Counted from the stretch's first letter, positions 1 through 64,000 are shown. The stretch is 64,000 nucleotides of DNA from Gammaproteobacteria bacterium (GCA_965238175.1 CBDEGZ010000003.1:2688001-2752000); one strand, 5' to 3'. The notes: generated by a model not told the origin, from the sequence alone. Translations and numbers: made by a program.

Positions 1-566
1 CATTCACCTTTGATAATTTTATTTATCTCAATAGGCACGCTCTCTGAATTAATAACTTCAGATTCATACGTTGTCGATTCAGCTATATTCAGTGACTCTT
101 TAATACCTTCAGGTAAATATCCTTTAACCCAATCAGTCGCAGATTGAAAATGAGGGATCAATAATGATCGTTTGTACAACTTGTTATTTATAAATGGTGT
201 TATTCCAACCAAATCGATCAAAATCATGACAATGAGATAACCACGTGCAATTCCAAATAACACACCCAATAATCTATCTGTACCGGATAAACCAGCACTG
301 TTCATCAGTCTAATGATCACATAATTAAATAAAGAAAAAGCAATTAGTACGGTAATAAAGATTAAAAAAACCGCAACAGCATTACGAAGAAACTCCGGTT
401 CTATGGAGGTTAAATATGACGCTACTTCTCCACGAAATATCCAGGCCACGTAGAAAGCAGCAACCCACGAAATGAACGATAAAACTTCTCGAACAAACCC
501 TCTGAAAACACCTATCACAGCGGATAGAAAAACGAGGGCAATAATTGCAATATCAACTGTATCCAT
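1..566 (-). CDS. cvpA: CvpA family membrane protein (colicin V production), 3' end runs off the window
   Basis: Manual translation from ATG at 566: MDTVDIAIIALVFLSAVIGVFRGFVREVLS...GTDRLLGVLFGIARG, the CvpA signature; standard folC-dedD-cvpA order. Confidence 0.9.
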   Translation of the reverse strand, partial: MDTVDIAIIALVFLSAVIGVFRGFVREVLSFISWVAAFYVAWIFRGEVASYLTSIEPEFLRNAVAVFLIFITVLIAFSLFNYVIIRLMNSAGLSGTDRLLGVLFGIARGYLIVMILIDLVGITPFINNKLYKRSLLIPHFQSATDWVKGYLPEGIKESLNIAESTTYESEVINSESVPIEINKIIKGE

Positions 567-657
567 TTCTCAATAACTCCTTAGTCCTGCTTCATAATAT
601 TATTCTCGTAAATAGATTGGCGATGTTATCAGAGCAATTGTGCCTTAGCTACTGAAT

Positions 658-1287
658 TTATTCCAACGTAACAATTAAAGTTTGTAGCTTCTCTTTTTGA
701 TCGATTTGTTTTTTTAGTTTTTCTATTTCAAACTTTGAACCAATCGGTCCAATTCTTACCCGGTAGATGGTTTTACCGCTCGTAGGAACTCCTTCAAAAT
801 ATGCAGACAAATTTTCGGACTTCAGACGCTTCACAAGCCTGTCTGCATTTTCTTTACTTGAAAAGCTGGCTATTTGAAGTACCCACTGAGACTTCCCTTC
901 GCCTTTTTCAGGGGCTTTATTTTCTACCTTCCTTTCGGGATTTTTAGAATTTTGACTATGTCCCGAATTGGCAATTTCCGATTTCACTTCTGTTACTATT
1001 TGATTTGACGTTGTTATTTGAGGTTTTTGCTCTACTTCTTGCGAAATATTATGATTGCCTTCGACATCACTCCCTTCATAACGAGCGATCACTTCTGAAG
1101 GTATAGCACTTGCTGAGGGAGTTTCCTGAAAAGATTGATGACCGGTCACAGGTTTAACATCAATATCAGTAACTTCTGGTAAGTCTTCAGTCGTCACTGG
1201 TTTCTCTAAGATAAGGGGCAAGATGATAATGCCAAGTACGACAAGTACAACAGCACCAACTAGTCTTTGTTTTAGATCTTCCTTCAA
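658..1287 (-). CDS. dedD: Cell division protein DedD (N-terminal TM, C-terminal SPOR domain)
   Basis: LKQRLVGAVVLV N-terminus; WVLQIASFS...YRVRIGP SPOR domain; lies between folC and cvpA. Confidence 0.9.
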   Translation of the reverse strand: MKEDLKQRLVGAVVLVVLGIIILPLILEKPVTTEDLPEVTDIDVKPVTGHQSFQETPSASAIPSEVIARYEGSDVEGNHNISQEVEQKPQITTSNQIVTEVKSEIANSGHSQNSKNPERKVENKAPEKGEGKSQWVLQIASFSSKENADRLVKRLKSENLSAYFEGVPTSGKTIYRVRIGPIGSKFEIEKLKKQIDQKEKLQTLIVTLE

Positions 1288-2570
1288 GACTCCTGTTCCA
1301 TTATTTTCATCACAGCAGAAACCGTATGAAATGATCCTGCGACCAAAATCCGATCACCCGCTTTAGCCTCTTTTTGCAAAGCAGTATAAGCGGTTTTAAC
1401 CGAATCAAAAGGGATCACAGGCACGTTCATTCCTGCGTCTTCTAAAAGCTTTACTAATCGCGCACTTCCAGCACCTCGGGAACCTCCAAGTGCCGCAACA
1501 TACCAATCATCAACATATTGTCCAACTTCTTCAATAACACCTCCAGCATCTTTATCTTTGAGCATACCCAGCAAGAGATGATTCTTACCCTGAACTGGAT
1601 TTGATTTTAAAAAACTGGCCAACGTTTTAGCCGCATGTGGATTATGTGCAACATCGAGGACAATTTCGACATCACCAGGTATTACCTGGAAGCGTCCAGA
1701 TAATTCTGTTGCCTGTAATCCCTGATGAATATGCTGTTCAGAAACAATGTATCGATCCGGTAAGCATTGAATAACTTTCAAAACACCTGCAGCATTCATC
1801 AGTTGAAAATCACCACGAAGACTCGGCCGCGGTAACTCATCGTAACTAACCTTCTGATCATTCCAACACCACGTCTCGTCTGAAGAAGATTCGGCAGAGA
1901 AACTATAATGATAGTCTTTACCGGAAAGGTAGAGATCTACTTTTTGATCTTGTGCAAACTCCACAAGACTCTCCGGCGCGTTCAGATCAGAACATACTGC
2001 CGGATTACCAGAGCGCATAATCCCTGCCTTTTCTAACGCAATATCATTTCGATTATCGCCCAACCAATCCACATGATCGATCGCAATAGATGTGACCAGT
2101 GCAACGTCTGCATCCATCATATTGACAGCGTCTAATCGCCCACCTAATCCAACTTCAAGGACTGCAAAATCAACCTCTTCTCGTTCAAAAAGATAGAAAG
2201 CAGCCAAGGTTCCAAATTCAAAATAGGTTAACGAAATCTCGCCTCGAGCCTGATCAATACACTCAAATGCCTCACACAGAAGCTTATCTGAAACCATTTC
2301 ACCATCAATACAAATTCGTTCGTTGTAATGGATCAAGTGTGGGGAAGTATAGACACCCGTTTTATAACCAGCTTGCCGCATAATGGTACTTAGCATAGCG
2401 ACACTGGAACCTTTTCCATTAGTGCCCGAAACACTGACAAAACCGTATTTTGGCTGTTTGAGATCCATGCTATCTGCAACCGATTTGCAACGCTCCAAAC
2501 CTAATTCAATTTCGTTTAGGTGTAGGGTTTCCTGCCACGAAAGCCAACCTGTCAGATTATCGAAGCGCAT
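1284..2570 (-). CDS. folC: Bifunctional folylpolyglutamate synthase/dihydrofolate synthase
   Basis: GTNGKGS, YTSPHL, EVGLGGRLDAVN and DVAHNPHA motifs. Confidence 0.97.
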   Translation of the reverse strand: MRFDNLTGWLSWQETLHLNEIELGLERCKSVADSMDLKQPKYGFVSVSGTNGKGSSVAMLSTIMRQAGYKTGVYTSPHLIHYNERICIDGEMVSDKLLCEAFECIDQARGEISLTYFEFGTLAAFYLFEREEVDFAVLEVGLGGRLDAVNMMDADVALVTSIAIDHVDWLGDNRNDIALEKAGIMRSGNPAVCSDLNAPESLVEFAQDQKVDLYLSGKDYHYSFSAESSSDETWCWNDQKVSYDELPRPSLRGDFQLMNAAGVLKVIQCLPDRYIVSEQHIHQGLQATELSGRFQVIPGDVEIVLDVAHNPHAAKTLASFLKSNPVQGKNHLLLGMLKDKDAGGVIEEVGQYVDDWYVAALGGSRGAGSARLVKLLEDAGMNVPVIPFDSVKTAYTALQKEAKAGDRILVAGSFHTVSAVMKIMEQES

Positions 2571-2594
2571 TTTGAGAGTCCCGAGCTTACCCTG

Positions 2595-3455
2595 TCAGGC
2601 GGCAGTTTGATGAGTCATCATGGCTAATAGACTTGAAATTTGATCACGCATTTCCCTGCGATCAACAATCATATCAAGCGCGCCGTGCTCAAACAGAAAT
2701 TCACTGCGCTGGAAACCATCCGGTAAAGTTTGTCCTACCGTTTGTTCTATTACGCGAGGACCTGCAAAACCTATCAGTGCTTTTGGCTCGCCAATATTAA
2801 TGTCGCCCAACATGGCTAAGCTGGCGGACACTCCACCCATCGTTGGATCTGTCATCACGGAGATATAAGGTAAGCCTTTTTCGCTTAACTTAGCGAGTAC
2901 TGCACTGGTTTTTGCCATTTGCATAAGTGAGACCAATGCTTCTTGCATTCTTGCTCCACCACTGGTGGAAAAACACACCAAAGGTATATTTTCTTCCAAA
3001 CTGGTGTTTGCCGCCTGGAAAAAACGTTCACCCACAACGGATCCCATAGTTCCCCCAATGAAACCAAAATCAAAAGCGCACGCAACTATCGGTATCGCTT
3101 TTAACTCCCCTTTCATTACAACGAGTGCATCGGTTTCATCTGTCGTTTTTTGTGCATGTATTAAACGATCTTTGTATCGCTTTAAATCTTTAAATTTAAG
3201 AAAATCCTCTGGGGTTATATTTGCACCAATTTCGGTAGTCGTATCTTTATCAAGAAAATGTTCGAGACGCTTACGCGCACCAATACGCATATGGTGACCA
3301 CATTTAAGACAAACATCCTGATTTCTTTCCAGTTCCGAACGATACAAAACTTCCTTACAGGATATGCAGCTCGTCCAAAGACCTTCAGGAATAGATTTTT
3401 TTGAGGTACTGTCTGTGCGAATACTCGCCGGCAATAATTTTGTAAACCAATTCAT
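2595..3455 (-). CDS. accD: Acetyl-CoA carboxylase carboxyltransferase beta subunit
   Basis: CxxC...CxxC zinc ribbon, [19 protein letters not shown]. Confidence 0.97.
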
Positions 3456-3482
3456 TTTTATTCTTCCTCACAAGTGATCAGA

Positions 3483-4286
3483 TTATTGATCAATAGCATT
3501 GCGTAATTCTGCCATGAAACTGCTTATCTCATCAGATATTTTTTCAGGTTGTTCTTGCAACGCTTCCATCTTTGAGACTAAAGCACTCCCGACAACAACC
3601 GCATCACTAACCTTTGAAACCCTCGCAGCCGTCTCACCATCTTTAATACCAAATCCAACACCCACAGGTAATTTCGTATATTGACGGATCAGATCCATTT
3701 TTTCTCGAATACCACCCGTATCAAGTTGACTACTACCCGTCACACCTTTCAAAGCCACATAATAAACAAAACCTGTTGCTGAATGACAAATCTTCTCAAT
3801 TCTTTCTGGCGTTGTCGTAGGCGAGATCAAAAAGACCGGATCAACACCGGCTTCTTGTAACATAACATTAAACTCTTGCGACTCTTCAGGCGGTAAATCG
3901 ACAGTAAGTATTCCATCAACACCTGCTGCTTCTGACATTTTCGCGACTTTTTCATAACCCATAATTTCAATCGGATTACAGTAACCCATCAAGACGACAG
4001 GAGTTGTTTGATTTTTGATCCGAAACTCTTTAACCATGTTAAAAACATCAACTAATGAAACCTTATGTTTCAACGCACGTTCACTTGAATGTTGGATGAC
4101 TGGACCATCCGCCATCGGATCAGAAAAAGGTACACCCAATTCTAATATATCAGCACCACCTTCAACCAATGCGTGCATAAAAGAAACCGTGTAATCTGGA
4201 TGTGGATCACCTGCCGTAATAAAGGGGATCAAAGCAGTTCGATTATTAGCCTTGAGATCTTTAAATATCTGGTTTATTTGACTCAT
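3483..4286 (-). CDS. trpA: Tryptophan synthase alpha subunit
   Basis: ELGVPFSDPMADGPVIQ, GFGI, VVVGSALV. Confidence 0.97.
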   Translation of the reverse strand: MSQINQIFKDLKANNRTALIPFITAGDPHPDYTVSFMHALVEGGADILELGVPFSDPMADGPVIQHSSERALKHKVSLVDVFNMVKEFRIKNQTTPVVLMGYCNPIEIMGYEKVAKMSEAAGVDGILTVDLPPEESQEFNVMLQEAGVDPVFLISPTTTPERIEKICHSATGFVYYVALKGVTGSSQLDTGGIREKMDLIRQYTKLPVGVGFGIKDGETAARVSKVSDAVVVGSALVSKMEALQEQPEKISDEISSFMAELRNAIDQ

Positions 4287-4344
4287 AATTATTATTGATT
4301 TACGAAGGTTTTAATAAGCAATACTAGGGGTTTACTAAGCAACA

Positions 4345-5592
4345 CTAAGCCGTTATATCTTTGTCTATTCCCTGTCGAGCAGCAACGGTATGCATATCTT
4401 TGTCACCACGTCCGGATAGATTAACGATAATGTTTTGATCTTCAGTCATTTCTTTTGCAAGTTTCACCGCGTAAGCCAACGCATGGCTGCTTTCCAATGC
4501 AGGAATGATCCCTTCTATTCGAGTCAGATCATAAAAAGCAGCTAGTGCTTCATCATCGGTGATAGGCACATATTGAGCACGGCCAATATCCTTAAGCCAG
4601 GCATGCTCAGGGCCCACTCCAGGATAATCCAGACCCGCCGAAATAGAGTGCGTCTCAATAATCTGACCATCATCATCTTCGATCAAATAAGTTCGATTAC
4701 CATGCAGCACACCCGGTTTTCCTGCATAAAGTGAGGCAGAATGGCGACCGGTTTCGATACCATCTCCTGCCGCTTCAACCCCGTACATAGCAACTGACTC
4801 ATCATAAATAAATGGGTGAAAAAGACCAATAGCATTTGAACCACCACCAACACATGCAACTAGCGCATCCGGCAATCGGCCCGTTGCTTCAATACATTGT
4901 TCCTTTGCTTCACGACCGATAATGGCTTGAAAATCTCTGACCATCGCAGGGTAAGGGTGCGGCCCAGCCACCGTGCCGATGATATAAAATGTATCATCGA
5001 CATTAGTAACCCAATCACGCATGGCCTCATTAAGCGCATCTTTGAGCGTTTTTGATCCTGACTCGACTGGCACAACGGTCGCACCAAGTAACCTCATCCG
5101 ATAGACATTGGTTGCTTGCCGTTCGATATCTTGGGCACCCATATAAACAATGCACTCAATTCCAAGTCGGGCTGCAATAGTTGCAGTTGCAACGCCGTGT
5201 TGACCGGCACCCGTTTCAGCAATAATGCGCGTCTTTCCCATTCGTTTTGCCAGCAATGCCTGACCAATCGTATTATTGATCTTGTGCGCACCCGTGTGAT
5301 TTAAATCTTCACGCTTTAGATAAATCTTTGCGCCACCGAGTTCTCTGCTCCAGCGTTTAGCTAAATAGAGTGGCGAAGGTCTACCCACATAATGTTTAAG
5401 ATCATCGTCAAACTCTTTTAGAAATTCCGGATCTTTTATATATTTTTCATACGCTTCTTGAAGCTCTGTAACCGGCTCCATAAGCGTCTCAGAAATAAAC
5501 TTTCCACCATACTCACCAAAGTGACCTCGTTCATCGGGTAACGTTTGGGTCTTATACCCAAGTTCCTTGAGAATGCCTGTTTCAGCGGTCAT
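4345..5592 (-). CDS. trpB: Tryptophan synthase beta subunit (start probably ATG 5592 rather than 5685)
   Basis: [11 protein letters not shown] (PLP lysine), [21 protein letters not shown]. Confidence 0.97.
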
Positions 5593-5643
5593 GATGCGCT
5601 TCCTGGCAAGGCCTGTTTTGCAGATAATGGTGGTTCCATTATC

Positions 5644-5704
5644 AAAAAATAGAACGCCGCGAGGGAGGGCATCATGACCTCCCAAAGGGCGAGACAGGCA
5701 TTCT
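5644..5704 (-). terminator. Terminator/attenuator-like stem-loop with U-run between trpF and trpB
   Basis: Minus strand AGAATGCC...GGGAGG-loop-CCTCCC...GGCGTTCT followed by ATTTTTT. Confidence 0.45.
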
Positions 5705-6363
5705 CAAGAAACTTGGGTATCTCTAAAGCCATTGCTTACTCCATTCATAAAAGCATTCATTTTTTTATTATCTTTAATTCCCTTAATCTGTTCGATACCA
5801 CCACTGACATCTACTGCAAAGGGGCGAACGTTTTTGATCGCTTCTGCGACATTATCAGGACTCAGTCCACCTGCCAAGATAATTGGCATAGAAAGATCCT
5901 TTGGAATGATATCCCAATCAAACGCCTTACCTGTTCCACCGTACTTTGCTTTATCGTAGGCATCGAGTAATAGTGCTTGAGCATTGTTAAACTGTTGGGA
6001 GATTTTTTTAAGATCAATTCCTTCTTGCATACGTACCGCCTTAATAAAAGGTCGATCATAGTGCTCACAATCTTCCGGCGATTCATCTCCATGAAACTGT
6101 AAAACATCCAGACCAACTTCTTTTGAGATCTGCTCAACTTCTACTCTTTCCGCATTCACAAACAAACCTACCCTAGTGACAAAGGGTGGCAAACTGTCAA
6201 CGATTGCTTTCGCTTGTTCAATTGATACAACTCTCGGACTTTCTGCATAAAAGACCAGGCCAATGGCATCGACGCCAATCGACGCAGCATGTAAAGCATC
6301 TTCAACACGCGTAACTCCGCAAAACTTAACTCGTGTTTTTAAAGGTGAAAATGTTAGATCCAT
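5704..6363 (-). CDS. trpF: Phosphoribosylanthranilate isomerase
   Basis: [37 protein letters not shown]. Confidence 0.96.
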
Positions 6364-6493
6364 GCATTAAGATACACACTATTAGATAAGGTGCAATTGT
6401 ACAGTAAAAACTGAGATTTTTACGGCATTAATGAATACGTTTTAATCAAACAAAACTATAAAGATTAAGACTATTTAGAGATTAATCTAGTTC

Positions 6494-7759
6494 CTATCGA
6501 ACAGCTAATCGCGTTCCCGGTGGGGCATACTCAGAAAAGTATTTGGTCACACCATTATGAATAGCATTAACCAGTTTATTTTGTTCCTTTGAACTCAACA
6601 ACTTACGCTCTTCTTTCGGGTTGCTGATAAAGGCTGTTTCGATCAATATTGACGGGACATCTGGCGCCTTCAACACGACAAAACCGGCGTGCTGTACTTT
6701 TGATTTGTGTACCTTCCCAACCTTTTTCAAACCTTGTAAGACTTTATCGGCGACATTAACGCTGGCATCCATTACTGCATTCTGTGAGAGATCAAGCAAT
6801 ACTCCGTTTAATAAGGGATCACCCTTATCAAAATGAACACCGCCAACAAAATCAACAGCATTTTCCTGCTCTGCTAATAGTTTTGCTGCTTCACTACTGG
6901 CACCTTTTTCGGACAGAACATAAACTGATGAACCTTGAACAGAGTGGTTTTTAATTGCATCAGCATGAATTGAGATAAAAAGATCTGCATTCTTACTCCG
7001 TGCAATATCAACGCGTTTGCGCAATGACAAGAATTGATCTTTATTTCGAGTTAAAACCGCCTTCATACCTGGTGTAGCATCAATTTTCTTCGCCAGTTTT
7101 TTTGCAATGGACAGAACAACATCTTTTTCTTTAGTACCCCGTTTGCCGGTAGCGCCAGGATCTTTTCCACCATGGCCAGCATCCACCGCAACAATGAGAT
7201 CGCGAAGAACAACTTTCTTTTTAACAGCTGGTTTTGCAGCTTGTTGTTTAGTAGTTTGAGCTGATTTAACTTTTACTACTTTGTTCTGTCCCCTTTGCAT
7301 TGGTACGACAGAAGACTTTTTCTGCATGTCTTTCGAGACAATTAGAGAAGCTTGCTTGGTGTTTTTTAGATCTAACAGATCAACAACCAGTCGGTGCCCA
7401 CGCTTGCCTTCTGGCCCAAGCTGAAAACTATTAATTTTAACTTTGCGACGTAAATCAAGAACAACACGAAAGGCATGGTTTTCTTTTCCTGCAGAGCGGA
7501 CTTTCCTTAGCAGTTTATTTTTACTGACAGGTGCTATGAGTTTCTTGCGGGTATCACTGTTTCTAAAATCGATAACGACTCTTAAAGGATCCTCTAAGGT
7601 GAAAATCTTGTAATTAATCGCGTCATTCAGATCAAAAACTACACGTGTCTTCTCTGGTGCGGGCCAAACCCGCATCTCTTCTATGTTCGCAGCATAGCTT
7701 GCCTCCCCTACACATAGGAGGGTTAGAAAAAACAAAAATTGAACGGATTTCTTGAGCAC
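6494..7759 (-). CDS. amiB: N-acetylmuramoyl-L-alanine amidase (AMIN + Amidase_3)
   Basis: Signal peptide, TRVVFDL AMIN domain, VDAGHGGKDPGA, SIHAD, ILIETAFISN; follows tsaE. Confidence 0.9.
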   Translation of the reverse strand: MLKKSVQFLFFLTLLCVGEASYAANIEEMRVWPAPEKTRVVFDLNDAINYKIFTLEDPLRVVIDFRNSDTRKKLIAPVSKNKLLRKVRSAGKENHAFRVVLDLRRKVKINSFQLGPEGKRGHRLVVDLLDLKNTKQASLIVSKDMQKKSSVVPMQRGQNKVVKVKSAQTTKQQAAKPAVKKKVVLRDLIVAVDAGHGGKDPGATGKRGTKEKDVVLSIAKKLAKKIDATPGMKAVLTRNKDQFLSLRKRVDIARSKNADLFISIHADAIKNHSVQGSSVYVLSEKGASSEAAKLLAEQENAVDFVGGVHFDKGDPLLNGVLLDLSQNAVMDASVNVADKVLQGLKKVGKVHKSKVQHAGFVVLKAPDVPSILIETAFISNPKEERKLLSSKEQNKLVNAIHNGVTKYFSEYAPPGTRLAVR

Positions 7760-7883
7760 TACAAATATATCCTTTATCCTAAATTAGGGTGAATTACCTT
7801 AATTTTGCAGTAGTTAAGCTATAAAATACAAGTAATATTTTATAATAATACACTACCTTATTGATTTAAATATATTATATTAT

Positions 7884-8354
7884 CTAAATTTCTCTATAAA
7901 TATCGATGGTTTTGAGACCTGTTTCACTTATAGGCTCAAATTCTATCTGTCTTTTTTCATCTTCATACCTGAAATTAATAAGAATATCCGCTGCCGGTAA
8001 AAGGCCTTTTCCGTTCTGAGGCCATTCAAGTAGGCAGATCGAAGTTCCATCAAAATAATCTCTAATACCCATAGCCTCTAGTTCTTCTGGATCAGTAAGA
8101 CGATATAGATCAAAATGATGGATAGTGAATTGCTTGTTTTGAAATATGGTTTGATAGGAATGAACAATGTTGTATGTCGGGCTCTTAACAGTACCAGTAT
8201 GACCAAGCCCGAATAAAAAACCTCTAGCGAATGTGGTTTTTCCAGCACCAAGTTCACCCTGAAGATGGATGCTCATTCCTTGTTGGATAATAGAAGCCAA
8301 ACCTGCGGCCTTCGATTCGGTCTGTTCAGCCGATTCGGTAAGATAGCTAAGCAT
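7884..8354 (-). CDS. tsaE: tRNA threonylcarbamoyladenosine biosynthesis ATPase
   Basis: GELGAGKTTF, VKSPTY, HFDLYRL, LLEWP. Confidence 0.96.
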   Translation of the reverse strand: MLSYLTESAEQTESKAAGLASIIQQGMSIHLQGELGAGKTTFARGFLFGLGHTGTVKSPTYNIVHSYQTIFQNKQFTIHHFDLYRLTDPEELEAMGIRDYFDGTSICLLEWPQNGKGLLPAADILINFRYEDEKRQIEFEPISETGLKTIDIYREI

Positions 8355-8375
8355 AACTCTACGCTTCCCAGGAGA

Positions 8376-9857
8376 TTAAAAGTTCACCGAGGCTCGAATT
8401 TCAGGCATTAAATCCAGAGCCAGCATTCCTCGCTGCCCACTTTTTGCCGCCATGTCCGCAGCATTTGCATGCACACTTACCCCCGTTTGCGATGCAGAAA
8501 ATAGATCCAACCCCTGAGCAACAAGACCAGCGATAACGCCTGTCAAAACATCTCCTATGCCACCACTCGCCATGCCAGGATTACCCTGTGAACAAAGCGA
8601 AATACCCATTTTTTCAGAAGTGATTAGAGTTCCTGAGCCTTTCAATACGATTACACCGCCATACTTTTGCTGTATCGCAGTGACTGCGGCAAAACGATCT
8701 TGTTGTATTTCAGCGACCGAACAACCCAACATTCTTGCGGCTTCACCCGGATGCGGCGTTAAAACCCAGTTTTCCCGTTGTACTGGATCTTGAGCAATTA
8801 AATTCAACGCATCTGCATCAACAATCAAAGGCAAGGAAGTTTCCAGGACACTGCCCAACATTTCTTGCCCCCACTTATCCAAACCAAGTCCAGGGCCAAT
8901 GGCAACAACCGAAGCGCGATGAATCAAATTCAACAAAGTATCACTGCGCTCAACACTGTGAGCCATAAGTTCCGGCCGACTCATCGCGATGTGTGTCGCA
9001 TGTCGTTCTCGGGTAGCCAGGCTAACTAACCCAGAACCTGATCGCGCTGCAGCCTCAGCAGCCATTCGCGCGGCACCAGCAAAACCATGATCGCCGCCTA
9101 CGATTAGAGTATGGCCATATTGACCTTTATGGCCAGTTGCTTTTCGTGTATCTAAAGTAGGTTTTTGCGTTAACAAGTCTATTCTTAAACAAGAAACAGG
9201 AACAGATTCATAAACTTCATCAGGTACTTCTAAATCATCAAAGTAAACATCGCCACTGTGGGTGGCACCCTCTCCCGTTAGCAAGCCCTGCTTAGCACCA
9301 ATAAAACTGATCGTTGCCTGAGCTTCTATCGCGGCCCCCATAATACTTCCAGTATCCGCGTTTAAACCCGTTGGAATATCTACTGCTAAAATGGGAGCAG
9401 AAGATTTATTGATAGCGTTAACGATATCAATATATTCTTCGTTAATATTTCGGTCCAACCCTGTCCCTAAAATTGCATCAATAATCACATCAGCTTGTTT
9501 TAGTTTCTCTACCGAAAAAGCTTCATGTTTGATCTCCGCTTGAGCAGATTTTTCTGCACAGGTTTTAGCATCACCCTGCAGATTTTCATGATCACCTACC
9601 TGTAAAAGGACAACATTTTTATCACTTTGTTGGGCAAGCCTAGAGATGACATAGCCATCTCCACCATTATTTCCATTACCACAAACAATCACGATTCGCC
9701 AAGCATCTGGCCATAGTTTATTTAGTAAATCAAACGCTGCTTGCCCAGCAGCTTCCATCAGTGAAAGCCCTTCCAAACCTTGCGCCTCAATCGCCTGCTT
9801 ATCCAGCTCGCGAACTTGAGTCGATGTATATAAATTTCGAGGTAAAAGACTATTCAT
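8376..9857 (-). CDS. nnr: Bifunctional NAD(P)H-hydrate epimerase/dehydratase
   Basis: GNNGGDG, VDIPTG, HKGQYGH, TPHPGEAA, GMASGGIGDVL. Confidence 0.95.
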   Translation of the reverse strand: MNSLLPRNLYTSTQVRELDKQAIEAQGLEGLSLMEAAGQAAFDLLNKLWPDAWRIVIVCGNGNNGGDGYVISRLAQQSDKNVVLLQVGDHENLQGDAKTCAEKSAQAEIKHEAFSVEKLKQADVIIDAILGTGLDRNINEEYIDIVNAINKSSAPILAVDIPTGLNADTGSIMGAAIEAQATISFIGAKQGLLTGEGATHSGDVYFDDLEVPDEVYESVPVSCLRIDLLTQKPTLDTRKATGHKGQYGHTLIVGGDHGFAGAARMAAEAAARSGSGLVSLATRERHATHIAMSRPELMAHSVERSDTLLNLIHRASVVAIGPGLGLDKWGQEMLGSVLETSLPLIVDADALNLIAQDPVQRENWVLTPHPGEAARMLGCSVAEIQQDRFAAVTAIQQKYGGVIVLKGSGTLITSEKMGISLCSQGNPGMASGGIGDVLTGVIAGLVAQGLDLFSASQTGVSVHANAADMAAKSGQRGMLALDLMPEIRASVNF

Positions 9858-9873
9858 AATGGCTTTTTCAATA

Positions 9874-10428
9874 TCAAATCTTCAGTACATTTTTACGGAA
9901 ATATTTAAGCTCTTCGATAGAGTCTTTAATGTCGTCCATTGCAAGGTGTTTACCGCTTTTGTTATATTTAGGCAGTTCTGGTGCCCAGCGTTCTGCAAGC
10001 TCTTTGATCGTACTTACATCTATATGTCGATAGTGAAAATAATGTTCTAACTTGGACATTAATCGATGCATAAAGCGACGATCCTGACAAATGGTGTTTC
10101 CACACATTGGAGATAGTCCGGCAGGTACATATTCTTTGAGAAAATCCAGGGTTTCTTGTTCTGCTACTTCAACCGTATATTTTGATTGTCTTACACGTTC
10201 AGTTAATCCAGAATTACCGTGCTGATTGGTATTCCAGTCATCCATTGCTTCAAGAATATCATCAGGTTGATGAATTGCGATCGTTGGTCCTTCAGCCAGA
10301 ATATTCAATTGCTGATCAGTGATAATCGTTGCAATTTCGATGATATAATCTTCATCGGTATCGAGCCCTGTCATTTCAAGATCGATCCAGATAAGATTTT
10401 TTTCAGAAACTTTTTCGGAACCACTCAT
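9874..10428 (-). CDS. orn: Oligoribonuclease
   Basis: [31 protein letters not shown]. Confidence 0.97.
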
Positions 10429-10448
10429 GGAGTTATCCTTATATTATT

Positions 10449-11693
10449 ATGGAAATGAATAATTTTACCACGTTGTTTATTGTAGCGATCATCATCAATG
10501 TTGGCATACATTTCTGGTTATCGCGACGGCATATCAGCCATATCTTATCTCATCGAGCACAAGTTCCGAATGCTTTTTCTGATGCTATTCCATTAGACTC
10601 ACATCAGAAAGCGGCCGATTATACTGTTGCAGGGCAACGTTTTGGTTTGTTTGAATTATTCCTGGGCACCCTCTTTTTATTCGCCTGGACAATAGGTGGC
10701 GGTTTTGATCTGCTTGATCAATTCTGGCGAGGCTATCAATGGTCATCCATTACTACAGGTGTCGCTGTACTCCTTTCCTCATTTGCAATCATGGCGATTC
10801 TGGATATCCCATCTTCCTTGTATCGTACCTTTAGTATTGAAGAACGTTTCGGTTTTAATAGAACCACAATGAAGATCTTTTTTTCTGACATGATCAAACA
10901 AACATTTCTAATGTTACTGATCGGTATTCCAATGATATGGATGGTTCTTTGGCTGATGGAAAATGCCGGTGAAAAATGGTGGCTCTATGTTTGGATTGTA
11001 TGGATGAGCTTTAGCCTGTTAATGATGTGGGCATTTCCAACGTTTATTGCACCGTTGTTTAATAAATTTGAACCACTGGCCGATGAAAATTTGCGATCAA
11101 GAATAGAAGCTTTGTTGGAACGTAATGGTTTCTCAAGTCAGGGGATATTTGTTGTTGATGGCTCAAAACGTTCTTCCCATGGTAACGCCTATTTCACCGG
11201 TTTTGGTGCAAATAAACGCATCGTTTTTTATGACACCCTGATCGATGATCTTGAAGTCGACGAGATCGAAGCAGTTCTAGCTCATGAACTTGGTCACTTT
11301 AAGCGTAAACACATTATTAAGCAGGTGGCCTTCATGTCAGTGATCAGTCTTACAGGACTTGCTCTTTTGGGGTGGTTGATCAAACAAGACTGGTTTTATA
11401 CTGGGTTGGGTATTTCCCAACCCTCTATCTACATGGCTTTAATTTTGTTTATGATGGTCGCACCGATTTTCAGCTTTTTTCTTGGCCCTTTGATGGCAAA
11501 ACTCTCAAGAAAATTTGAATTTGAAGCAGACGAATATGCATCTAAAAATGCTGACGCAACTAAATTGATCAGTGCATTAGTTAAACTCTATAAGGAGAAT
11601 GCAAACACCTTAACACCAGACCCTTTATATTCAGCCTTCCACGATTCTCATCCTCCAGCGTCGGTTAGAATTGCCCATTTAGAATCGCTTTAG
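10449..11693 (+). CDS. M48 family Zn metallopeptidase (Ste24/CAAX protease-like)
   Basis: Multiple TM segments, NAYFTG, LAHELGH, EFEAD, SHPP; divergent from orn as is common. Confidence 0.93.
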   Translation: MEMNNFTTLFIVAIIINVGIHFWLSRRHISHILSHRAQVPNAFSDAIPLDSHQKAADYTVAGQRFGLFELFLGTLFLFAWTIGGGFDLLDQFWRGYQWSSITTGVAVLLSSFAIMAILDIPSSLYRTFSIEERFGFNRTTMKIFFSDMIKQTFLMLLIGIPMIWMVLWLMENAGEKWWLYVWIVWMSFSLLMMWAFPTFIAPLFNKFEPLADENLRSRIEALLERNGFSSQGIFVVDGSKRSSHGNAYFTGFGANKRIVFYDTLIDDLEVDEIEAVLAHELGHFKRKHIIKQVAFMSVISLTGLALLGWLIKQDWFYTGLGISQPSIYMALILFMMVAPIFSFFLGPLMAKLSRKFEFEADEYASKNADATKLISALVKLYKENANTLTPDPLYSAFHDSHPPASVRIAHLESL

Positions 11694-11776
11694 TAATACG
11701 ATTCAGATAGTGGAAGCTTTTTAAATAAAGATAGTAAAGGTAGTAAAGGTATTTGTCAGAAAGGACTTAAAAAATA

Positions 11777-11847
11777 GGGCACTTTAATAGACAAGGAAGG
11801 GAGGTGCACCAAAGCAATAGCTCAGTGCCTTGTCTACTAAAGACCCC
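11777..11847. repeat. Short MITE-like inverted-repeat element
   Basis: GGGCACTTTAATAGACAAGG ... CCTTGTCTACTAAAGACCCC imperfect ~20 bp terminal inverted repeats, TA on the left side. Confidence 0.5.
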
Positions 11848-12036
11848 AGTTATAACACCCATTCAGTATACAACATTAGAAATATACTTAAGAACGCTAT
11901 TCGTTGCCTTTGTTTGTTTTCCAAAAAACAAATTCGTTGAAAAACACATTTATTACAAGATGTTATACTTCTTTCGATGAAACATTGTAAATAAGATCAG
12001 GCACAGTAAAATTTAACAAAACCACAGCTCATTTAG

Positions 12037-12056
12037 TATCCCCCATTTGGGGGGTA
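12037..12056. promoter_or_regulatory. Palindromic candidate binding site for a NarL/LuxR-family response regulator
   Basis: TATCCCCCA-TT-TGGGGGGTA dyad just upstream of the hybrid kinase. Confidence 0.45.
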
Positions 12057-12073
12057 TTTATGTTAATCAGAAG

Positions 12074-13828
12074 ATGAATAACCTTTCACAAGAAAACCAA
12101 AATAACCTTATATCCACTGAGGCACTACGTTTTTATTACAGTAATATTATTGATGTCAGTTACTTACAAATGGTTTTCCCTTTTGTTGTTGTCTGGACGT
12201 TCTTTAATACTGTCAACAATATAATACTTACTCTCTGGCTGATCCTTACAATCTCTGTTTTTATAATCAAGATAATGCTCGCTAAAAATTATCTGAAAAC
12301 ATCTCCTCCTGCAGATCAAATTCAACGGTGGGGTAAATACCTGACGATAACCACTTTATTTTCCGGGATTTTATGGGGAATTGCCGGATTTTATTTCCAT
12401 GATCCAGATCAAATTTTTCATGGCCTAATCCTTTATATGATCATTCTGGGTATTTCGGCAAGCTCATTAACTCATACAGCCTATTGGCTTCCGGCATTCT
12501 ATACATACACTATTCCCGCTATTTCTGGAGTAATGTTAGGTCTTGTTTTTCACTTTCCTATAGAAGGTTATATTCCAGCTTTACTCCTCCTTATTTTTCT
12601 CTTAATTCTTTTAAAAATGGCTACCAGCAGCAGGAAAGTGGCTTACGATGCCATTAGACTTAGCTTGGTTAATACTGAGTTAATCAAAAATCTAGAACAA
12701 GAAAAGAAAAAGGCTGAAACCGCAAGTAATGCAAAAACTCAATTTCTTGCATCAGCAAATCATGATCTACGACAGCCTGTTCATGCGCTATCTTTACTCG
12801 TTCACGGCTTACAAAAAGAATTAAAATCCGTACAAGGAAAGTTATTATTCTTTCGCTTAGAACAAAGTGTCAAAAACCTTGGAAACCTACTGGAATCTTT
12901 ACTCGATCTCTCTCGTCTTGATGCCTCTGCAGTTAAGGTCACTCCAACACACTTTCCTGTGTCATCCATTACATCCCAAATACTGATGGATTTTTTACCT
13001 AATGCAAGTAGTAAAGGGCTCAAGTTCAGCGTTCGACATTGTAATGAGGTACTTTTCACCGATAGAACGCTGCTCGAGCGCCTGTTGAGAAATTTACTCG
13101 ACAATGCTTTTCGCTATACCCATAACGGTGGTGTTGTTCTTGGGTTCCGAAAACGTAACAACGACCTTGTCTTTGAAATCTGGGATACTGGGATAGGTAT
13201 TTCTAATAGCGAAAGTGACAAAATCTTTAACGAGTTTTTTCAAGTAAGGAATAGCGAACGAGATCGCTCGAAAGGATTAGGTCTCGGATTATCAATTTGT
13301 CAAAGGATTGCCATCTTATTAGGCACCGAGATCCAATGCCGCTCAATACCTGAGAAGGGTTCCGTTTTTCATTTTAAACTTCCTGTTTCCGCAATGAGTA
13401 AGCCTTCGAAAGAAACGATAATTCATAATGTTAAAGAAAACATGAACATGATTGCACTTAAAGGAAAAGTCATACTGGTAGTGGATGATGATCTGGAAGT
13501 TATTCGGGCAATGTCTCAATTAATTAAAAATTGGGAAATGATTCCACTCACTGCACGTGAGAGTGACGAGGCCTTGGATATATTGCAACAGAGGCAACTT
13601 TTACCTGATTTGTTGATTTGTGATCATCGCTTAAATAGTGGTGAAACGGGACTTGAGGGAGTTAAAAAAATTCAAAAAAAATATCTCATTCCGGCACTAA
13701 TGATCACTGGTGACACTGCACCAGAGAATCTTTATGCACTCAACGATTCAGGTTTACCCATTGTCCATAAACCTGTTACACCCGAGATCCTTTATGAGAA
13801 TATTAGTAGCTTATTGGATCAAAAATAA
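12074..13828 (+). CDS. Membrane hybrid sensor histidine kinase (HisKA, HATPase, receiver); start probably ATG 12074
   Basis: 5-6 TM segments, FLASANHDLRQP H-box, DTGIGI, GLGLGLSI, C-terminal LVVDDD receiver. Confidence 0.93.
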   Translation: MNNLSQENQNNLISTEALRFYYSNIIDVSYLQMVFPFVVVWTFFNTVNNIILTLWLILTISVFIIKIMLAKNYLKTSPPADQIQRWGKYLTITTLFSGILWGIAGFYFHDPDQIFHGLILYMIILGISASSLTHTAYWLPAFYTYTIPAISGVMLGLVFHFPIEGYIPALLLLIFLLILLKMATSSRKVAYDAIRLSLVNTELIKNLEQEKKKAETASNAKTQFLASANHDLRQPVHALSLLVHGLQKELKSVQGKLLFFRLEQSVKNLGNLLESLLDLSRLDASAVKVTPTHFPVSSITSQILMDFLPNASSKGLKFSVRHCNEVLFTDRTLLERLLRNLLDNAFRYTHNGGVVLGFRKRNNDLVFEIWDTGIGISNSESDKIFNEFFQVRNSERDRSKGLGLGLSICQRIAILLGTEIQCRSIPEKGSVFHFKLPVSAMSKPSKETIIHNVKENMNMIALKGKVILVVDDDLEVIRAMSQLIKNWEMIPLTARESDEALDILQQRQLLPDLLICDHRLNSGETGLEGVKKIQKKYLIPALMITGDTAPENLYALNDSGLPIVHKPVTPEILYENISSLLDQK

Positions 13829-14443
13829 TCCAAGCTGACGCGCGGTCTTCACACAACCACTTCTAGTCTTCGCGCCTAATACATTGTAAAGCGCCTTAAC
13901 ATGTGTTTTAACGGTACTTTCAGAAATACTCAATTTCTCCGCGATTTGCTTGTTTTGCAACCCTTCATCAAGGAGCTTAAGAACTTCGAGTTGTCTAGAA
14001 GTGATCCCAAGATGCTTAGCTAAATTGGCAATTTTTTCGTCCATCGCCAAGGTCTCTGTCACCGATCCTGCTGGCCATGACTCTTCGCCGAGTAGTAGTT
14101 TATCGATGGCATCGAGTAGTAGTACCGGACTTTTAGATTTGTGATAAAAACCTTTTGCCCCCATTGATTTTGCCATTCTAATCGTATCAGATACATTGTC
14201 TTTGCCTGTGATAATAAGTACAGGTGGGAAGTAGTCATAGTTCTGAAAAAATTGTAGCAAAGACTGCCCATCGCTATCAGGTAAACCCATGTCCAACAAA
14301 ATGAGATCGTAACGACTTTCACTTTTGATCAGTTCTAGTGCTTCATTACAACTTGTTGCCGTTGATAAATCCACTGTTCTTTCGAGTAGTAATTGTAAGC
14401 TCTCAGAAACGTAAAGATGATCCTCTACCAGCAATAATTTCAT
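13811..14443 (-). CDS. NarL/LuxR-family response regulator
   Basis: LLVEDH, LLDMGLPDSDG, C-terminal ITSRQLEVL...NKQIAEKLSISESTVKTHV HTH; convergent with the kinase. Confidence 0.93.
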   Translation of the reverse strand: MKLLLVEDHLYVSESLQLLLERTVDLSTATSCNEALELIKSESRYDLILLDMGLPDSDGQSLLQFFQNYDYFPPVLIITGKDNVSDTIRMAKSMGAKGFYHKSKSPVLLLDAIDKLLLGEESWPAGSVTETLAMDEKIANLAKHLGITSRQLEVLKLLDEGLQNKQIAEKLSISESTVKTHVKALYNVLGAKTRSGCVKTARQLGLFLIQ

Positions 14444-14521
14444 AACAACATCCTCTGTATTTTTATAATTATAAGGTATGTTCGAATTTAGCGTAAAATC
14501 TTACGTCAGATATAAACTCAA

Positions 14522-15118
14522 TCAAATTTCCTGTCTTGATGTCAACGCATGAGATAGGGTTCCACCATCGATCAGATCTAGTTCACCGCCAAGCGGGACG
14601 CCATGAGCAATGCGTGTCACTTTGGCCTCTGAGGACACGAATATCTGACTTATATAGTGCGCCGTTGCTTCACCTTCTAAAGTTGTACCGGTTGCCAGTA
14701 TGACTTCTTTAACATGGTCTTGTTCAACAATTAATTTCAACTTGTCCAAACCAATCTCGTCTGGGCCAATTCCATCAAGCGGTGATAAATTGCCCATCAA
14801 AACAAAGTAGCGTCCAAAAAAACTACTTGTTTGTTCAATAGCGACAACATTAGCCGGACTCTCCACAACACATAATGATGACGAATCACGTTTTGGACTG
14901 GAGCAAATCTCGCAAATCTGTGTCTCACTAAAATTACGGCATCGCTCGCAATGTTGAACTCCATCCATGGCATTATTCAAAGCCTCAGCAAGTTGCCTGG
15001 CTCCGAGACGATTTCGTTCAAGCAATTCAAACGCAATACGTTGCGCGGATTTTGGCCCAACTCCAGATTGACAGCGTAATGCTTCGATTAAATGATCAAT
15101 AAGAGGCGTATATTTCAA
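14522..15118 (-). CDS. recR: Recombination mediator RecR
   Basis: [10 protein letters not shown]4 zinc finger, [18 protein letters not shown]. Confidence 0.97.
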
Positions 15119-15122
15119 TGGT

Positions 15123-15446
15123 TCAAAATGGCATCTTTAAACCGGCTGGAAGATCAATTCCAGACGCCATACCGCCCATCTTTTCCTGTGAAACCGTTTC
15201 AACCCGACGATTAGCATCATTAATGGCTGCGGCAATCAAATCCTCCAGCATTTCTTTATCTTCATTCATTAACGTCGGATCAATTGTCACTCGTTTTACA
15301 TCGTGTTTTCCTGTCATAACAACCTTAACCATACCTGCACCAGACTCGCCATTGACTTCCATATTTGCGATTTCTTCTTGCGCCTTTTTAAGATTCTCCT
15401 GCATCTTCTGAGCCTGCTTCATTAAATTTCCCATTCCACCTTTCAT
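15123..15446 (-). CDS. ybaB: YbaB/EbfC nucleoid-associated protein (start ATG 15446)
   Basis: [16 protein letters not shown]...[10 protein letters not shown]...[14 protein letters not shown]; dnaX-ybaB-recR order. Confidence 0.95.
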
Positions 15447-15447
15447 A

Positions 15448-17073
15448 TCACTTTTCTCCATCTGCTGGACGAATACTGTCCTCAATAATGGTTGCATCAA
15501 ATGCATCACATAATGCCTGAATATCAGGATCTGATTTTATCACCTGTTTGGCCTGCTCCAATCGTTGACCATCTTCCCTCACCTGAATTGCCCTGGGGGT
15601 TTGCTGATCTTCAAGCTTCTTTTCGGTTATAACTAATTTCAAATTATGATCAAATTTTGTTCGTAATGCCTCATGTATCTGTTGTTCCATCCTGCGAGTA
15701 CGCATTGCACCTGGTGCGACAACCAAATGAAACTCATTATTTTCAAAGCTCTCCATCGTACAATTAATTGCCAGTTGGAGTGCTAAGCCCTTTAAATTTA
15801 GTTGTTCAATTAACGTATGCCACTCATTGAATTGCTCTGTTTTTGATTCAGACGCTGATAGCGATACGAAATCGTTCTTTTGCAAAGAATCTACTTGATC
15901 GGTTTTCTGTTGAAAATCTGACTGTGCTTCAAACTTAACGCTTGTATTATCTAGCGTCTTTTTTTTTACTGGATTAGGATTCGGATCTACATCCATTTTC
16001 TGAAATGCCAACATTCTTAGCAAGATCATTTCAAAACCACTTTCAGGATCTGGATGAAACGGTAAATCACGCTGTCCGATCAGCACTATTTGGTAATATA
16101 ACTGACATTCCTCAACCGTCAATAAAGCTGCAATTTGCTCTAAACGCTCACTATCACGATGATCTCTTCTCGCTTCGGGCACCAATTGTTTGACTGCGAT
16201 AGCTTGAAGTTGAATCAATAATTCTGCCAGTACGACTTGGTAGTCAGGACTCAACTCAGCCAATTGTTCAGTTTTATTCAGCACTGCAATCGCATCTTTA
16301 GATGCCAGCAATTCGAGCAAACTCAAGACTTGATCTTTATCAATAGTACCCAACATCCCAGCGACATCATCGGCTTTTAGTTCCCCACCACCAAATGAAA
16401 TCGCTTGATCTAGCAAGCTTAAACTATCACGCAAGCTACCATCTGCAGCAAACGCAATCATTTCCAAAGAGCGATCATCAGCATTGATCTTTTCCTCTTC
16501 CAAAATATGTTTTAACTGCTGTTCAATTTGATCGGGTGTTATGCGTTTTAAATTAAACTGTAAACAACGCGAAAGGATCGTTGGAGGAATTTTTTTTGGA
16601 TCTGTCGTTGCCAACAAAAATTTAACATGCGGCGGCGGTTCTTCCAGCGTTTTCAATAAGGCATTAAAACTGCTTTTTGAGAACATGTGTACTTCATCTA
16701 TAAGATAAACCTTATAACGTCCTCGTGTTGGTGAATATTGAACATTATCCAATAGATCACGCGTATCATCGACACCAGTTCGAGAAGCTGCATCAACCTC
16801 GATCAGATCAACAAATCGACCTTCATCAATTTCCATGCAAGAACTACATTGACCACAAGGATTAGCACTTACACCATTTTCACAATTTAAACTTTTAGCA
16901 AAAATTCTCGCAATCGTTGTTTTACCAACACCACGTGTTCCGGTAAACAAGTACGCATGATGTAGGCGATCACTGTCCAACGCATTGGTTAAGGCTTGCA
17001 AGACATGTCGTTGACCGACCATATCTTCAAAACAATGCGGACGCCACTTTCGGGCCAGAACTTGATAACTCAT
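15448..17073 (-). CDS. dnaX: DNA polymerase III subunits gamma/tau
   Basis: [29 protein letters not shown] motif. Confidence 0.97.
15947..15969 (-). other. Candidate programmed frameshift / transcriptional slippage site in dnaX
   Basis: Minus strand GTA AAA AAA AAG ACG CTA GAT AA: nine A then G, with a stop close behind in both shifted frames. Confidence 0.6.
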
Positions 17074-17159
17074 AGCGACATTATAATTCAGCTGCCTCTA
17101 AAATGAAGAAATTTCGAGAATAATAGATAAAGATAAATAACATAACGATTATTCAAAAA

Positions 17160-17272
17160 GGTGGCGGCCACACCCGCCACACCCCGGCACCCGCATCCGC
17201 TGTTGCCGCTGCTCCCTTCCGGGCCTGACGGGGTTCACAACTTCGCGTCGCGGAGGGACTGATGTAGCCACC
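17160..17272 (-). ncRNA. ffs: Signal recognition particle RNA (4.5S)
   Basis: Minus strand contains GTCAGGCCCGGAAGGGAGCAGC (domain IV, GGAA tetraloop) in a long hairpin; directly upstream of dnaX. Confidence 0.95.
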
Positions 17273-17349
17273 ATTGAAAGAAGCGCATTCTATCACATCA
17301 TGCAAGAGGAACTGAATGACCGTTAGCTCTTTAAATAACTAAATAAAGA

Positions 17350-18159
17350 CTAGGGTAAATATTTCCGTGGATCTACCGACTTACCATCCTTACGTATCTC
17401 AAAATGCAACTTAACTTGATTGGTTGCGCTGTTGCCCATTTCTGCAATCGGTTGACCACTGCTCACATCTGCGCCTTCTGTGACTAACAAACGACTATTG
17501 TGAGCATAGGCGCTGAGGAATGAATTATTGTGTTTGATAATGATCAAATTCCCATAGCCTACCAATCCGCTGCCACTGTAGACCACTTTCCCAGCAGCGG
17601 CAGCTTTTACAACTTGTCCCATATTGCCTTTGATATCAATGCCACTACGCGCGGAGGCGGTATTCGATGAGATCAATTTTCCCTTTGCTGGCCATACCCA
17701 GATGATTTTTTTCGGTACTTTTTTAACGATAGGCTTGGTAACCGACACTTTTGGTTTAGGATCTGTTTTAGGAACCGGTTTTGGCTTTTCTGCCTTCGTT
17801 ACTGTATGGATTGGCTTCTTAGGTGGCGGAATTAGACGCAGCTTCTTACCAACAAAAATAGTATACGGTGAGCGAATACCATTCCAATTTGCCAATGATT
17901 TATAATCAATTTGATAACGCCAGGCAATTGAATAAAGTGTATCGCCACGAACAACGGTATAATAATCTTTACGGATTTCTGGTTTAGAAACCTGGTCTTG
18001 AGATTTTTGTTTTTTCTCGACTGATTTTTTTTCTGAGGGATCTGCTTTCTGTTGCTCTCGGCTATAAACCGGAGCCTGGCCTCCACTCATGCAAGAGGTA
18101 AGACCAATGACAGAAATAACTAACAAGCATGCAAAGATCGATTTCTGATCAGTCAACAT
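17350..18159 (-). CDS. nlpD: LysM/M23 lipoprotein NlpD
   Basis: Lipobox LTSC, YTVVRGDTLYSIAW LysM, GIDI...YAHN...LHFEIR M23; follows surE-pcm. Confidence 0.92.
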   Translation of the reverse strand: MLTDQKSIFACLLVISVIGLTSCMSGGQAPVYSREQQKADPSEKKSVEKKQKSQDQVSKPEIRKDYYTVVRGDTLYSIAWRYQIDYKSLANWNGIRSPYTIFVGKKLRLIPPPKKPIHTVTKAEKPKPVPKTDPKPKVSVTKPIVKKVPKKIIWVWPAKGKLISSNTASARSGIDIKGNMGQVVKAAAAGKVVYSGSGLVGYGNLIIIKHNNSFLSAYAHNSRLLVTEGADVSSGQPIAEMGNSATNQVKLHFEIRKDGKSVDPRKYLP

Positions 18160-18189
18160 ACTTAACCTCCCTTAGATCCCCGGATCGTA

Positions 18190-18849
18190 TTACTTGCTTA
18201 CACCACTGCGCATCGGCACAAAACTGACTGCATCCAATTTTTCTTCACTATAATTCGTTTCATCTTCTCGAGTAATTAACGAAAGTGTTTGAGAACTTTC
18301 ATTACCTATCGGAATAATCAAACGCCCACCGACTTTTAATTGTTGTAATAATTGAGGTGGAACAACGATGGGTGCAGCTGCGACAAGAATAGCATCATAA
18401 GGACTATTTTCAGCCCATCCTTCCATTCCATCACCATGTTTAACAAGAATATTAGGGTAACGTAATTGTTGGATCCGTTCCCTTAACTTAATAGCTAAAA
18501 AAGCAATTCTTTCGACCGCAAATACCTTGCTGGCACACTGTGAAAGAACAGCACTTTGATAACCACAACCTGCACCAATTTCCAGCACCTTTTCATGTGA
18601 TCCTTGCAGCAATAACTCTGTCATTCTAGCCACAATATAAGGCTGTGAAATAGTTTGTCCGTGGCCAATGGGTAAAGCGGTATTCTCATAAGCACGAGAC
18701 GCTAAACCCTCATCGATAAACAAGTGTCTGGGAATTGTCTCAATGTATTTTAGTACAACTGAATTAGAAATACCCATGTCTGAAAGTTGCTTTGATAAAC
18801 GAACACGCGTTCGTTCAGATGTCAGCCCTATGCCACGATGATCATTCAT
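18190..18849 (-). CDS. pcm: Protein-L-isoaspartate O-methyltransferase
   Basis: [29 protein letters not shown]. Confidence 0.96.
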
Positions 18850-19610
18850 CTTTTATCTATATTCTCCAGCCACTGAGAAACCATCTCTAGCGAACTATGT
18901 TGAGTCAAATCAATTTGTAGTGGCGTAATCGACACGTATCCTTGTCTAATGGCCTGGAAATCCGTCCCTGAACCGGCATCCTGTTCTCCACCTGGTGGCC
19001 CAATCCAGTAGATATCCTGGCCGCGAGGGTTCTTATCTTTGATTACTGGTTCTGACTTATGTCGTTGTCCTAATCGTGTTACTTGCAAGCCTTTTATTTG
19101 ATCCAATGGCAGATCCGGTACATTTATATTCAAAATCGTATCTGCAGGTAAAGGATTTTTGTCCAGCTTATAGATCAAATTTTTGATTATCGATGCCGCA
19201 GTTTCATAATAAACTGGATCTTCGCCAGTATCACTCGCTAAGGAGATTGCCAGTGCTGGAAGTCCCATAAATCGACCTTCCATCGCTGCCGCTACCGTAC
19301 CTGAGTAAATAACATCATCACCAAGGTTGGCGCCAGAATTGATCCCTGAAACCACCATGTCAGGCATCTTATCAAGCAATCCTGTAATCGCAATATGCAC
19401 ACAGTCAGTTGGTGTTCCGTTTATAAAGTACTGATTTTCAGAAAATTTCTGAACTTGCAACGGGTTGTCCAATGTCAGTGAATTACTCGCTCCACTACGA
19501 TTTCGATCAGGGGCAACTACTGCCACCTCTCCTATTGATGAAAGTGTCTCTGTCAGGGTTTTGATCCCTGTTGCACGATAACCATCATCATTACTGATCA
19601 AAAAATACAT
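18846..19610 (-). CDS. surE: 5'/3'-nucleotidase SurE
   Basis: [30 protein letters not shown]. Confidence 0.97.
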
Positions 19611-19611
19611 A

Positions 19612-20514
19612 TTAGCCCATCAGAAATTCAAGTAGAGCTTTTTGTGCATGTAGGCGATTTCCGGCCTCATCCCAGACCACGCTTTGTTCGCTGTCTAAAA
19701 CGTCAGCAGTCACTTCTTCACCGCGATGAGCCGGTAGACAATGCATAAATAATACATCAGGATTGGCCAGCGACATCAGATCAGCATTAACCTGAAAGGG
19801 TTCAAATGTATGTGCACGCTCTTCGGCTTCTTCTTCCTGACCCATGCTAGCCCAAACATCTGTGACGATTAGATCAGAGTTTTCTGATGCTTCTTTTGCT
19901 GAAGTAAAAACCTTAATTCGATCACCTGCTTTCTTAACAATATCTTCATCAGGTTGATAACCTTCGGGGCTGGCAATATTTAATTGAAAGTTTAATAACA
20001 TTGCTGCATTAACGTATGAGTGACACATATTATTTCCGTCGCCAATATAGGTCACCGTTTTTCCTTCAATGGATCCTCTATGCTCCTGATAGGTTTGCAT
20101 ATCGGCCAACAATTGACAGGGATGATAGGTATCTGTCAGGCCATTAATCACCGGAATTGAAGAGAACTCCGCAAAACGTTCGACATTTGTATGCTCAAAT
20201 GTTCTCACCATGATCCCATCAACCATGCCGGAAAGAACACGAGCAGTATCACTGATTTCTTCGCCACGCCCTACTTGTGAATGTTGAGGCGATAAAAAAA
20301 TCGCACTTCCCCCGAATTGAATCATGCCCGTTTCAAATGAAACACGGGTACGCGTTGATGATTTTTCAAAGATCATACCGAGTACTTTGTTCTTTAACGG
20401 CTCGAAAATTCGTCCTTCTTTTTGCCAGGTTTTAAGCTCGCTTGCACGATTCAACAATTGTCGAAACTCATCACTGCTCAAATCATGTAAGGTCAGAAAA
20501 TGTCTGCTTGTCAT
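19612..20514 (-). CDS. argF: Ornithine carbamoyltransferase
   Basis: [25 protein letters not shown]. Confidence 0.97.
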
Positions 20515-20527
20515 AACGTTAAAATCA

Positions 20528-21706
20528 TCATGTTTGTAAAAAGGAGCTAATTAATGGTGTCAAAATATCTACAATCTGATCACATTCAACTTCGCTTATG
20601 ATCAAAGGTGGTAGTAAACGGATCGTGTTAACAGCCGTCACATTGATCAATAATTTTTGATCGAGCGACTGTTTCACTAACTCAGCACAAGGTCGATCAA
20701 GTTCAATGCCTATCATCAACCCTCTGCCACGGATATCTACAACTTCTTGAATATCGCGTAGGGACTCTTGAAATTTTGCAAGCAAATATTGGCCACGTTG
20801 TTGAGCTTGTCCAATTAAATTATTGGCTTCCAACACATCAATAACCGCTATTCCAGCACGACATGCGAGAGGATTACCACCAAAAGTAGAACCATGACTA
20901 CCAGGCGTAAATAAACTGGCAGCTTTACCTTTTGCAAGGCAAGCTCCTATTGGGACACCATTTCCAAGTGCTTTAGCTAACGTCATCACATCTGGAATAA
21001 CTTTTTCATGCTGAAATCCAAACCATTTGCCGGTTCTACCCATCCCAGTCTGGATCTCATCTAGCATCATAAGCCAATCATTCTGATCACACAGTTCTCG
21101 GATTTGGGAGAGAAAACCTTCAGCTGGTACGTTAACACCGCCTTCACCTTGAACAGGCTCACATAAAACGGCAACTATATCTTTATTTTCTTTGGCTAAC
21201 GAAGTTAATGCATCAATGTCTCCGAAAGGGATATGCACGAATCCTTGAACTAATGGTTCAAAATTCGCACGTACATTTGGATTCCCAGTGGCGCTTAACG
21301 TCGCCATGGTTCTACCATGAAAACTGCCTTCCATAACGACAATCGTTGGAACCTCTAACTTTTTATTTCGACCATGTAATCGCGCAAGCTTGATGGCAGC
21401 TTCATTTGCTTCTGCACCAGAATTACCGAAGAAAACTTTCTCCATCGACGAAAGTGCACATAGTCGATCTGCAAGTTTCTCTTGTAGATCTATTTGATAA
21501 ACATTTGAGGTGTGTAATAACGTACAAGCTTGATCAGATATTGCTGCTGCAATATCCGGATGCACATGACCAAGACCACACACAGCAATACCTGAAAGCG
21601 CATCTAGATATTGATGCCCTTGCTCATCTTCCAACCAAATACTTCTACCCTTGGTAAACCTGATAGGAAGTGGCGAATAAGATGTCATAAGATGCGATGT
21701 TGTCAT
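20528..21706 (-). CDS. argD: Acetylornithine aminotransferase
   Basis: [41 protein letters not shown]. Confidence 0.93.
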
Positions 21707-21719
21707 GTTGATCTTCTAG

Positions 21720-21764
21720 AAAAAGGAAATTCGCAGCACGGACATCCATGTTGCGAATTTCCTT
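21720..21764 (-). terminator. Intrinsic terminator downstream of sodB
   Basis: AAGGAAATTCGCAGCA/TGTTGCGAATTTCCTT stem with a T-run on the minus strand. Confidence 0.65.
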
Positions 21765-21781
21765 ATCATGTGTTGATTTAT

Positions 21782-22360
21782 TTAGAGGTTGCTAGTTGCA
21801 AAATCCCAATTAACCAGTGCCCAGAAAGCCTTCAAATAATCAGGTCGCACATTTCTATAATCAATATAGTATGCATGCTCCCACACATCACAGGTCAACA
21901 ATGGGGTATCTCCATCGGTCAATGGACAGGCTGCATTACTAGTGTTTACGATGGCTAACGATCCATCCGCTTTTTTAACCAACCAGGTCCAGCCTGATCC
22001 AAAGTTATTTATTGCTGAATTACTGAACTCTTCTTTGAATGTCTCCAAATTCCCGAAGGCTTTGTTTATACCTTCCAGTAACTCACTGGTCGGCTCTCCA
22101 CCACCATTAGGACTCATAGAATTCCAATAAAAAGTATGATTCCAGATCTGCGCAGCATTATTAAATACAGGGCCTGCAGATGCCTTGGTAATTATTTCTT
22201 CCAAAGAAGCATCCGAAAACTCCGTGCCTTCGATCAAACCATTTAATTTAGTGACATAAGTTGCGTGATGTTTTCCGTAGTGAAAATCTAATGTTTCAAC
22301 GGAAATATGCGGTACTAAAGCATCCTTAGCGTATGGCAAGGCAGGTAAAACGTGTTCCAT
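21782..22360 (-). CDS. sodB: Fe superoxide dismutase
   Basis: [16 protein letters not shown] (Fe-type), DVWEHAYY. Confidence 0.95.
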
Positions 22361-22560
22361 AAAATCCTCTCAAAGTATTGTTTTCTAAATTTATATCTTC
22401 ACGAGTGATATTCACTATTACCCGCAATCCAATCAATCGGGCATCCTATCACATCATGTTGATTTTTATAATTAATATCTTGGATATATACGTAATAAAG
22501 GTTTTTATTATAGTCTTATGTAAGAATTAAAGTTATTTGAAAATTGACCGCTAAACATAT

Positions 22561-22634
22561 GGTCAGGACGGATTCCCCTCCCCTCCCTTATCCGTTCTGC
22601 CCTGGGTCGGAGCGTAAGCTCCGGCCTTTTTTTT
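22561..22634 (+). ncRNA. Candidate small RNA: hairpin with C/U-rich loop followed by an intrinsic terminator
   Basis: GGTCAGGACGGAT-TCCCCTCCCCTCCCTT-ATCCGTTCTGCC, then GGTCGGAGC-GTAA-GCTCCGGCC-T8; both flanking genes are on the minus strand. Confidence 0.65.
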
Positions 22635-24870
22635 AACCAACTTTCATCCCTGATACATTTTGATACCCCCGCGGAAGTTTATTTCCACGTCGTCCCCGTT
22701 CACCAGTGTAGTTATCAAAATCTCGTGGTTTTAATGTCAAATGTCGCTGGCCTGAGAAAATTAAGAGATTCGAATTCTCAGGTATTGCGAGGGTGGCGAC
22801 TAAGTATTCTTCGCCAGAAATGAGTTTTGGAGCTGGGATCTGCATTATTTTCAAACCTTTACCTTTAGCGAGCTGGGGTAGCTCACTTAGATCAAAAATA
22901 AGTAATCTTCCTATATTTGATAGTACCGCTACGCGATCACGTTCATGATCTTCTACCACTGAAGGCGCTAACACTTCAGCATCTTTAGGTAGTTTTAATA
23001 TTGATTTTCCAGCTTTATTCTTACTGTATAAATCTCCTAATTTAACGACATATCCATAGCCCGCATTGGATGAAATTAAATATAGTGTTTCAGGCTTGCC
23101 ACATAAAACACTAACAAACTCTGCTCCATCGGGAGGTGAGACTTTTCCAGAAAGTGGTTCTCCTAAACCTCTTGCTGATGGCAATGCATGCGTCGCTAAT
23201 GAATAACTGCGTCCGGTTGAATCAATAAAGACAGAAAGTTGATTACTACGACCAGTGGCGCATGAACGGAACCCATCACCCGCTCGATAATTAAGATCTT
23301 CAGCTTCAATTTCATGCCCTTTCGCTGCACGAATCCAACCTTTTTGTGATAATACTATCGTCACAGGATCAGATGGAATTAAGGCTGTTTGATCTAATGC
23401 CTGTGCCTGCTGTCGTTCTACGATAGGCGAGCGTCTATCATCTCCATATTTTTCTGCATCTTCTTGAATTTCTTTACGAATGAGGGTTTTTAATCTTCGA
23501 GTTGATCCTAGTATCAGCTGTAATTTATCTCTCTCTTCAGCCAATTCATCCAATTCACCTCTTATTTTCATCTCTTCGAGTCTGGCTAGGTGACGTAACT
23601 TTAACTCCAGGATAGCTTCGGCTTGTTCATCAGTAATGCTAAACCTCTGTATCAATACAGATTTAGGTTTATCTTCATGCCTGATAATTCTGATCACTTC
23701 ATCGATATTCAGAAAAGCTATTAATTGGCCTTCTAAAATATGTATTCGTTTATTTACTTTATCTAACCTATATTCAAGCCGTCTTCGGACAGTTACTGTC
23801 CTGAATTCTATCCATTCATTTAATAGATCTAGTAAATTTTTAACCTGTGGTCGGCCATCAATACCGATCATGTTTAGATTAACCCGGTATGTTTTTTCTA
23901 GATCAGTAGTTGCAAATAAGTGGGCCATTAACTGTTCAATATCAACTCGGTTTGATCTTGGGAAAAGAACCAATCGTGTTGGTGTCTCATGATCAGATTC
24001 ATCACGTAGATTATCAAGCATTGGTAATTTTTTAGCTTCGATCTGAGCTGCTATTTGTTGTTGGATTTTTGTTCCCGAACTTTGATAAGGAAGGCTTGTA
24101 ATGACAATATCGCCGTTCTCAATTGTGTAAACCGCTCTCATTCTGATCGAGCCAGTACCGGTTTTGTAAATATTAAATATTTCATCTTTCGAGGAGATAA
24201 TTTCAGCATCCGTAGGGTAATCTGGACCTTTAACATGATCAAAAAGATCTTCAAGCGATGCTTTTGGAGCTTCTAGTAAGTGTATACATGCACTTGCTAC
24301 TTCTTTGAGATTATGAGGTGGAATATCAGTGGCCATCCCTACAGCAATTCCTGAACCTCCATTAAGTAATATGTTAGGTAATCTTGCAGGTAATAACTTT
24401 GGTTCGTCTAAAGTCCCATCAAAATTTGCTATCCAATCAACAGTTCCATCACTCGCCTCTTTTAATAATAAATCGGCATACCCTGTCAACTTCGATTCCG
24501 TGTAACGCATTGCAGCAAAAGACTTTGGATCATCCATTGATCCCCAGTTACCTTGACCATCAACAAGCGGATATCGATAAGCAAAATTCTGAGCCATCAA
24601 AACCATTGCTTCATAACATGCCGAATCACCATGTGGATGAAACTTGCCAATTACATCACCGACAGTTCTAGCAGATTTTTTAAACTTTGATCCTGCTTTT
24701 AAACCTAATTCTGACATGGCATAGACTATTCGTCTTTGCACAGGTTTTAAACCATCCCCTATATTAGGAAGTGCCCGATCAAGAATAACATACATAGAAT
24801 ATTCCAAATATGCCTGCTCGGTAAACTCGTGAAGAGACTGCTGTTCATTAAATTCTAATGGTAGGTTCAT
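22633..24870 (-). CDS. parC: DNA topoisomerase IV subunit A
   Basis: [30 protein letters not shown]. Confidence 0.97.
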
Positions 24871-24968
24871 CGTTTTAATTCTTATAGTGGAGTTAATTGT
24901 TTTGCCGATCTAATTTAACACAACTAACTTTGTGTAAAAATTTTATATACATAACTTAAATAAAAGAC

Positions 24969-25003
24969 AAAAAAAAACCCCGACTCCTTAAGAGAAGTCA
25001 GGG
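24969..25003 (-). terminator. Intrinsic terminator of xoxF
   Basis: Minus strand CCCTGACT...AGTCGGGG followed by T9. Confidence 0.8.
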
Positions 25004-25047
25004 CTTATCGTCACTAATTGCTTAGTTTAGATTATCTAGCTGCTTTT

Positions 25048-26898
25048 TTATGGCAGACTGAATACGCTCAACACACCGCCAAGACGAGTGTAGTCGTTCA
25101 GACCTTTGTAAGCACCAACAGCGCCTAAGCCGTCAGTATCATTGATAAGGCCAGCAGCCATACCGATACCAGCCCAGCCACCAACACCTGACAATACACC
25201 TACATATTGCTTGCCTTTGTGAGACCACGTGTTTGTGTTACCAATGATGCCCGATGGAGTTTTGAATTTCCAAAGGAGCTTACCGCTCTTAGCATCAATC
25301 GCTTTCAAGTAACCCGCAAGATCGCCATAAAAAACGACGTCTCCAGCAGTTGCAAGCGCACCAGACCATACAGAGAAACGCTCTGGAATTGACCACACAA
25401 CTTTACCTGTGTTCGCATCCCAAGCAATGAAATTACCTAGGTTGTTATCTTCAGCATTGTTGTTAGGACAGTCAGGACAAACACGACCCGCAGGGAACAT
25501 GTTCAATACCGCGTTTACATATGGCGCACCAGCGACATATTCACCACCTGATACTGGCTCATAATCCATACAAACGTGGTTTGTAGGAACATAGTTAAGA
25601 CCCGTTCGTGGAGAGTATGCTGCAGGCTGTTGATCTTTAGAACCTAAAGCCGCAGGACAGATGTTAGTTGAGTTCACATCTTCACCGTTTTGGTGAGTTG
25701 AGTAACGTGAAACAACTTGTGGACGACCTGTCTTCATGTCAACGTGAGTTGCCCAGTTAACCGCTGCATCAAATTTTTCAGCAACAAGCAATTCACCAGT
25801 TACACGATCCATAGTATAGCCAAAGCCATTACGGTCAAAATGTACAAGACCTTTATGAGTTTTGCCATTGACAGTTACATCTTGAAGGATCATTTCGTTG
25901 ATACCATCATAATCCCATTCATCATGTGGCGTCATTTGGTAAACCCACTTAGCAACACCTGTGTCTACATCACGTGCAAACATAGTCATTGACCATTTAT
26001 TGTCACCTGGACGAACAACCGGGTTCCAAGTAGATGGATTACCATTTCCGTAATACATCAGGTTCAGATCTGGATCATACGGCCACCAACCCCAAGTAGA
26101 ACCACCACCAATTTTCCATTGATCACCTTTCCAGGTTTTCAGTGAAGAATTTTTACCAACTGGTTTGCCCAGCTCAGTCGTGTGTACAGGATCAATCAGC
26201 ATATCTGCATCAGGGCCCATTGAGTACGCTCTCCAAGCCATTGAACCATCGCTGATGTTATACGCATTCATCCAGCATCGAACACCGAATTCAGCGCCTG
26301 AAATACCAGTGAAAACTTTGTCTTTGATGATGTGTGGTGCGTTAGTATTGGTTTGTCCTTTTTTAGGATCACCATTTTTAACAGACCAAACTTTTTCACC
26401 TGTAGCCGCATTCAGTGCTACAAGAACAGTATCTGCTTGTTGAAGGAAGATTTTTCCTTCGCCATAGCCTAGACCACGATTAACCGTGTCACAGCACATT
26501 ACAGGTACAGTTTCGTCATAATCTTGAATAGGCACATATTCCCAAACGATTTCCAACGTATCTAAGTCGATAGCGAAAACATTGTTAGGAAATGCAGCGT
26601 GGATATATAGAGTATCTCCACCAAGACCAGTAGAGCTGCTAGGCAATACTAATGGTCCACCTTCGTGTCCACGAAGTACACCCGTTGAAAATGTCCAAGC
26701 CGCTTGCATCTGATGAGCATTACCACTGTTGATTTGGTTCAACTCAGAATAACGCCAGCCTGAAAAGTTACCACTAGGCATAACCCAGTAGTTTGCATCT
26801 TGCTGCAATTTAAGCAGCTCTTCGTTAGCCATTGCTGACGCAGACATGGTTAGTGCTGCACCCGCTAGAAGCCATCGATTTAACGATGATTTTCTCAT
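25048..26898 (-). CDS. xoxF: Lanthanide-dependent PQQ methanol dehydrogenase XoxF
   Basis: Signal peptide, TGVLRGHEG, vicinal CC ([10 protein letters not shown]), and [11 protein letters not shown] whose D-x-D carries the extra Asp diagnostic of lanthanide binding (MxaF has Ala). Confidence 0.93.
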
Positions 26899-26932
26899 GA
26901 CCTCCTCCTTATATATAATTTACTGTTAACAG

Positions 26933-26996
26933 TTTCGGTCTCTGTTCTATTTTTATAACTCAATGGAAGCCCGAGACCGGAAAGATACCATTGAGC
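26933..26996 (-). promoter_or_regulatory. H-type pseudoknot in the xoxF 5' leader (candidate cis-regulatory RNA)
   Basis: CUCAAUGG/CCAUUGAG stem; its loop UUUCCGGUCUC pairs with downstream GAGACCGAAA. Confidence 0.55.
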
Positions 26997-27212
26997 GGAA
27001 AACTTTTGTGTTGTTCTAATGAGGGACTAATGTATTTGTAAGAATATGTGTTTGAGTCAACACATGAGGAATAGCTTGAGTGGCTCAGTGACGATAGCCA
27101 ATGTTTTGAATGAAAATATTGAAATAGGATATTCATTTAATACTTTTTATCTTCCCTCAACTTGCTGTTTAACTCATTCCAAAGGACGGAACAGAAATAA
27201 CAACGAGGGTTG

Positions 27213-27240
27213 ATTATAACTAAATAGCAGGAACTATCAA
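27213..27240 (-). promoter_or_regulatory. Sigma70-like promoter upstream of xoxF
   Basis: Minus strand TTGATA-N16-TATAAT, about 310 nt before the xoxF start. Confidence 0.45.
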
Positions 27241-27365
27241 TATTTTTTTTGGGAAAATCTCACATAACCGATCAGGCTTAATATTAAATGACCAGAACAA
27301 TTACTATCTTATTGATTCTGCTTAAAATTAATATAAAACACATGATCGATATATGTACTGAAAGC

Positions 27366-27746
27366 TTAATTTGTAGCCGTCACATCCTTGCTTTTTTTAT
27401 GTCTGACGCCAACAAAACAGCGCTTTTCAGCCTCTGTCTCTGCAGCTTCAAGTACTGGCACGACTTCATCAGCCCGATCGCTATCCCTGAAAAGACCACC
27501 TTTCTCACCAGGCAAACGTTTATAAGTTTTGAACGTTCTTGCCTCATCCCACAAATCAAATGGAACTTTACTGGCAATGACATCGATTGTGCATGAACAA
27601 GAATAAAGATTCTCAACAGTCTGGCCACCATGCTTTGCCATGCAGGTGAGAACAGCATCTACCCGTTCTAGCGTAGGGTAATCATTCCCATAAGCAGAAA
27701 AAGACGTCAGTGCTATTAAAAATGGTACAAATCGTATTAATTTCAT
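27366..27746 (-). CDS. Small secreted Cys-containing protein of the type seen near PQQ dehydrogenase (xox) loci
   Basis: Signal peptide; NDYPT..R...V..CM....CSCTIDVIAS...GEKGGLFRD...AEKRCF pattern; adjacent to xoxF. Confidence 0.7.
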   Translation of the reverse strand: MKLIRFVPFLIALTSFSAYGNDYPTLERVDAVLTCMAKHGGQTVENLYSCSCTIDVIASKVPFDLWDEARTFKTYKRLPGEKGGLFRDSDRADEVVPVLEAAETEAEKRCFVGVRHKKSKDVTATN

Positions 27747-27836
27747 AATGACTCTCCAGTAAACCCGTCTTATTTCAGGGCGGTTTATTTATATTTTTTC
27801 CCAATCATACCATCGACTACAAACCAGGTATAAAGT

Positions 27837-28886
27837 TCATCGATTAGTTAGCGTTTCGTTTTGTTTGGATACTTCATGTGTCAAAGGTGTATTCAATGCA
27901 ATACCTGATTCAAGTGATAGTTCGTATGCCGATCGGTTAACCGCAAATTCAGCATCGTAGAAGCCGTAAATATTTTTTACCCAATAAGCTAACCTCCAAA
28001 CTACCGCATGATCTCCATTTTCTACTACCAATATTTTAGCTTGTTTTTCGGAGTTTAATGCTTTTTCCCTTTCACATGCTTGTATCCAGACATCATTTAG
28101 AAATATTTCTATATCTTCAGCAGGTAAACCATAGCCAATCTTGAAATCGACAAATCGCATTAAGCCAACTGCTGGACATTTGTTTAAGACTTCAACTTTA
28201 GCATTTCTCAATTTAGAATTCGGCATAACGACGACATGCCGCGAACGAAGATCTCTAAACCGAGTTTGCGTTAGAGTCGTTTCAATCGTTACTGCGACTA
28301 AATCATATTCATCAATCTTGATAATGCTACCGGGTTCGACATCACCATTGTATAAAAGCATTAAACCATTGATGTTATCTGGAGCCCAATAATCTTTCGT
28401 TGAAAATAATACGATCAAAAGACCTCCCAATACACTCGTTGTTTTAAACCAGTCTGTTACACCCCATATATTGATTACCGCAATCAATACGATAGTAAAG
28501 GCTGCAATGATGATTAACAGGTTAAATATTTCTGACTGGTATGTTTCTACTCGATATTCAGAACCATCGATCTCTTTAAGTCTCCCATATTTTCTTATAA
28601 TAACTATATGCAGAAAATTGACTATTAAATAAGCGATCAAGAGCGTTAAGCCGGTGCGAGAAAGTTGTGATGTCCACCCTCCGACAAATAATTCTAAAAA
28701 GTAAATTCCAAAAAGAACGATGTTGATCAGTCGTAAGGTCCAAATTTTCGTTTTTACTGAAGTTGAATCTTTGTCTGAACGAAATACTGTAACAATTTGT
28801 TGGGTAAAAACGAATAATAAAAAATTGATCCCAAGCGCGATCAGATCTAGTAAGGACAAAGTTCCTAATATAGGTATGTCAGACAT
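27837..28886 (-). CDS. MscS-family mechanosensitive channel
   Basis: Several TMs, then NINGLMLLY...PGSIIKI...TRFRD...VVMPNSKL MscS beta domain. Confidence 0.85.
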   Translation of the reverse strand: MSDIPILGTLSLLDLIALGINFLLFVFTQQIVTVFRSDKDSTSVKTKIWTLRLINIVLFGIYFLELFVGGWTSQLSRTGLTLLIAYLIVNFLHIVIIRKYGRLKEIDGSEYRVETYQSEIFNLLIIIAAFTIVLIAVINIWGVTDWFKTTSVLGGLLIVLFSTKDYWAPDNINGLMLLYNGDVEPGSIIKIDEYDLVAVTIETTLTQTRFRDLRSRHVVVMPNSKLRNAKVEVLNKCPAVGLMRFVDFKIGYGLPAEDIEIFLNDVWIQACEREKALNSEKQAKILVVENGDHAVVWRLAYWVKNIYGFYDAEFAVNRSAYELSLESGIALNTPLTHEVSKQNETLTNR

Positions 28887-28914
28887 GTAAGTTATTAGAT
28901 TTTAAATATCAACT

Positions 28915-29490
28915 ATGCTGCCTGACTGTTATTCAAATCACAACTATAATCAGGTCAAAATGAAACTAGTAAATATTTATTTCCTGATACCTCTGACTCT
29001 ATTAGTCATTACCGTTGTTGTTATCAATAGCCTTGGTAATACACGTCCATTAACAAAATATGAAATAAAAGAATTACAAAGTGTATTCTTTGAGCAAGTG
29101 GATTACTCAAAAATCACACTTGTTACCGCTAATCTTCCACCAACACTTGCGGCGCTCGTTTTTGGTAATTTTATTCTTTATCGAGAGGAGTATCACAATG
29201 AAGACTTTAGCCATGATTACTTAAAAATGGGTCGGTTGGTTCATGAGGTAGGACATGTATGGGCAAACCAGACTAAAGGGTTACAAACTTCTGTCTACGC
29301 TGTTTTAGAGCAGATCAGATATCAAGACAAAGTTTATACCCATAAACTCTTAACGGGCGAAAATTCGCTAGATGAATTCCGTTACGAACAGCAGTGTCGT
29401 ATATTGAGCGACTATTATATCAATCGCCATCTTGGTTTCGATATCACGCAATACGAGTCAACTATCTACAAAACGATCAAGATTAAATAA
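28915..29490 (+). CDS. Membrane-anchored/secreted zincin-like protein (DUF4157-like)
   Basis: N-terminal hydrophobic segment, RPLT..E, LVHEVGHVW HExxH, distal EQQ. Confidence 0.6.
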   Translation: MLPDCYSNHNYNQVKMKLVNIYFLIPLTLLVITVVVINSLGNTRPLTKYEIKELQSVFFEQVDYSKITLVTANLPPTLAALVFGNFILYREEYHNEDFSHDYLKMGRLVHEVGHVWANQTKGLQTSVYAVLEQIRYQDKVYTHKLLTGENSLDEFRYEQQCRILSDYYINRHLGFDITQYESTIYKTIKIK

Positions 29491-30433
29491 ACGCATCCAC
29501 AAGACCAACACCCTTTCTCACTACTTTCACTTGTCCTTCATCTTCTTCAAGATCGTCTTCTGCAAATGCATCCTGTTCGTGATCCGACAAAGCTGCTGTC
29601 GCCCGATCATTATCCGACGATTGCTGAGACACATCCGCATCAGCCAACATCAAACCACTCTGTTCCAACATCTCCTTTAAACGTGGTATTGCATCCTCAA
29701 CGGCTTCTTTTACGGAACCATGATTAGCAACAAATTGCACATGTGCTTGATCATCAATAATGTTTATCTTGATTTGTAATGGACCAAGTTCACGTGGATT
29801 TAAACTGATCTTCGCTTCTTGAATTGTTTGCCCAATTTGCCACTTAACCCGAGAAACTAACTCATCTCCCCAATTCTGCGTTCCTATTGGATTTGTGATC
29901 GCAGTAAATCCAGTCGCACTCGCTTGAGCTCCCTTTCCACGTAACGATGAATTCGTAAGTTCCTGCACTAAACTACGTACAAAATCAGTATCTGTATCCA
30001 GATCGCCGTCAGTTTGAAACGCTTCAAGAAAATTTTGTGCAGATAACATTTCCTTAGATAATACTTCACTGTTGAGATTCGAAAATATCTTATTACCCAA
30101 CAATTGGTCGGTTACGTTAAGTACAGGAACCAATTTATCCCCTGCTAATTGTTCTGTTCCTCCCCCCAAAAACAACTGCGACAATATTGGCCGCTCTTGG
30201 ATCCCTTCCGGAAAAAGCTTGCCGCTGAAAGACCCTGACTCCAATTGCTGTTTAAGTTGGCTAAGATCAGTAATTACAGGTGCAACCTGTGATTGAAATA
30301 AAGCCAGAAAACCTAGGTCTGACGAGGCCTCTGAGCCCGATGTAGGTAACGACGCTGATCCTTCTGCAGACGCTGTAGCTGTTGTTTTTAAACCTACTGA
30401 ACTTGATATTGCTTGCATCCTTGTCGTCTCCAT
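29483..30433 (-). CDS. fliK: Flagellar hook-length control protein FliK
   Basis: Low-complexity N-terminus; WGDEL..RVKW...AKISLNPRELGPLQIKI...EAVEDAIPRLKEML FliK C-domain; ends GLVDAFI. Confidence 0.85.
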   Translation of the reverse strand: METTRMQAISSSVGLKTTATASAEGSASLPTSGSEASSDLGFLALFQSQVAPVITDLSQLKQQLESGSFSGKLFPEGIQERPILSQLFLGGGTEQLAGDKLVPVLNVTDQLLGNKIFSNLNSEVLSKEMLSAQNFLEAFQTDGDLDTDTDFVRSLVQELTNSSLRGKGAQASATGFTAITNPIGTQNWGDELVSRVKWQIGQTIQEAKISLNPRELGPLQIKINIIDDQAHVQFVANHGSVKEAVEDAIPRLKEMLEQSGLMLADADVSQQSSDNDRATAALSDHEQDAFAEDDLEEDEGQVKVVRKGVGLVDAFI

Positions 30434-30454
30434 TTATTAACTTTCCTGAGAAAT

Positions 30455-30470
30455 TGCAAAGGCTATGCCA
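30455..30470 (-). promoter_or_regulatory. Sigma54 (-24/-12) promoter of fliK
   Basis: Minus strand TGGCAT-AGCCT-TTGCA matches TGGCAC-N5-TTGCW. Confidence 0.75.
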
Positions 30471-30505
30471 GACACTGAATCAAGTTCTCAACTAGTATTA
30501 AAATA

Positions 30506-30616
30506 GGGGCTGTTGATCTTTCATGGGCATTAGCTGCTGGGACGTTTTTTGTCCCAACAAGGCAGAGGGCAAGAGGTTTAGTCAACAGTTAACGCCCATG
30601 AAAGATCAACAGCCCC
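30506..30616. mobile_element. MITE (family A, copy 1), TA-flanked
   Basis: Perfect 23 bp TIR GGGGCTGTTGATCTTTCATGGGC / GCCCATGAAAGATCAACAGCCCC with TA on both sides; a homologous copy lies at 56730-56834. Confidence 0.85.
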
Positions 30617-31380
30617 TAGAAAGCCTTAATGGAATATATATCGTAGCGTGTGTTTGGACTACTAATACTCGTATTCGGCTTTGGGCCGGTTAGAATTTCG
30701 GCCGATTTAGGTCGTTTAACAACCACACGGTATTTTGCCGCTTGTAAGGCTATACTGAGTAACTTATGACTCTCTTGATCTGGTCCAACTAGTTTTTGCA
30801 AAATACACATATCTTTCTTAACCGCTGCTGATTTCCGCTTTTTTGGATACATAGGATCAAGATAGATAACATCTGCTGAGAAGGTTTCTGTTTGAACCTT
30901 CGTAAGATACTCACAAGCATCAAAACAAGTCACTGAAAGTCGATTAACAATTGCAAAAACCTCTTCCTCTTTCTGTGCTCTATCAAGTGCGTCTTTTAAC
31001 AAAGCCACAACTACTGGTGAACGCTCGATCATTTTCACCTTACAACCCAATGTCGCTAAGACAAAACTATCGCGCCCCATGCCCGCTGTAGCATCTATAA
31101 CTGTGGGTGTCTTTTTACTGGAAAGTCCAATCGCTCTGGCGAGAGCTTGTTTTTTACCACCACCAAACTGTCGGCGATGCGCAAGTTTGCCTTCAACAAA
31201 ATCTATAAATACTGGCCCACTATCCTTGCAAAAAAGCGCGAGCTTTTCTTCGTGCCAGCCGAGTAATAAATCGGGTGATCCTTCAAGTTCTGTTTCGAGA
31301 GGAAGACTAAGTTTTGATGCAAGTGCTGCTGCACGTATTTTATTCTGTTTGTCTTCAGGATCTAGTTTAACCGCTAACAT
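30616..31380 (-). CDS. rsmJ: 16S rRNA m2G1516 methyltransferase
   Basis: IDATAGMGRDSFVLA, IYLDPMYP, RVVVKRP. Confidence 0.93.
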   Translation of the reverse strand: MLAVKLDPEDKQNKIRAAALASKLSLPLETELEGSPDLLLGWHEEKLALFCKDSGPVFIDFVEGKLAHRRQFGGGKKQALARAIGLSSKKTPTVIDATAGMGRDSFVLATLGCKVKMIERSPVVVALLKDALDRAQKEEEVFAIVNRLSVTCFDACEYLTKVQTETFSADVIYLDPMYPKKRKSAAVKKDMCILQKLVGPDQESHKLLSIALQAAKYRVVVKRPKSAEILTGPKPNTSISSPNTRYDIYSIKAF

Positions 31381-31435
31381 AGCGACCAGTATAATTGATC
31401 GCTATGTTTATATAACTTGAATTCAAGAATTAATT

Positions 31436-32029
31436 TCAGTGATCAGATGATCCCCAAAGTTGCTTAACGCGTTTATCACGACCACAACCATGGCGATAGT
31501 AACGATAACGTAACGGATTCTTTTTGTAATAATCCTGGTGATATTTTTCCGCCGCATAAAACTGTGAAGCTTCTATCAATTCAACTTTTATAGGCTCTGA
31601 AAATGGTTTTACTTTTTCAATATTTTCTTTAGAAGCAAGCGTTAATTCTTTTTGATCATCGGTATAAAAAATAGCTGGGCGATATGATGGCCCTGTATCA
31701 CAAAACTGACCATCATCACGAGTGGGATCAATATGTCGCCAGAAGTAGTCTAAAATTTCTGAATAGCTAACCACTTTCGGATCATAAAGCACTTTTACAA
31801 CCTCTATATGTCCCGTACCACCAGCAGATACTTTTTTGTATGTTGGGTTCAACGTATGCCCGCCGCTGAAACCTGAAATGACTTCAGTGACACCTTCCAA
31901 TTTTTCAAAGTCAGCCTCAATACACCAATAGCATCCCCCACCGAGGACAGCAGATTCCATTTTATCTGATGCGCTAAATACTGTGCTAGAAAACAATAAA
32001 AATAGAGAAGAAAGTATTGTGTATTTCAT
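31436..32029 (-). CDS. msrA: Peptide methionine sulfoxide reductase MsrA (with signal peptide)
   Basis: GGCYWC, GHIEVV, AEKYHQDYY; N-terminal signal peptide. Confidence 0.93.
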   Translation of the reverse strand: MKYTILSSLFLLFSSTVFSASDKMESAVLGGGCYWCIEADFEKLEGVTEVISGFSGGHTLNPTYKKVSAGGTGHIEVVKVLYDPKVVSYSEILDYFWRHIDPTRDDGQFCDTGPSYRPAIFYTDDQKELTLASKENIEKVKPFSEPIKVELIEASQFYAAEKYHQDYYKKNPLRYRYYRHGCGRDKRVKQLWGSSDH

Positions 32030-32111
32030 AATAGTTATCCTTATTTATTTATTCGTCGAATCTATAGAACCGCTCTACAGATAAAGGTTCAATTAAGCAT
32101 TAAATTATTTG

Positions 32112-33029
32112 TTACAGATTTTCAAGCGAGTAGCAAACAGATAGTCGATGCTCACAACCCGCTTCAATTGAAATCACATCTTCAGCTGCATTACAGGTTT
32201 CCACACAGATCATTTTCCGGTATCCATCTATTCCCATATCACCCAACCGGGTTGATTTTTCTATCCATGGATTCCAAACAACACTGGAGTGACTACCTTG
32301 TTTCTTGATTCTAATTTTCCGATCAAATCCTTTATCAACAATCACGTTATCATTTGCCGGTTCATCTTGATAAATCCGATCTATTTCACACTCTATTTTG
32401 ATCGACTCCTTTTGTTTTTTATTCTGCCAAGCATCTAAAGTGTCGATATAGTTTTTATTTTCTAATCCTTCAATACGGATATTACTAATATCGCTGATAT
32501 TGAAATAGGTATGGAAAGCACCACCAAGAGTGATCATTTCTCTTCCAGTATTTTTACTGACTAGATCCATCTCTAGTTTTTCACCGATGGTGATTTTCAA
32601 TTCCAGTTCAGCACCATTTAGACGATATTCTTCTAGTACTTTATCCTGATTCAGATGCATTGAAAGAAAAGTTTTTTCATCAGAGATCTTTTCTATTTTG
32701 TTCAACTCCCAAAGTTGGGTTCGTGCATAACCATGTGATGGAAAACGTTGATTTGTTAGATGAGAACCAAACCAGGGCCAACAAATTGGGATCCCTCCTC
32801 GAATAGATTGACCCTTAGTCAAAGTAGCACCTCTGGAGAGCCAGATGACATCCGGTGAATTTTTTATTGTATCTTTTTTTATCCATGACAATAACTGTGC
32901 CCCCTGCAGACAAAGTTTTGCTTTAGATAAAACATTCTCCACATGAACAATTACTAAACCTTCATGACTCGTTTCAAATTCTATTTGCTCAGGAACACCA
33001 AACTTTTTTGTTAATCCAGAAGCATCCAT
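32112..33029 (-). CDS. D-hexose-6-phosphate mutarotase (YeaD-like)
   Basis: IRGGIPICWPWFG, HGYAR, HTYF, EIDRIY, VVWNPW, MICVE. Confidence 0.9.
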   Translation of the reverse strand: MDASGLTKKFGVPEQIEFETSHEGLVIVHVENVLSKAKLCLQGAQLLSWIKKDTIKNSPDVIWLSRGATLTKGQSIRGGIPICWPWFGSHLTNQRFPSHGYARTQLWELNKIEKISDEKTFLSMHLNQDKVLEEYRLNGAELELKITIGEKLEMDLVSKNTGREMITLGGAFHTYFNISDISNIRIEGLENKNYIDTLDAWQNKKQKESIKIECEIDRIYQDEPANDNVIVDKGFDRKIRIKKQGSHSSVVWNPWIEKSTRLGDMGIDGYRKMICVETCNAAEDVISIEAGCEHRLSVCYSLENL

Positions 33030-33062
33030 GGTTTCAAAAATACAAATCGATCATTAAAGTAT

Positions 33063-33827
33063 TCACATCCAGTCCAAACTGTCTTTTGTTGTCCCTTCAG
33101 GATGATATTCAGCGCCCGTCCAACCTTCAAAAATTGAATCGTCGATCGTTTTAAACACCGCGTCAAAGTCAATATTGCCAGTTCCTGGTTGTCCCCGACC
33201 AGGCGTATCAGCAAATTGAATATGGCCAATAATATGTGCATGTTCAAAAATATTTTCACATACATGCTCCCCCATTAGCTCCATATGATAAACATCATAT
33301 TGGAGTCTGATATTCGGGTGTTGTACCTCTTCAAGAATTTCGATCTGTTCCCGAAGCGTGTGTAAGAAAAAACCGGGCACATCTTGATTGTTTACCGCTT
33401 CAAAAACAGTAGTAATCCCCATGGCATCGAAAACCGCCGCCGACTGTCGAAGGTTTGAAATATAAGTTCGGTGATATTCACTGCGCCTCGATTTATCCAG
33501 TTCCCGACCCGCCAGTACATTGACTGATCTCGGTTGTAAAATTTCCGCATAACTCGAACACAGTTCCAGCGCTTGTTTAAATTCTTGTTCTTTTTCCGGA
33601 ATGCTCGCTAAGCCTGAACCACCTTCCATAAGGTCACCAACAGGAACATTGATCAAAACAACCTCAACTCCAGCTTGATCAGCCGCTTTTTTTAAATCGT
33701 GCACTTTTTGATCATATGGGAACTGAATTTCAACCGCTTTAAAACCACAATCAGCCGCTGCTTGAAAACGTTCTAACATTGAATATTCAGTAAAAAGAAC
33801 AGACAGGTTCGCACTAAAATTTGGCAT
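33063..33827 (-). CDS. hyi: Hydroxypyruvate isomerase family protein
   Basis: FSANLS.LFTE, YDVYHM, HIQFADTPGRGQPGTG, EYHP. Confidence 0.88.
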   Translation of the reverse strand: MPNFSANLSVLFTEYSMLERFQAAADCGFKAVEIQFPYDQKVHDLKKAADQAGVEVVLINVPVGDLMEGGSGLASIPEKEQEFKQALELCSSYAEILQPRSVNVLAGRELDKSRRSEYHRTYISNLRQSAAVFDAMGITTVFEAVNNQDVPGFFLHTLREQIEILEEVQHPNIRLQYDVYHMELMGEHVCENIFEHAHIIGHIQFADTPGRGQPGTGNIDFDAVFKTIDDSIFEGWTGAEYHPEGTTKDSLDWM

Positions 33828-33844
33828 AGTTTTTCCTTTTGTTT

Positions 33845-34723
33845 TTATTTTATATAGAGTTCGACAAGTGTTGCAGGATCTTTTTCTAAATATCCAGCAT
33901 CACCATGTTCACGCATCAGCCTTGCACCTAATTCAGACATCGGTATTTGACTACCTTCATTCTGAGATAATGTAACCGCCGTATCCAAATCTTTTAGCAA
34001 AGTCCTCACATGCCATTTAATTGGCTCGAATGTATCTGTCGCCATTTGCGACCCAAGAATTTGTAAAGGTTTGGAATCAGCAAAACCACCAGCTAACGCT
34101 TGAGGCATTTTTTCCGCGTCTATACCGGCTTTTCTAGCCAGAGCTATCACCTCTGCTATCACCAGTGCATTACAACTCACGATCATTTGGTTACATACTT
34201 TGGTAATTTGTCCTGCACCACTTTCACCCATGTAAGTAAAACGTTGTGAAATGGATTCCATCAACAAGCAAAGTTGATCAAAAACTTTCTTTTCACCGCC
34301 TGCCATAACAGCCAAAGTGCCCTGCTCTGCTCCAACAACTCCACCAGAAACAGGCGCATCGATCCAATCCATTCCACATTGTTGTTTTAATCGATCAGAA
34401 AATTCTCGTGTCGCTTCCGGTTTAATACTTGATAAATCAACCAGGATCTTTCCTTTCGAGCCACCTTCAACAATGCCGTTTTTACCGAAAACAACATGTT
34501 CAACGACATCAGTATCAGCCAGGGAAAGTAAAATAACTTCTGCGGTTTGAGCGACGTCTTTTGGTGTTTGCGTCTGGATAGCACCCTGCTTGATGACTTT
34601 ATCAAGTTTCTCTTGAGTACGGTTCCATACTTTGACAGAAAACCCTGCATCAAGCAGACGTAGTGTTATAGGCTCTCCCATCAAGCCAATGCCAAGGAAA
34701 CCCAGCGTTGGTCTTTGATCCAT
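33845..34723 (-). CDS. NAD(P)-dependent beta-hydroxyacid dehydrogenase (tartronate semialdehyde reductase-like); start probably ATG 34723
   Basis: GFLGIGLMG, DAPVSGG, GAGQITKVCNQ, KDL. Confidence 0.88.
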   Translation of the reverse strand: MDQRPTLGFLGIGLMGEPITLRLLDAGFSVKVWNRTQEKLDKVIKQGAIQTQTPKDVAQTAEVILLSLADTDVVEHVVFGKNGIVEGGSKGKILVDLSSIKPEATREFSDRLKQQCGMDWIDAPVSGGVVGAEQGTLAVMAGGEKKVFDQLCLLMESISQRFTYMGESGAGQITKVCNQMIVSCNALVIAEVIALARKAGIDAEKMPQALAGGFADSKPLQILGSQMATDTFEPIKWHVRTLLKDLDTAVTLSQNEGSQIPMSELGARLMREHGDAGYLEKDPATLVELYIK

Positions 34724-34812
34724 GATTATTGTGCTCCCCCCTTTTTCGGTAAATATCATCAACAAACTATTTCTTACTGACAATACGGAAAGCTGCGCTA
34801 TATCACAAGTTT

Positions 34813-34983
34813 TATACCCGTAATACTTGGAAATGCGTGTTTAGACGACTCCAAGGATAGAGTCGTGCTAACTCCCCTTATCTACATCTTGTGGGCAACG
34901 CGCTACCATGGATGAAAAGGGGGATGACGTGCATGGATAGACAAGAGCAGCCTAATGGACATTTCTAAATATCACGGGGTATA
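34813..34983. mobile_element. ERIC-like MITE (family B)
   Basis: TATACCCGTAATACTTGGAAATG ... CATTTCTAAATATCACGGGGTATA imperfect TIRs; internal hairpin ACGACTC-CAAGGATA-GAGTCGT. Confidence 0.7.
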
Positions 34984-34996
34984 TCCTGAAAAAAGA

Positions 34997-37078
34997 TTAA
35001 AACAACTCTTCAACAGTATCGTCGGAGTTGGTTGTTACCGATTTAGAGAAAGGATTTAGATGCCCTGTATCTGAATTATCCTCATGAAAATCAAACTCAT
35101 CTTTTTCCTTATCTAAATACCCATCTTTCTGTTGTTGCAACCAAGGCGGTGATTCTTGATCGTGATCTTTCATATTCACAAAGTGATTGTTATCTTCAAT
35201 TGCTCCACCAATCTGAATATGCTCAGAAATAAATGAATCTTCGTTCACTTTGGCAGTACTTTCCGGCTCTATAAGAATAAGATCATCTTCACCTAAAGTA
35301 TTAAATTCTTCTAATATGATCTGATCATCTGTAAGTTCCAATGCCTCAGTTTCTTTTTGCCTGAACTCATTTTTATTTATCTTTGTTTCGATAAGTTCGA
35401 GCATTAAATTTTCTTCAGTAGTAGAAAATACATCATCTAAACTTTCATCGTAGTTCTGATATTGCGGTTTTATCTTTACCAAATCCACAGGATCTGTTTG
35501 TACCATTTCCAATTCATTATCGGATGTTATGTCAACAGGTTCGTCCATCAGGGTTGTTTGAGCAGGTAACCTTTCTTCAACGCCTAGCATAGATATATCT
35601 TCTTCATTGAAGTCAATTATCAGATTTTCATTAGGTAAAGGTAAAATATCAGAATCAATCGACTCTGATTGTACATCGTCTAACGTATCTACATGTGTAG
35701 GATCACTTGCTATTAAACCCTCACTCATAGATATATCTTCTTCATTGAAGTCAATTATCAGATTTTCATTAGGTAAAGGTAAAATATCAGAGTCAATCGA
35801 CTCTGATTGTACATCGTCTAATGTATCTACATGTGTAGGATCACTTGCTATTAAACCCTCACTCATAAATATATCTTCTTCATTGAAGTCAATTATCAGA
35901 TTTTCATTAGGTAAAGGTAAAATATCAGAGTCAATCGACTCTAATTGTACATCGTCTAACGTATCTACATGTGTAGGATCACTTGCTATTAAACCCTCAC
36001 TAAATCCATTGTTTGTTAATGAGACTTCTGTTAAATCACCTATAGAAACTTCAGGTTGTCTACCGTTTTTTTTTGACTCAGTCAAGTCTACTTTCTTTTC
36101 TACAGCATCTAATACCTGACCTTCGTTAGGGCCAGATAACACCGTTTCCAGAATACTCTTCTGTTGAACTGGTTCGATATTACTTTCAGAAATAACCGTA
36201 TCCAAACGATCTGCAACAAGTACATCTATCATGTCTTCAACAAGTGAGTTTTGAAAATCTATATCAGAGAAATCGTTATCCATTTCTCGTACTATATTTA
36301 ACACATCAGTTGCAGAAACTATATCCGTCCCTTTCAGACAAGCAGCTAACAGAATCCTTTCACAAATCATATTGATCTTCGCAGGGATCCCTTTTGAATG
36401 TTGATGAACAGCAATGAATGCTTCAGGAGAAATTGCTGGGTTACCAATCCAACCCACCGTTCTTAAGCGATGGAAGATATAGGCTTTTGTTTGCTGTTGG
36501 TCAAAATATTCCAAGTGATATTTCGCCACGATTCTTTGTTTTAATGGTTCAAAATTATCTGAAGAGATCTGTTCTTTTAAACGCGTTTGTCCAAATAGAA
36601 TTATTTGGATCAAAGAATTGTTATCAGAGATAATATTCATCAACATTCGTAATTCGTCGATTGCTGAATCTGATAAACTTTGTGCTTCGTCTACTATAAC
36701 TACGACTCGTTGATTATTCGTTTGACACTCTAATAAAAGATGCTCAATCGACTTCAACAAGCTGACTTTTGATAAATCTTCGTAGGGAAGGTTTAGCTCT
36801 GCTGCCACATAACGCAATAATTCACCGCTATCTAACTGGGTATTAACAATTCGAGCTATAACAATATTAGTATCATCCAACATATACTGTAGCGCGGTCA
36901 TCAAGGTTGTTTTACCCATTCCTGAATCACCGGTAACTACAATAAAACCCTGCCCATTCCCCAAACCTTCGCCAAGATACAACAACGCTTTTTTATGCGT
37001 ATTACTGTTAAAGTAAAAACGTGGATCTGGGTTTATACCGAATGGTTTCCCACTGAATTTGAAATAGTTAACGTACAT
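34997..37078 (-). CDS. ExeA/PEP-CTERM-ATPase-like AAA protein with a long acidic repetitive C-terminus
   Basis: MY..YF.F..KPF...PDPRF, GDSGMGKTT Walker A, VIVDEAQ Walker B, GQ, GIP..IN; about 400 aa D/E-rich tail. Confidence 0.85.
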   Translation of the reverse strand: MYVNYFKFSGKPFGINPDPRFYFNSNTHKKALLYLGEGLGNGQGFIVVTGDSGMGKTTLMTALQYMLDDTNIVIARIVNTQLDSGELLRYVAAELNLPYEDLSKVSLLKSIEHLLLECQTNNQRVVVIVDEAQSLSDSAIDELRMLMNIISDNNSLIQIILFGQTRLKEQISSDNFEPLKQRIVAKYHLEYFDQQQTKAYIFHRLRTVGWIGNPAISPEAFIAVHQHSKGIPAKINMICERILLAACLKGTDIVSATDVLNIVREMDNDFSDIDFQNSLVEDMIDVLVADRLDTVISESNIEPVQQKSILETVLSGPNEGQVLDAVEKKVDLTESKKNGRQPEVSIGDLTEVSLTNNGFSEGLIASDPTHVDTLDDVQLESIDSDILPLPNENLIIDFNEEDIFMSEGLIASDPTHVDTLDDVQSESIDSDILPLPNENLIIDFNEEDISMSEGLIASDPTHVDTLDDVQSESIDSDILPLPNENLIIDFNEEDISMLGVEERLPAQTTLMDEPVDITSDNELEMVQTDPVDLVKIKPQYQNYDESLDDVFSTTEENLMLELIETKINKNEFRQKETEALELTDDQIILEEFNTLGEDDLILIEPESTAKVNEDSFISEHIQIGGAIEDNNHFVNMKDHDQESPPWLQQQKDGYLDKEKDEFDFHEDNSDTGHLNPFSKSVTTNSDDTVEELF
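35588..36001. repeat. Three near-identical tandem 138-bp (46 aa) repeats in frame
   Basis: Units start at 35588, 35726 and 35864; each encodes SEGLIASDPTHVDTLDDVQxESIDSDILPLPNENLIIDFNEEDIxM. Confidence 0.97.
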
Positions 37079-37133
37079 TTCCTTGTTCGTTTTTCCGACG
37101 ACACTCCATAAATAACAACCTTGTTACCTAGTT

Positions 37134-37160
37134 GTGTCGGCAAAAGCTCACATCTCTTTA
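37134..37160 (-). promoter_or_regulatory. Sigma28 (FliA)-type promoter upstream of the ExeA-like ATPase
   Basis: Minus strand TAAAGAGA-N11-GCCGACAC versus consensus TAAAGTTT-N11-GCCGATAA. Confidence 0.6.
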
Positions 37161-37180
37161 ATCGGACTTTGAGATTCTTC

Positions 37181-38050
37181 CTATTCTTTATGACAGGTTC
37201 CAATCGAATTTTTGGCACAAATTTGGCCATCTTTCCAAACTGCCTGATCGAGAATGGCGCCTTGTAAATCTGCCCCATCAAGATCAGCACCTCTAAGATC
37301 TGCATGACTTAGATCTGCCTTAATCAATGATGCAGCTTGTAAAACAGCCAAGCTAAGATTTACACCTTTTAAACTAACTCTGTCCAAATTAGCATTCGTC
37401 AGATTCGCACCAGCAAGATCAGAATAGGAAAGATCGGCTTCAGTCAAATTCGTACCCTGGAGATCAACTCCGATCAATGATGCATTTCTGATCAAAGCTG
37501 CAGATAGATTTTTTTGGCTAAAATTTAAATTATCAAAATCACAATTATCCCAAACAACACCCGGTTCGGAAGGTGCTTCGCAGTCAATAAAAATTAGTGG
37601 ATCAGAACCTTTCAAAAAGAATCCCAATATAACAATCGCAATGATTGTAAAAATAATTGACTTAACCGGAAAACGTTCTTCCTTACGGCTTTCATGTATC
37701 GCATCTAAGAGCTGTGTTCGGCCTTTTCTACGTGCAATATCTTCCTCAGATTCAGGTTCTCGTCGATCTACTTTTTTACGTTTTTTTTGTGCTGATTCAG
37801 GTTGGGTATCAGCTGCTTGTTCTCGTCTATCAAGACCACTACGTTCTTCATCCTTCAAAAGTGATTCGGTTTCATCACTTGAAAACAGTTCTGGAAAATC
37901 ACTAGCCGCTATCCAACTTTGCTGATCATTACTTAATTTATCGGTGGGCTTAAGGCGTCCGAGTTTCCCCAGTTTGGTTAAAACGACATGTGTAAATGGA
38001 CCCTGGATTTTTTCACCACGTTTAACAAACCACTTTTTACTGTCTGTCAT
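37181..38050 (-). CDS. Pentapeptide-repeat membrane protein with N-terminal GYF_2-like domain
   Basis: WFVKRGEKIQGPF GYF_2-like motif, ERRxxxDRR-like repeats, one TM, A(D/N)LxxA pentapeptide repeats bracketed by Cys. Confidence 0.8.
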   Translation of the reverse strand: MTDSKKWFVKRGEKIQGPFTHVVLTKLGKLGRLKPTDKLSNDQQSWIAASDFPELFSSDETESLLKDEERSGLDRREQAADTQPESAQKKRKKVDRREPESEEDIARRKGRTQLLDAIHESRKEERFPVKSIIFTIIAIVILGFFLKGSDPLIFIDCEAPSEPGVVWDNCDFDNLNFSQKNLSAALIRNASLIGVDLQGTNLTEADLSYSDLAGANLTNANLDRVSLKGVNLSLAVLQAASLIKADLSHADLRGADLDGADLQGAILDQAVWKDGQICAKNSIGTCHKE

Positions 38051-38062
38051 AAGCAATTTTAC

Positions 38063-38089
38063 TCAAGTTTTATGCCAATTAGTCGCTAA
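38063..38089 (+). promoter_or_regulatory. Sigma28-type promoter of the FliK-like/FlhB-like pair
   Basis: TCAAGTTT-N11-GTCGCTAA. Confidence 0.5.
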
Positions 38090-38096
38090 TAATTGG

Positions 38097-39296
38097 ATGA
38101 ATAGTCCGGTTCAAACTTCTCAACAATCAGGTCAAATTGCACAAACAAATACAGCAATTCAAAAACCTGTCCAAACTCAGCTATTGCAACCACAAAATGC
38201 AACGGCGACGGCGATTAAAAATTGGGCTACAGGACAACTCATAAAAGCCACTGTCCTGGAACAATTATCAAATTCATCACTTTTATTAAAAGTTGGCAAT
38301 TTAAAGCTCTCGGCTAATACGAATGTTCTTTTATCTGCCGGATCACAACTTAACTTGAAAGTTATCCGTACTGGTGAACAACCTTCTTTACAAATTATAC
38401 AAAATAATCCTAAATCTGCTGAACAAACTAATCTTAATGCATTAAGACAAATCTTACCAAAACAGGCACCACTCGCAGAATTTTTTTCCAATATAAAAAA
38501 CATTAGCTCGGGGGAACAACGTCTCCCACTAACCGTACAACAAGCACTCAATGTGATTCAGGCCGGATTAGCGTCGCGGGCGGATTTAACTAATCCAGAA
38601 AAAATAAAAAAAGCACTTAAAGAAAGTGGTGTTTTTCTTGAATCAAACCTGGGCAAATCAAATTCAACTAAATCAGCAGGATCAAACCTTATTGAAGGTG
38701 ATTTAAAAGGTAAATTATTACGCCTTGTAACCTTAATCAGTAGCGAAAGCACCAGTTCAACTAAACAAACAGAACAAAAACAAGGTACGTCTAATAACAG
38801 TTTGCTGAGCTTTCTATCAAATAATAAATTAATCCCCGAATTACAACGTCATGTTGAATCAGCCATAGCTCGCATACAATTAAACCAGCTTAATTCTCTA
38901 CCTGTTACAGAACAAAACCAACATGCCATTCTTTTAGAATTACCTATAAAAGAAAAAGAAAAGATTGATATTATTTCTCTCAAAATAAGTGAAGAAGAAA
39001 ATCAAAAGGAAGATCAAGAATCACAAAAGCAATGGGCAATAAATTTATCGTTCAAATTAGAAGGTTTAGGGAGTTTACATGCAAAATTAGTTTTGGGTGG
39101 CCATAAAATTCAAGCCACTTTGTGGGCAGAAGATCAAACTACTTTTGAGTTAATACAAAACAATATCGACCTATTACAACAACGCCTAACAGACGTTGAA
39201 TTTATTGATCCAAAAGTAAATTGCTATCAAGGTAAACCAGAACCAACCAATTCCATTAATCCAGCAAATAAAGATTTGATCGACATAAAAATATGA
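38097..39296 (+). CDS. Second FliK-like (hook-length control domain) protein; start probably ATG 38097
   Basis: SGVFLE, DLKGKLL, ARIQLNQL, W.INLSFKLEGLG.L...ATLWAE; ends LIDIKI; overlaps the next gene (ATGA). Confidence 0.8.
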   Translation: MNSPVQTSQQSGQIAQTNTAIQKPVQTQLLQPQNATATAIKNWATGQLIKATVLEQLSNSSLLLKVGNLKLSANTNVLLSAGSQLNLKVIRTGEQPSLQIIQNNPKSAEQTNLNALRQILPKQAPLAEFFSNIKNISSGEQRLPLTVQQALNVIQAGLASRADLTNPEKIKKALKESGVFLESNLGKSNSTKSAGSNLIEGDLKGKLLRLVTLISSESTSSTKQTEQKQGTSNNSLLSFLSNNKLIPELQRHVESAIARIQLNQLNSLPVTEQNQHAILLELPIKEKEKIDIISLKISEEENQKEDQESQKQWAINLSFKLEGLGSLHAKLVLGGHKIQATLWAEDQTTFELIQNNIDLLQQRLTDVEFIDPKVNCYQGKPEPTNSINPANKDLIDIKI

Positions 39297-39556
39297 AAAC
39301 AGATATAGCCATTGCCTTAAACTATGATGAAGCCTCTGCACCAAAAGTCACGGCAAAAGGTAAAGGTCTCATCGCTGAAGAAATACTCAAACTTGCGTCA
39401 GAAAATGATATTCCTATCAAAGAAGAGCCAGAATTGGTTGAATTGTTAGCCACCGTAGAACTCGGCGATCAAATTCCAGAAGCCTTATATGTCGCAGTCG
39501 CTGAAGTTATCGCCTTTGCTTATAGTTTAAAAGGGAAAGTTATTAGCGAAAACTAA
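39293..39556 (+). CDS. FlhB C-terminal-like (EscU/YscU family) small protein
   Basis: AIALNYD...APKVTAKG.G.IAEEI...IPEALY.AVAEVIAF. Confidence 0.9.
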   Translation: MKTDIAIALNYDEASAPKVTAKGKGLIAEEILKLASENDIPIKEEPELVELLATVELGDQIPEALYVAVAEVIAFAYSLKGKVISEN

Positions 39557-39575
39557 AACATTTATGACTTCAAGG

Positions 39576-40801
39576 TGTAGAAGTTTAGACCCAATCTGAC
39601 ACATCACTAAATCAAGCGGAGCGTAGCGACGCTTGATTTAGTGAGAGTTACCCGCTTTGATGTAACTGCAACGTAAACATCAAAACACAAAGAGGTAACT
39701 CTCATGATTCATACTAATGACAAAGTTATAAAACATAAAGTTGGTCTACTCAATCTCGCTGAAGAACTCGGCAATGTCTCAAAAGCCTGCAAGATGATGG
39801 GTTTGTCCAGAGATACATTTTATCGCTACAAAGAAGCGGCTGATGAAGGCGGTGTAGAAGCCTTGTTTGATCGTAATCGGCGTACCCCAAATCTTAAAAA
39901 CAGAATCGACCCGGCTATTGAAACCGTTGTGCTCGAGTATGCACTGGAAGAGCCCGCACATGGTCAAACGCGCACCAGTAACGAGCTGCGCAAACGGGGA
40001 ACATTTGTCTCACCCAGTGGCGTTCGTTGTATCTGGCTTCGTCATGGTCTTGCTTGCTTTAAAGATCGCCTGAAGGCATTGTCTGATAAGGTAGCTGGTG
40101 AAGGCTTGATCCTCACTGAGTCTCAAGTCGCGGCGATGGAACGCAAGAAAGACGACGATGAGGCTTGTGGCGAGATAGAAACGGCACACCCTGGTTATCT
40201 TGGCTCGCAAGATACTTACTATGTCGGTACTTTCAAAGGCATTGGTTGGGTTTATCAACAAACGTTTGTTGATACTTACAGCAAGGTCGCTCACGCGAAA
40301 CTGTACCCGACTAAAACACCGATTACGGCAGCTGACATGCTCAATGACCGCGTCCTCCCATTCTACGAAGAACAACGTTTGCCTATGTTGCGCATTTTGA
40401 CAGATAGAGGGACGGAGTATTGTGGGCGAGCTGACCAGCATGATTATCAGCTTTATATGGCGTTGAACAATATCGAACACACCAAAACCAAGGTCAAATC
40501 ACCTCAGACGAATGGTATTTGTGAGCGATTCCATAAGACGATCCTCAATGAGTTTTATCAAGTCGCTTTGCGTAAGAAAATTTACCAATCGATTGATGAA
40601 CTGCAACTCGACCTTGACGAATGGTTGCTCAAATACAATACTCAACGAACTCACCAAGGCAAAATGTGCTGCGGGAGGACGCCGATGGAAACACTCATCG
40701 ACGGACAAGCTATCTGGAAGGAAAAGTTTGTGAATTAAACTTAACCTGACAGTCGGTTACTGATAATTGGGTAACTGTCAGATCAAATCTGAATTTCTAC
40801 A
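39576..40801 (+). mobile_element. IS481-family insertion sequence, apparently complete
   Basis: TGT...ACA ends (TGTAGAAGTTTAGACCCAATCTGACA / TGTCAGATCAAATCTGAATTTCTACA); 8 bp direct repeat CTTCAAGG at 39568-39575 and 40802-40809. Confidence 0.93.
39704..40738 (+). CDS. IS481-family DDE transposase
   Basis: N-terminal HTH (GNVSKACKMMGLSRDTFYRY), SQDT, LTDRGTEY, PQTNGICERF. Confidence 0.95.
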   Translation: MIHTNDKVIKHKVGLLNLAEELGNVSKACKMMGLSRDTFYRYKEAADEGGVEALFDRNRRTPNLKNRIDPAIETVVLEYALEEPAHGQTRTSNELRKRGTFVSPSGVRCIWLRHGLACFKDRLKALSDKVAGEGLILTESQVAAMERKKDDDEACGEIETAHPGYLGSQDTYYVGTFKGIGWVYQQTFVDTYSKVAHAKLYPTKTPITAADMLNDRVLPFYEEQRLPMLRILTDRGTEYCGRADQHDYQLYMALNNIEHTKTKVKSPQTNGICERFHKTILNEFYQVALRKKIYQSIDELQLDLDEWLLKYNTQRTHQGKMCCGRTPMETLIDGQAIWKEKFVN

Positions 40802-40842
40802 CTTCAAGGTAAAGTCAGATGGGAAAATATTCAGCTCAATCA

Positions 40843-41355
40843 TTATTTCTCTAAATACTCATCAGAATTTCTCTTAGCTTTTGCGGCGGCTTCATATTGC
40901 CCTGCACCTTCAAGTGATAGTGAAATAACTAACCAGTTCCCACCAATCAAGCGTCTGTTCCCATTGGCTAATGCAATTGAACGATTAGCAAGTTCAACCG
41001 CCTGTGGCCATTTTTTTTGTTGCATCCGTAGCACAGCAAGTCGATGCCATAACCACGGGTTATCAGGCTCAATGTGGATTGCTCTTTCTAACGTAGCAGC
41101 AGCCTTATCGCCTTGTCCAGCTTCAGCCTGTTGTCTAGCTATTTCAAGTAGTTCAATAGCGGATCCACTAGCTGTTGGTGTAGTGTTTTGACCAGTAGCC
41201 TGTGATCCAACAGAAGGCGCAGTTGAGCTTTTTGGATAAGTCTCATCCGATTCCTGGACAGGCGTATTTTGGGTATGAGATGTAGTACATCCAGATAATC
41301 CAAGCAAACAACTTAAACAAATACCGATCTCAATTTTTCGTAAAAGTAAACTCAT
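40843..41355 (-). CDS. TPR lipoprotein, LpoP-like PBP1B activator
   Basis: Lipobox LSGC, disordered linker, AAATLERA..IEP.NP.LW..LA TPR; directly downstream of mrcB. Confidence 0.75.
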   Translation of the reverse strand: MSLLLRKIEIGICLSCLLGLSGCTTSHTQNTPVQESDETYPKSSTAPSVGSQATGQNTTPTASGSAIELLEIARQQAEAGQGDKAAATLERAIHIEPDNPWLWHRLAVLRMQQKKWPQAVELANRSIALANGNRRLIGGNWLVISLSLEGAGQYEAAAKAKRNSDEYLEK

Positions 41356-41379
41356 TCTCTAATAACCATTATTCAAAAT

Positions 41380-43755
41380 CTAAAACCCAAAAAAACCACT
41401 CTTTTGATTACAGTTTTCTATTTCACCTGAAACAGAACCTGATTTAAATGGTAAAGGAATAGATCCAGGACACTCTTTTTCGGTGATTTTACCTGATTGT
41501 TGGTTTATCCAATACCATTTTATATTCTCAGGCGGTGTCAATTTAACCGGTTTTGTAGGAATTGCTTGCATCAAATCGATCCAAACACGCAATGCCCCTG
41601 AAGCACCGGTTAACCCAGACGATTTATTATCATCACGCCCCAACCAAATAACCCCTAATGTATTTTGATCAAAACCTGCAAACCAACTATCACGTAGAGC
41701 ACTGGTTGTTCCGGTCTTACCCGCCAAAGGCAAATCGCTTAACAGACTTGATGCAGCTTTTGCAGTTCCAATTCTGACAACCTCAGTCATTGCATATTTG
41801 ATCAAGTAAGCATCTTCAGAATCAATAACACGATCTATTTCCAATTCATTTCGTTGTAGTGGTTTATTCTCTTTCGTCAAAACAGCGCGAATTGCACGTG
41901 GTGGGATACTAAAACCATCATTAGCAAATGTTTGATAAACACGGCTAATTTCCAACGGGGATAAGGCAACTGCACCTAACAATGTTGAAGGATAGTCAGA
42001 GATAGATCTACCGAGTCCTAGTGAATTCAAACGATCGACTATCGAAGGGATCCCTAATTCACGCCCTAACCAAACTGTTGCAGCATTATATGAATTAACC
42101 AAAGCAGTGATTAATGGTACTTCCCCATGAAATTTTTTATCGTAATTCTCAGGCTTCCAACTATTTTGATTTTTAATCATCCATGTGATCGGTTCATCTT
42201 TAACCATCGATGCCAATGTCCATCCTTTTTCCAAAGCTTCTAAATAAATCACCGGTTTGATTAATGATCCAATATGACGAGTAGAATTGATCGCTCTGTT
42301 GTAGTCTGCTTTACGCGGTTGTCGATCACCCACCATCGCGAGCGTCTCCCCGCTTTTTATATCTGTTAGAACAATCGCACCCTGTAATTGATCTTTAGGT
42401 AATTTTTTTTGTCGCTCGAGATTTATGATCTTATCTTTAAGCACCTTTTCAGCCTTCTCCTGCAAGATAGGATCTAGTGTTGTGAATATTTTCAATCCAG
42501 CTGTCCGTAAATCATTTTGATTATAATTTTTGATCAACTGCTTCCGAACTAAATCAGTAAACGCCGGGTAACGTGAACGACTCAATGATCGTTTTGTCTT
42601 TATGTCAGGATTTCTTAATGAGTTGTCTTTTTTTTGCTGTTCACTAATCAGACCTTCAGCAACCATGCTGTTAAGTACAATATTTCGACGTTGCATTGCT
42701 CGCTTGGGATGACGCCTAGGCTCGAAGTATGAAGGTCCTTTTACTAAACCAACTAACATGGCTAATTGATCAGAGCGTAATTCATTCAAAGGCGCAGCAA
42801 AATAATACTCAGCTGCCAGACCAAAGCCATGTATCGCACGATTATTATCCTGACCTAAAAAAACTTCATTCATATAAGCGGTAAGAATCTCATCTTTCTC
42901 GTAACGAAGTTCCAGCAATAGAGCCATTACCAACTCCGTAAACTTCCGTTTAAAGGTTCTTTCATGGGTTAAATAAAAGTTTTTAATCAATTGTTGGGTC
43001 AAGGTGCTAGCACCTTGCTTAGTTTTCATTGCTTGCAAATTGATCCAAAATGCACGCGCTATGCCTCTTGGATCAATTCCGTGGTGTTGGTAAAAACGTC
43101 GATCTTCCGTTGCTAAAAGAGCCTGGATCAAAAATGGAGGGATATCCTCATGTTTAAGAATGATTCGATCTTCTCGATGCATTGGAAATATTTTTGCGAT
43201 TTCCACAGGTTCAACTCGTAGAATAGGGACAACGCTACCCGAGCCAATTTGACTAATTTTTATAAGTTTTCGACCTTTAAAACGCAAAGAGATTCTTTGT
43301 GCAGGCTCATTTCCATCTAAGAAAATAAACCCTCTGGTATGAAGGTTTATAACACTCTCATTTGCAGAAAATTCACCAGGATTTTTTGCAGAAAGAACTC
43401 GCCTATAACCAAGTAGCTTCAATTCTGTCTGAACATCGACGAGATTTATGTTTTTTCCTGAAAAAAGTTCTAACGGTCTAGCAAAAACCCTGGCTGGCAA
43501 TGCCCAACGCTGACCTTCAAATTGTTGTTGAATCGTATGATCTAACCATACTAACCACGACGAAAGTATAATTAGTATAATAATAGATAGATAAAAAAGT
43601 GAACGTAATGAAATAATCGAAGATGGCCGTCGCTTTTTTGACACAGCCTCCCTCTTACGACGAACTCGCTTTGTACTCTTATTGTTACTTTTTGTTTTAT
43701 TAGTAGTTTTTTTCCGACTAACCGTGCGTTTTTTTTTGCTTACGTTTTTTGCCAC
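41380..43755 (-). CDS. mrcB: Penicillin-binding protein 1B
   Basis: UB2H region, EDRRFYQHHG, GASTLTQQ, GSLIKP, SYN, KTGTT. Confidence 0.95.
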   Translation of the reverse strand: MAKNVSKKKRTVSRKKTTNKTKSNNKSTKRVRRKREAVSKKRRPSSIISLRSLFYLSIIILIILSSWLVWLDHTIQQQFEGQRWALPARVFARPLELFSGKNINLVDVQTELKLLGYRRVLSAKNPGEFSANESVINLHTRGFIFLDGNEPAQRISLRFKGRKLIKISQIGSGSVVPILRVEPVEIAKIFPMHREDRIILKHEDIPPFLIQALLATEDRRFYQHHGIDPRGIARAFWINLQAMKTKQGASTLTQQLIKNFYLTHERTFKRKFTELVMALLLELRYEKDEILTAYMNEVFLGQDNNRAIHGFGLAAEYYFAAPLNELRSDQLAMLVGLVKGPSYFEPRRHPKRAMQRRNIVLNSMVAEGLISEQQKKDNSLRNPDIKTKRSLSRSRYPAFTDLVRKQLIKNYNQNDLRTAGLKIFTTLDPILQEKAEKVLKDKIINLERQKKLPKDQLQGAIVLTDIKSGETLAMVGDRQPRKADYNRAINSTRHIGSLIKPVIYLEALEKGWTLASMVKDEPITWMIKNQNSWKPENYDKKFHGEVPLITALVNSYNAATVWLGRELGIPSIVDRLNSLGLGRSISDYPSTLLGAVALSPLEISRVYQTFANDGFSIPPRAIRAVLTKENKPLQRNELEIDRVIDSEDAYLIKYAMTEVVRIGTAKAASSLLSDLPLAGKTGTTSALRDSWFAGFDQNTLGVIWLGRDDNKSSGLTGASGALRVWIDLMQAIPTKPVKLTPPENIKWYWINQQSGKITEKECPGSIPLPFKSGSVSGEIENCNQKSGFFGF

Positions 43756-43829
43756 AGTTTTACCACAGATTTAAGCCATTAGATTGTTGTTGAACAATAA
43801 ATCCAGAGAATTGAGGGTAATTGCCATAT

Positions 43830-43864
43830 AAAAAAGCCTTACTTATTTCTAAGCAAGGCTCTTT
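43830..43864 (-). terminator. Intrinsic terminator after the histone-like gene
   Basis: AAAAAAGCCTTACTTA...TAAGCAAGGCT hairpin. Confidence 0.65.
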
Positions 43865-43926
43865 AAATCAAGAAAATGTGAAATGGATCAAAAGCAGCAT
43901 GCTTACTACAAATCCAGATCAATTAT

Positions 43927-44427
43927 TTACTTTGCTGCTTTAGCCTTAGCTGCCGCCTTTCTTGCTTTAAGCCGCTCACGCACTTTTTTTGCCTTGGCGC
44001 GTTCATTATCTTTCAGCATCTTAGAATAGTTTTTTTCAAATTTATTTTGAAAAGCTGCAAATGCTTTGTTATAAGCTACTTTCTTTCGAAGTTTAGCTTT
44101 TCTCTCTTGCTGTTTAGCACGTTTTATATCTCTAGCTTCGCGCTGCTGCTCAGTCAACGGCACACCCCTTCCTTTTGCAGTGGCCTTCCTAGCAACTTTC
44201 TTCTTAGCAACCATCTTTTTCTTAGCAGGTCTTCCTCTGACAGCCACTTTTTTCTTACTAGTAGCTTTCTTTTTAGCAACCGTTTTTTTCTTCGCTACGG
44301 TTTTCTTCTTATTGATCACTCTTTTCTTTGCAATTACTTTCTTTTTTGAAACTATTTTCTTTTTAGCCAAAGGTTTTTTCTTTGTTGCAGATTTTTTACG
44401 AGAAACTTTCTTTTTTGCCAATGCCAT
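43927..44427 (-). CDS. Highly basic Lys/Ala-rich histone H1-like protein (start ATG 44427)
   Basis: Hexapeptide (A/S)KKKxV repeats, RGRP motif; GAGG SD before ATG 44427. Confidence 0.8.
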   Translation of the reverse strand: MALAKKKVSRKKSATKKKPLAKKKIVSKKKVIAKKRVINKKKTVAKKKTVAKKKATSKKKVAVRGRPAKKKMVAKKKVARKATAKGRGVPLTEQQREARDIKRAKQQERKAKLRKKVAYNKAFAAFQNKFEKNYSKMLKDNERAKAKKVRERLKARKAAAKAKAAK

Positions 44428-44538
44428 ATTGAGGATACCTCTTCGGTAATTAATTGATCTTGAATATATGAACTTTCTAACTATAACATATTCATTAATG
44501 TCGTAAACCATCAAACATCTTTATATACATGATATTTT

Positions 44539-45192
<654 letters not shown>

Positions 45193-45282
45193 CTATATTT
45201 AGAATTCTGTATTTGTGAGTAATTATTGAAAGGTGTTATCTTACTGGCAGTTAAAAAAAAGTACACTGGGATTTATCTAAAA

Positions 45283-45660
45283 ATGAAACTTGAAACGAAC
45301 AATGATAATTCATCTTATGTGATTCATGCTTATGATGATTTTGGCATAACTGTTAATGATAAAAAACTTACTCATAGTTTCATTATTAGTCCTGATGAAC
45401 TAATCCCTGATTGGCGACCTGACAGATTTACAGAATTAACCATCGACGATGTAATTGATATCTTAAATTTAAAACAGGAAATTGTTATTCTCGGTTGTGG
45501 TAAACATTCTGTCCTACCTGATCAATCAATTATTAATATTATTAAAAAGAAAGGAGTTGGTTTTGAAATAATGGATACTTATGCTGCATGTCGCTGCTAT
45601 AGCATTCTCGTTTCTGAAGGCCGAAGTGTGGCTGCTGGTCTAATTATTAACCAGGAATAA
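45283..45660 (+). CDS. Mth938-like (DUF498) protein
   Basis: IVILGCG, GVGFEIMDTYAACRCYSILVSEGRSVAAGL. Confidence 0.88.
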   Translation: MKLETNNDNSSYVIHAYDDFGITVNDKKLTHSFIISPDELIPDWRPDRFTELTIDDVIDILNLKQEIVILGCGKHSVLPDQSIINIIKKKGVGFEIMDTYAACRCYSILVSEGRSVAAGLIINQE

Positions 45661-45676
45661 CGATGGCAGGCTTTTT

Positions 45677-46675
45677 TTATTCTTCTGGACACAAGGTCTC
45701 TATTGACAGCCCTTCTTTCTCAAGTTGATGCCTCAAACGTTTAAGCGCTTCCAATTGAATTTGTCGTACTCTTTCACGAGTAACACCAATTAATTTCCCA
45801 ACTTCTTCTAAAGTGTGAATATCGCTCCCGTGTATGCCAAAACGATATTCAACCACTGCACGTTGTTTATCATTTAAGGTCATAAGCCAGCTATCCAGAT
45901 GTAACTTGATATCATCATCTTGAAGTTTAATGGCCGGATCACTTTTATTTTCATCAGGAACAGTATCAAGAATAGAAAGCTCCGACTCACCAGCGACAGG
46001 AACATTCACCGAGATGACACGATCATTCATACTCAAAATACTTTCAACGTCTTCAACTTCCCGATCTAAATAGACAGCTATATCTTCCGCACTTGGCTCA
46101 CCTGTCATAGTCTGAGAAAGTTTATAACGTGCTCTAAGACAAGCATTTAGCTCTTTAACAACATGGATTGGAAGTCGTATGGTTCTTGTCTGATTCATAA
46201 TGCCGCGTTCAATTGTTTGACGAATCCACCATGTCGCATAAGTAGAAAAACGAAAACCTTTTTCAGGATCAAACTTCTCTACCGCTCGAATTAAACCAAG
46301 ATTTCCTTCTTCTATCAAATCTAAAAAAGCGAGACCACGATTCATATATCGTCTAGCGATCTTGACCACCAGTCGGAGGTTACTTTCGATCATTCTCTTC
46401 TTCGCATCAGGATCGCCTTGTTGAACCTTACGTGCAACGAGGACTTCTTCTTCGGCAGTTAATAATGGAGAAAAACCAATCTCATTAAGATAGAGACTAG
46501 TCGCATCAAGATCACGATTATTCAAATTTTTAGCTATTTTTTGTTCGCCATCAAGGGGACTTTCTTCTGTCTTTTGGTTGCTGGTCTCAACTCTTTCGAT
46601 AGGCGTATTATCTGAGACAGTTTTTGTTTCAAAGTCTAAAGGGTGTGAATTCTCATTTTCTTCAATTTCACTCAT
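45677..46675 (-). CDS. rpoS: RNA polymerase sigma factor RpoS
   Basis: [66 protein letters not shown]. Confidence 0.95.
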
Positions 46676-46947
46676 TGGAATATTATCAATTAGTTTAAAA
46701 GATACTTCATAAAACTTATGTTAATTACAAGAATATTAGTTTTCTAACTTTTATTAAAGTTCTATACGTTTTAATCTCTTTGTGTGATCCTAGTATGCCT
46801 ACTAATTGTCTGATATAAAAGCTTCAAGATAGCTACTCTTATTCCAAACTGAATCGTAAAAAAACTATTCGTATCTTATAGATGGTTGTTAATTAAGTGA
46901 TCAAGTGACAAAATTAGCCTGAAAGGACCCATCAAGAGGTACAGCTT

Positions 46948-47379
46948 ATGAACACAGCACAACAAGTATTAAATAGCCGTGATGATCATCGAATATGGTC
47001 TATCAAACCCGACGCCACTGTCTACGAAGCAATTGCCGAGATGGACAACAGAAGCGTAGGTGCTTTACTGGTAATGGAAGGAGAGCAGCTTTTAGGTATT
47101 ATTTCTGAGCGAGATTACACGCGTAAAATCGTTTTAAAACAGAAGTCATCACGCACAACAAAAGTGTTAGACATTATGACACAGGATATTTTTTGCGCTC
47201 AAAAAGAAGAATCCATTGATAAATGTATGCGCCTCATGCATAAACATGCGTTCAGGCATTTACCCATTCTTGATGGGAAGACAGTAATCGGTATGCTCAC
47301 GGTTAAAGATGTTCTTGGTAGCTTACTTTCAGAAAAAGACGAACTAATCCACCAATTGGAAAATTATATCAATAGCTGA
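46948..47379 (+). CDS. CBS-domain protein
   Basis: VGALLV...GIISERDY, FRHLPI...IGML tandem CBS pair. Confidence 0.9.
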   Translation: MNTAQQVLNSRDDHRIWSIKPDATVYEAIAEMDNRSVGALLVMEGEQLLGIISERDYTRKIVLKQKSSRTTKVLDIMTQDIFCAQKEESIDKCMRLMHKHAFRHLPILDGKTVIGMLTVKDVLGSLLSEKDELIHQLENYINS

Positions 47380-47422
47380 CCTTTGTTATATTTTAAGCTT
47401 CAGCTCAAAAACAGTTGACACT

Positions 47423-49054
47423 ATGGCACCCAATGATACGCCTGCATGGAGGAAACTTCGGCAACACTACCTGACGATTAAATCTGTACATATGCGCCAA
47501 CTCTTCGATAATAATAGTCAGCGAGTTAAAAAATTCTCCGCCCAAACAGAAGACATATTCCTCGATTATTCGAAAAACCGTATTGATCAAACAGCGATGG
47601 ATCTTTTGATCAAACTGGCTGAAGAGAGAGAACTCGATATTATGCGGTCAGCGATGTTTAACGGCGAAAAGATAAACTTCACTGAACAACGTGCAGTAAT
47701 GCATACAGCTTTAAGAAATCGTTCTAAAAGACCTTCTTTAGCCGATGGTAGAAGTGTTAAATCATCTGTAAAAGATGTTCTAAAAAAACTCGGCGTTTTT
47801 TCTGACAGAGTTCGGAGTGGAAAATGGTTAGGCTATTCAGGGAAACCAATCAAAACCATTATTAATATTGGCATAGGCGGTTCCCACCTTGGTCCAAAAC
47901 TAGTCTCAAATGCGCTCGCTGAATATAATAATTCTACTCTCGATTGTTGGTTTATTTCGAGCTCAGATATCAACACATTACTCAATAAAGTTGATCCCGA
48001 AACAACCCTTTTTATTGTCGTCTCTAAATCATTTTCGACACAAGAAACGATTGCAAATGCTGAATTGGCCAAATCATGGCTAGTCAAAAAATCTGGAGAC
48101 AAGAGCTCGGTCGCTAAACATTTTGTCGCTGTTTCTGCAAATCATCAGGCAACTGGCATGTTTGGAATTGATCATGAAAATGTCTTTGAACTCTGGGATT
48201 GGGTAGGGGGACGCTATTCTTTATGGAGCTCAGTTGGCCTCTCCATTATCTTACAAATTGGAATAGAACAATTTGAAGCCATGCTTGAGGGTGCATGGCG
48301 TATGGATGAACATTTTCGTACGACACCTTTTGATCAAAACTTACCTGTGATTATGGCGCTGCTCGGTGTTTGGTATACAAACTTTTTCGATACCACTTGC
48401 CATGCTGTCGAGCCATATGACGTACGCCTGGAAGGCCTACCGTCCTATCTACAACAGTTAGACATGGAAAGCAATGGCAAATCTGTCACCGCAAATGGAA
48501 CGACAGTTAATTATAATACGGGCCCTATCATTATTGGTTCGGTAGGTACTGACTGCCAACATGCATATTTTCAATCACTGCATCAAGGTAGCCACCTCAT
48601 CCCAGTGGACTTTATTGCTTCGCTTCAACCACCACCTTATTCTGCAAAAAAACAACATGAAGCTTTGTTGGCAAACTGCTTTGCACAATCAGAGGCAATG
48701 ATGTGTGGACGCACAGAACAAGAAATTCGTACTGAACTCAAAAATTCAGATCTAAGTACAGGTGATATTGAGTTACTGACTCTACATAAAGTTATTCCAG
48801 GAAACAAACCCAGTAATACTCTTTTAGTCAATGATGTTACACCTGAATCTTTTGGTGCTCTTCTAGCACTTTATGAACACAAAGTTTTTGTCCAAGGCGT
48901 CATTTGGAATATTAACTCCTTTGATCAATGGGGTGTTGAATTAGGCAAACAATTAGCAAAAACGATTCAACAAGATTTAAAACAGAAGGTTTTCGACGAA
49001 CATGATTGCTCGACAGAGAGTTTAATGCGTAAGTATCGTTTAGGGAACCTTTGA
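47423..49054 (+). CDS. pgi: Glucose-6-phosphate isomerase
   Basis: IGIGGS, SKSFST, VGGRYSLWS, QQLDMESNGK, FDQWGVELGK. Confidence 0.96.
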   Translation: MAPNDTPAWRKLRQHYLTIKSVHMRQLFDNNSQRVKKFSAQTEDIFLDYSKNRIDQTAMDLLIKLAEERELDIMRSAMFNGEKINFTEQRAVMHTALRNRSKRPSLADGRSVKSSVKDVLKKLGVFSDRVRSGKWLGYSGKPIKTIINIGIGGSHLGPKLVSNALAEYNNSTLDCWFISSSDINTLLNKVDPETTLFIVVSKSFSTQETIANAELAKSWLVKKSGDKSSVAKHFVAVSANHQATGMFGIDHENVFELWDWVGGRYSLWSSVGLSIILQIGIEQFEAMLEGAWRMDEHFRTTPFDQNLPVIMALLGVWYTNFFDTTCHAVEPYDVRLEGLPSYLQQLDMESNGKSVTANGTTVNYNTGPIIIGSVGTDCQHAYFQSLHQGSHLIPVDFIASLQPPPYSAKKQHEALLANCFAQSEAMMCGRTEQEIRTELKNSDLSTGDIELLTLHKVIPGNKPSNTLLVNDVTPESFGALLALYEHKVFVQGVIWNINSFDQWGVELGKQLAKTIQQDLKQKVFDEHDCSTESLMRKYRLGNL

Positions 49055-49201
49055 TGTGTCTGAACGAGAAAGTTTTTGAATTAAAATACTCAAGGTCAAG
49101 GTGCTAAACGCAAGGAATAGTTGTTCTATTGCTAAGTTTCGCACCGCTGAAATTGAGTATTTTGGACTAAAACTGACCGTTCATGACATATCAGAGTTCC
49201 C
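49043..49201. mobile_element. MITE (family C) between convergent pgi and the kinase gene
   Basis: TA-GGGAACCTTTGATGTGTC ... GACATATCAGAGTTCCC-TTA TIRs; nested AAAATACTCAA/TTGAGTATTTT inverted repeat. Confidence 0.75.
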
Positions 49202-50482
49202 TTAGGAAGGCTCTGATAAAACCGATGAAACAATGTTAATAGAGATCAACTTTCTTGTTAATGCGGCAGAGAGTGCTTTATATATTTTTACTTGACAAGG
49301 CTGAGAAAGATTTTCTATTAGCTCATAAGTTAGCTTTATCACTCTGGTTTGAGTAGTCGCTGTAATAGTTGTGGTATATGGCTCTCTAGTTATAAATGAA
49401 ACCTCACCAAAACTATCACCAATATTAATACTCTCGGTAGAAAATTCACCTTTCATAAGCACATAAAAACCCTGAACAAGCTGATCTTGCTGAATAATCT
49501 GGGCACCTTGATTAAATTTCAACCAGATACAGCCACGACTAATCACTTTAATTTCATTATCATCAAAATCATCAAAAAAGTTCAGAGCTCTGACTTCACT
49601 TTCTTTATCTGTGAAGACATTTGCTGTGTCTTTCACAGAATAAATATGTTTTAAACATTTGATCATTTCTGAAGCAGAGTGGAAACGTAGCTTTGGATCT
49701 TTTCTCAAAGCACGCATGATGAACTTCACAAGCTCATCTGAAAGTTCAGGTTTGAAATCTAATGGGCTAGCGGGAGCTTCATTCACAACCTTAAAGATCA
49801 ATTTAGAAAAACTTTCTGAGGCAAAAGGGTGTTTACCAGTTAACAACTCATACATTACAACACCCAGTGAGTAGAGATCTGTTTGGTAGGTAATAACGTC
49901 TTCCTGGATTTGTTCAGGAGACATATAGCGAGGAGAACCAACAAAACCAGTTGACATTGTTATTTCAAAACCAGGTTTGTTTACATAAGCAATACTAAAG
50001 TCTGCTAACTTAACCTTTTTATCTTCTGTTACAAGTAAATTTGCAGGTTTTATATCTCGATGTATAACACCCATAGAATGCATATATTCAAGTCCTGATG
50101 CACATTGTATAAGCAACTCCACTGCTTGTTCTGGTGTTAATAAATTTTCATTAGAAATATACTCTTTAATCGTTCGAGCATGTTTGACCAACTCCATAAC
50201 AATAAAATGTTTACCTTGATCATTACCATAATCAAATACTCGCATGATATTTGAATGGTTTAATAGCCGTGCAGTTTTAGCCTCACGAATAAACATCTCG
50301 TTAAGCTGTCGTGCCTGGAGTTTGTCTTTTACTTGATACGAACGCGATACCTTGATCGCTACAGACTGCTCTGCAATTGGATCAAATGCTTCATAAACTG
50401 TACCCATACTACCATGAGCTAATCTTTCAATAATTTGATATTTCCCAAGCCTTTTAGGGATTGTATGCTTTGGCTTATTCAC
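49202..50482 (-). CDS. Hanks-type Ser/Thr protein kinase with C-terminal cNMP-binding-like domain
   Basis: GSMGTVY, VAIK, HRDIKPANLL, DFS, GSPRYMSPEQ; C-terminal GDSFGEVSF. Confidence 0.9.
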   Translation of the reverse strand: MNKPKHTIPKRLGKYQIIERLAHGSMGTVYEAFDPIAEQSVAIKVSRSYQVKDKLQARQLNEMFIREAKTARLLNHSNIMRVFDYGNDQGKHFIVMELVKHARTIKEYISNENLLTPEQAVELLIQCASGLEYMHSMGVIHRDIKPANLLVTEDKKVKLADFSIAYVNKPGFEITMSTGFVGSPRYMSPEQIQEDVITYQTDLYSLGVVMYELLTGKHPFASESFSKLIFKVVNEAPASPLDFKPELSDELVKFIMRALRKDPKLRFHSASEMIKCLKHIYSVKDTANVFTDKESEVRALNFFDDFDDNEIKVISRGCIWLKFNQGAQIIQQDQLVQGFYVLMKGEFSTESINIGDSFGEVSFITREPYTTTITATTQTRVIKLTYELIENLSQPCQVKIYKALSAALTRKLISINIVSSVLSEPS

Positions 50483-50537
50483 GATTTTTTATTGTTTTTT
50501 AGCCTGTGTTTTAGAAAATGCTATTTGGAGGTTCAGA

Positions 50538-52151
50538 TCAAGATTGTTCTTCAGCATGTTGTATAGGATTGTTGATCAATTGACTATGATCTTCAATCGA
50601 AAAAGAAAAAGTACTTCCTTTATCCAATTCTGATTCAACCATTATCTGACCTCCCATCAACTCTATTAACTGTCTACTGATCACAAGTCCTAACCCTGTG
50701 CCACCATAATTTCGAGTAGTAGAAGCATCCGCTTGTACAAAAGCATTAAAAATAACGTCTTGCCTATCTTCCGGGATACCGACACCACTATCTTCAACTT
50801 CAAACAAAACATATTCTTTACTTTGTGTAGTTAAAAGTCTTATTTGAACAAATCCATCACTCGTGAATTTAATTGCATTCCCAACTAAATTGTACAATAC
50901 CTGTCGTAATCGGCCTGGATCTGTAATAATTGATTTTAGTTCTTCATTTTCAATGGTGTAATCTAGTAAAACACCACTCTCTCTCGCCGAACCAGAAAGT
51001 AGATTGATCACATCTTTTATAATTTCTTCAGGATTAAAACTAATTTTTTCTAACTCGACTGAATTCGTACTCAGCTTTGACATATCGAACACATTCTCAA
51101 TTAGCTCTAATAGTGACTCTGCTGATCTATGAGCAACATTTATATATTCTAATTGTTCTACACTCATTTCCGACTGTTTTAATAAATTATGCACACCCAT
51201 AACGCCATTAAGTGGTGTCCTAAGTTCATGACTCATGTTACTTAAAAAGTCAGACTTCACTCTGGTGGCTTCGATCGCTTCTTCTGATGCTTTCTCAGCC
51301 TTGATTTCGGCCAATTTTCTTCTTGTTATATCTTGACTAATACCGATGACACGATGAGCTTTACCCCCCTTATCATGTGTCACTACCTTTGCACGTCCAG
51401 ATGTCCACATCCAGTCGCCTGATGATTTAAGCATCCTGAATTCACAGTCAAAATAATCAAGTCTGCCAAACAAATGCTGACACATCATTTTCTTCACATT
51501 CGACCAATCTTCCGGATGTACCAGATCTTGCCACTCCGAAATATAAGAATGTAATTTAGCATGCTCATAACCTAACATACCCATAAGACCGCCATGGAAA
51601 ACTTCCCGAGTATCTACGTGCCAATCCCACATGGCCAGATCCCCAGAACTTAACGCTAATTTAATTCGATTATTTGCTTGAGATAATTCCAGTACATTTG
51701 AACGTAATAATGCCTCTTGATTCACAGTAGCACTTATATCTGAGACTTGAATTAAACAATGATGTTTATCTTCAGTACCTAATTTAATCGGCCTTATCTC
51801 AATCGCTTGTGGAATTTTTTCTGATTGATTCGGGTTAAACAAAGGTAAAGGAGCTTTATGAATTGATTGAGCCAAGATTGATGAGCTACCATTTTTAATG
51901 GCATTATTAACAACGTAGAAAAAATGCTTATCTGTTATTTCTGAAAAAATAGAACAATAGCTTTTACCGATAACTTCATTCTGTGTTAGACCGCTCTTTT
52001 CTTCCATCCAACGATTCCACAAAATTACAGAACCATGCGGGTCTATCATCACTATACCGATATTAATAGCTTCAATTATCTTATTCATCGTGTGTTTACT
52101 ATATTCCGATTTGATCTGATCTGAACTGATCAACTGTTTTATTCTACTCAT
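50538..52151 (-). CDS. Cytoplasmic PAS-PAS histidine kinase
   Basis: Two PAS domains, FLSNMSHELRTPL, NAIKFT, DSGVGI, GGTGLGL; no receiver. Confidence 0.92.
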   Translation of the reverse strand: MSRIKQLISSDQIKSEYSKHTMNKIIEAINIGIVMIDPHGSVILWNRWMEEKSGLTQNEVIGKSYCSIFSEITDKHFFYVVNNAIKNGSSSILAQSIHKAPLPLFNPNQSEKIPQAIEIRPIKLGTEDKHHCLIQVSDISATVNQEALLRSNVLELSQANNRIKLALSSGDLAMWDWHVDTREVFHGGLMGMLGYEHAKLHSYISEWQDLVHPEDWSNVKKMMCQHLFGRLDYFDCEFRMLKSSGDWMWTSGRAKVVTHDKGGKAHRVIGISQDITRRKLAEIKAEKASEEAIEATRVKSDFLSNMSHELRTPLNGVMGVHNLLKQSEMSVEQLEYINVAHRSAESLLELIENVFDMSKLSTNSVELEKISFNPEEIIKDVINLLSGSARESGVLLDYTIENEELKSIITDPGRLRQVLYNLVGNAIKFTSDGFVQIRLLTTQSKEYVLFEVEDSGVGIPEDRQDVIFNAFVQADASTTRNYGGTGLGLVISRQLIELMGGQIMVESELDKGSTFSFSIEDHSQLINNPIQHAEEQS

Positions 52152-52154
52152 TTT

Positions 52155-52784
52155 TCAACCTTCAGCTTCTAATTCAAATACTTGTATTACTCTCTCTCTA
52201 AACTTATCTAAGTTGAACATGTCTATAAGAAACGTAATATAACCTTGAATATCTTTACCTTTTACATTGAACATAACCTTTGTTTTTAATAATAGGATAT
52301 GATTATTTTCCTCTTCTATACCATCGCTACTTTTGAATATGCTTTTAGTATTACCGTATGCAAATTTAGGTATTTCATTATTGATCTCTTCACCTAACAA
52401 ATCTGCAATACTGCTTAGACAACTAGTCAGAATAATATTACCAACTTCTGTTAGTGCTTCTTGTTCCATCTCAGTCAATACACCAAGTGGCAATTCATCA
52501 CTTATTAGAAGTCGAACCAACTCAAGACTGCCTTCATCAGAAAAAAATATAAAGGCTTCGCCTTCAAAAGCACCCGCAAATTTCTCTCTTACGCCTGTTT
52601 CGGAATTATCTTCTTCACCCGTAAGCGCTCTAGCTGCTGCTTGCCTTTCCAAAACCTCAACATGGGGAATAGACAATTTTATTTCTTGATTAACCATCAG
52701 ACTTAAAGCTGAGGCTGCATGACCAACTCCAATGTTTAAAATCTCTGAAAATGCATCTTTTTCCAAATCAGTTAAAACGACCAT
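52155..52784 (-). CDS. CheC-family phosphatase
   Basis: DAFSEILNIGVGHAASALS and EALTEVGNII (two ExxN motifs). Confidence 0.88.
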   Translation of the reverse strand: MVVLTDLEKDAFSEILNIGVGHAASALSLMVNQEIKLSIPHVEVLERQAAARALTGEEDNSETGVREKFAGAFEGEAFIFFSDEGSLELVRLLISDELPLGVLTEMEQEALTEVGNIILTSCLSSIADLLGEEINNEIPKFAYGNTKSIFKSSDGIEEENNHILLLKTKVMFNVKGKDIQGYITFLIDMFNLDKFRERVIQVFELEAEG

Positions 52785-52787
52785 GAG

Positions 52788-53141
52788 CTATGCTCCTTTT
52801 TCAAGAAAACGAACAACTTTACCTTCTGTAACTGGTTTTCCTATAAAACCAACGCTCGCAGCTTCTGCTTTAACTCGGGTTGCCTCTTGAACATTAGCCC
52901 TCATCATGGATAGCTTTACATTTGGATATAGTCGTCTTAATTCAATACCTAAAGTTAACCCATCCATACCTGGCATGTTCATATCTAAGGTCGCTATATC
53001 AATATCTATGGATCCACACACCTTAGTGTTTCAATGGCATCTGCAGCTTCAAAAATCTCACAATCAGAACATCTGTTTTGGTAAATGCTGTAAATATCAT
53101 TCGAGACATCCGGCTATCATCAACCAATATTTTTTATTCAT
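52788..53141 (-). pseudogene. Frameshifted single-domain response regulator
   Basis: MNKK / ILVDDSRMSRMI / CEIFEAADAIETL / ATLDMNMPGMDG...FIGKP are separated by frame breaks. Confidence 0.8.
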
Positions 53142-53144
53142 TTT

Positions 53145-54938
53145 TCAATCGCCTTTCCAAACGTAATCAACTTCGACCACCTTCCCAAAATCTTCGTAAT
53201 CGAGCCTGTCTGTTAGAGACTTAACAAGTTTAATGCCATGTCCATGAACCCGATCATCTTGTTCACATTCCTCCAATAACCCTTGTGTCGTTTCCACATC
53301 AAACCCATCACCATCATGCGATATACGCACCGTTAAAACACCTCCATCCCCAGAAGGTTTATGCTTTATATTGATCGTGATTGTCCCTTCATCTAATGCG
53401 GCAAGTGCTCTATCACGTTCTTTATAATACTTATCAAAACCATTATCAGAATCAGATTTTAATTTTGAATCAATATCCAGTAAACCATGCTCTAACGCAT
53501 TCGTATATAACTCAGTTATTATCAAATAAATAGTCTTTTGACAGTGGTGCAGCCCCTGTATATCAACGATCATACTGACAATTGATGGAACAACATCTGC
53601 ATGTTTAACCAAGTCAGAATCCACCGTAAAATCCATACTCCAGCTTGCCGCAGGTAGCACTGCCTTTTGGGTTGTTTTTTGAGCATTACCAACTGTGGCG
53701 GGGTCACAAATTATTTCCAATAACGAAATATCATCTGTTTGTGGATGCCCACATGAAAATTCTTCAACATCATTTAATATTTTGCTAAATAAATTTTTAG
53801 TTTCTTTTTCACTACGAATAAGATTATCCAATCTCTTCGTACTATAAAATTCGTCGTTGTGATTTTCAGCCTCTATCACCCCATCTGAATAGAGAAAAAA
53901 TTGATCGCCCTGATCAATTTGAAGTGTTTCACTTACAAATTCAATTTCATGGCTATCAACCACTCCCAGTGGTAAATTAGTTGATGGAATATTTTTTACT
54001 TCTCCAGATATATTTTTACAAAGATATATATCAGGAAGCCCGCCATTCCAAACCAAAGCTTTCGAATGATCTATATTCAACTCAACAAAACCAACTGCCA
54101 GAAAACGTCCAATTGGCAAAATTTCTCTTAGTTTACGATTAACTTCAGAAGCAATTTGATTGATAGAAAATCCTTTTATTGCCATGGTTTTAAAAACATC
54201 AAACACCACCATTCCACCAATTGCCGCACCAAGGCCATGTCCGGTGAAATCACCCAATAAATATATCTGTCCACCATCTGGTTTGTGAGCAACAATGATT
54301 AAGTCACCATTAAGCTGTTGCATAGGTGACAAATAATATTTTATGTTTTTAACATCAAAGGCCTCCTCACGCGTAATCTTTGACAGTATACGTTCAGCAA
54401 TATCAAGATCTGCTGCAACCTCTTGCTCCCGAATATGCAATGCACTATTTTGTACTTGCAATTTCTTATAAACGTCACTATTTCGAAGTGATGCCTCAAC
54501 TTTAGCCTTAAGAATAATTGGACTATAGGGCTTTGATATAACATCATCACCACCCACTTCAACACACTTTACTAGTGCATGTTCATCAGTAATTGCTGTA
54601 AGAAAAAAAATAGGTAAATTAGTAGATTGCTGTTCAGACCTTATTATTTTAGTTGCTTCATAGCCGTCCATAACTGGCATCATAACGTCCATTAAGATCA
54701 TGTCTGGTTGTTCTGCTCTGAACATATCAACAGCTTCTTGACCATCATCCGCAACAATAACGTTGTATCCTAACTTCGATAACATTCCTTTTAGTACAAC
54801 CTGATTCGCCGCATTGTCGTCTACAATAAGTAATGTATATTTTTTATTCAGATCAATCTGATCGACAACTGAGTTGTCGCCAGAGACCAACTCAGAAACT
54901 ACATCTTTCTCATATTCAGAAATTGGCAACATTCGCAC
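53145..54938 (-). CDS. Receiver + PP2C (SpoIIE) phosphatase + HATPase protein (HsbR-like)
   Basis: LIVDDN/LMDVMMP receiver, GDFTGHGLGAA and YSDGV PP2C, ELYTNALEHG...DGDGF kinase. Confidence 0.9.
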   Translation of the reverse strand: MRMLPISEYEKDVVSELVSGDNSVVDQIDLNKKYTLLIVDDNAANQVVLKGMLSKLGYNVIVADDGQEAVDMFRAEQPDMILMDVMMPVMDGYEATKIIRSEQQSTNLPIFFLTAITDEHALVKCVEVGGDDVISKPYSPIILKAKVEASLRNSDVYKKLQVQNSALHIREQEVAADLDIAERILSKITREEAFDVKNIKYYLSPMQQLNGDLIIVAHKPDGGQIYLLGDFTGHGLGAAIGGMVVFDVFKTMAIKGFSINQIASEVNRKLREILPIGRFLAVGFVELNIDHSKALVWNGGLPDIYLCKNISGEVKNIPSTNLPLGVVDSHEIEFVSETLQIDQGDQFFLYSDGVIEAENHNDEFYSTKRLDNLIRSEKETKNLFSKILNDVEEFSCGHPQTDDISLLEIICDPATVGNAQKTTQKAVLPAASWSMDFTVDSDLVKHADVVPSIVSMIVDIQGLHHCQKTIYLIITELYTNALEHGLLDIDSKLKSDSDNGFDKYYKERDRALAALDEGTITINIKHKPSGDGGVLTVRISHDGDGFDVETTQGLLEECEQDDRVHGHGIKLVKSLTDRLDYEDFGKVVEVDYVWKGD

Positions 54939-54979
54939 TTACTCAATTAAATTGATTACAGTTTTACTTGAGTCGAGTT

Positions 54980-55282
54980 TTATTCAACCGTCATTAATTT
55001 ATCAAAATTTGCGATCTTTAATATTTCTTTAATATTAGAATCCGCATTTGCAATCGTCACTGATTCCTTTCGACCGCCGGCATGTTCACGTAATTGCAGT
55101 AACATTCCTAATGCTGAGCTATCCATATATGATGCACCTTGCAAATCGACAACATAATTGCACCCTGCTTCATCACCTTTATACACATCGCGAAGATCTT
55201 TATGTATATTGAAATCAAATCGATCCGTGATTTGAATTCTCTTAGTTTTACCATCACCAATAGACTGTGCTGAAATTGACAT
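54980..55282 (-). CDS. STAS anti-sigma-factor antagonist (HsbA-like)
   Basis: RFDF..H, YMDSSALGMLL.LR phosphoserine motif, ILKIANFDKL. Confidence 0.9.
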   Translation of the reverse strand: MSISAQSIGDGKTKRIQITDRFDFNIHKDLRDVYKGDEAGCNYVVDLQGASYMDSSALGMLLQLREHAGGRKESVTIANADSNIKEILKIANFDKLMTVE

Positions 55283-55307
55283 AAGTATTACTCCTTTGTT
55301 TACTTAT

Positions 55308-56510
55308 TTAAAATAGTTCAACGTCACCTTCTGACATCGATTCCTGAGATGCTGGACTACCTGGATGTTCCAAGGATTGTTCAACAAAAATATTTAATTT
55401 GTTCCGAATACTTGCAATTGACTCATCGGAATTTGATTCGGCATATGATTCCACTTCAGATTCAAAATCATTAATAAATTTCTCAATCTCACTCATACGT
55501 CCTTCAGCATGTTCACTAACCTGTCGAACAATATCTTCAAATTGCAAGCTTCTAATTGCAGTAGATGTTCTCTCACCAATACTGTCTGCAAGATCTGTTG
55601 CTTCTTTAACAGAAGACTCCACTGAAGATTCCATTTCTTGCAAACGACCCATCATTTTTTCCACTCGACCTTTACTGGATACGACAACAGTCATATCTTC
55701 TGAAGCTGTTTGGCCGACTAAATCACGGGTTTTATTGATCGCGTATTTTGCAGCAACCATTTTTGTTTTTATCTGATCATTAAACTGATTTGATCTAACT
55801 GATAAATTTCTTACTTCGTCAGCGACAACTGCAAAACCTCGACCAGCCTCGCCCGCACGTGCTGCTTCAATAGCAGCGTTTAATGCTAAAAGGTTAGTCT
55901 GTTCGGCAATTGATTTAACATCAGAAAGTAGGACAAAAATATCATCCACTTGATCTGCCATATCATCAATTCCTGTAACAGTCTTCATACTGTTCAGACT
56001 GCCTGAAACCATAAACTCAACGAAATAATTCATGACCAATGTTGTTTCATCTATAAATTTCTTTATCGTTAAATGATCATCTGATATCTCTTCTTCAACA
56101 TCTTCTTCATGCATGTTATTCAGTAGTGTATGCATCATGTCGCTTTGAGCCTGACTAACATTATGCAAACCGCTAAAGCTATCCGTTAAACGATGTACAG
56201 ACTCTCCAACCAGCTGTCTTATTTGTTGATACGAAGCCTGTTGCTCAGTCATCTCTTTGATCATTTGACGGTTTACATCTCCGACAACAGAGAAAAATTC
56301 AGTGTCACTATTTATTTGTCCTTCCACTGAAGTATTGTCAAGTTTTTCTAGAGAACGTTTTGGTTGCTTTACTGCTGACATCATCCAAACACATGTCATA
56401 ACTACCAACAGCATAATCGTTGTTTGACCTACATTTGACCAGATAGCAAATCCCATACAGAATCCACTCACTAATATTGCGACACGATTATGCTTAAATA
56501 AACGTTTCAC
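55308..56510 (-). CDS. Methyl-accepting chemotaxis protein (short, N-terminal hydrophobic anchor)
   Basis: [40 protein letters not shown]-terminal GDVELF. Confidence 0.92.
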
Positions 56511-56541
56511 TACTCTTTATCTTTATTCATAATTAGTCTCT

Positions 56542-56568
56542 TTATCGGTAAAACTAACTTTATCTTTA
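56542..56568 (-). promoter_or_regulatory. Sigma28 (FliA) promoter for the MCP-STAS-HsbR-like operon
   Basis: Minus strand TAAAGATA-N11-ACCGATAA. Confidence 0.7.
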
Positions 56569-56729
56569 AGAATATTATCGTTACCTAACAAAGACAGCCC
56601 ACATGTGGCCAGAAATAGATATTCATGTGAAATACTATTAAATCAAAAGACAGAAATTGAGTTGTAATTTCAGAATCTTATAAAATGGTTACAACAAGAA
56701 AGTTAACAAACCATTTTCTTGAGTACTTA

Positions 56730-56834
56730 GAGATTGTTGATCTTTCACTAATAATAACTAAACCTCACTCCCTCTACCTTGTTGCGACAAAGAAGCGTCC
56801 CAGCAGTTAGTGCGCATGAAAGATCAACAGCTCC
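56730..56834. mobile_element. MITE (family A, copy 2; opposite orientation, more degenerate)
   Basis: GAGATTGTTGATCTTTCA ... TGAAAGATCAACAGCTCC; interior CCTTGTTGCGACAAAGAAGCGTCCCAGCAG matches the reverse complement of copy 1. Confidence 0.8.
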
Positions 56835-57944
56835 TTAGGCATCCATGAGATCAAACGCTTGTTCTATAATCCTGCCTGCTACTTTACCAAGAGGTTGAAT
56901 TTCATCAGCAGCACCTAGCTTTACAGCTTCGCCAGGCATACCCCAAACCACACTGGTTTTCTCATCCTGCACAATGGTAGGTGAGCCAATTTCCTGCATT
57001 TCTTTGAGTCCCTGAGCACCGTCATTACCCATACCGGTTAAAATTACGCCAACGGCATTTGCACCAACGTTCTGTGCGATCGCTCGAAACATTACATCAA
57101 CTGAAGGTTTATGACGATTTACAGCTGGTCCATCATTTAGACGACAAATAAAACGCGCACCGCTACGCTCTACCAACAAGTGTTTTCCGCCCGGGGCAAT
57201 ATACACATGACCACGTAAAATCTGCTCTCCATCTTCAGCTTCTTTCACATTGACTGCAGTTAATTGATTCACACGTGCCGCAAAAGGCCCACTGAATGCT
57301 CCAGGAATGTGCTGTGAAATAACGGTTGCAGGTGCATCTGCTGGAAATTCTGCCAGCACCTCTTTCAGTGCTTCTGTGCCTCCAGTAGATGAACCTATGG
57401 CGATAATCTTATCTGTCGTTTTGAAAGGTCTCGTTCTTGCCTGTTTACTGATTATTGCATCTGCAGTTCTTGCCGGACCAACATCTGGTAGATCATCTAA
57501 AGTTACTTTCCGTTTTTTCAGGTTGCTAAGAGGTTGAACTTTTGCCTTAGATGCCATTTTGACTTTTTGAATTAACTCTTCAGAATAACTCTTTATAGTA
57601 TTAGTGAAATCTGTTTTTGGTTTAGTAATAAAGTCAACTGCACCAAGCTCCATAGCATCTAAAGTAACGTCTGCCCCCTGCTCTGTCAGCGTAGAAACCA
57701 TCACCACTGGCATAGGTCTAAGACGCATCAGGTTTCGTAAAAAGGTAATCCCATCCATTTCTGGCATTTCCACATCTAACGTCAAAACATCTGGATTTAG
57801 TAATTTTATTTTATTACGCGCAACTACAGGATCTGAAGCGGTACCAACAACGTCGATATTGCTATCAGAATTCAATATTTCTGTTAGCATATTCCTTACT
57901 AGTGCTGAATCATCTATGACTAAAACTTTTATCTTGCCCATCAC
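56835..57944 (-). CDS. cheB: Chemotaxis methylesterase CheB
   Basis: Receiver domain plus [25 protein letters not shown]. Confidence 0.96.
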
Positions 57945-57972
57945 TCTGATCTCAAATTCTTTTTAAAAACAT

Positions 57973-58623
57973 TTAAAATAATTCTATTTCACCAGCCACT
58001 GGTTCTTCTTCAATAGAGTTTCGATAAGTTGCTTCACGTTCTATAATCGTATTGTTATGAAGACTTTCTAACTTTTTAACTTTTACCTTTCCTGTCATCG
58101 GATCATAAATAACTTTGCGGGGATAGATATCACCAACATCTTCACCAACCACTTCCAGATTTTCCATCTGCAGATATTCTCTAGCAAATGCAATATTTTT
58201 TTTGCCTACATCAGACATGTTTTGAACAATTTGCCCACCGCCAATCAACTTTACCTCAAGATGCTTTCGACTAGCCCCTTCCTTAAGAATATCGTTAATC
58301 ATATGTTCCATTGCGAAGTTACCATAACGTGTTGCTTCACTGTTATTTCCCTTTATCCAGCTGTCACTTCCATCGTCACGACTCATTGGCAACATAAAAT
58401 GGTTCATCCCACCAATACCAAAAAGTTTGCAACGAATACAAGCGGAAATACACGAACCGAGCACCGTTGCAATTACTTCATGGCGCATAGTGACATAATA
58501 TTCACCGGGTAATATTTTTGCTGTCACAACTTGTTGATGCTTATCATAATAACGATTAATTTTTTCAAATCCTGAAAGTGAGGGCTCTATTATGGATTCA
58601 GAATTTACGGCAAAAACTGTCAT
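57973..58623 (-). CDS. cheD: Chemoreceptor glutamine deamidase CheD
   Basis: TVLGSCISAC, GGMNHFMLP, RYGNFAME. Confidence 0.95.
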   Translation of the reverse strand: MTVFAVNSESIIEPSLSGFEKINRYYDKHQQVVTAKILPGEYYVTMRHEVIATVLGSCISACIRCKLFGIGGMNHFMLPMSRDDGSDSWIKGNNSEATRYGNFAMEHMINDILKEGASRKHLEVKLIGGGQIVQNMSDVGKKNIAFAREYLQMENLEVVGEDVGDIYPRKVIYDPMTGKVKVKKLESLHNNTIIEREATYRNSIEEEPVAGEIELF

Positions 58624-58638
58624 TATACTTTCCTTAAA

Positions 58639-59472
58639 CTAAGCGCACTTTTGATAAATCGTGTGTCCCATTAATTTAAAATCCTCTGAAACGTTATGTA
58701 ATGTTTCAGAGTGTCCTATAAACATTTGTCCATGACTTGGTACTACATTTGCAAATTTTTTAAATAAAATTTTCTGTGTTGACTTATCAAAATAAATCAC
58801 CACATTGCGACAAAATAAAACATCAAACGGCCCACTAAACGGCCACTCTTTAAGAAGATTCAGTTGTTTAAAAGAAATCAGTTGTTGTAGTTCAGGAGCA
58901 ACTCGAACATAGCCTGCCTTTGCACCCTTGCCTCGTTTAAACCACTGCTTAATTTGTGCTTTAGATAAACCTTCAATCCTATCCTCACGGTAGACACCTG
59001 TACTAGCTGTGTTTAACACCTCAGAGTCAATATCAGTTGCAAGTATTTTTACATCCCAGGTCTCAATGTCAGAAATAGATTCCATTAAAGTCATTGCAAG
59101 TGAATAAGGTTCTTCTCCAGTTGAGCAACCCGCCGACCAAACACGAATCTTCCTGCTCGAATGATTATGCTGTAACAACCTGGGAATAATTTCTGATTTA
59201 AGATGTTCAAAATGATGTTTCTCTCTGAAAAATGAAGTGAGGTTTGTTGTTACCGCATTAACAAAATTTTCTATTTCCTCAGATCCATCATATTCAACAA
59301 GTTTAAAATACTCATCAAATGATCCGAGCCTTAACTTTCTTAACCTCCTCGCTATCCGCCCATAGATCAATTCTTTTTTCTCATCGGAAATAGTAATACT
59401 TGTATGTTCCAGGATGAGATCTTGGAATTTTTTAAATTGTCTGTCGGTAAACTCGTATTCTCTTTCACTCAT
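58639..59472 (-). CDS. cheR: Chemotaxis methyltransferase CheR
   Basis: TTNLTSFFRE, WSAGCSTGEEPYS, FCRNVVIYF, GHSE. Confidence 0.96.
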   Translation of the reverse strand: MSEREYEFTDRQFKKFQDLILEHTSITISDEKKELIYGRIARRLRKLRLGSFDEYFKLVEYDGSEEIENFVNAVTTNLTSFFREKHHFEHLKSEIIPRLLQHNHSSRKIRVWSAGCSTGEEPYSLAMTLMESISDIETWDVKILATDIDSEVLNTASTGVYREDRIEGLSKAQIKQWFKRGKGAKAGYVRVAPELQQLISFKQLNLLKEWPFSGPFDVLFCRNVVIYFDKSTQKILFKKFANVVPSHGQMFIGHSETLHNVSEDFKLMGHTIYQKCA

Positions 59473-59525
59473 TTCATATCAAACTCATTAATCACGTTTT
59501 TACAGAAGTCTTTGATCGAAACCAT

Positions 59526-60098
59526 TTAAAATAATTCTATTTCACCAACTTCCTGCTCTGGTTTATCTACTTTATAACTTGTGAGTGCTTCCTCTACTGA
59601 AGCTCCCTTGAACATCATATCGAACATGTCGCGTTCCTCTTTCATTGTGTATCCGCTACGGATCTGTTCCTGCAAAGAAGTCCATTCTAAGGGGTTATAG
59701 ATTCGATTTTGATCACACACCAAGCTCCCGAGTGAACTCAAGTTCTTATTGACATGAGAAAGATTCTGACTCAAACGATCATAAAACTGAAAAGCAATAA
59801 TTGCATTTTGGACGTTGTCAGATAGTGTGGTGCATTTTTGATCAATGGTATTCAATAACTCGTCATTTTCTGACTTCTCAACTTGCCCTATTACATTATG
59901 AATATCACTAATAGCTTGCGCCATTATTGTAAACGAACCAGTAAGTGTAGAAACAGACTCGTCTCCATGCGCCATCGTTCCGCTAAGTTGAGCAACCGCC
60001 AAATTAAGCATTTTCACCGTCTCTCTAATTTGACTCCAGTCGAGATCAGGTGCTGTTGAGTGCGAACCTACATTCGCATTTAATGTTGTTTGGTTCAT
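59526..60098 (-). CDS. Uncharacterised helical chemotaxis-cluster protein
   Basis: AFQFYDRLSQ (resembles the LQFxD motif of CheZ-like/atypical MCP tails), YTMKEER, ends GEIELF. Confidence 0.75.
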   Translation of the reverse strand: MNQTTLNANVGSHSTAPDLDWSQIRETVKMLNLAVAQLSGTMAHGDESVSTLTGSFTIMAQAISDIHNVIGQVEKSENDELLNTIDQKCTTLSDNVQNAIIAFQFYDRLSQNLSHVNKNLSSLGSLVCDQNRIYNPLEWTSLQEQIRSGYTMKEERDMFDMMFKGASVEEALTSYKVDKPEQEVGEIELF

Positions 60099-60164
60099 AT
60101 TATTTTCTCTAAATACATATAACTTTTATGTGTATTCCAAATAAATTAAGTTTTAACTTTCTAC

Positions 60165-62027
60165 CTAAAACTCTTCCCACTCATCCCCACCTATACTCTG
60201 ACTGGCCGCCGCCACCTTTTTTGCCGGTCTCACCGGTGCCGGTGCAGCTTGTTGCTGTGGTGCAGACTCTTCCCATGGGCGTCCACCTGTACGGCGTTCA
60301 TTCGCACTGCCTTGTTGTTGATTGCCAGTTTCAAAAAAAGCCATCTGACCCAGCAAGTCACGCGCCTGACTATCCATCGTCTGACTCGCCGCCGCCGCTT
60401 GTTCTACCAGGGCCGCATTTTGCTGCGTGCCTTGATCCATTTGCGTCACCGCTTTGTTCACTTGTTCAATACCCGATGACTGTTCTTGTGAGGCTGCTGC
60501 TATCTCAGCAATAATGTCGCTCACTTGTTTTGCAGATTCGGTGATTTCATCCAGCATCGTGCCTGACTCATCCACCAGACGAGAGCCGTCTTCAACTTTC
60601 TGTACACTGTCGTTAATCAGGTTTTTGATTTCTTTCGCCGCACCCGCACTACGTTGTGCCAGGTTGCGTACTTCTGAGGCAACTACCGCAAATCCACGGC
60701 CTTGCTCACCTGCGCGTGCCGCTTCTACCGCTGCATTTAGAGCCAGCAGGTTGGTCTGGAATGCGATTTCGTCGATGACGCCAATGATGTCGGAGATCTT
60801 ACGACTGGAGTCGTTGATTTCTGACATCGCTGAGACTGCTTCACCCACTACTTCCCGGCCTTTTTCCGCTTGCTCTTTGGAGCTAACAGACAATTGATTC
60901 GCCTGACGTGCATTGTCGGCATTTTGTCGGACAGTTCCTGTCAGTTCTTCCATACTAGACGCCGTTTCTTCTAACGAGGATGCTTGTTGTTCTGTGCGGT
61001 TGCTTAGGTCGTTATTACCTTGTGCAATTTCATTTGCTGAGGTCTGGATGTTAGACGCACCTTCGCGGATCTCACTGACCATTTTTAGCAAGTTGGCCAC
61101 GCAACCATTGACGGAGGATTGCAGGGTTTTAAATTCACCACTGTATTCACCTTCCATTTGTTGCGTCAGGTTACCGTCAGCAATGGAGCTCATCACCCGG
61201 GCTGTTTCTGACATGACGTGTTCTAATTCACGGGCCGCATTTTTTTGTTCGGTAATATTGGTCGCGTATTTAACCACTTTAAAGGGCTTGCCATTTGGAT
61301 CAAATATCGGGTTGTAGGATGCTTGTAACCAAAGTTCAGTTCCGCCTTTACCCATCCGTTGGTATTGACCCGCGCTCAGTTGGCCATTGCCAAGGTTTTT
61401 CCAAAACGATTGGTATTCGACGCTGGCACGTTGCTCTGGGTCAACAAACATACTATGGTGTTTGCCGACGATTTCATCCAGGCTATAGCCAATGGTTGAG
61501 CAGAAGTTTTCGTTCGCCGTTAAGATCGTACCGTCCAATTCAAATTCAATCACCGCTTGTGCTTTGCTTATCGCATCAAGCTGGCCTGAGAAGTCGGCTT
61601 TTTCAATCGTTTCTTGGGTAATGTTACTAGCGTATTTGACCACTTTGAAGGGCTTGCCTTCTGGATCAAGTATCGGATTGTAAGACGCTTGTAACCAGAT
61701 CTCGCTACCGTCTTTGGAGATCCGTTTATATTGGCCAGCATCGAATTGACCACTGCCAAGGTTTTTCCAGAATTGCTGATATTCCGCACTGGCACGTTGC
61801 TCTGGGTCAACAAATAGACTGTGGTGTTTGCCGACAATTTCATCGAGACCGTAACCCACTGTGGCGCAGAAGTTTTCGTTCGCCGTTAAGATTGTGCCGT
61901 CCAGTTCAAATTCAATCACCGCTTGCGCTTTGCTGATCGCAGCGAGCTGGCCCTCGTAATCTGCAAGCTTAAGTCGTTCATCTTCCGCTGTTGCTGCGTC
62001 ATTAGTTATTTTGCTATCTTTTGCCAT
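60165..62027 (-). CDS. Cytoplasmic PAS-PAS-HAMP methyl-accepting chemotaxis protein with C-terminal pentapeptide
   Basis: Two near-identical PAS repeats, [30 protein letters not shown], ends EWEEF. Confidence 0.95.
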
Positions 62028-62085
62028 GTGTTTATCCTCTGTCTCTTTATAACGGCGCTACTTCTGTTCTTCTATAGTTAAATCT

Positions 62086-62940
62086 TTACATTCGAAATTC
62101 GTCTTTAAAGCCCATTAATTCTAGTGTCGCTTGAAAAGAATCTGATGGTTCCTGCCAGATCACTTTATTTTCCTTTTTATTAGTATCTTTCATAAAGACG
62201 ACAAGCAATTGCAAAGCTGCTGCATCAACACTTGAAACTTCCGAACAGTTAATTTCCAAATCCTGTCCTTTATCAAAAAATGTTTTAAATTGATCGTGTA
62301 ACTCAGCAACGTCTGCAATTGTGATTATTCCTTCAAGCTTAAATATTTGCATTTCCAACTCCGTATCCTTTTGTTGATCAGTTATTTGTATCACTTCGGT
62401 TGGAGCTTCATCTGAGTCATCAACTAAGGACTCAACAGTCTCTTCAATTTCGGGCTCAAGTTCTTCAACCGCTTCTTCAAACTTATCTTCTTTTAGTGCA
62501 TCTGAAGGTTCTTTTATTTCTTCAGGTTGTGACTTACTAACTTCAAACACGGGTTCTAAATCGTCTTCTGCTAGTCCTTGTGGAAACTTTGTTATTTCAT
62601 CACTTTCTGGTTGAACTTCTTCAACCACTTGCGCTAAATACTCCTCTTCTACAAATTCATTAGGAAATTCAGCTACTTCTCCAGGTTCAGATTTAACTAC
62701 TTCGACTGTTTGCTCTAAAACCTCTTCCGATTTTTCTGGATGAATATCTTGTTGGATCTCATCTACGCTTTCTTCAATGTGATCTTCATCAACTACAAAA
62801 ATATCCTTTGCATCTTCACTTTCTTCCTTTAACCAAGCTAATGGATCAATTCCAATAATCGGTTTTTTATTTGTTCGTTTCTTACCTTCAAAAACTTGAG
62901 CGGCTGGATTAACATTTTCTGTAATTATCTTTTCCATCAT
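62086..62940 (-). CDS. Acidic-linker protein with C-terminal STAS domain
   Basis: Basic N-terminal peptide then IGIDPLAWL, long E/D-rich linker, LEG.ITIADV...VDAAALQLL STAS_2-like domain. Confidence 0.75.
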   Translation of the reverse strand: MMEKIITENVNPAAQVFEGKKRTNKKPIIGIDPLAWLKEESEDAKDIFVVDEDHIEESVDEIQQDIHPEKSEEVLEQTVEVVKSEPGEVAEFPNEFVEEEYLAQVVEEVQPESDEITKFPQGLAEDDLEPVFEVSKSQPEEIKEPSDALKEDKFEEAVEELEPEIEETVESLVDDSDEAPTEVIQITDQQKDTELEMQIFKLEGIITIADVAELHDQFKTFFDKGQDLEINCSEVSSVDAAALQLLVVFMKDTNKKENKVIWQEPSDSFQATLELMGFKDEFRM

Positions 62941-63812
62941 GCGGTCAGTTCCTCAGACACTTCCACCGTTTCAGGAAAACCAACTTGTTTATTAGCAAAA
63001 TCATCCGCAAGTTTTTGGGTGAAATCTGGATCAAAACCTTTTAAAACAGTTCTGGAATACATCAGATCAGCTGCGAGTGTCTTATAATCAATTGCCCCAT
63101 TACTTTTTGATCGATACTCGAAAATTGTATTTCCCCGTCCTGGGCATTCAGCTAATGCAGCTGTTTCTCTAATTTGAGTAGCTAAAACATTGTCAGGAAA
63201 ATAGTGCAATAATTTTGCCAACACCTCTTTTCCTAAACGGCGACGTTTATGGAAGCGTGTTACTACGATCCATTCCCGTAAGCTGTAACCTAATTTATTT
63301 TTAAACGTTTTTATTGTTGCCATCAGAAATGACAAACCTTCAAGAGATAGATAGTCGCCCGTTACTGGAATTAAAACTTCATGACTCGCAATTAATGCAT
63401 TAATTGCTAACAAGCCAGAACTTGGCGGACAATCGATCAAAACAAAATCTTGCTCTGATAATTTACCTTTTAAAGCTTGTTTTAATAGCTCACCTTTTTT
63501 CAGTCCACCATTGCCGAGTTGCTCAATACGGTTAAGCTCTGTTCCAGCGGGAATAAGAACAAGATTATCTCGAACTGAAATCATCACATCTTCAATCGCA
63601 GCTCCTTCGAGTAAAACCTCATCCACTCCAGAGTATTCTCTGCCGTTTACACCAAGGCTCGTCCCAAGGTGTGACTGTGGATCCATATCAATTACGGTTA
63701 CCCTATTCCCAGCTAATGCTAAGGCATGTGCCAGGTTAGCCGTTGTCGTGGTTTTACCTACTCCACCTTTCTGATTTATTACAGAAATAATTCTCATTTG
63801 AATCCCCATCAC
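62937..63812 (-). CDS. ParA/Soj-family ATPase within the chemotaxis cluster (start may be 63797)
   Basis: NQKGGVGKTTT deviant Walker A, DMDPQ, IDCPPS, IRE..ALAE. Confidence 0.92.
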   Translation of the reverse strand: MMGIQMRIISVINQKGGVGKTTTTANLAHALALAGNRVTVIDMDPQSHLGTSLGVNGREYSGVDEVLLEGAAIEDVMISVRDNLVLIPAGTELNRIEQLGNGGLKKGELLKQALKGKLSEQDFVLIDCPPSSGLLAINALIASHEVLIPVTGDYLSLEGLSFLMATIKTFKNKLGYSLREWIVVTRFHKRRRLGKEVLAKLLHYFPDNVLATQIRETAALAECPGRGNTIFEYRSKSNGAIDYKTLAADLMYSRTVLKGFDPDFTQKLADDFANKQVGFPETVEVSEELTA

Positions 63813-63862
63813 CTTCTTCAGAATCGAATATTTTTACTTTCATGTATATTAAAGAGTCCTAC

Positions 63863-64000
63863 CTAAAACTCTTCCCATTCATCCCCACCTATACTCTGAC
63901 TGGCCGCCGCCACCTTTTTTGCCGGTCTCACCGGTGCCGGTGCAGCTTGTTGCTGTGGTGCAGACTCTTCCCATGGGCGTCCACCTGTACGGCGTTCATT
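63863..64000 (-). CDS. 3' end of another MCP, nearly identical to the 3' end of 60165..62027 (partial)
   Basis: Encodes ...[45 protein letters not shown]. Confidence 0.9.
   Translation of the reverse strand, partial: NERRTGGRPWEESAPQQQAAPAPVRPAKKVAAASQSIGGDEWEEF

Follow-up and report, generated by a model that had tools for sequence, protein, structure and literature searches.

XoxF enzymes have a central place both in the methanol oxidation of many environments and in rare-earth biology. XoxF itself, and the use of PQQ and of lanthanides, are periplasmic, whereas an mRNA senses the cytoplasm. The lanthanide switch of MxaY and MxcQE/MxbDM is protein-based, with sensor kinases that sense in the periplasm and act on transcription. 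Among leader RNAs, the pseudoknots of T4 gene 32, rpsO/S15 and the alpha operon/S4 are bound by proteins, are autoregulatory and control translation initiation; the S1/rpsO pseudoknot is reportedly the subject of a published study.

In the parts of the papers available to us, the PedS2/PedR2 two-component system is described for the expression of a lanthanide-dependent PQQ dehydrogenase (PMC6115532), the known riboswitches of a Methylophaga strain include none before xoxF (PMC12530212), and PMC6277846 does not deal with the xoxF leader. The accessible portions of the literature on xoxF riboswitches, untranslated regions and post-transcriptional control contained no published xoxF leader RNA. 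No lanthanide riboswitch was found among the matches listed, which as far as their available text goes dealt with probing chemistry, sensor engineering and unrelated topics. The main texts of the large motif-discovery papers, in the parts seen, do not contain the terms PQQ, quinoprotein, methanol, alcohol dehydrogenase or methylotroph; their supplementary tables may list such a motif. As far as the literature searched shows, only protein-based control of XoxF at the level of transcription has been described so far. The first-pass annotation of the present locus had proposed an undescribed RNA-level control of xoxF; that there is an undescribed RNA-level feature stands, with no match in Rfam 15 and none in the literature searched. 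From the comparison of upstream sequences given below, we read the feature as a new cis-acting leader RNA that is widespread and belongs to a single gene family.

The xoxF leader and the gene that it precedes

The window, meaning the whole stretch of 64,000 nucleotides of gammaproteobacterial DNA that was analysed, carries the following features, named here in mRNA sense and all on the minus strand.

25048..26898, minus strand: xoxF, lanthanide-type PQQ methanol dehydrogenase of 616 aa, the gene that the leader precedes
26873..26888, minus strand: hairpin CAUCG-uuaaau-CGAUG, codons 4-9 of xoxF, invariant in the genus with third codon positions included
26910..26896, minus strand: ribosome-binding site (RBS) and start codon AAGGAGGAGGUCAUG, which includes the invariant GGAGGAGGUCAUG
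26910..26901, minus strand: Shine-Dalgarno sequence (SD) AAGGAGGAGG, with the AUG at 26898..26896
26933..26922, minus strand: P3 hairpin or palindrome ACUGUUAACAGU, clade-specific
26942..26933, minus strand: P2 3' arm GAGACCGAAA, the proposed RBS mimic; (C)GAGAUCA(A) in other clades
26958..26943, minus strand: L3, the A/U-rich linker crossing P1, 16 nt here
26966..26959, minus strand: P1 3' arm CCAUUGAG, read directly, with covariation of P1
26983..26973, minus strand: P2 5' arm UUUCCGGUCUC, inside the P1 loop, core G[A/G]UCU[C/U]
26995..26988, minus strand: P1 5' arm CUCAAUGG, read directly, 8 perfect pairs with CCAUUGAG
26996..26933, minus strand: the xoxF leader element as a whole, two interleaved helices read directly in mRNA sense
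26996..27003, minus strand: 5' flank of P1, GUUUUCCG, conserved in 6 of 8 genus sequences
27208..27265, minus strand: promoter-like block, TTGATA-16-TATAAT at 27240..27213, about 300 nt upstream

The gene downstream had been called a lanthanide methanol dehydrogenase, and the protein evidence agrees. Its product matches TIGR03075 (methanol/ethanol family) with 687.7 bits against a cutoff of 480 (E 9.8e-207) and contains the Asp-Tyr-Asp lanthanide motif (DEWDYDG, D329-Y-D331), in which the second Asp of D-x-D is the extra lanthanide-coordinating residue. The best match in the PDB is 6dam (E 1.9e-275), a lanthanide-dependent XoxF, while chains of the Ca-dependent MxaF-type large subunit (e.g. 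1w6s, 1h4i) match more weakly, at about E 1e-173 or worse. Because of the family match, the D-Y-D motif and the rank of 6dam above the MxaF-type chains, the gene was assigned as xoxF. It is followed downstream by parC. The genome of the window (G000) lacks an MxaF-like second methanol dehydrogenase, its sole other PQQ dehydrogenase being a paralogue of 34% identity.

A direct reading of the leader reproduced the first-pass description of an 8-bp perfect stem at 26995..26988 with 26966..26959, and of a loop that pairs over 10 bp with one bulge, a C, to 26942..26933; the distance from the end of the P2 3' arm to the SD was found to be 22 nt, where about 23 nt had been given. The initiation site reads, in mRNA order, AAGGAGGAGGUC and then AUG (26910..26896). 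The CAUCG/CGAUG stem of codons 4-9 recurs in a second clade and is possibly part of an initiation-region structure. Across the family, the consensus is a P1 of 8-12 bp that is free in sequence, enclosing a loop CUUU..YG[A/G]UCUCG that pairs with (C)GAG[A/G]YCR located 8-18 nt downstream of P1, which constitutes P2. L3 has a length of 8-18 nt across the alignment, with 40% U and 34% A, and is variable in sequence. In other clades the 5' flank of P1 is U-rich and then has an A (columns 8-11 mostly U, column 15 an A in 75 of 97 sequences).

It had also been argued that two such helices are unlikely to arise by chance, a claim that a single sequence does not support. Folding the leader gives a minimum free energy of -24.4 kcal/mol (z = -1.57), a value matched by 10 of 200 shuffles. 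Sites that combine a perfect 8-bp stem with an interleaved helix of at least 7 bp occur 4 times in the window, and 30 block shuffles gave 3.07 ± 1.55. Since both the fold and the count of interleaved stems are at chance level, the reality of the element has to be judged on comparative evidence, that is, on conservation and on covariation in both helices.

A search of Rfam 15 with 26500..27900 (1401 nt, both strands, E up to 10) gave six matches, none with an E below 1.6 and all scoring far under their gathering thresholds, and no riboswitch family was among these sub-threshold matches. One of them, Afu_264 (RF01505, a snoRNA), lies at 26879..26976 on the plus strand, the strand opposite to the element, with 14.4 bits against a gathering threshold of 40 and an E of 9.5. 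Ten diverse motif-bearing loci (67157 nt) gave no match to Rfam 15 at the gathering threshold. There was no usable match to any Rfam 15 family, with SAM-II, preQ1-I/II/III, fluoride, guanidine-III and ZTP included; the conserved nucleotides of SAM-II and preQ1 had not been seen in the first-pass annotation either.

Conservation, spread and covariation

A DNA search of 41 genomes recovered the upstream region in 8, including G000 and all six same-genus genomes; the remaining one, G020, is related at the level of the class, and its match was confined to the RBS and the beginning of the coding sequence. The genus alignment consists of seven orthologues and one paralogue (L009). Within the genus, the sequence is nearly invariant over roughly 110 nt ahead of the ATG and some 60 nt into the gene, and it diverges over the following 200 nt or so upstream.

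A covariance model built from the genus sequences (R1) had a match directly upstream of the start codon in 7 of 80 XoxF loci, these being the best 80 by protein similarity in species-representative genomes. An initial pattern scan, in which the RBS and both P2 arms had to be present, returned 23 positives among 80 listed loci, and all 23 precede an XoxF-like open reading frame of 60-82% identity. A second pattern fixed the RBS-ATG and an N-Y-W codon triplet that is conserved some 100 nt into the gene, and left the fold unconstrained. The fold-blind scans, together with the prior loci, gave at least 196 unique upstream sequences, of which at least 178 have canonical P2 arms; the remaining 18 of the 196 are mostly chance matches to unrelated genes. 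A second covariance model (R2) was made from 31 sequences, and its structure was limited to P1. Of 100 sources it matched 97; one of the 97 is the locus of the window itself, which leaves 96 of 99 further genome loci among the matches listed. Another 96 sources, again among the matches listed, comprised 10 of the genome scan and 86 metagenomic ones, and R2 matched 84 of these 96. Combined, the R2 results place the element directly upstream of xoxF in at least 180 of 195 further loci. The approximately 180 distinct sequences come mostly from uncultured genomes and metagenomes; a carrier that is in culture is Methylohalomonas lacus (locus L157).

In a class sample of one genome per family, 7 of 151 genomes were positive with exactly one match each, G000 included; two of the positives (G045 and G146) are unpublished genomes, without which the count is 5 of 149, and no other result rests on them. 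The six matches outside G000 all lie directly before a XoxF homologue of 75-91% identity. G000 itself has one real copy and three model matches with E above 3, and neither other gene contexts nor extra copies were found in this genome or in the class sample, with its one match per positive genome.

A FastTree phylogeny was calculated from 99 XoxF proteins: that of G000, those of every one of the 80 loci found by protein similarity (the protein-based loci), and those of 18 extra motif loci. There were 22 such extra loci, four of which had an open reading frame shorter than 480 aa or none that was found. The motif-bearing genes all fall in one clade with SH-like support of 100, and its 28 rows comprise 26 with the motif plus L017 and L048. 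The L017 locus begins inside the gene, without upstream DNA, and L048 is a decayed copy in which the P2 5' arm is gone and the RBS reads differently (AAGAUC). As the 18 extra rows were selected for the motif, an unbiased statement is limited to the 80 loci: seven positives with L017 and L048 make up the clade, and the 71 loci outside it have no match. On these sequences, the motif is limited to one well-supported gammaproteobacterial XoxF subclade and so arose once, and it has persisted as identity between the proteins fell to about 60-65%.

The first-pass annotation had suggested covariation in both helices as a check, and covariation was found in all 8 pairs of P1 and in two pairs of P2. Within the genus (8 sequences), 97.0% of alignment cells are paired, and four pairs changed on both sides against 0.9 in shuffles, a number reached by 3 of 500. 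The compensations are U-A to C-G and AAU/AUU to GGC/GCU in P1, and G-C to A-U in P2; one-sided changes to G-U, which pair only in mRNA sense, are seen as well. In the alignment of 97 sequences, standard pairs make up 88.8% of cells as against 76.6% in shuffles, changes on both sides affect 200 cells as against 75.3, and the covariation score is 0.408 against 0.177, with none of 500 shuffles reaching it; this alignment was fitted to P1, so that its counts lean to P1, and P2 lies outside the model structure. Sliding the 3' partners by 1-3 columns in either direction lowered the pairing to 35-54%. Changes on both sides occur in 8 of 8 P1 pairs of the 97-sequence alignment, one pair for example being C-G 30 times, A-U 23, U-G 13, G-C 9, U-A 6 and G-U 5.

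P2 was analysed separately in 181 unique sequences, with its arms anchored by their conserved cores. The six core pairs are kept in 179-181 of the 181, and a 7-bp core that includes the flanking pair is kept in 152-181 per position, figures that are partly by construction since the regular expression fixes part of the core. One core pair is A-U in 161 sequences, G-C in 13, G-U in 5 and A-C in 2; the flanking pair is U-A in 111, C-G in 23, U-G in 18 and unpaired in 29; the outermost pairs are frequently unformed. P1 is free to evolve, and P2 is nearly frozen in sequence. With support for both helices, which covary, the choice that had been offered between an H-type pseudoknot and mutually exclusive helices falls to the H-type pseudoknot and not to two exclusive hairpins. 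Taken on these alignments, the element is very probably a functional structured RNA, conserved and covarying in a 5' leader.

Inverted repeats could instead serve at the DNA level, as an operator bound by a factor of a lanthanide or methanol regulon, or the stems could be there by chance. In favour of this explanation, the fold of the single sequence is not significant, and ACTGTTAACAGT is a perfect palindrome at the DNA level. What is conserved in P1, however, is pairing and not sequence, the reverse of what is expected of an operator, and the many U-G and G-U pairs would be A-C mismatches on the other strand, so that only the xoxF-sense RNA strand fits. In one sequence group, moreover, the element lies downstream of a predicted promoter. 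An operator is therefore unlikely, chance is excluded by some 180 conserved instances, and we regard this explanation as a whole as extremely unlikely.

Initiation site, transcript start and possible modes of action

The RBS goes with the motif. Among the 32 protein-based loci with an alignment from query residue 1, GGAGGAGGUCAUG stands before 7 of 7 motif genes and before none of the 25 motif-less ones; seven of the eight genus copies have it too, as do all six matches of the class sample. RNAalifold on the 97 sequences did not predict P1, and it paired the P2 5' arm G[A/G]UCUC with GAGGUC (positions -6..-1) in 96 of 97; in the sets behind this result and behind the duplex energies the RBS was fixed by the search pattern. 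The duplex of the P1 loop with the P2 3' arm has a calculated energy of -11.5 ± 1.9 kcal/mol (n = 180), and that of the P1 loop with the RBS region (-14..+6) is -11.5 ± 2.3 kcal/mol (n = 180), as against -7.3 kcal/mol with a shuffled RBS; in 165 of 180 sequences the real RBS pairs more strongly than its shuffled versions do on average. In sequence, the P2 3' arm, (C)GAGAUCA, resembles a copy of GAGGUCA in the start region. If loop, arm and RBS constrained one another in a three-way fashion, this would explain why these segments are frozen as opposed to the drifting P1, a proposal about invariant segments, which cannot covary.

Paralogue L009 has GGAGGUAGUC, which breaks the loop-RBS pairing, and it keeps P1 and P2; this observation speaks against RBS mimicry, as does the invariance of both the loop and the RBS, between which covariation is not possible. 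Alternatively, the invariant SD could be an optimal site for a highly expressed gene.

The linker from the P2 3' arm to the RBS measures 15-41 nt (median 25) and falls into several types (n = 180): CAUGAUC in 77 sequences, a CAUGAY variant in 5, the GUUAAC palindrome only, as in the window, in 49, and none of these in 49. CAUGAUC has two complementary partners, the P2 3' arm, where UGAUC would pair with GAUCA, and the start-codon sequence GGUCAUG, and it forms a hairpin in constrained folds. This clade-variable linker resembles the expression platforms of riboswitches. In nested folds, the mean probability that the RBS is unpaired was 0.355, 0.366 and 0.371 in three states with the P2 arms blocked or free. 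Blocking the P2 arms gave no consistent shift in RBS accessibility in these folds (30 up and 21 down of 180), and as the model cannot represent loop-RBS pairing with P1 intact, the result neither supports nor refutes a switch.

Taken together, we consider the element to be a genuine conserved H-type pseudoknot leader that probably acts in cis on the expression of the xoxF mRNA. Its most likely role, as far as sequence comparison can indicate, would be the control of xoxF translation initiation through an RBS-mimicking pseudoknot, perhaps with an effect on mRNA stability. In the proposed mechanism, the P1 loop would be complementary not only to the P2 3' arm, which would act as the RBS mimic, but also to GAGGUC at -6..-1 within the invariant GGAGGAGGUCAUG, often on into the AUG. 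With the loop held in the pseudoknot, the strong SD and the AUG would be free and xoxF would be translated; if the pseudoknot were blocked or opened, the loop could close the initiation site, as could the linker CAUGAUC in the 77 of 180 sequences that have it. The trigger could be a ligand, an ion, a protein, an sRNA or temperature. P2 is the nearer partner of the loop and should win the competition, an observation against a switch that would make a trigger necessary. The mature mRNA may, moreover, begin at the pseudoknot or close to it and gain stability from it.

If the trigger is a small molecule or ion, the leader would be a ligand-sensing riboswitch, with an aptamer for a lanthanide ion, PQQ, methanol, formaldehyde or another C1 metabolite whose binding shifts the loop between the P2 arm and the RBS. 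A covarying, conserved pseudoknot in a 5' leader, present in a single copy before a single gene family and joined to the RBS by a clade-specific linker as in expression platforms, would suit such a device, and the H-type pseudoknot is a known riboswitch architecture (SAM-II, preQ1 and guanidine-III). Yet L3 is variable, and nearly all conserved bases belong to the helices or their extensions, with no evident pocket. The conserved bases that look unpaired fit extensions of P1 and P2: an A that precedes P1 goes with a U that follows it, CUUU goes with AA(A), and a G stands after the loop core, so that little is left for a ligand pocket, which lowers the standing of this reading. The SD lies outside the pseudoknot, the motif precedes no second gene family in the genomes scanned that might narrow down the ligand, nothing in the sequence points to a particular one, and the mRNA is in the cytoplasm, away from the periplasmic enzyme and its cofactors. 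A riboswitch is thus possible though unlikely in our estimate, and a direct sensor of cytoplasmic lanthanide ions, or of PQQ, is very unlikely, the ligand being speculation.

The leader might otherwise be a site for a factor acting in trans, either an RNA-binding protein (as in T4 gene 32 and the ribosomal-protein leaders, or CsrA at a GGA-rich RBS) or an sRNA that binds the loop or the P2 3' arm. Bases of P2 and the loop are conserved in sequence and not in structure alone, and an A/U-rich single-stranded linker separates the pseudoknot from the RBS, as might be expected of such a site. No second context for the loop or arm was found in the genome by the model search, however, and XoxF is exported and so cannot autoregulate its own mRNA. 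We hold a trans-acting factor to be distinctly unlikely.

Where the transcript begins bears on a further explanation. The TTGATA-16-TATAAT sequence of the upstream block matches 11 of 12 consensus positions in a scan that was overall at chance (4 sites against 3.7 expected), and the block is kept in all six genus relatives. The sequence at 27240..27213 is a candidate xoxF promoter in the genus, and it would give a leader of about 300 nt. In other sequences, a promoter of the type TTGACG-spacer-GATAAT, found with a sigma-70 regular expression, ends 2-10 nt before P1; there are 10 such sequences among the 97, nine of them with near-identical promoter and P1. G000 was not among the matches of this expression for a sigma-70 promoter abutting P1, and inspection by eye revealed no convincing sigma-54 or sigma-70 promoter inside or abutting its element. 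RNA or presumed-RNA contigs of close relatives (about 93-97% identical) span the coding sequence and the element, and in three runs they end at 26975..26988; one relative's contig runs into adapter-like letters at its end. These are contigs and not reads, from runs holding 8-17% of the sampled words, and the fact that their cover stops at 26988 was not read as absence of transcription upstream. They give a weak hint of a mature 5' end near P1. The conserved GUUUU just 5' of P1 would presumably fit the consensus of an RNase E site.

A conserved leader peptide was also considered and rejected: an open reading frame from an ATG near 27137 is present in 4 of 8 genus sequences, at 41-58 aa and without a conserved end. 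The search expression missed variant contexts in at least two other genus sequences, so this rejection is partial.

With a pseudoknot near the 5' end and a strong SD, the leader could be a constitutive element that shields the mRNA from RNase E and RppH, keeps the RBS open and ensures high, unregulated output. The promoters that abut P1 and, as a weak hint, the contig ends of the relatives fit such an element; a further point in its favour is that the SD region would pair with the 3' tail of the 16S rRNA at 12 of 13 positions. But stability alone would not freeze P2 while P1 varies, the resemblance between the RBS and the P2 arm is left unexplained, and the genus's only conserved sigma-70-like promoter lies about 300 nt upstream. 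We see a purely constitutive element as unlikely.

Comparison with known leader RNAs and lanthanide control

The element would add a post-transcriptional layer to the control of xoxF and is a new candidate RNA motif with strong covariation, of an unusual design in which the second helix of a pseudoknot copies the ribosome-binding site. Should it prove to be a lanthanide or PQQ sensor, the f-block elements would have their first RNA sensor, lanthanide control would include a switch at the level of RNA, and there would be a reason for importing lanthanides into the cytoplasm even though the enzyme that uses them is periplasmic. A trigger of this kind would attract broad interest and might provide a genetically encoded sensor for rare earths.

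The xoxF element shares with SAM-II, SAM-V, preQ1-I/II and guanidine-III a hairpin loop that pairs with a downstream strand, a pyrimidine-rich L1 and a location in the 5' leader near the RBS. It differs from them in having no covariance-model match, an SD that is separate from P2 and 15-41 nt further downstream, and an unconserved L3, and in being found only before xoxF. In its layout it is like the T4 gene 32, rpsO/S15 and alpha-operon/S4 leaders, in which the pseudoknot lies at the initiation region or ahead of it and an A/U-rich stretch comes next; unlike in those autoregulatory leaders, the product is periplasmic, and classical autoregulation is not expected. Like the ompA leader, it is a structured 5' leader of a very abundant envelope or periplasmic protein, and its structure may, on weak evidence, sit at the 5' terminus; the ompA leader has simple hairpins, whereas that of xoxF has a pseudoknot with a sequence-frozen second helix that appears to mimic the RBS. 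Like MxaY, MxcQE/MxbDM and PedS2/PedR2, the element would act on the expression of a lanthanide-dependent PQQ dehydrogenase. Unlike the protein-based lanthanide switch, it is an RNA within the transcript, belongs to one XoxF subclade and, in G000, occurs in a genome without an MxaF-like partner.

Sequence upstream of the pseudoknot

Two features stand out on the upstream side of the pseudoknot ahead of xoxF:

27208..27265 (-), promoter-like block
26962..27138 (-), possible upstream ORF (uORF), 58 aa in this genome, starting at a conserved AAUGAA

The block contains TTGATA-16-TATAAT (27240..27213, -), preceded by an A-tract and ATGTGAGATTTTCC. It lies approximately 300 nt upstream of the pseudoknot and is kept in all genus relatives despite this distance, while the stretch separating the two is variable among them. 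The possible uORF extends into the 3' arm of P1, one of the two interleaved helices of the pseudoknot. A regex search found it in 4 of the 8 genus sequences, where it spans 41-58 aa and its end is not conserved. It probably does not encode a real leader peptide.

Gene neighbourhoods of xoxF

In the genome under study xoxF stands alone, adjoining parC. The following lie upstream of it:

27366..28886 (-) and 28915..29490 (+), three ORFs of 126, 349 and 191 aa
29483..30433 (-), the next gene, with a weak FliK-like C-terminal match

The three ORFs gave no match to NCBIfam or Pfam families. At L177:1469-7880, another motif-bearing locus, genes for a cupredoxin (PF00127) and an XoxJ-like family-3 solute-binding protein come after xoxF, and one for a SoxY-SoxZ fusion-like protein comes before it; the five ORFs scanned at this locus showed no cytochrome cL-type XoxG.

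Variant leaders and other interleaved stems

One genus relative, G004, carries the leader and xoxF twice. The leader of the second copy (L009:1500-1613) retained P1 and the other interleaved helix, P2, with compensatory changes, lost the palindromic hairpin P3, and has GGAGGUAGUC as its ribosome-binding site. At L048:1300-1512 the leader has decayed, though the locus falls within the motif clade: the P2 5' arm is gone, the 3' arm is retained, and the ribosome-binding site is altered to AAGAUC. L275:3114-3249 scored weakly (25.9 bits), and the structure of its leader seems to be rearranged.

A perfect 8-bp stem with an interleaved helix of at least 7 bp was present at three further sites in the window, and the count of such sites was at the level of shuffled sequence:

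9407 (+)
21539 (+)
35171 (+)

Start of the xoxF coding region

26839..26898 (-), first ~60 nt of the xoxF CDS, encoding a signal peptide
26873..26888 (-), CAUCG/CGAUG hairpin within the CDS

The nucleotides of this first segment are almost invariant across the genus, including third codon positions. The hairpin is made of UCG (Ser) and CGA (Arg) codons, and its stem was found again in a second clade (L176, L016 and L015). Together, this near-invariance and the recurring stem suggest that constraint at the RNA level extends into the xoxF coding region.
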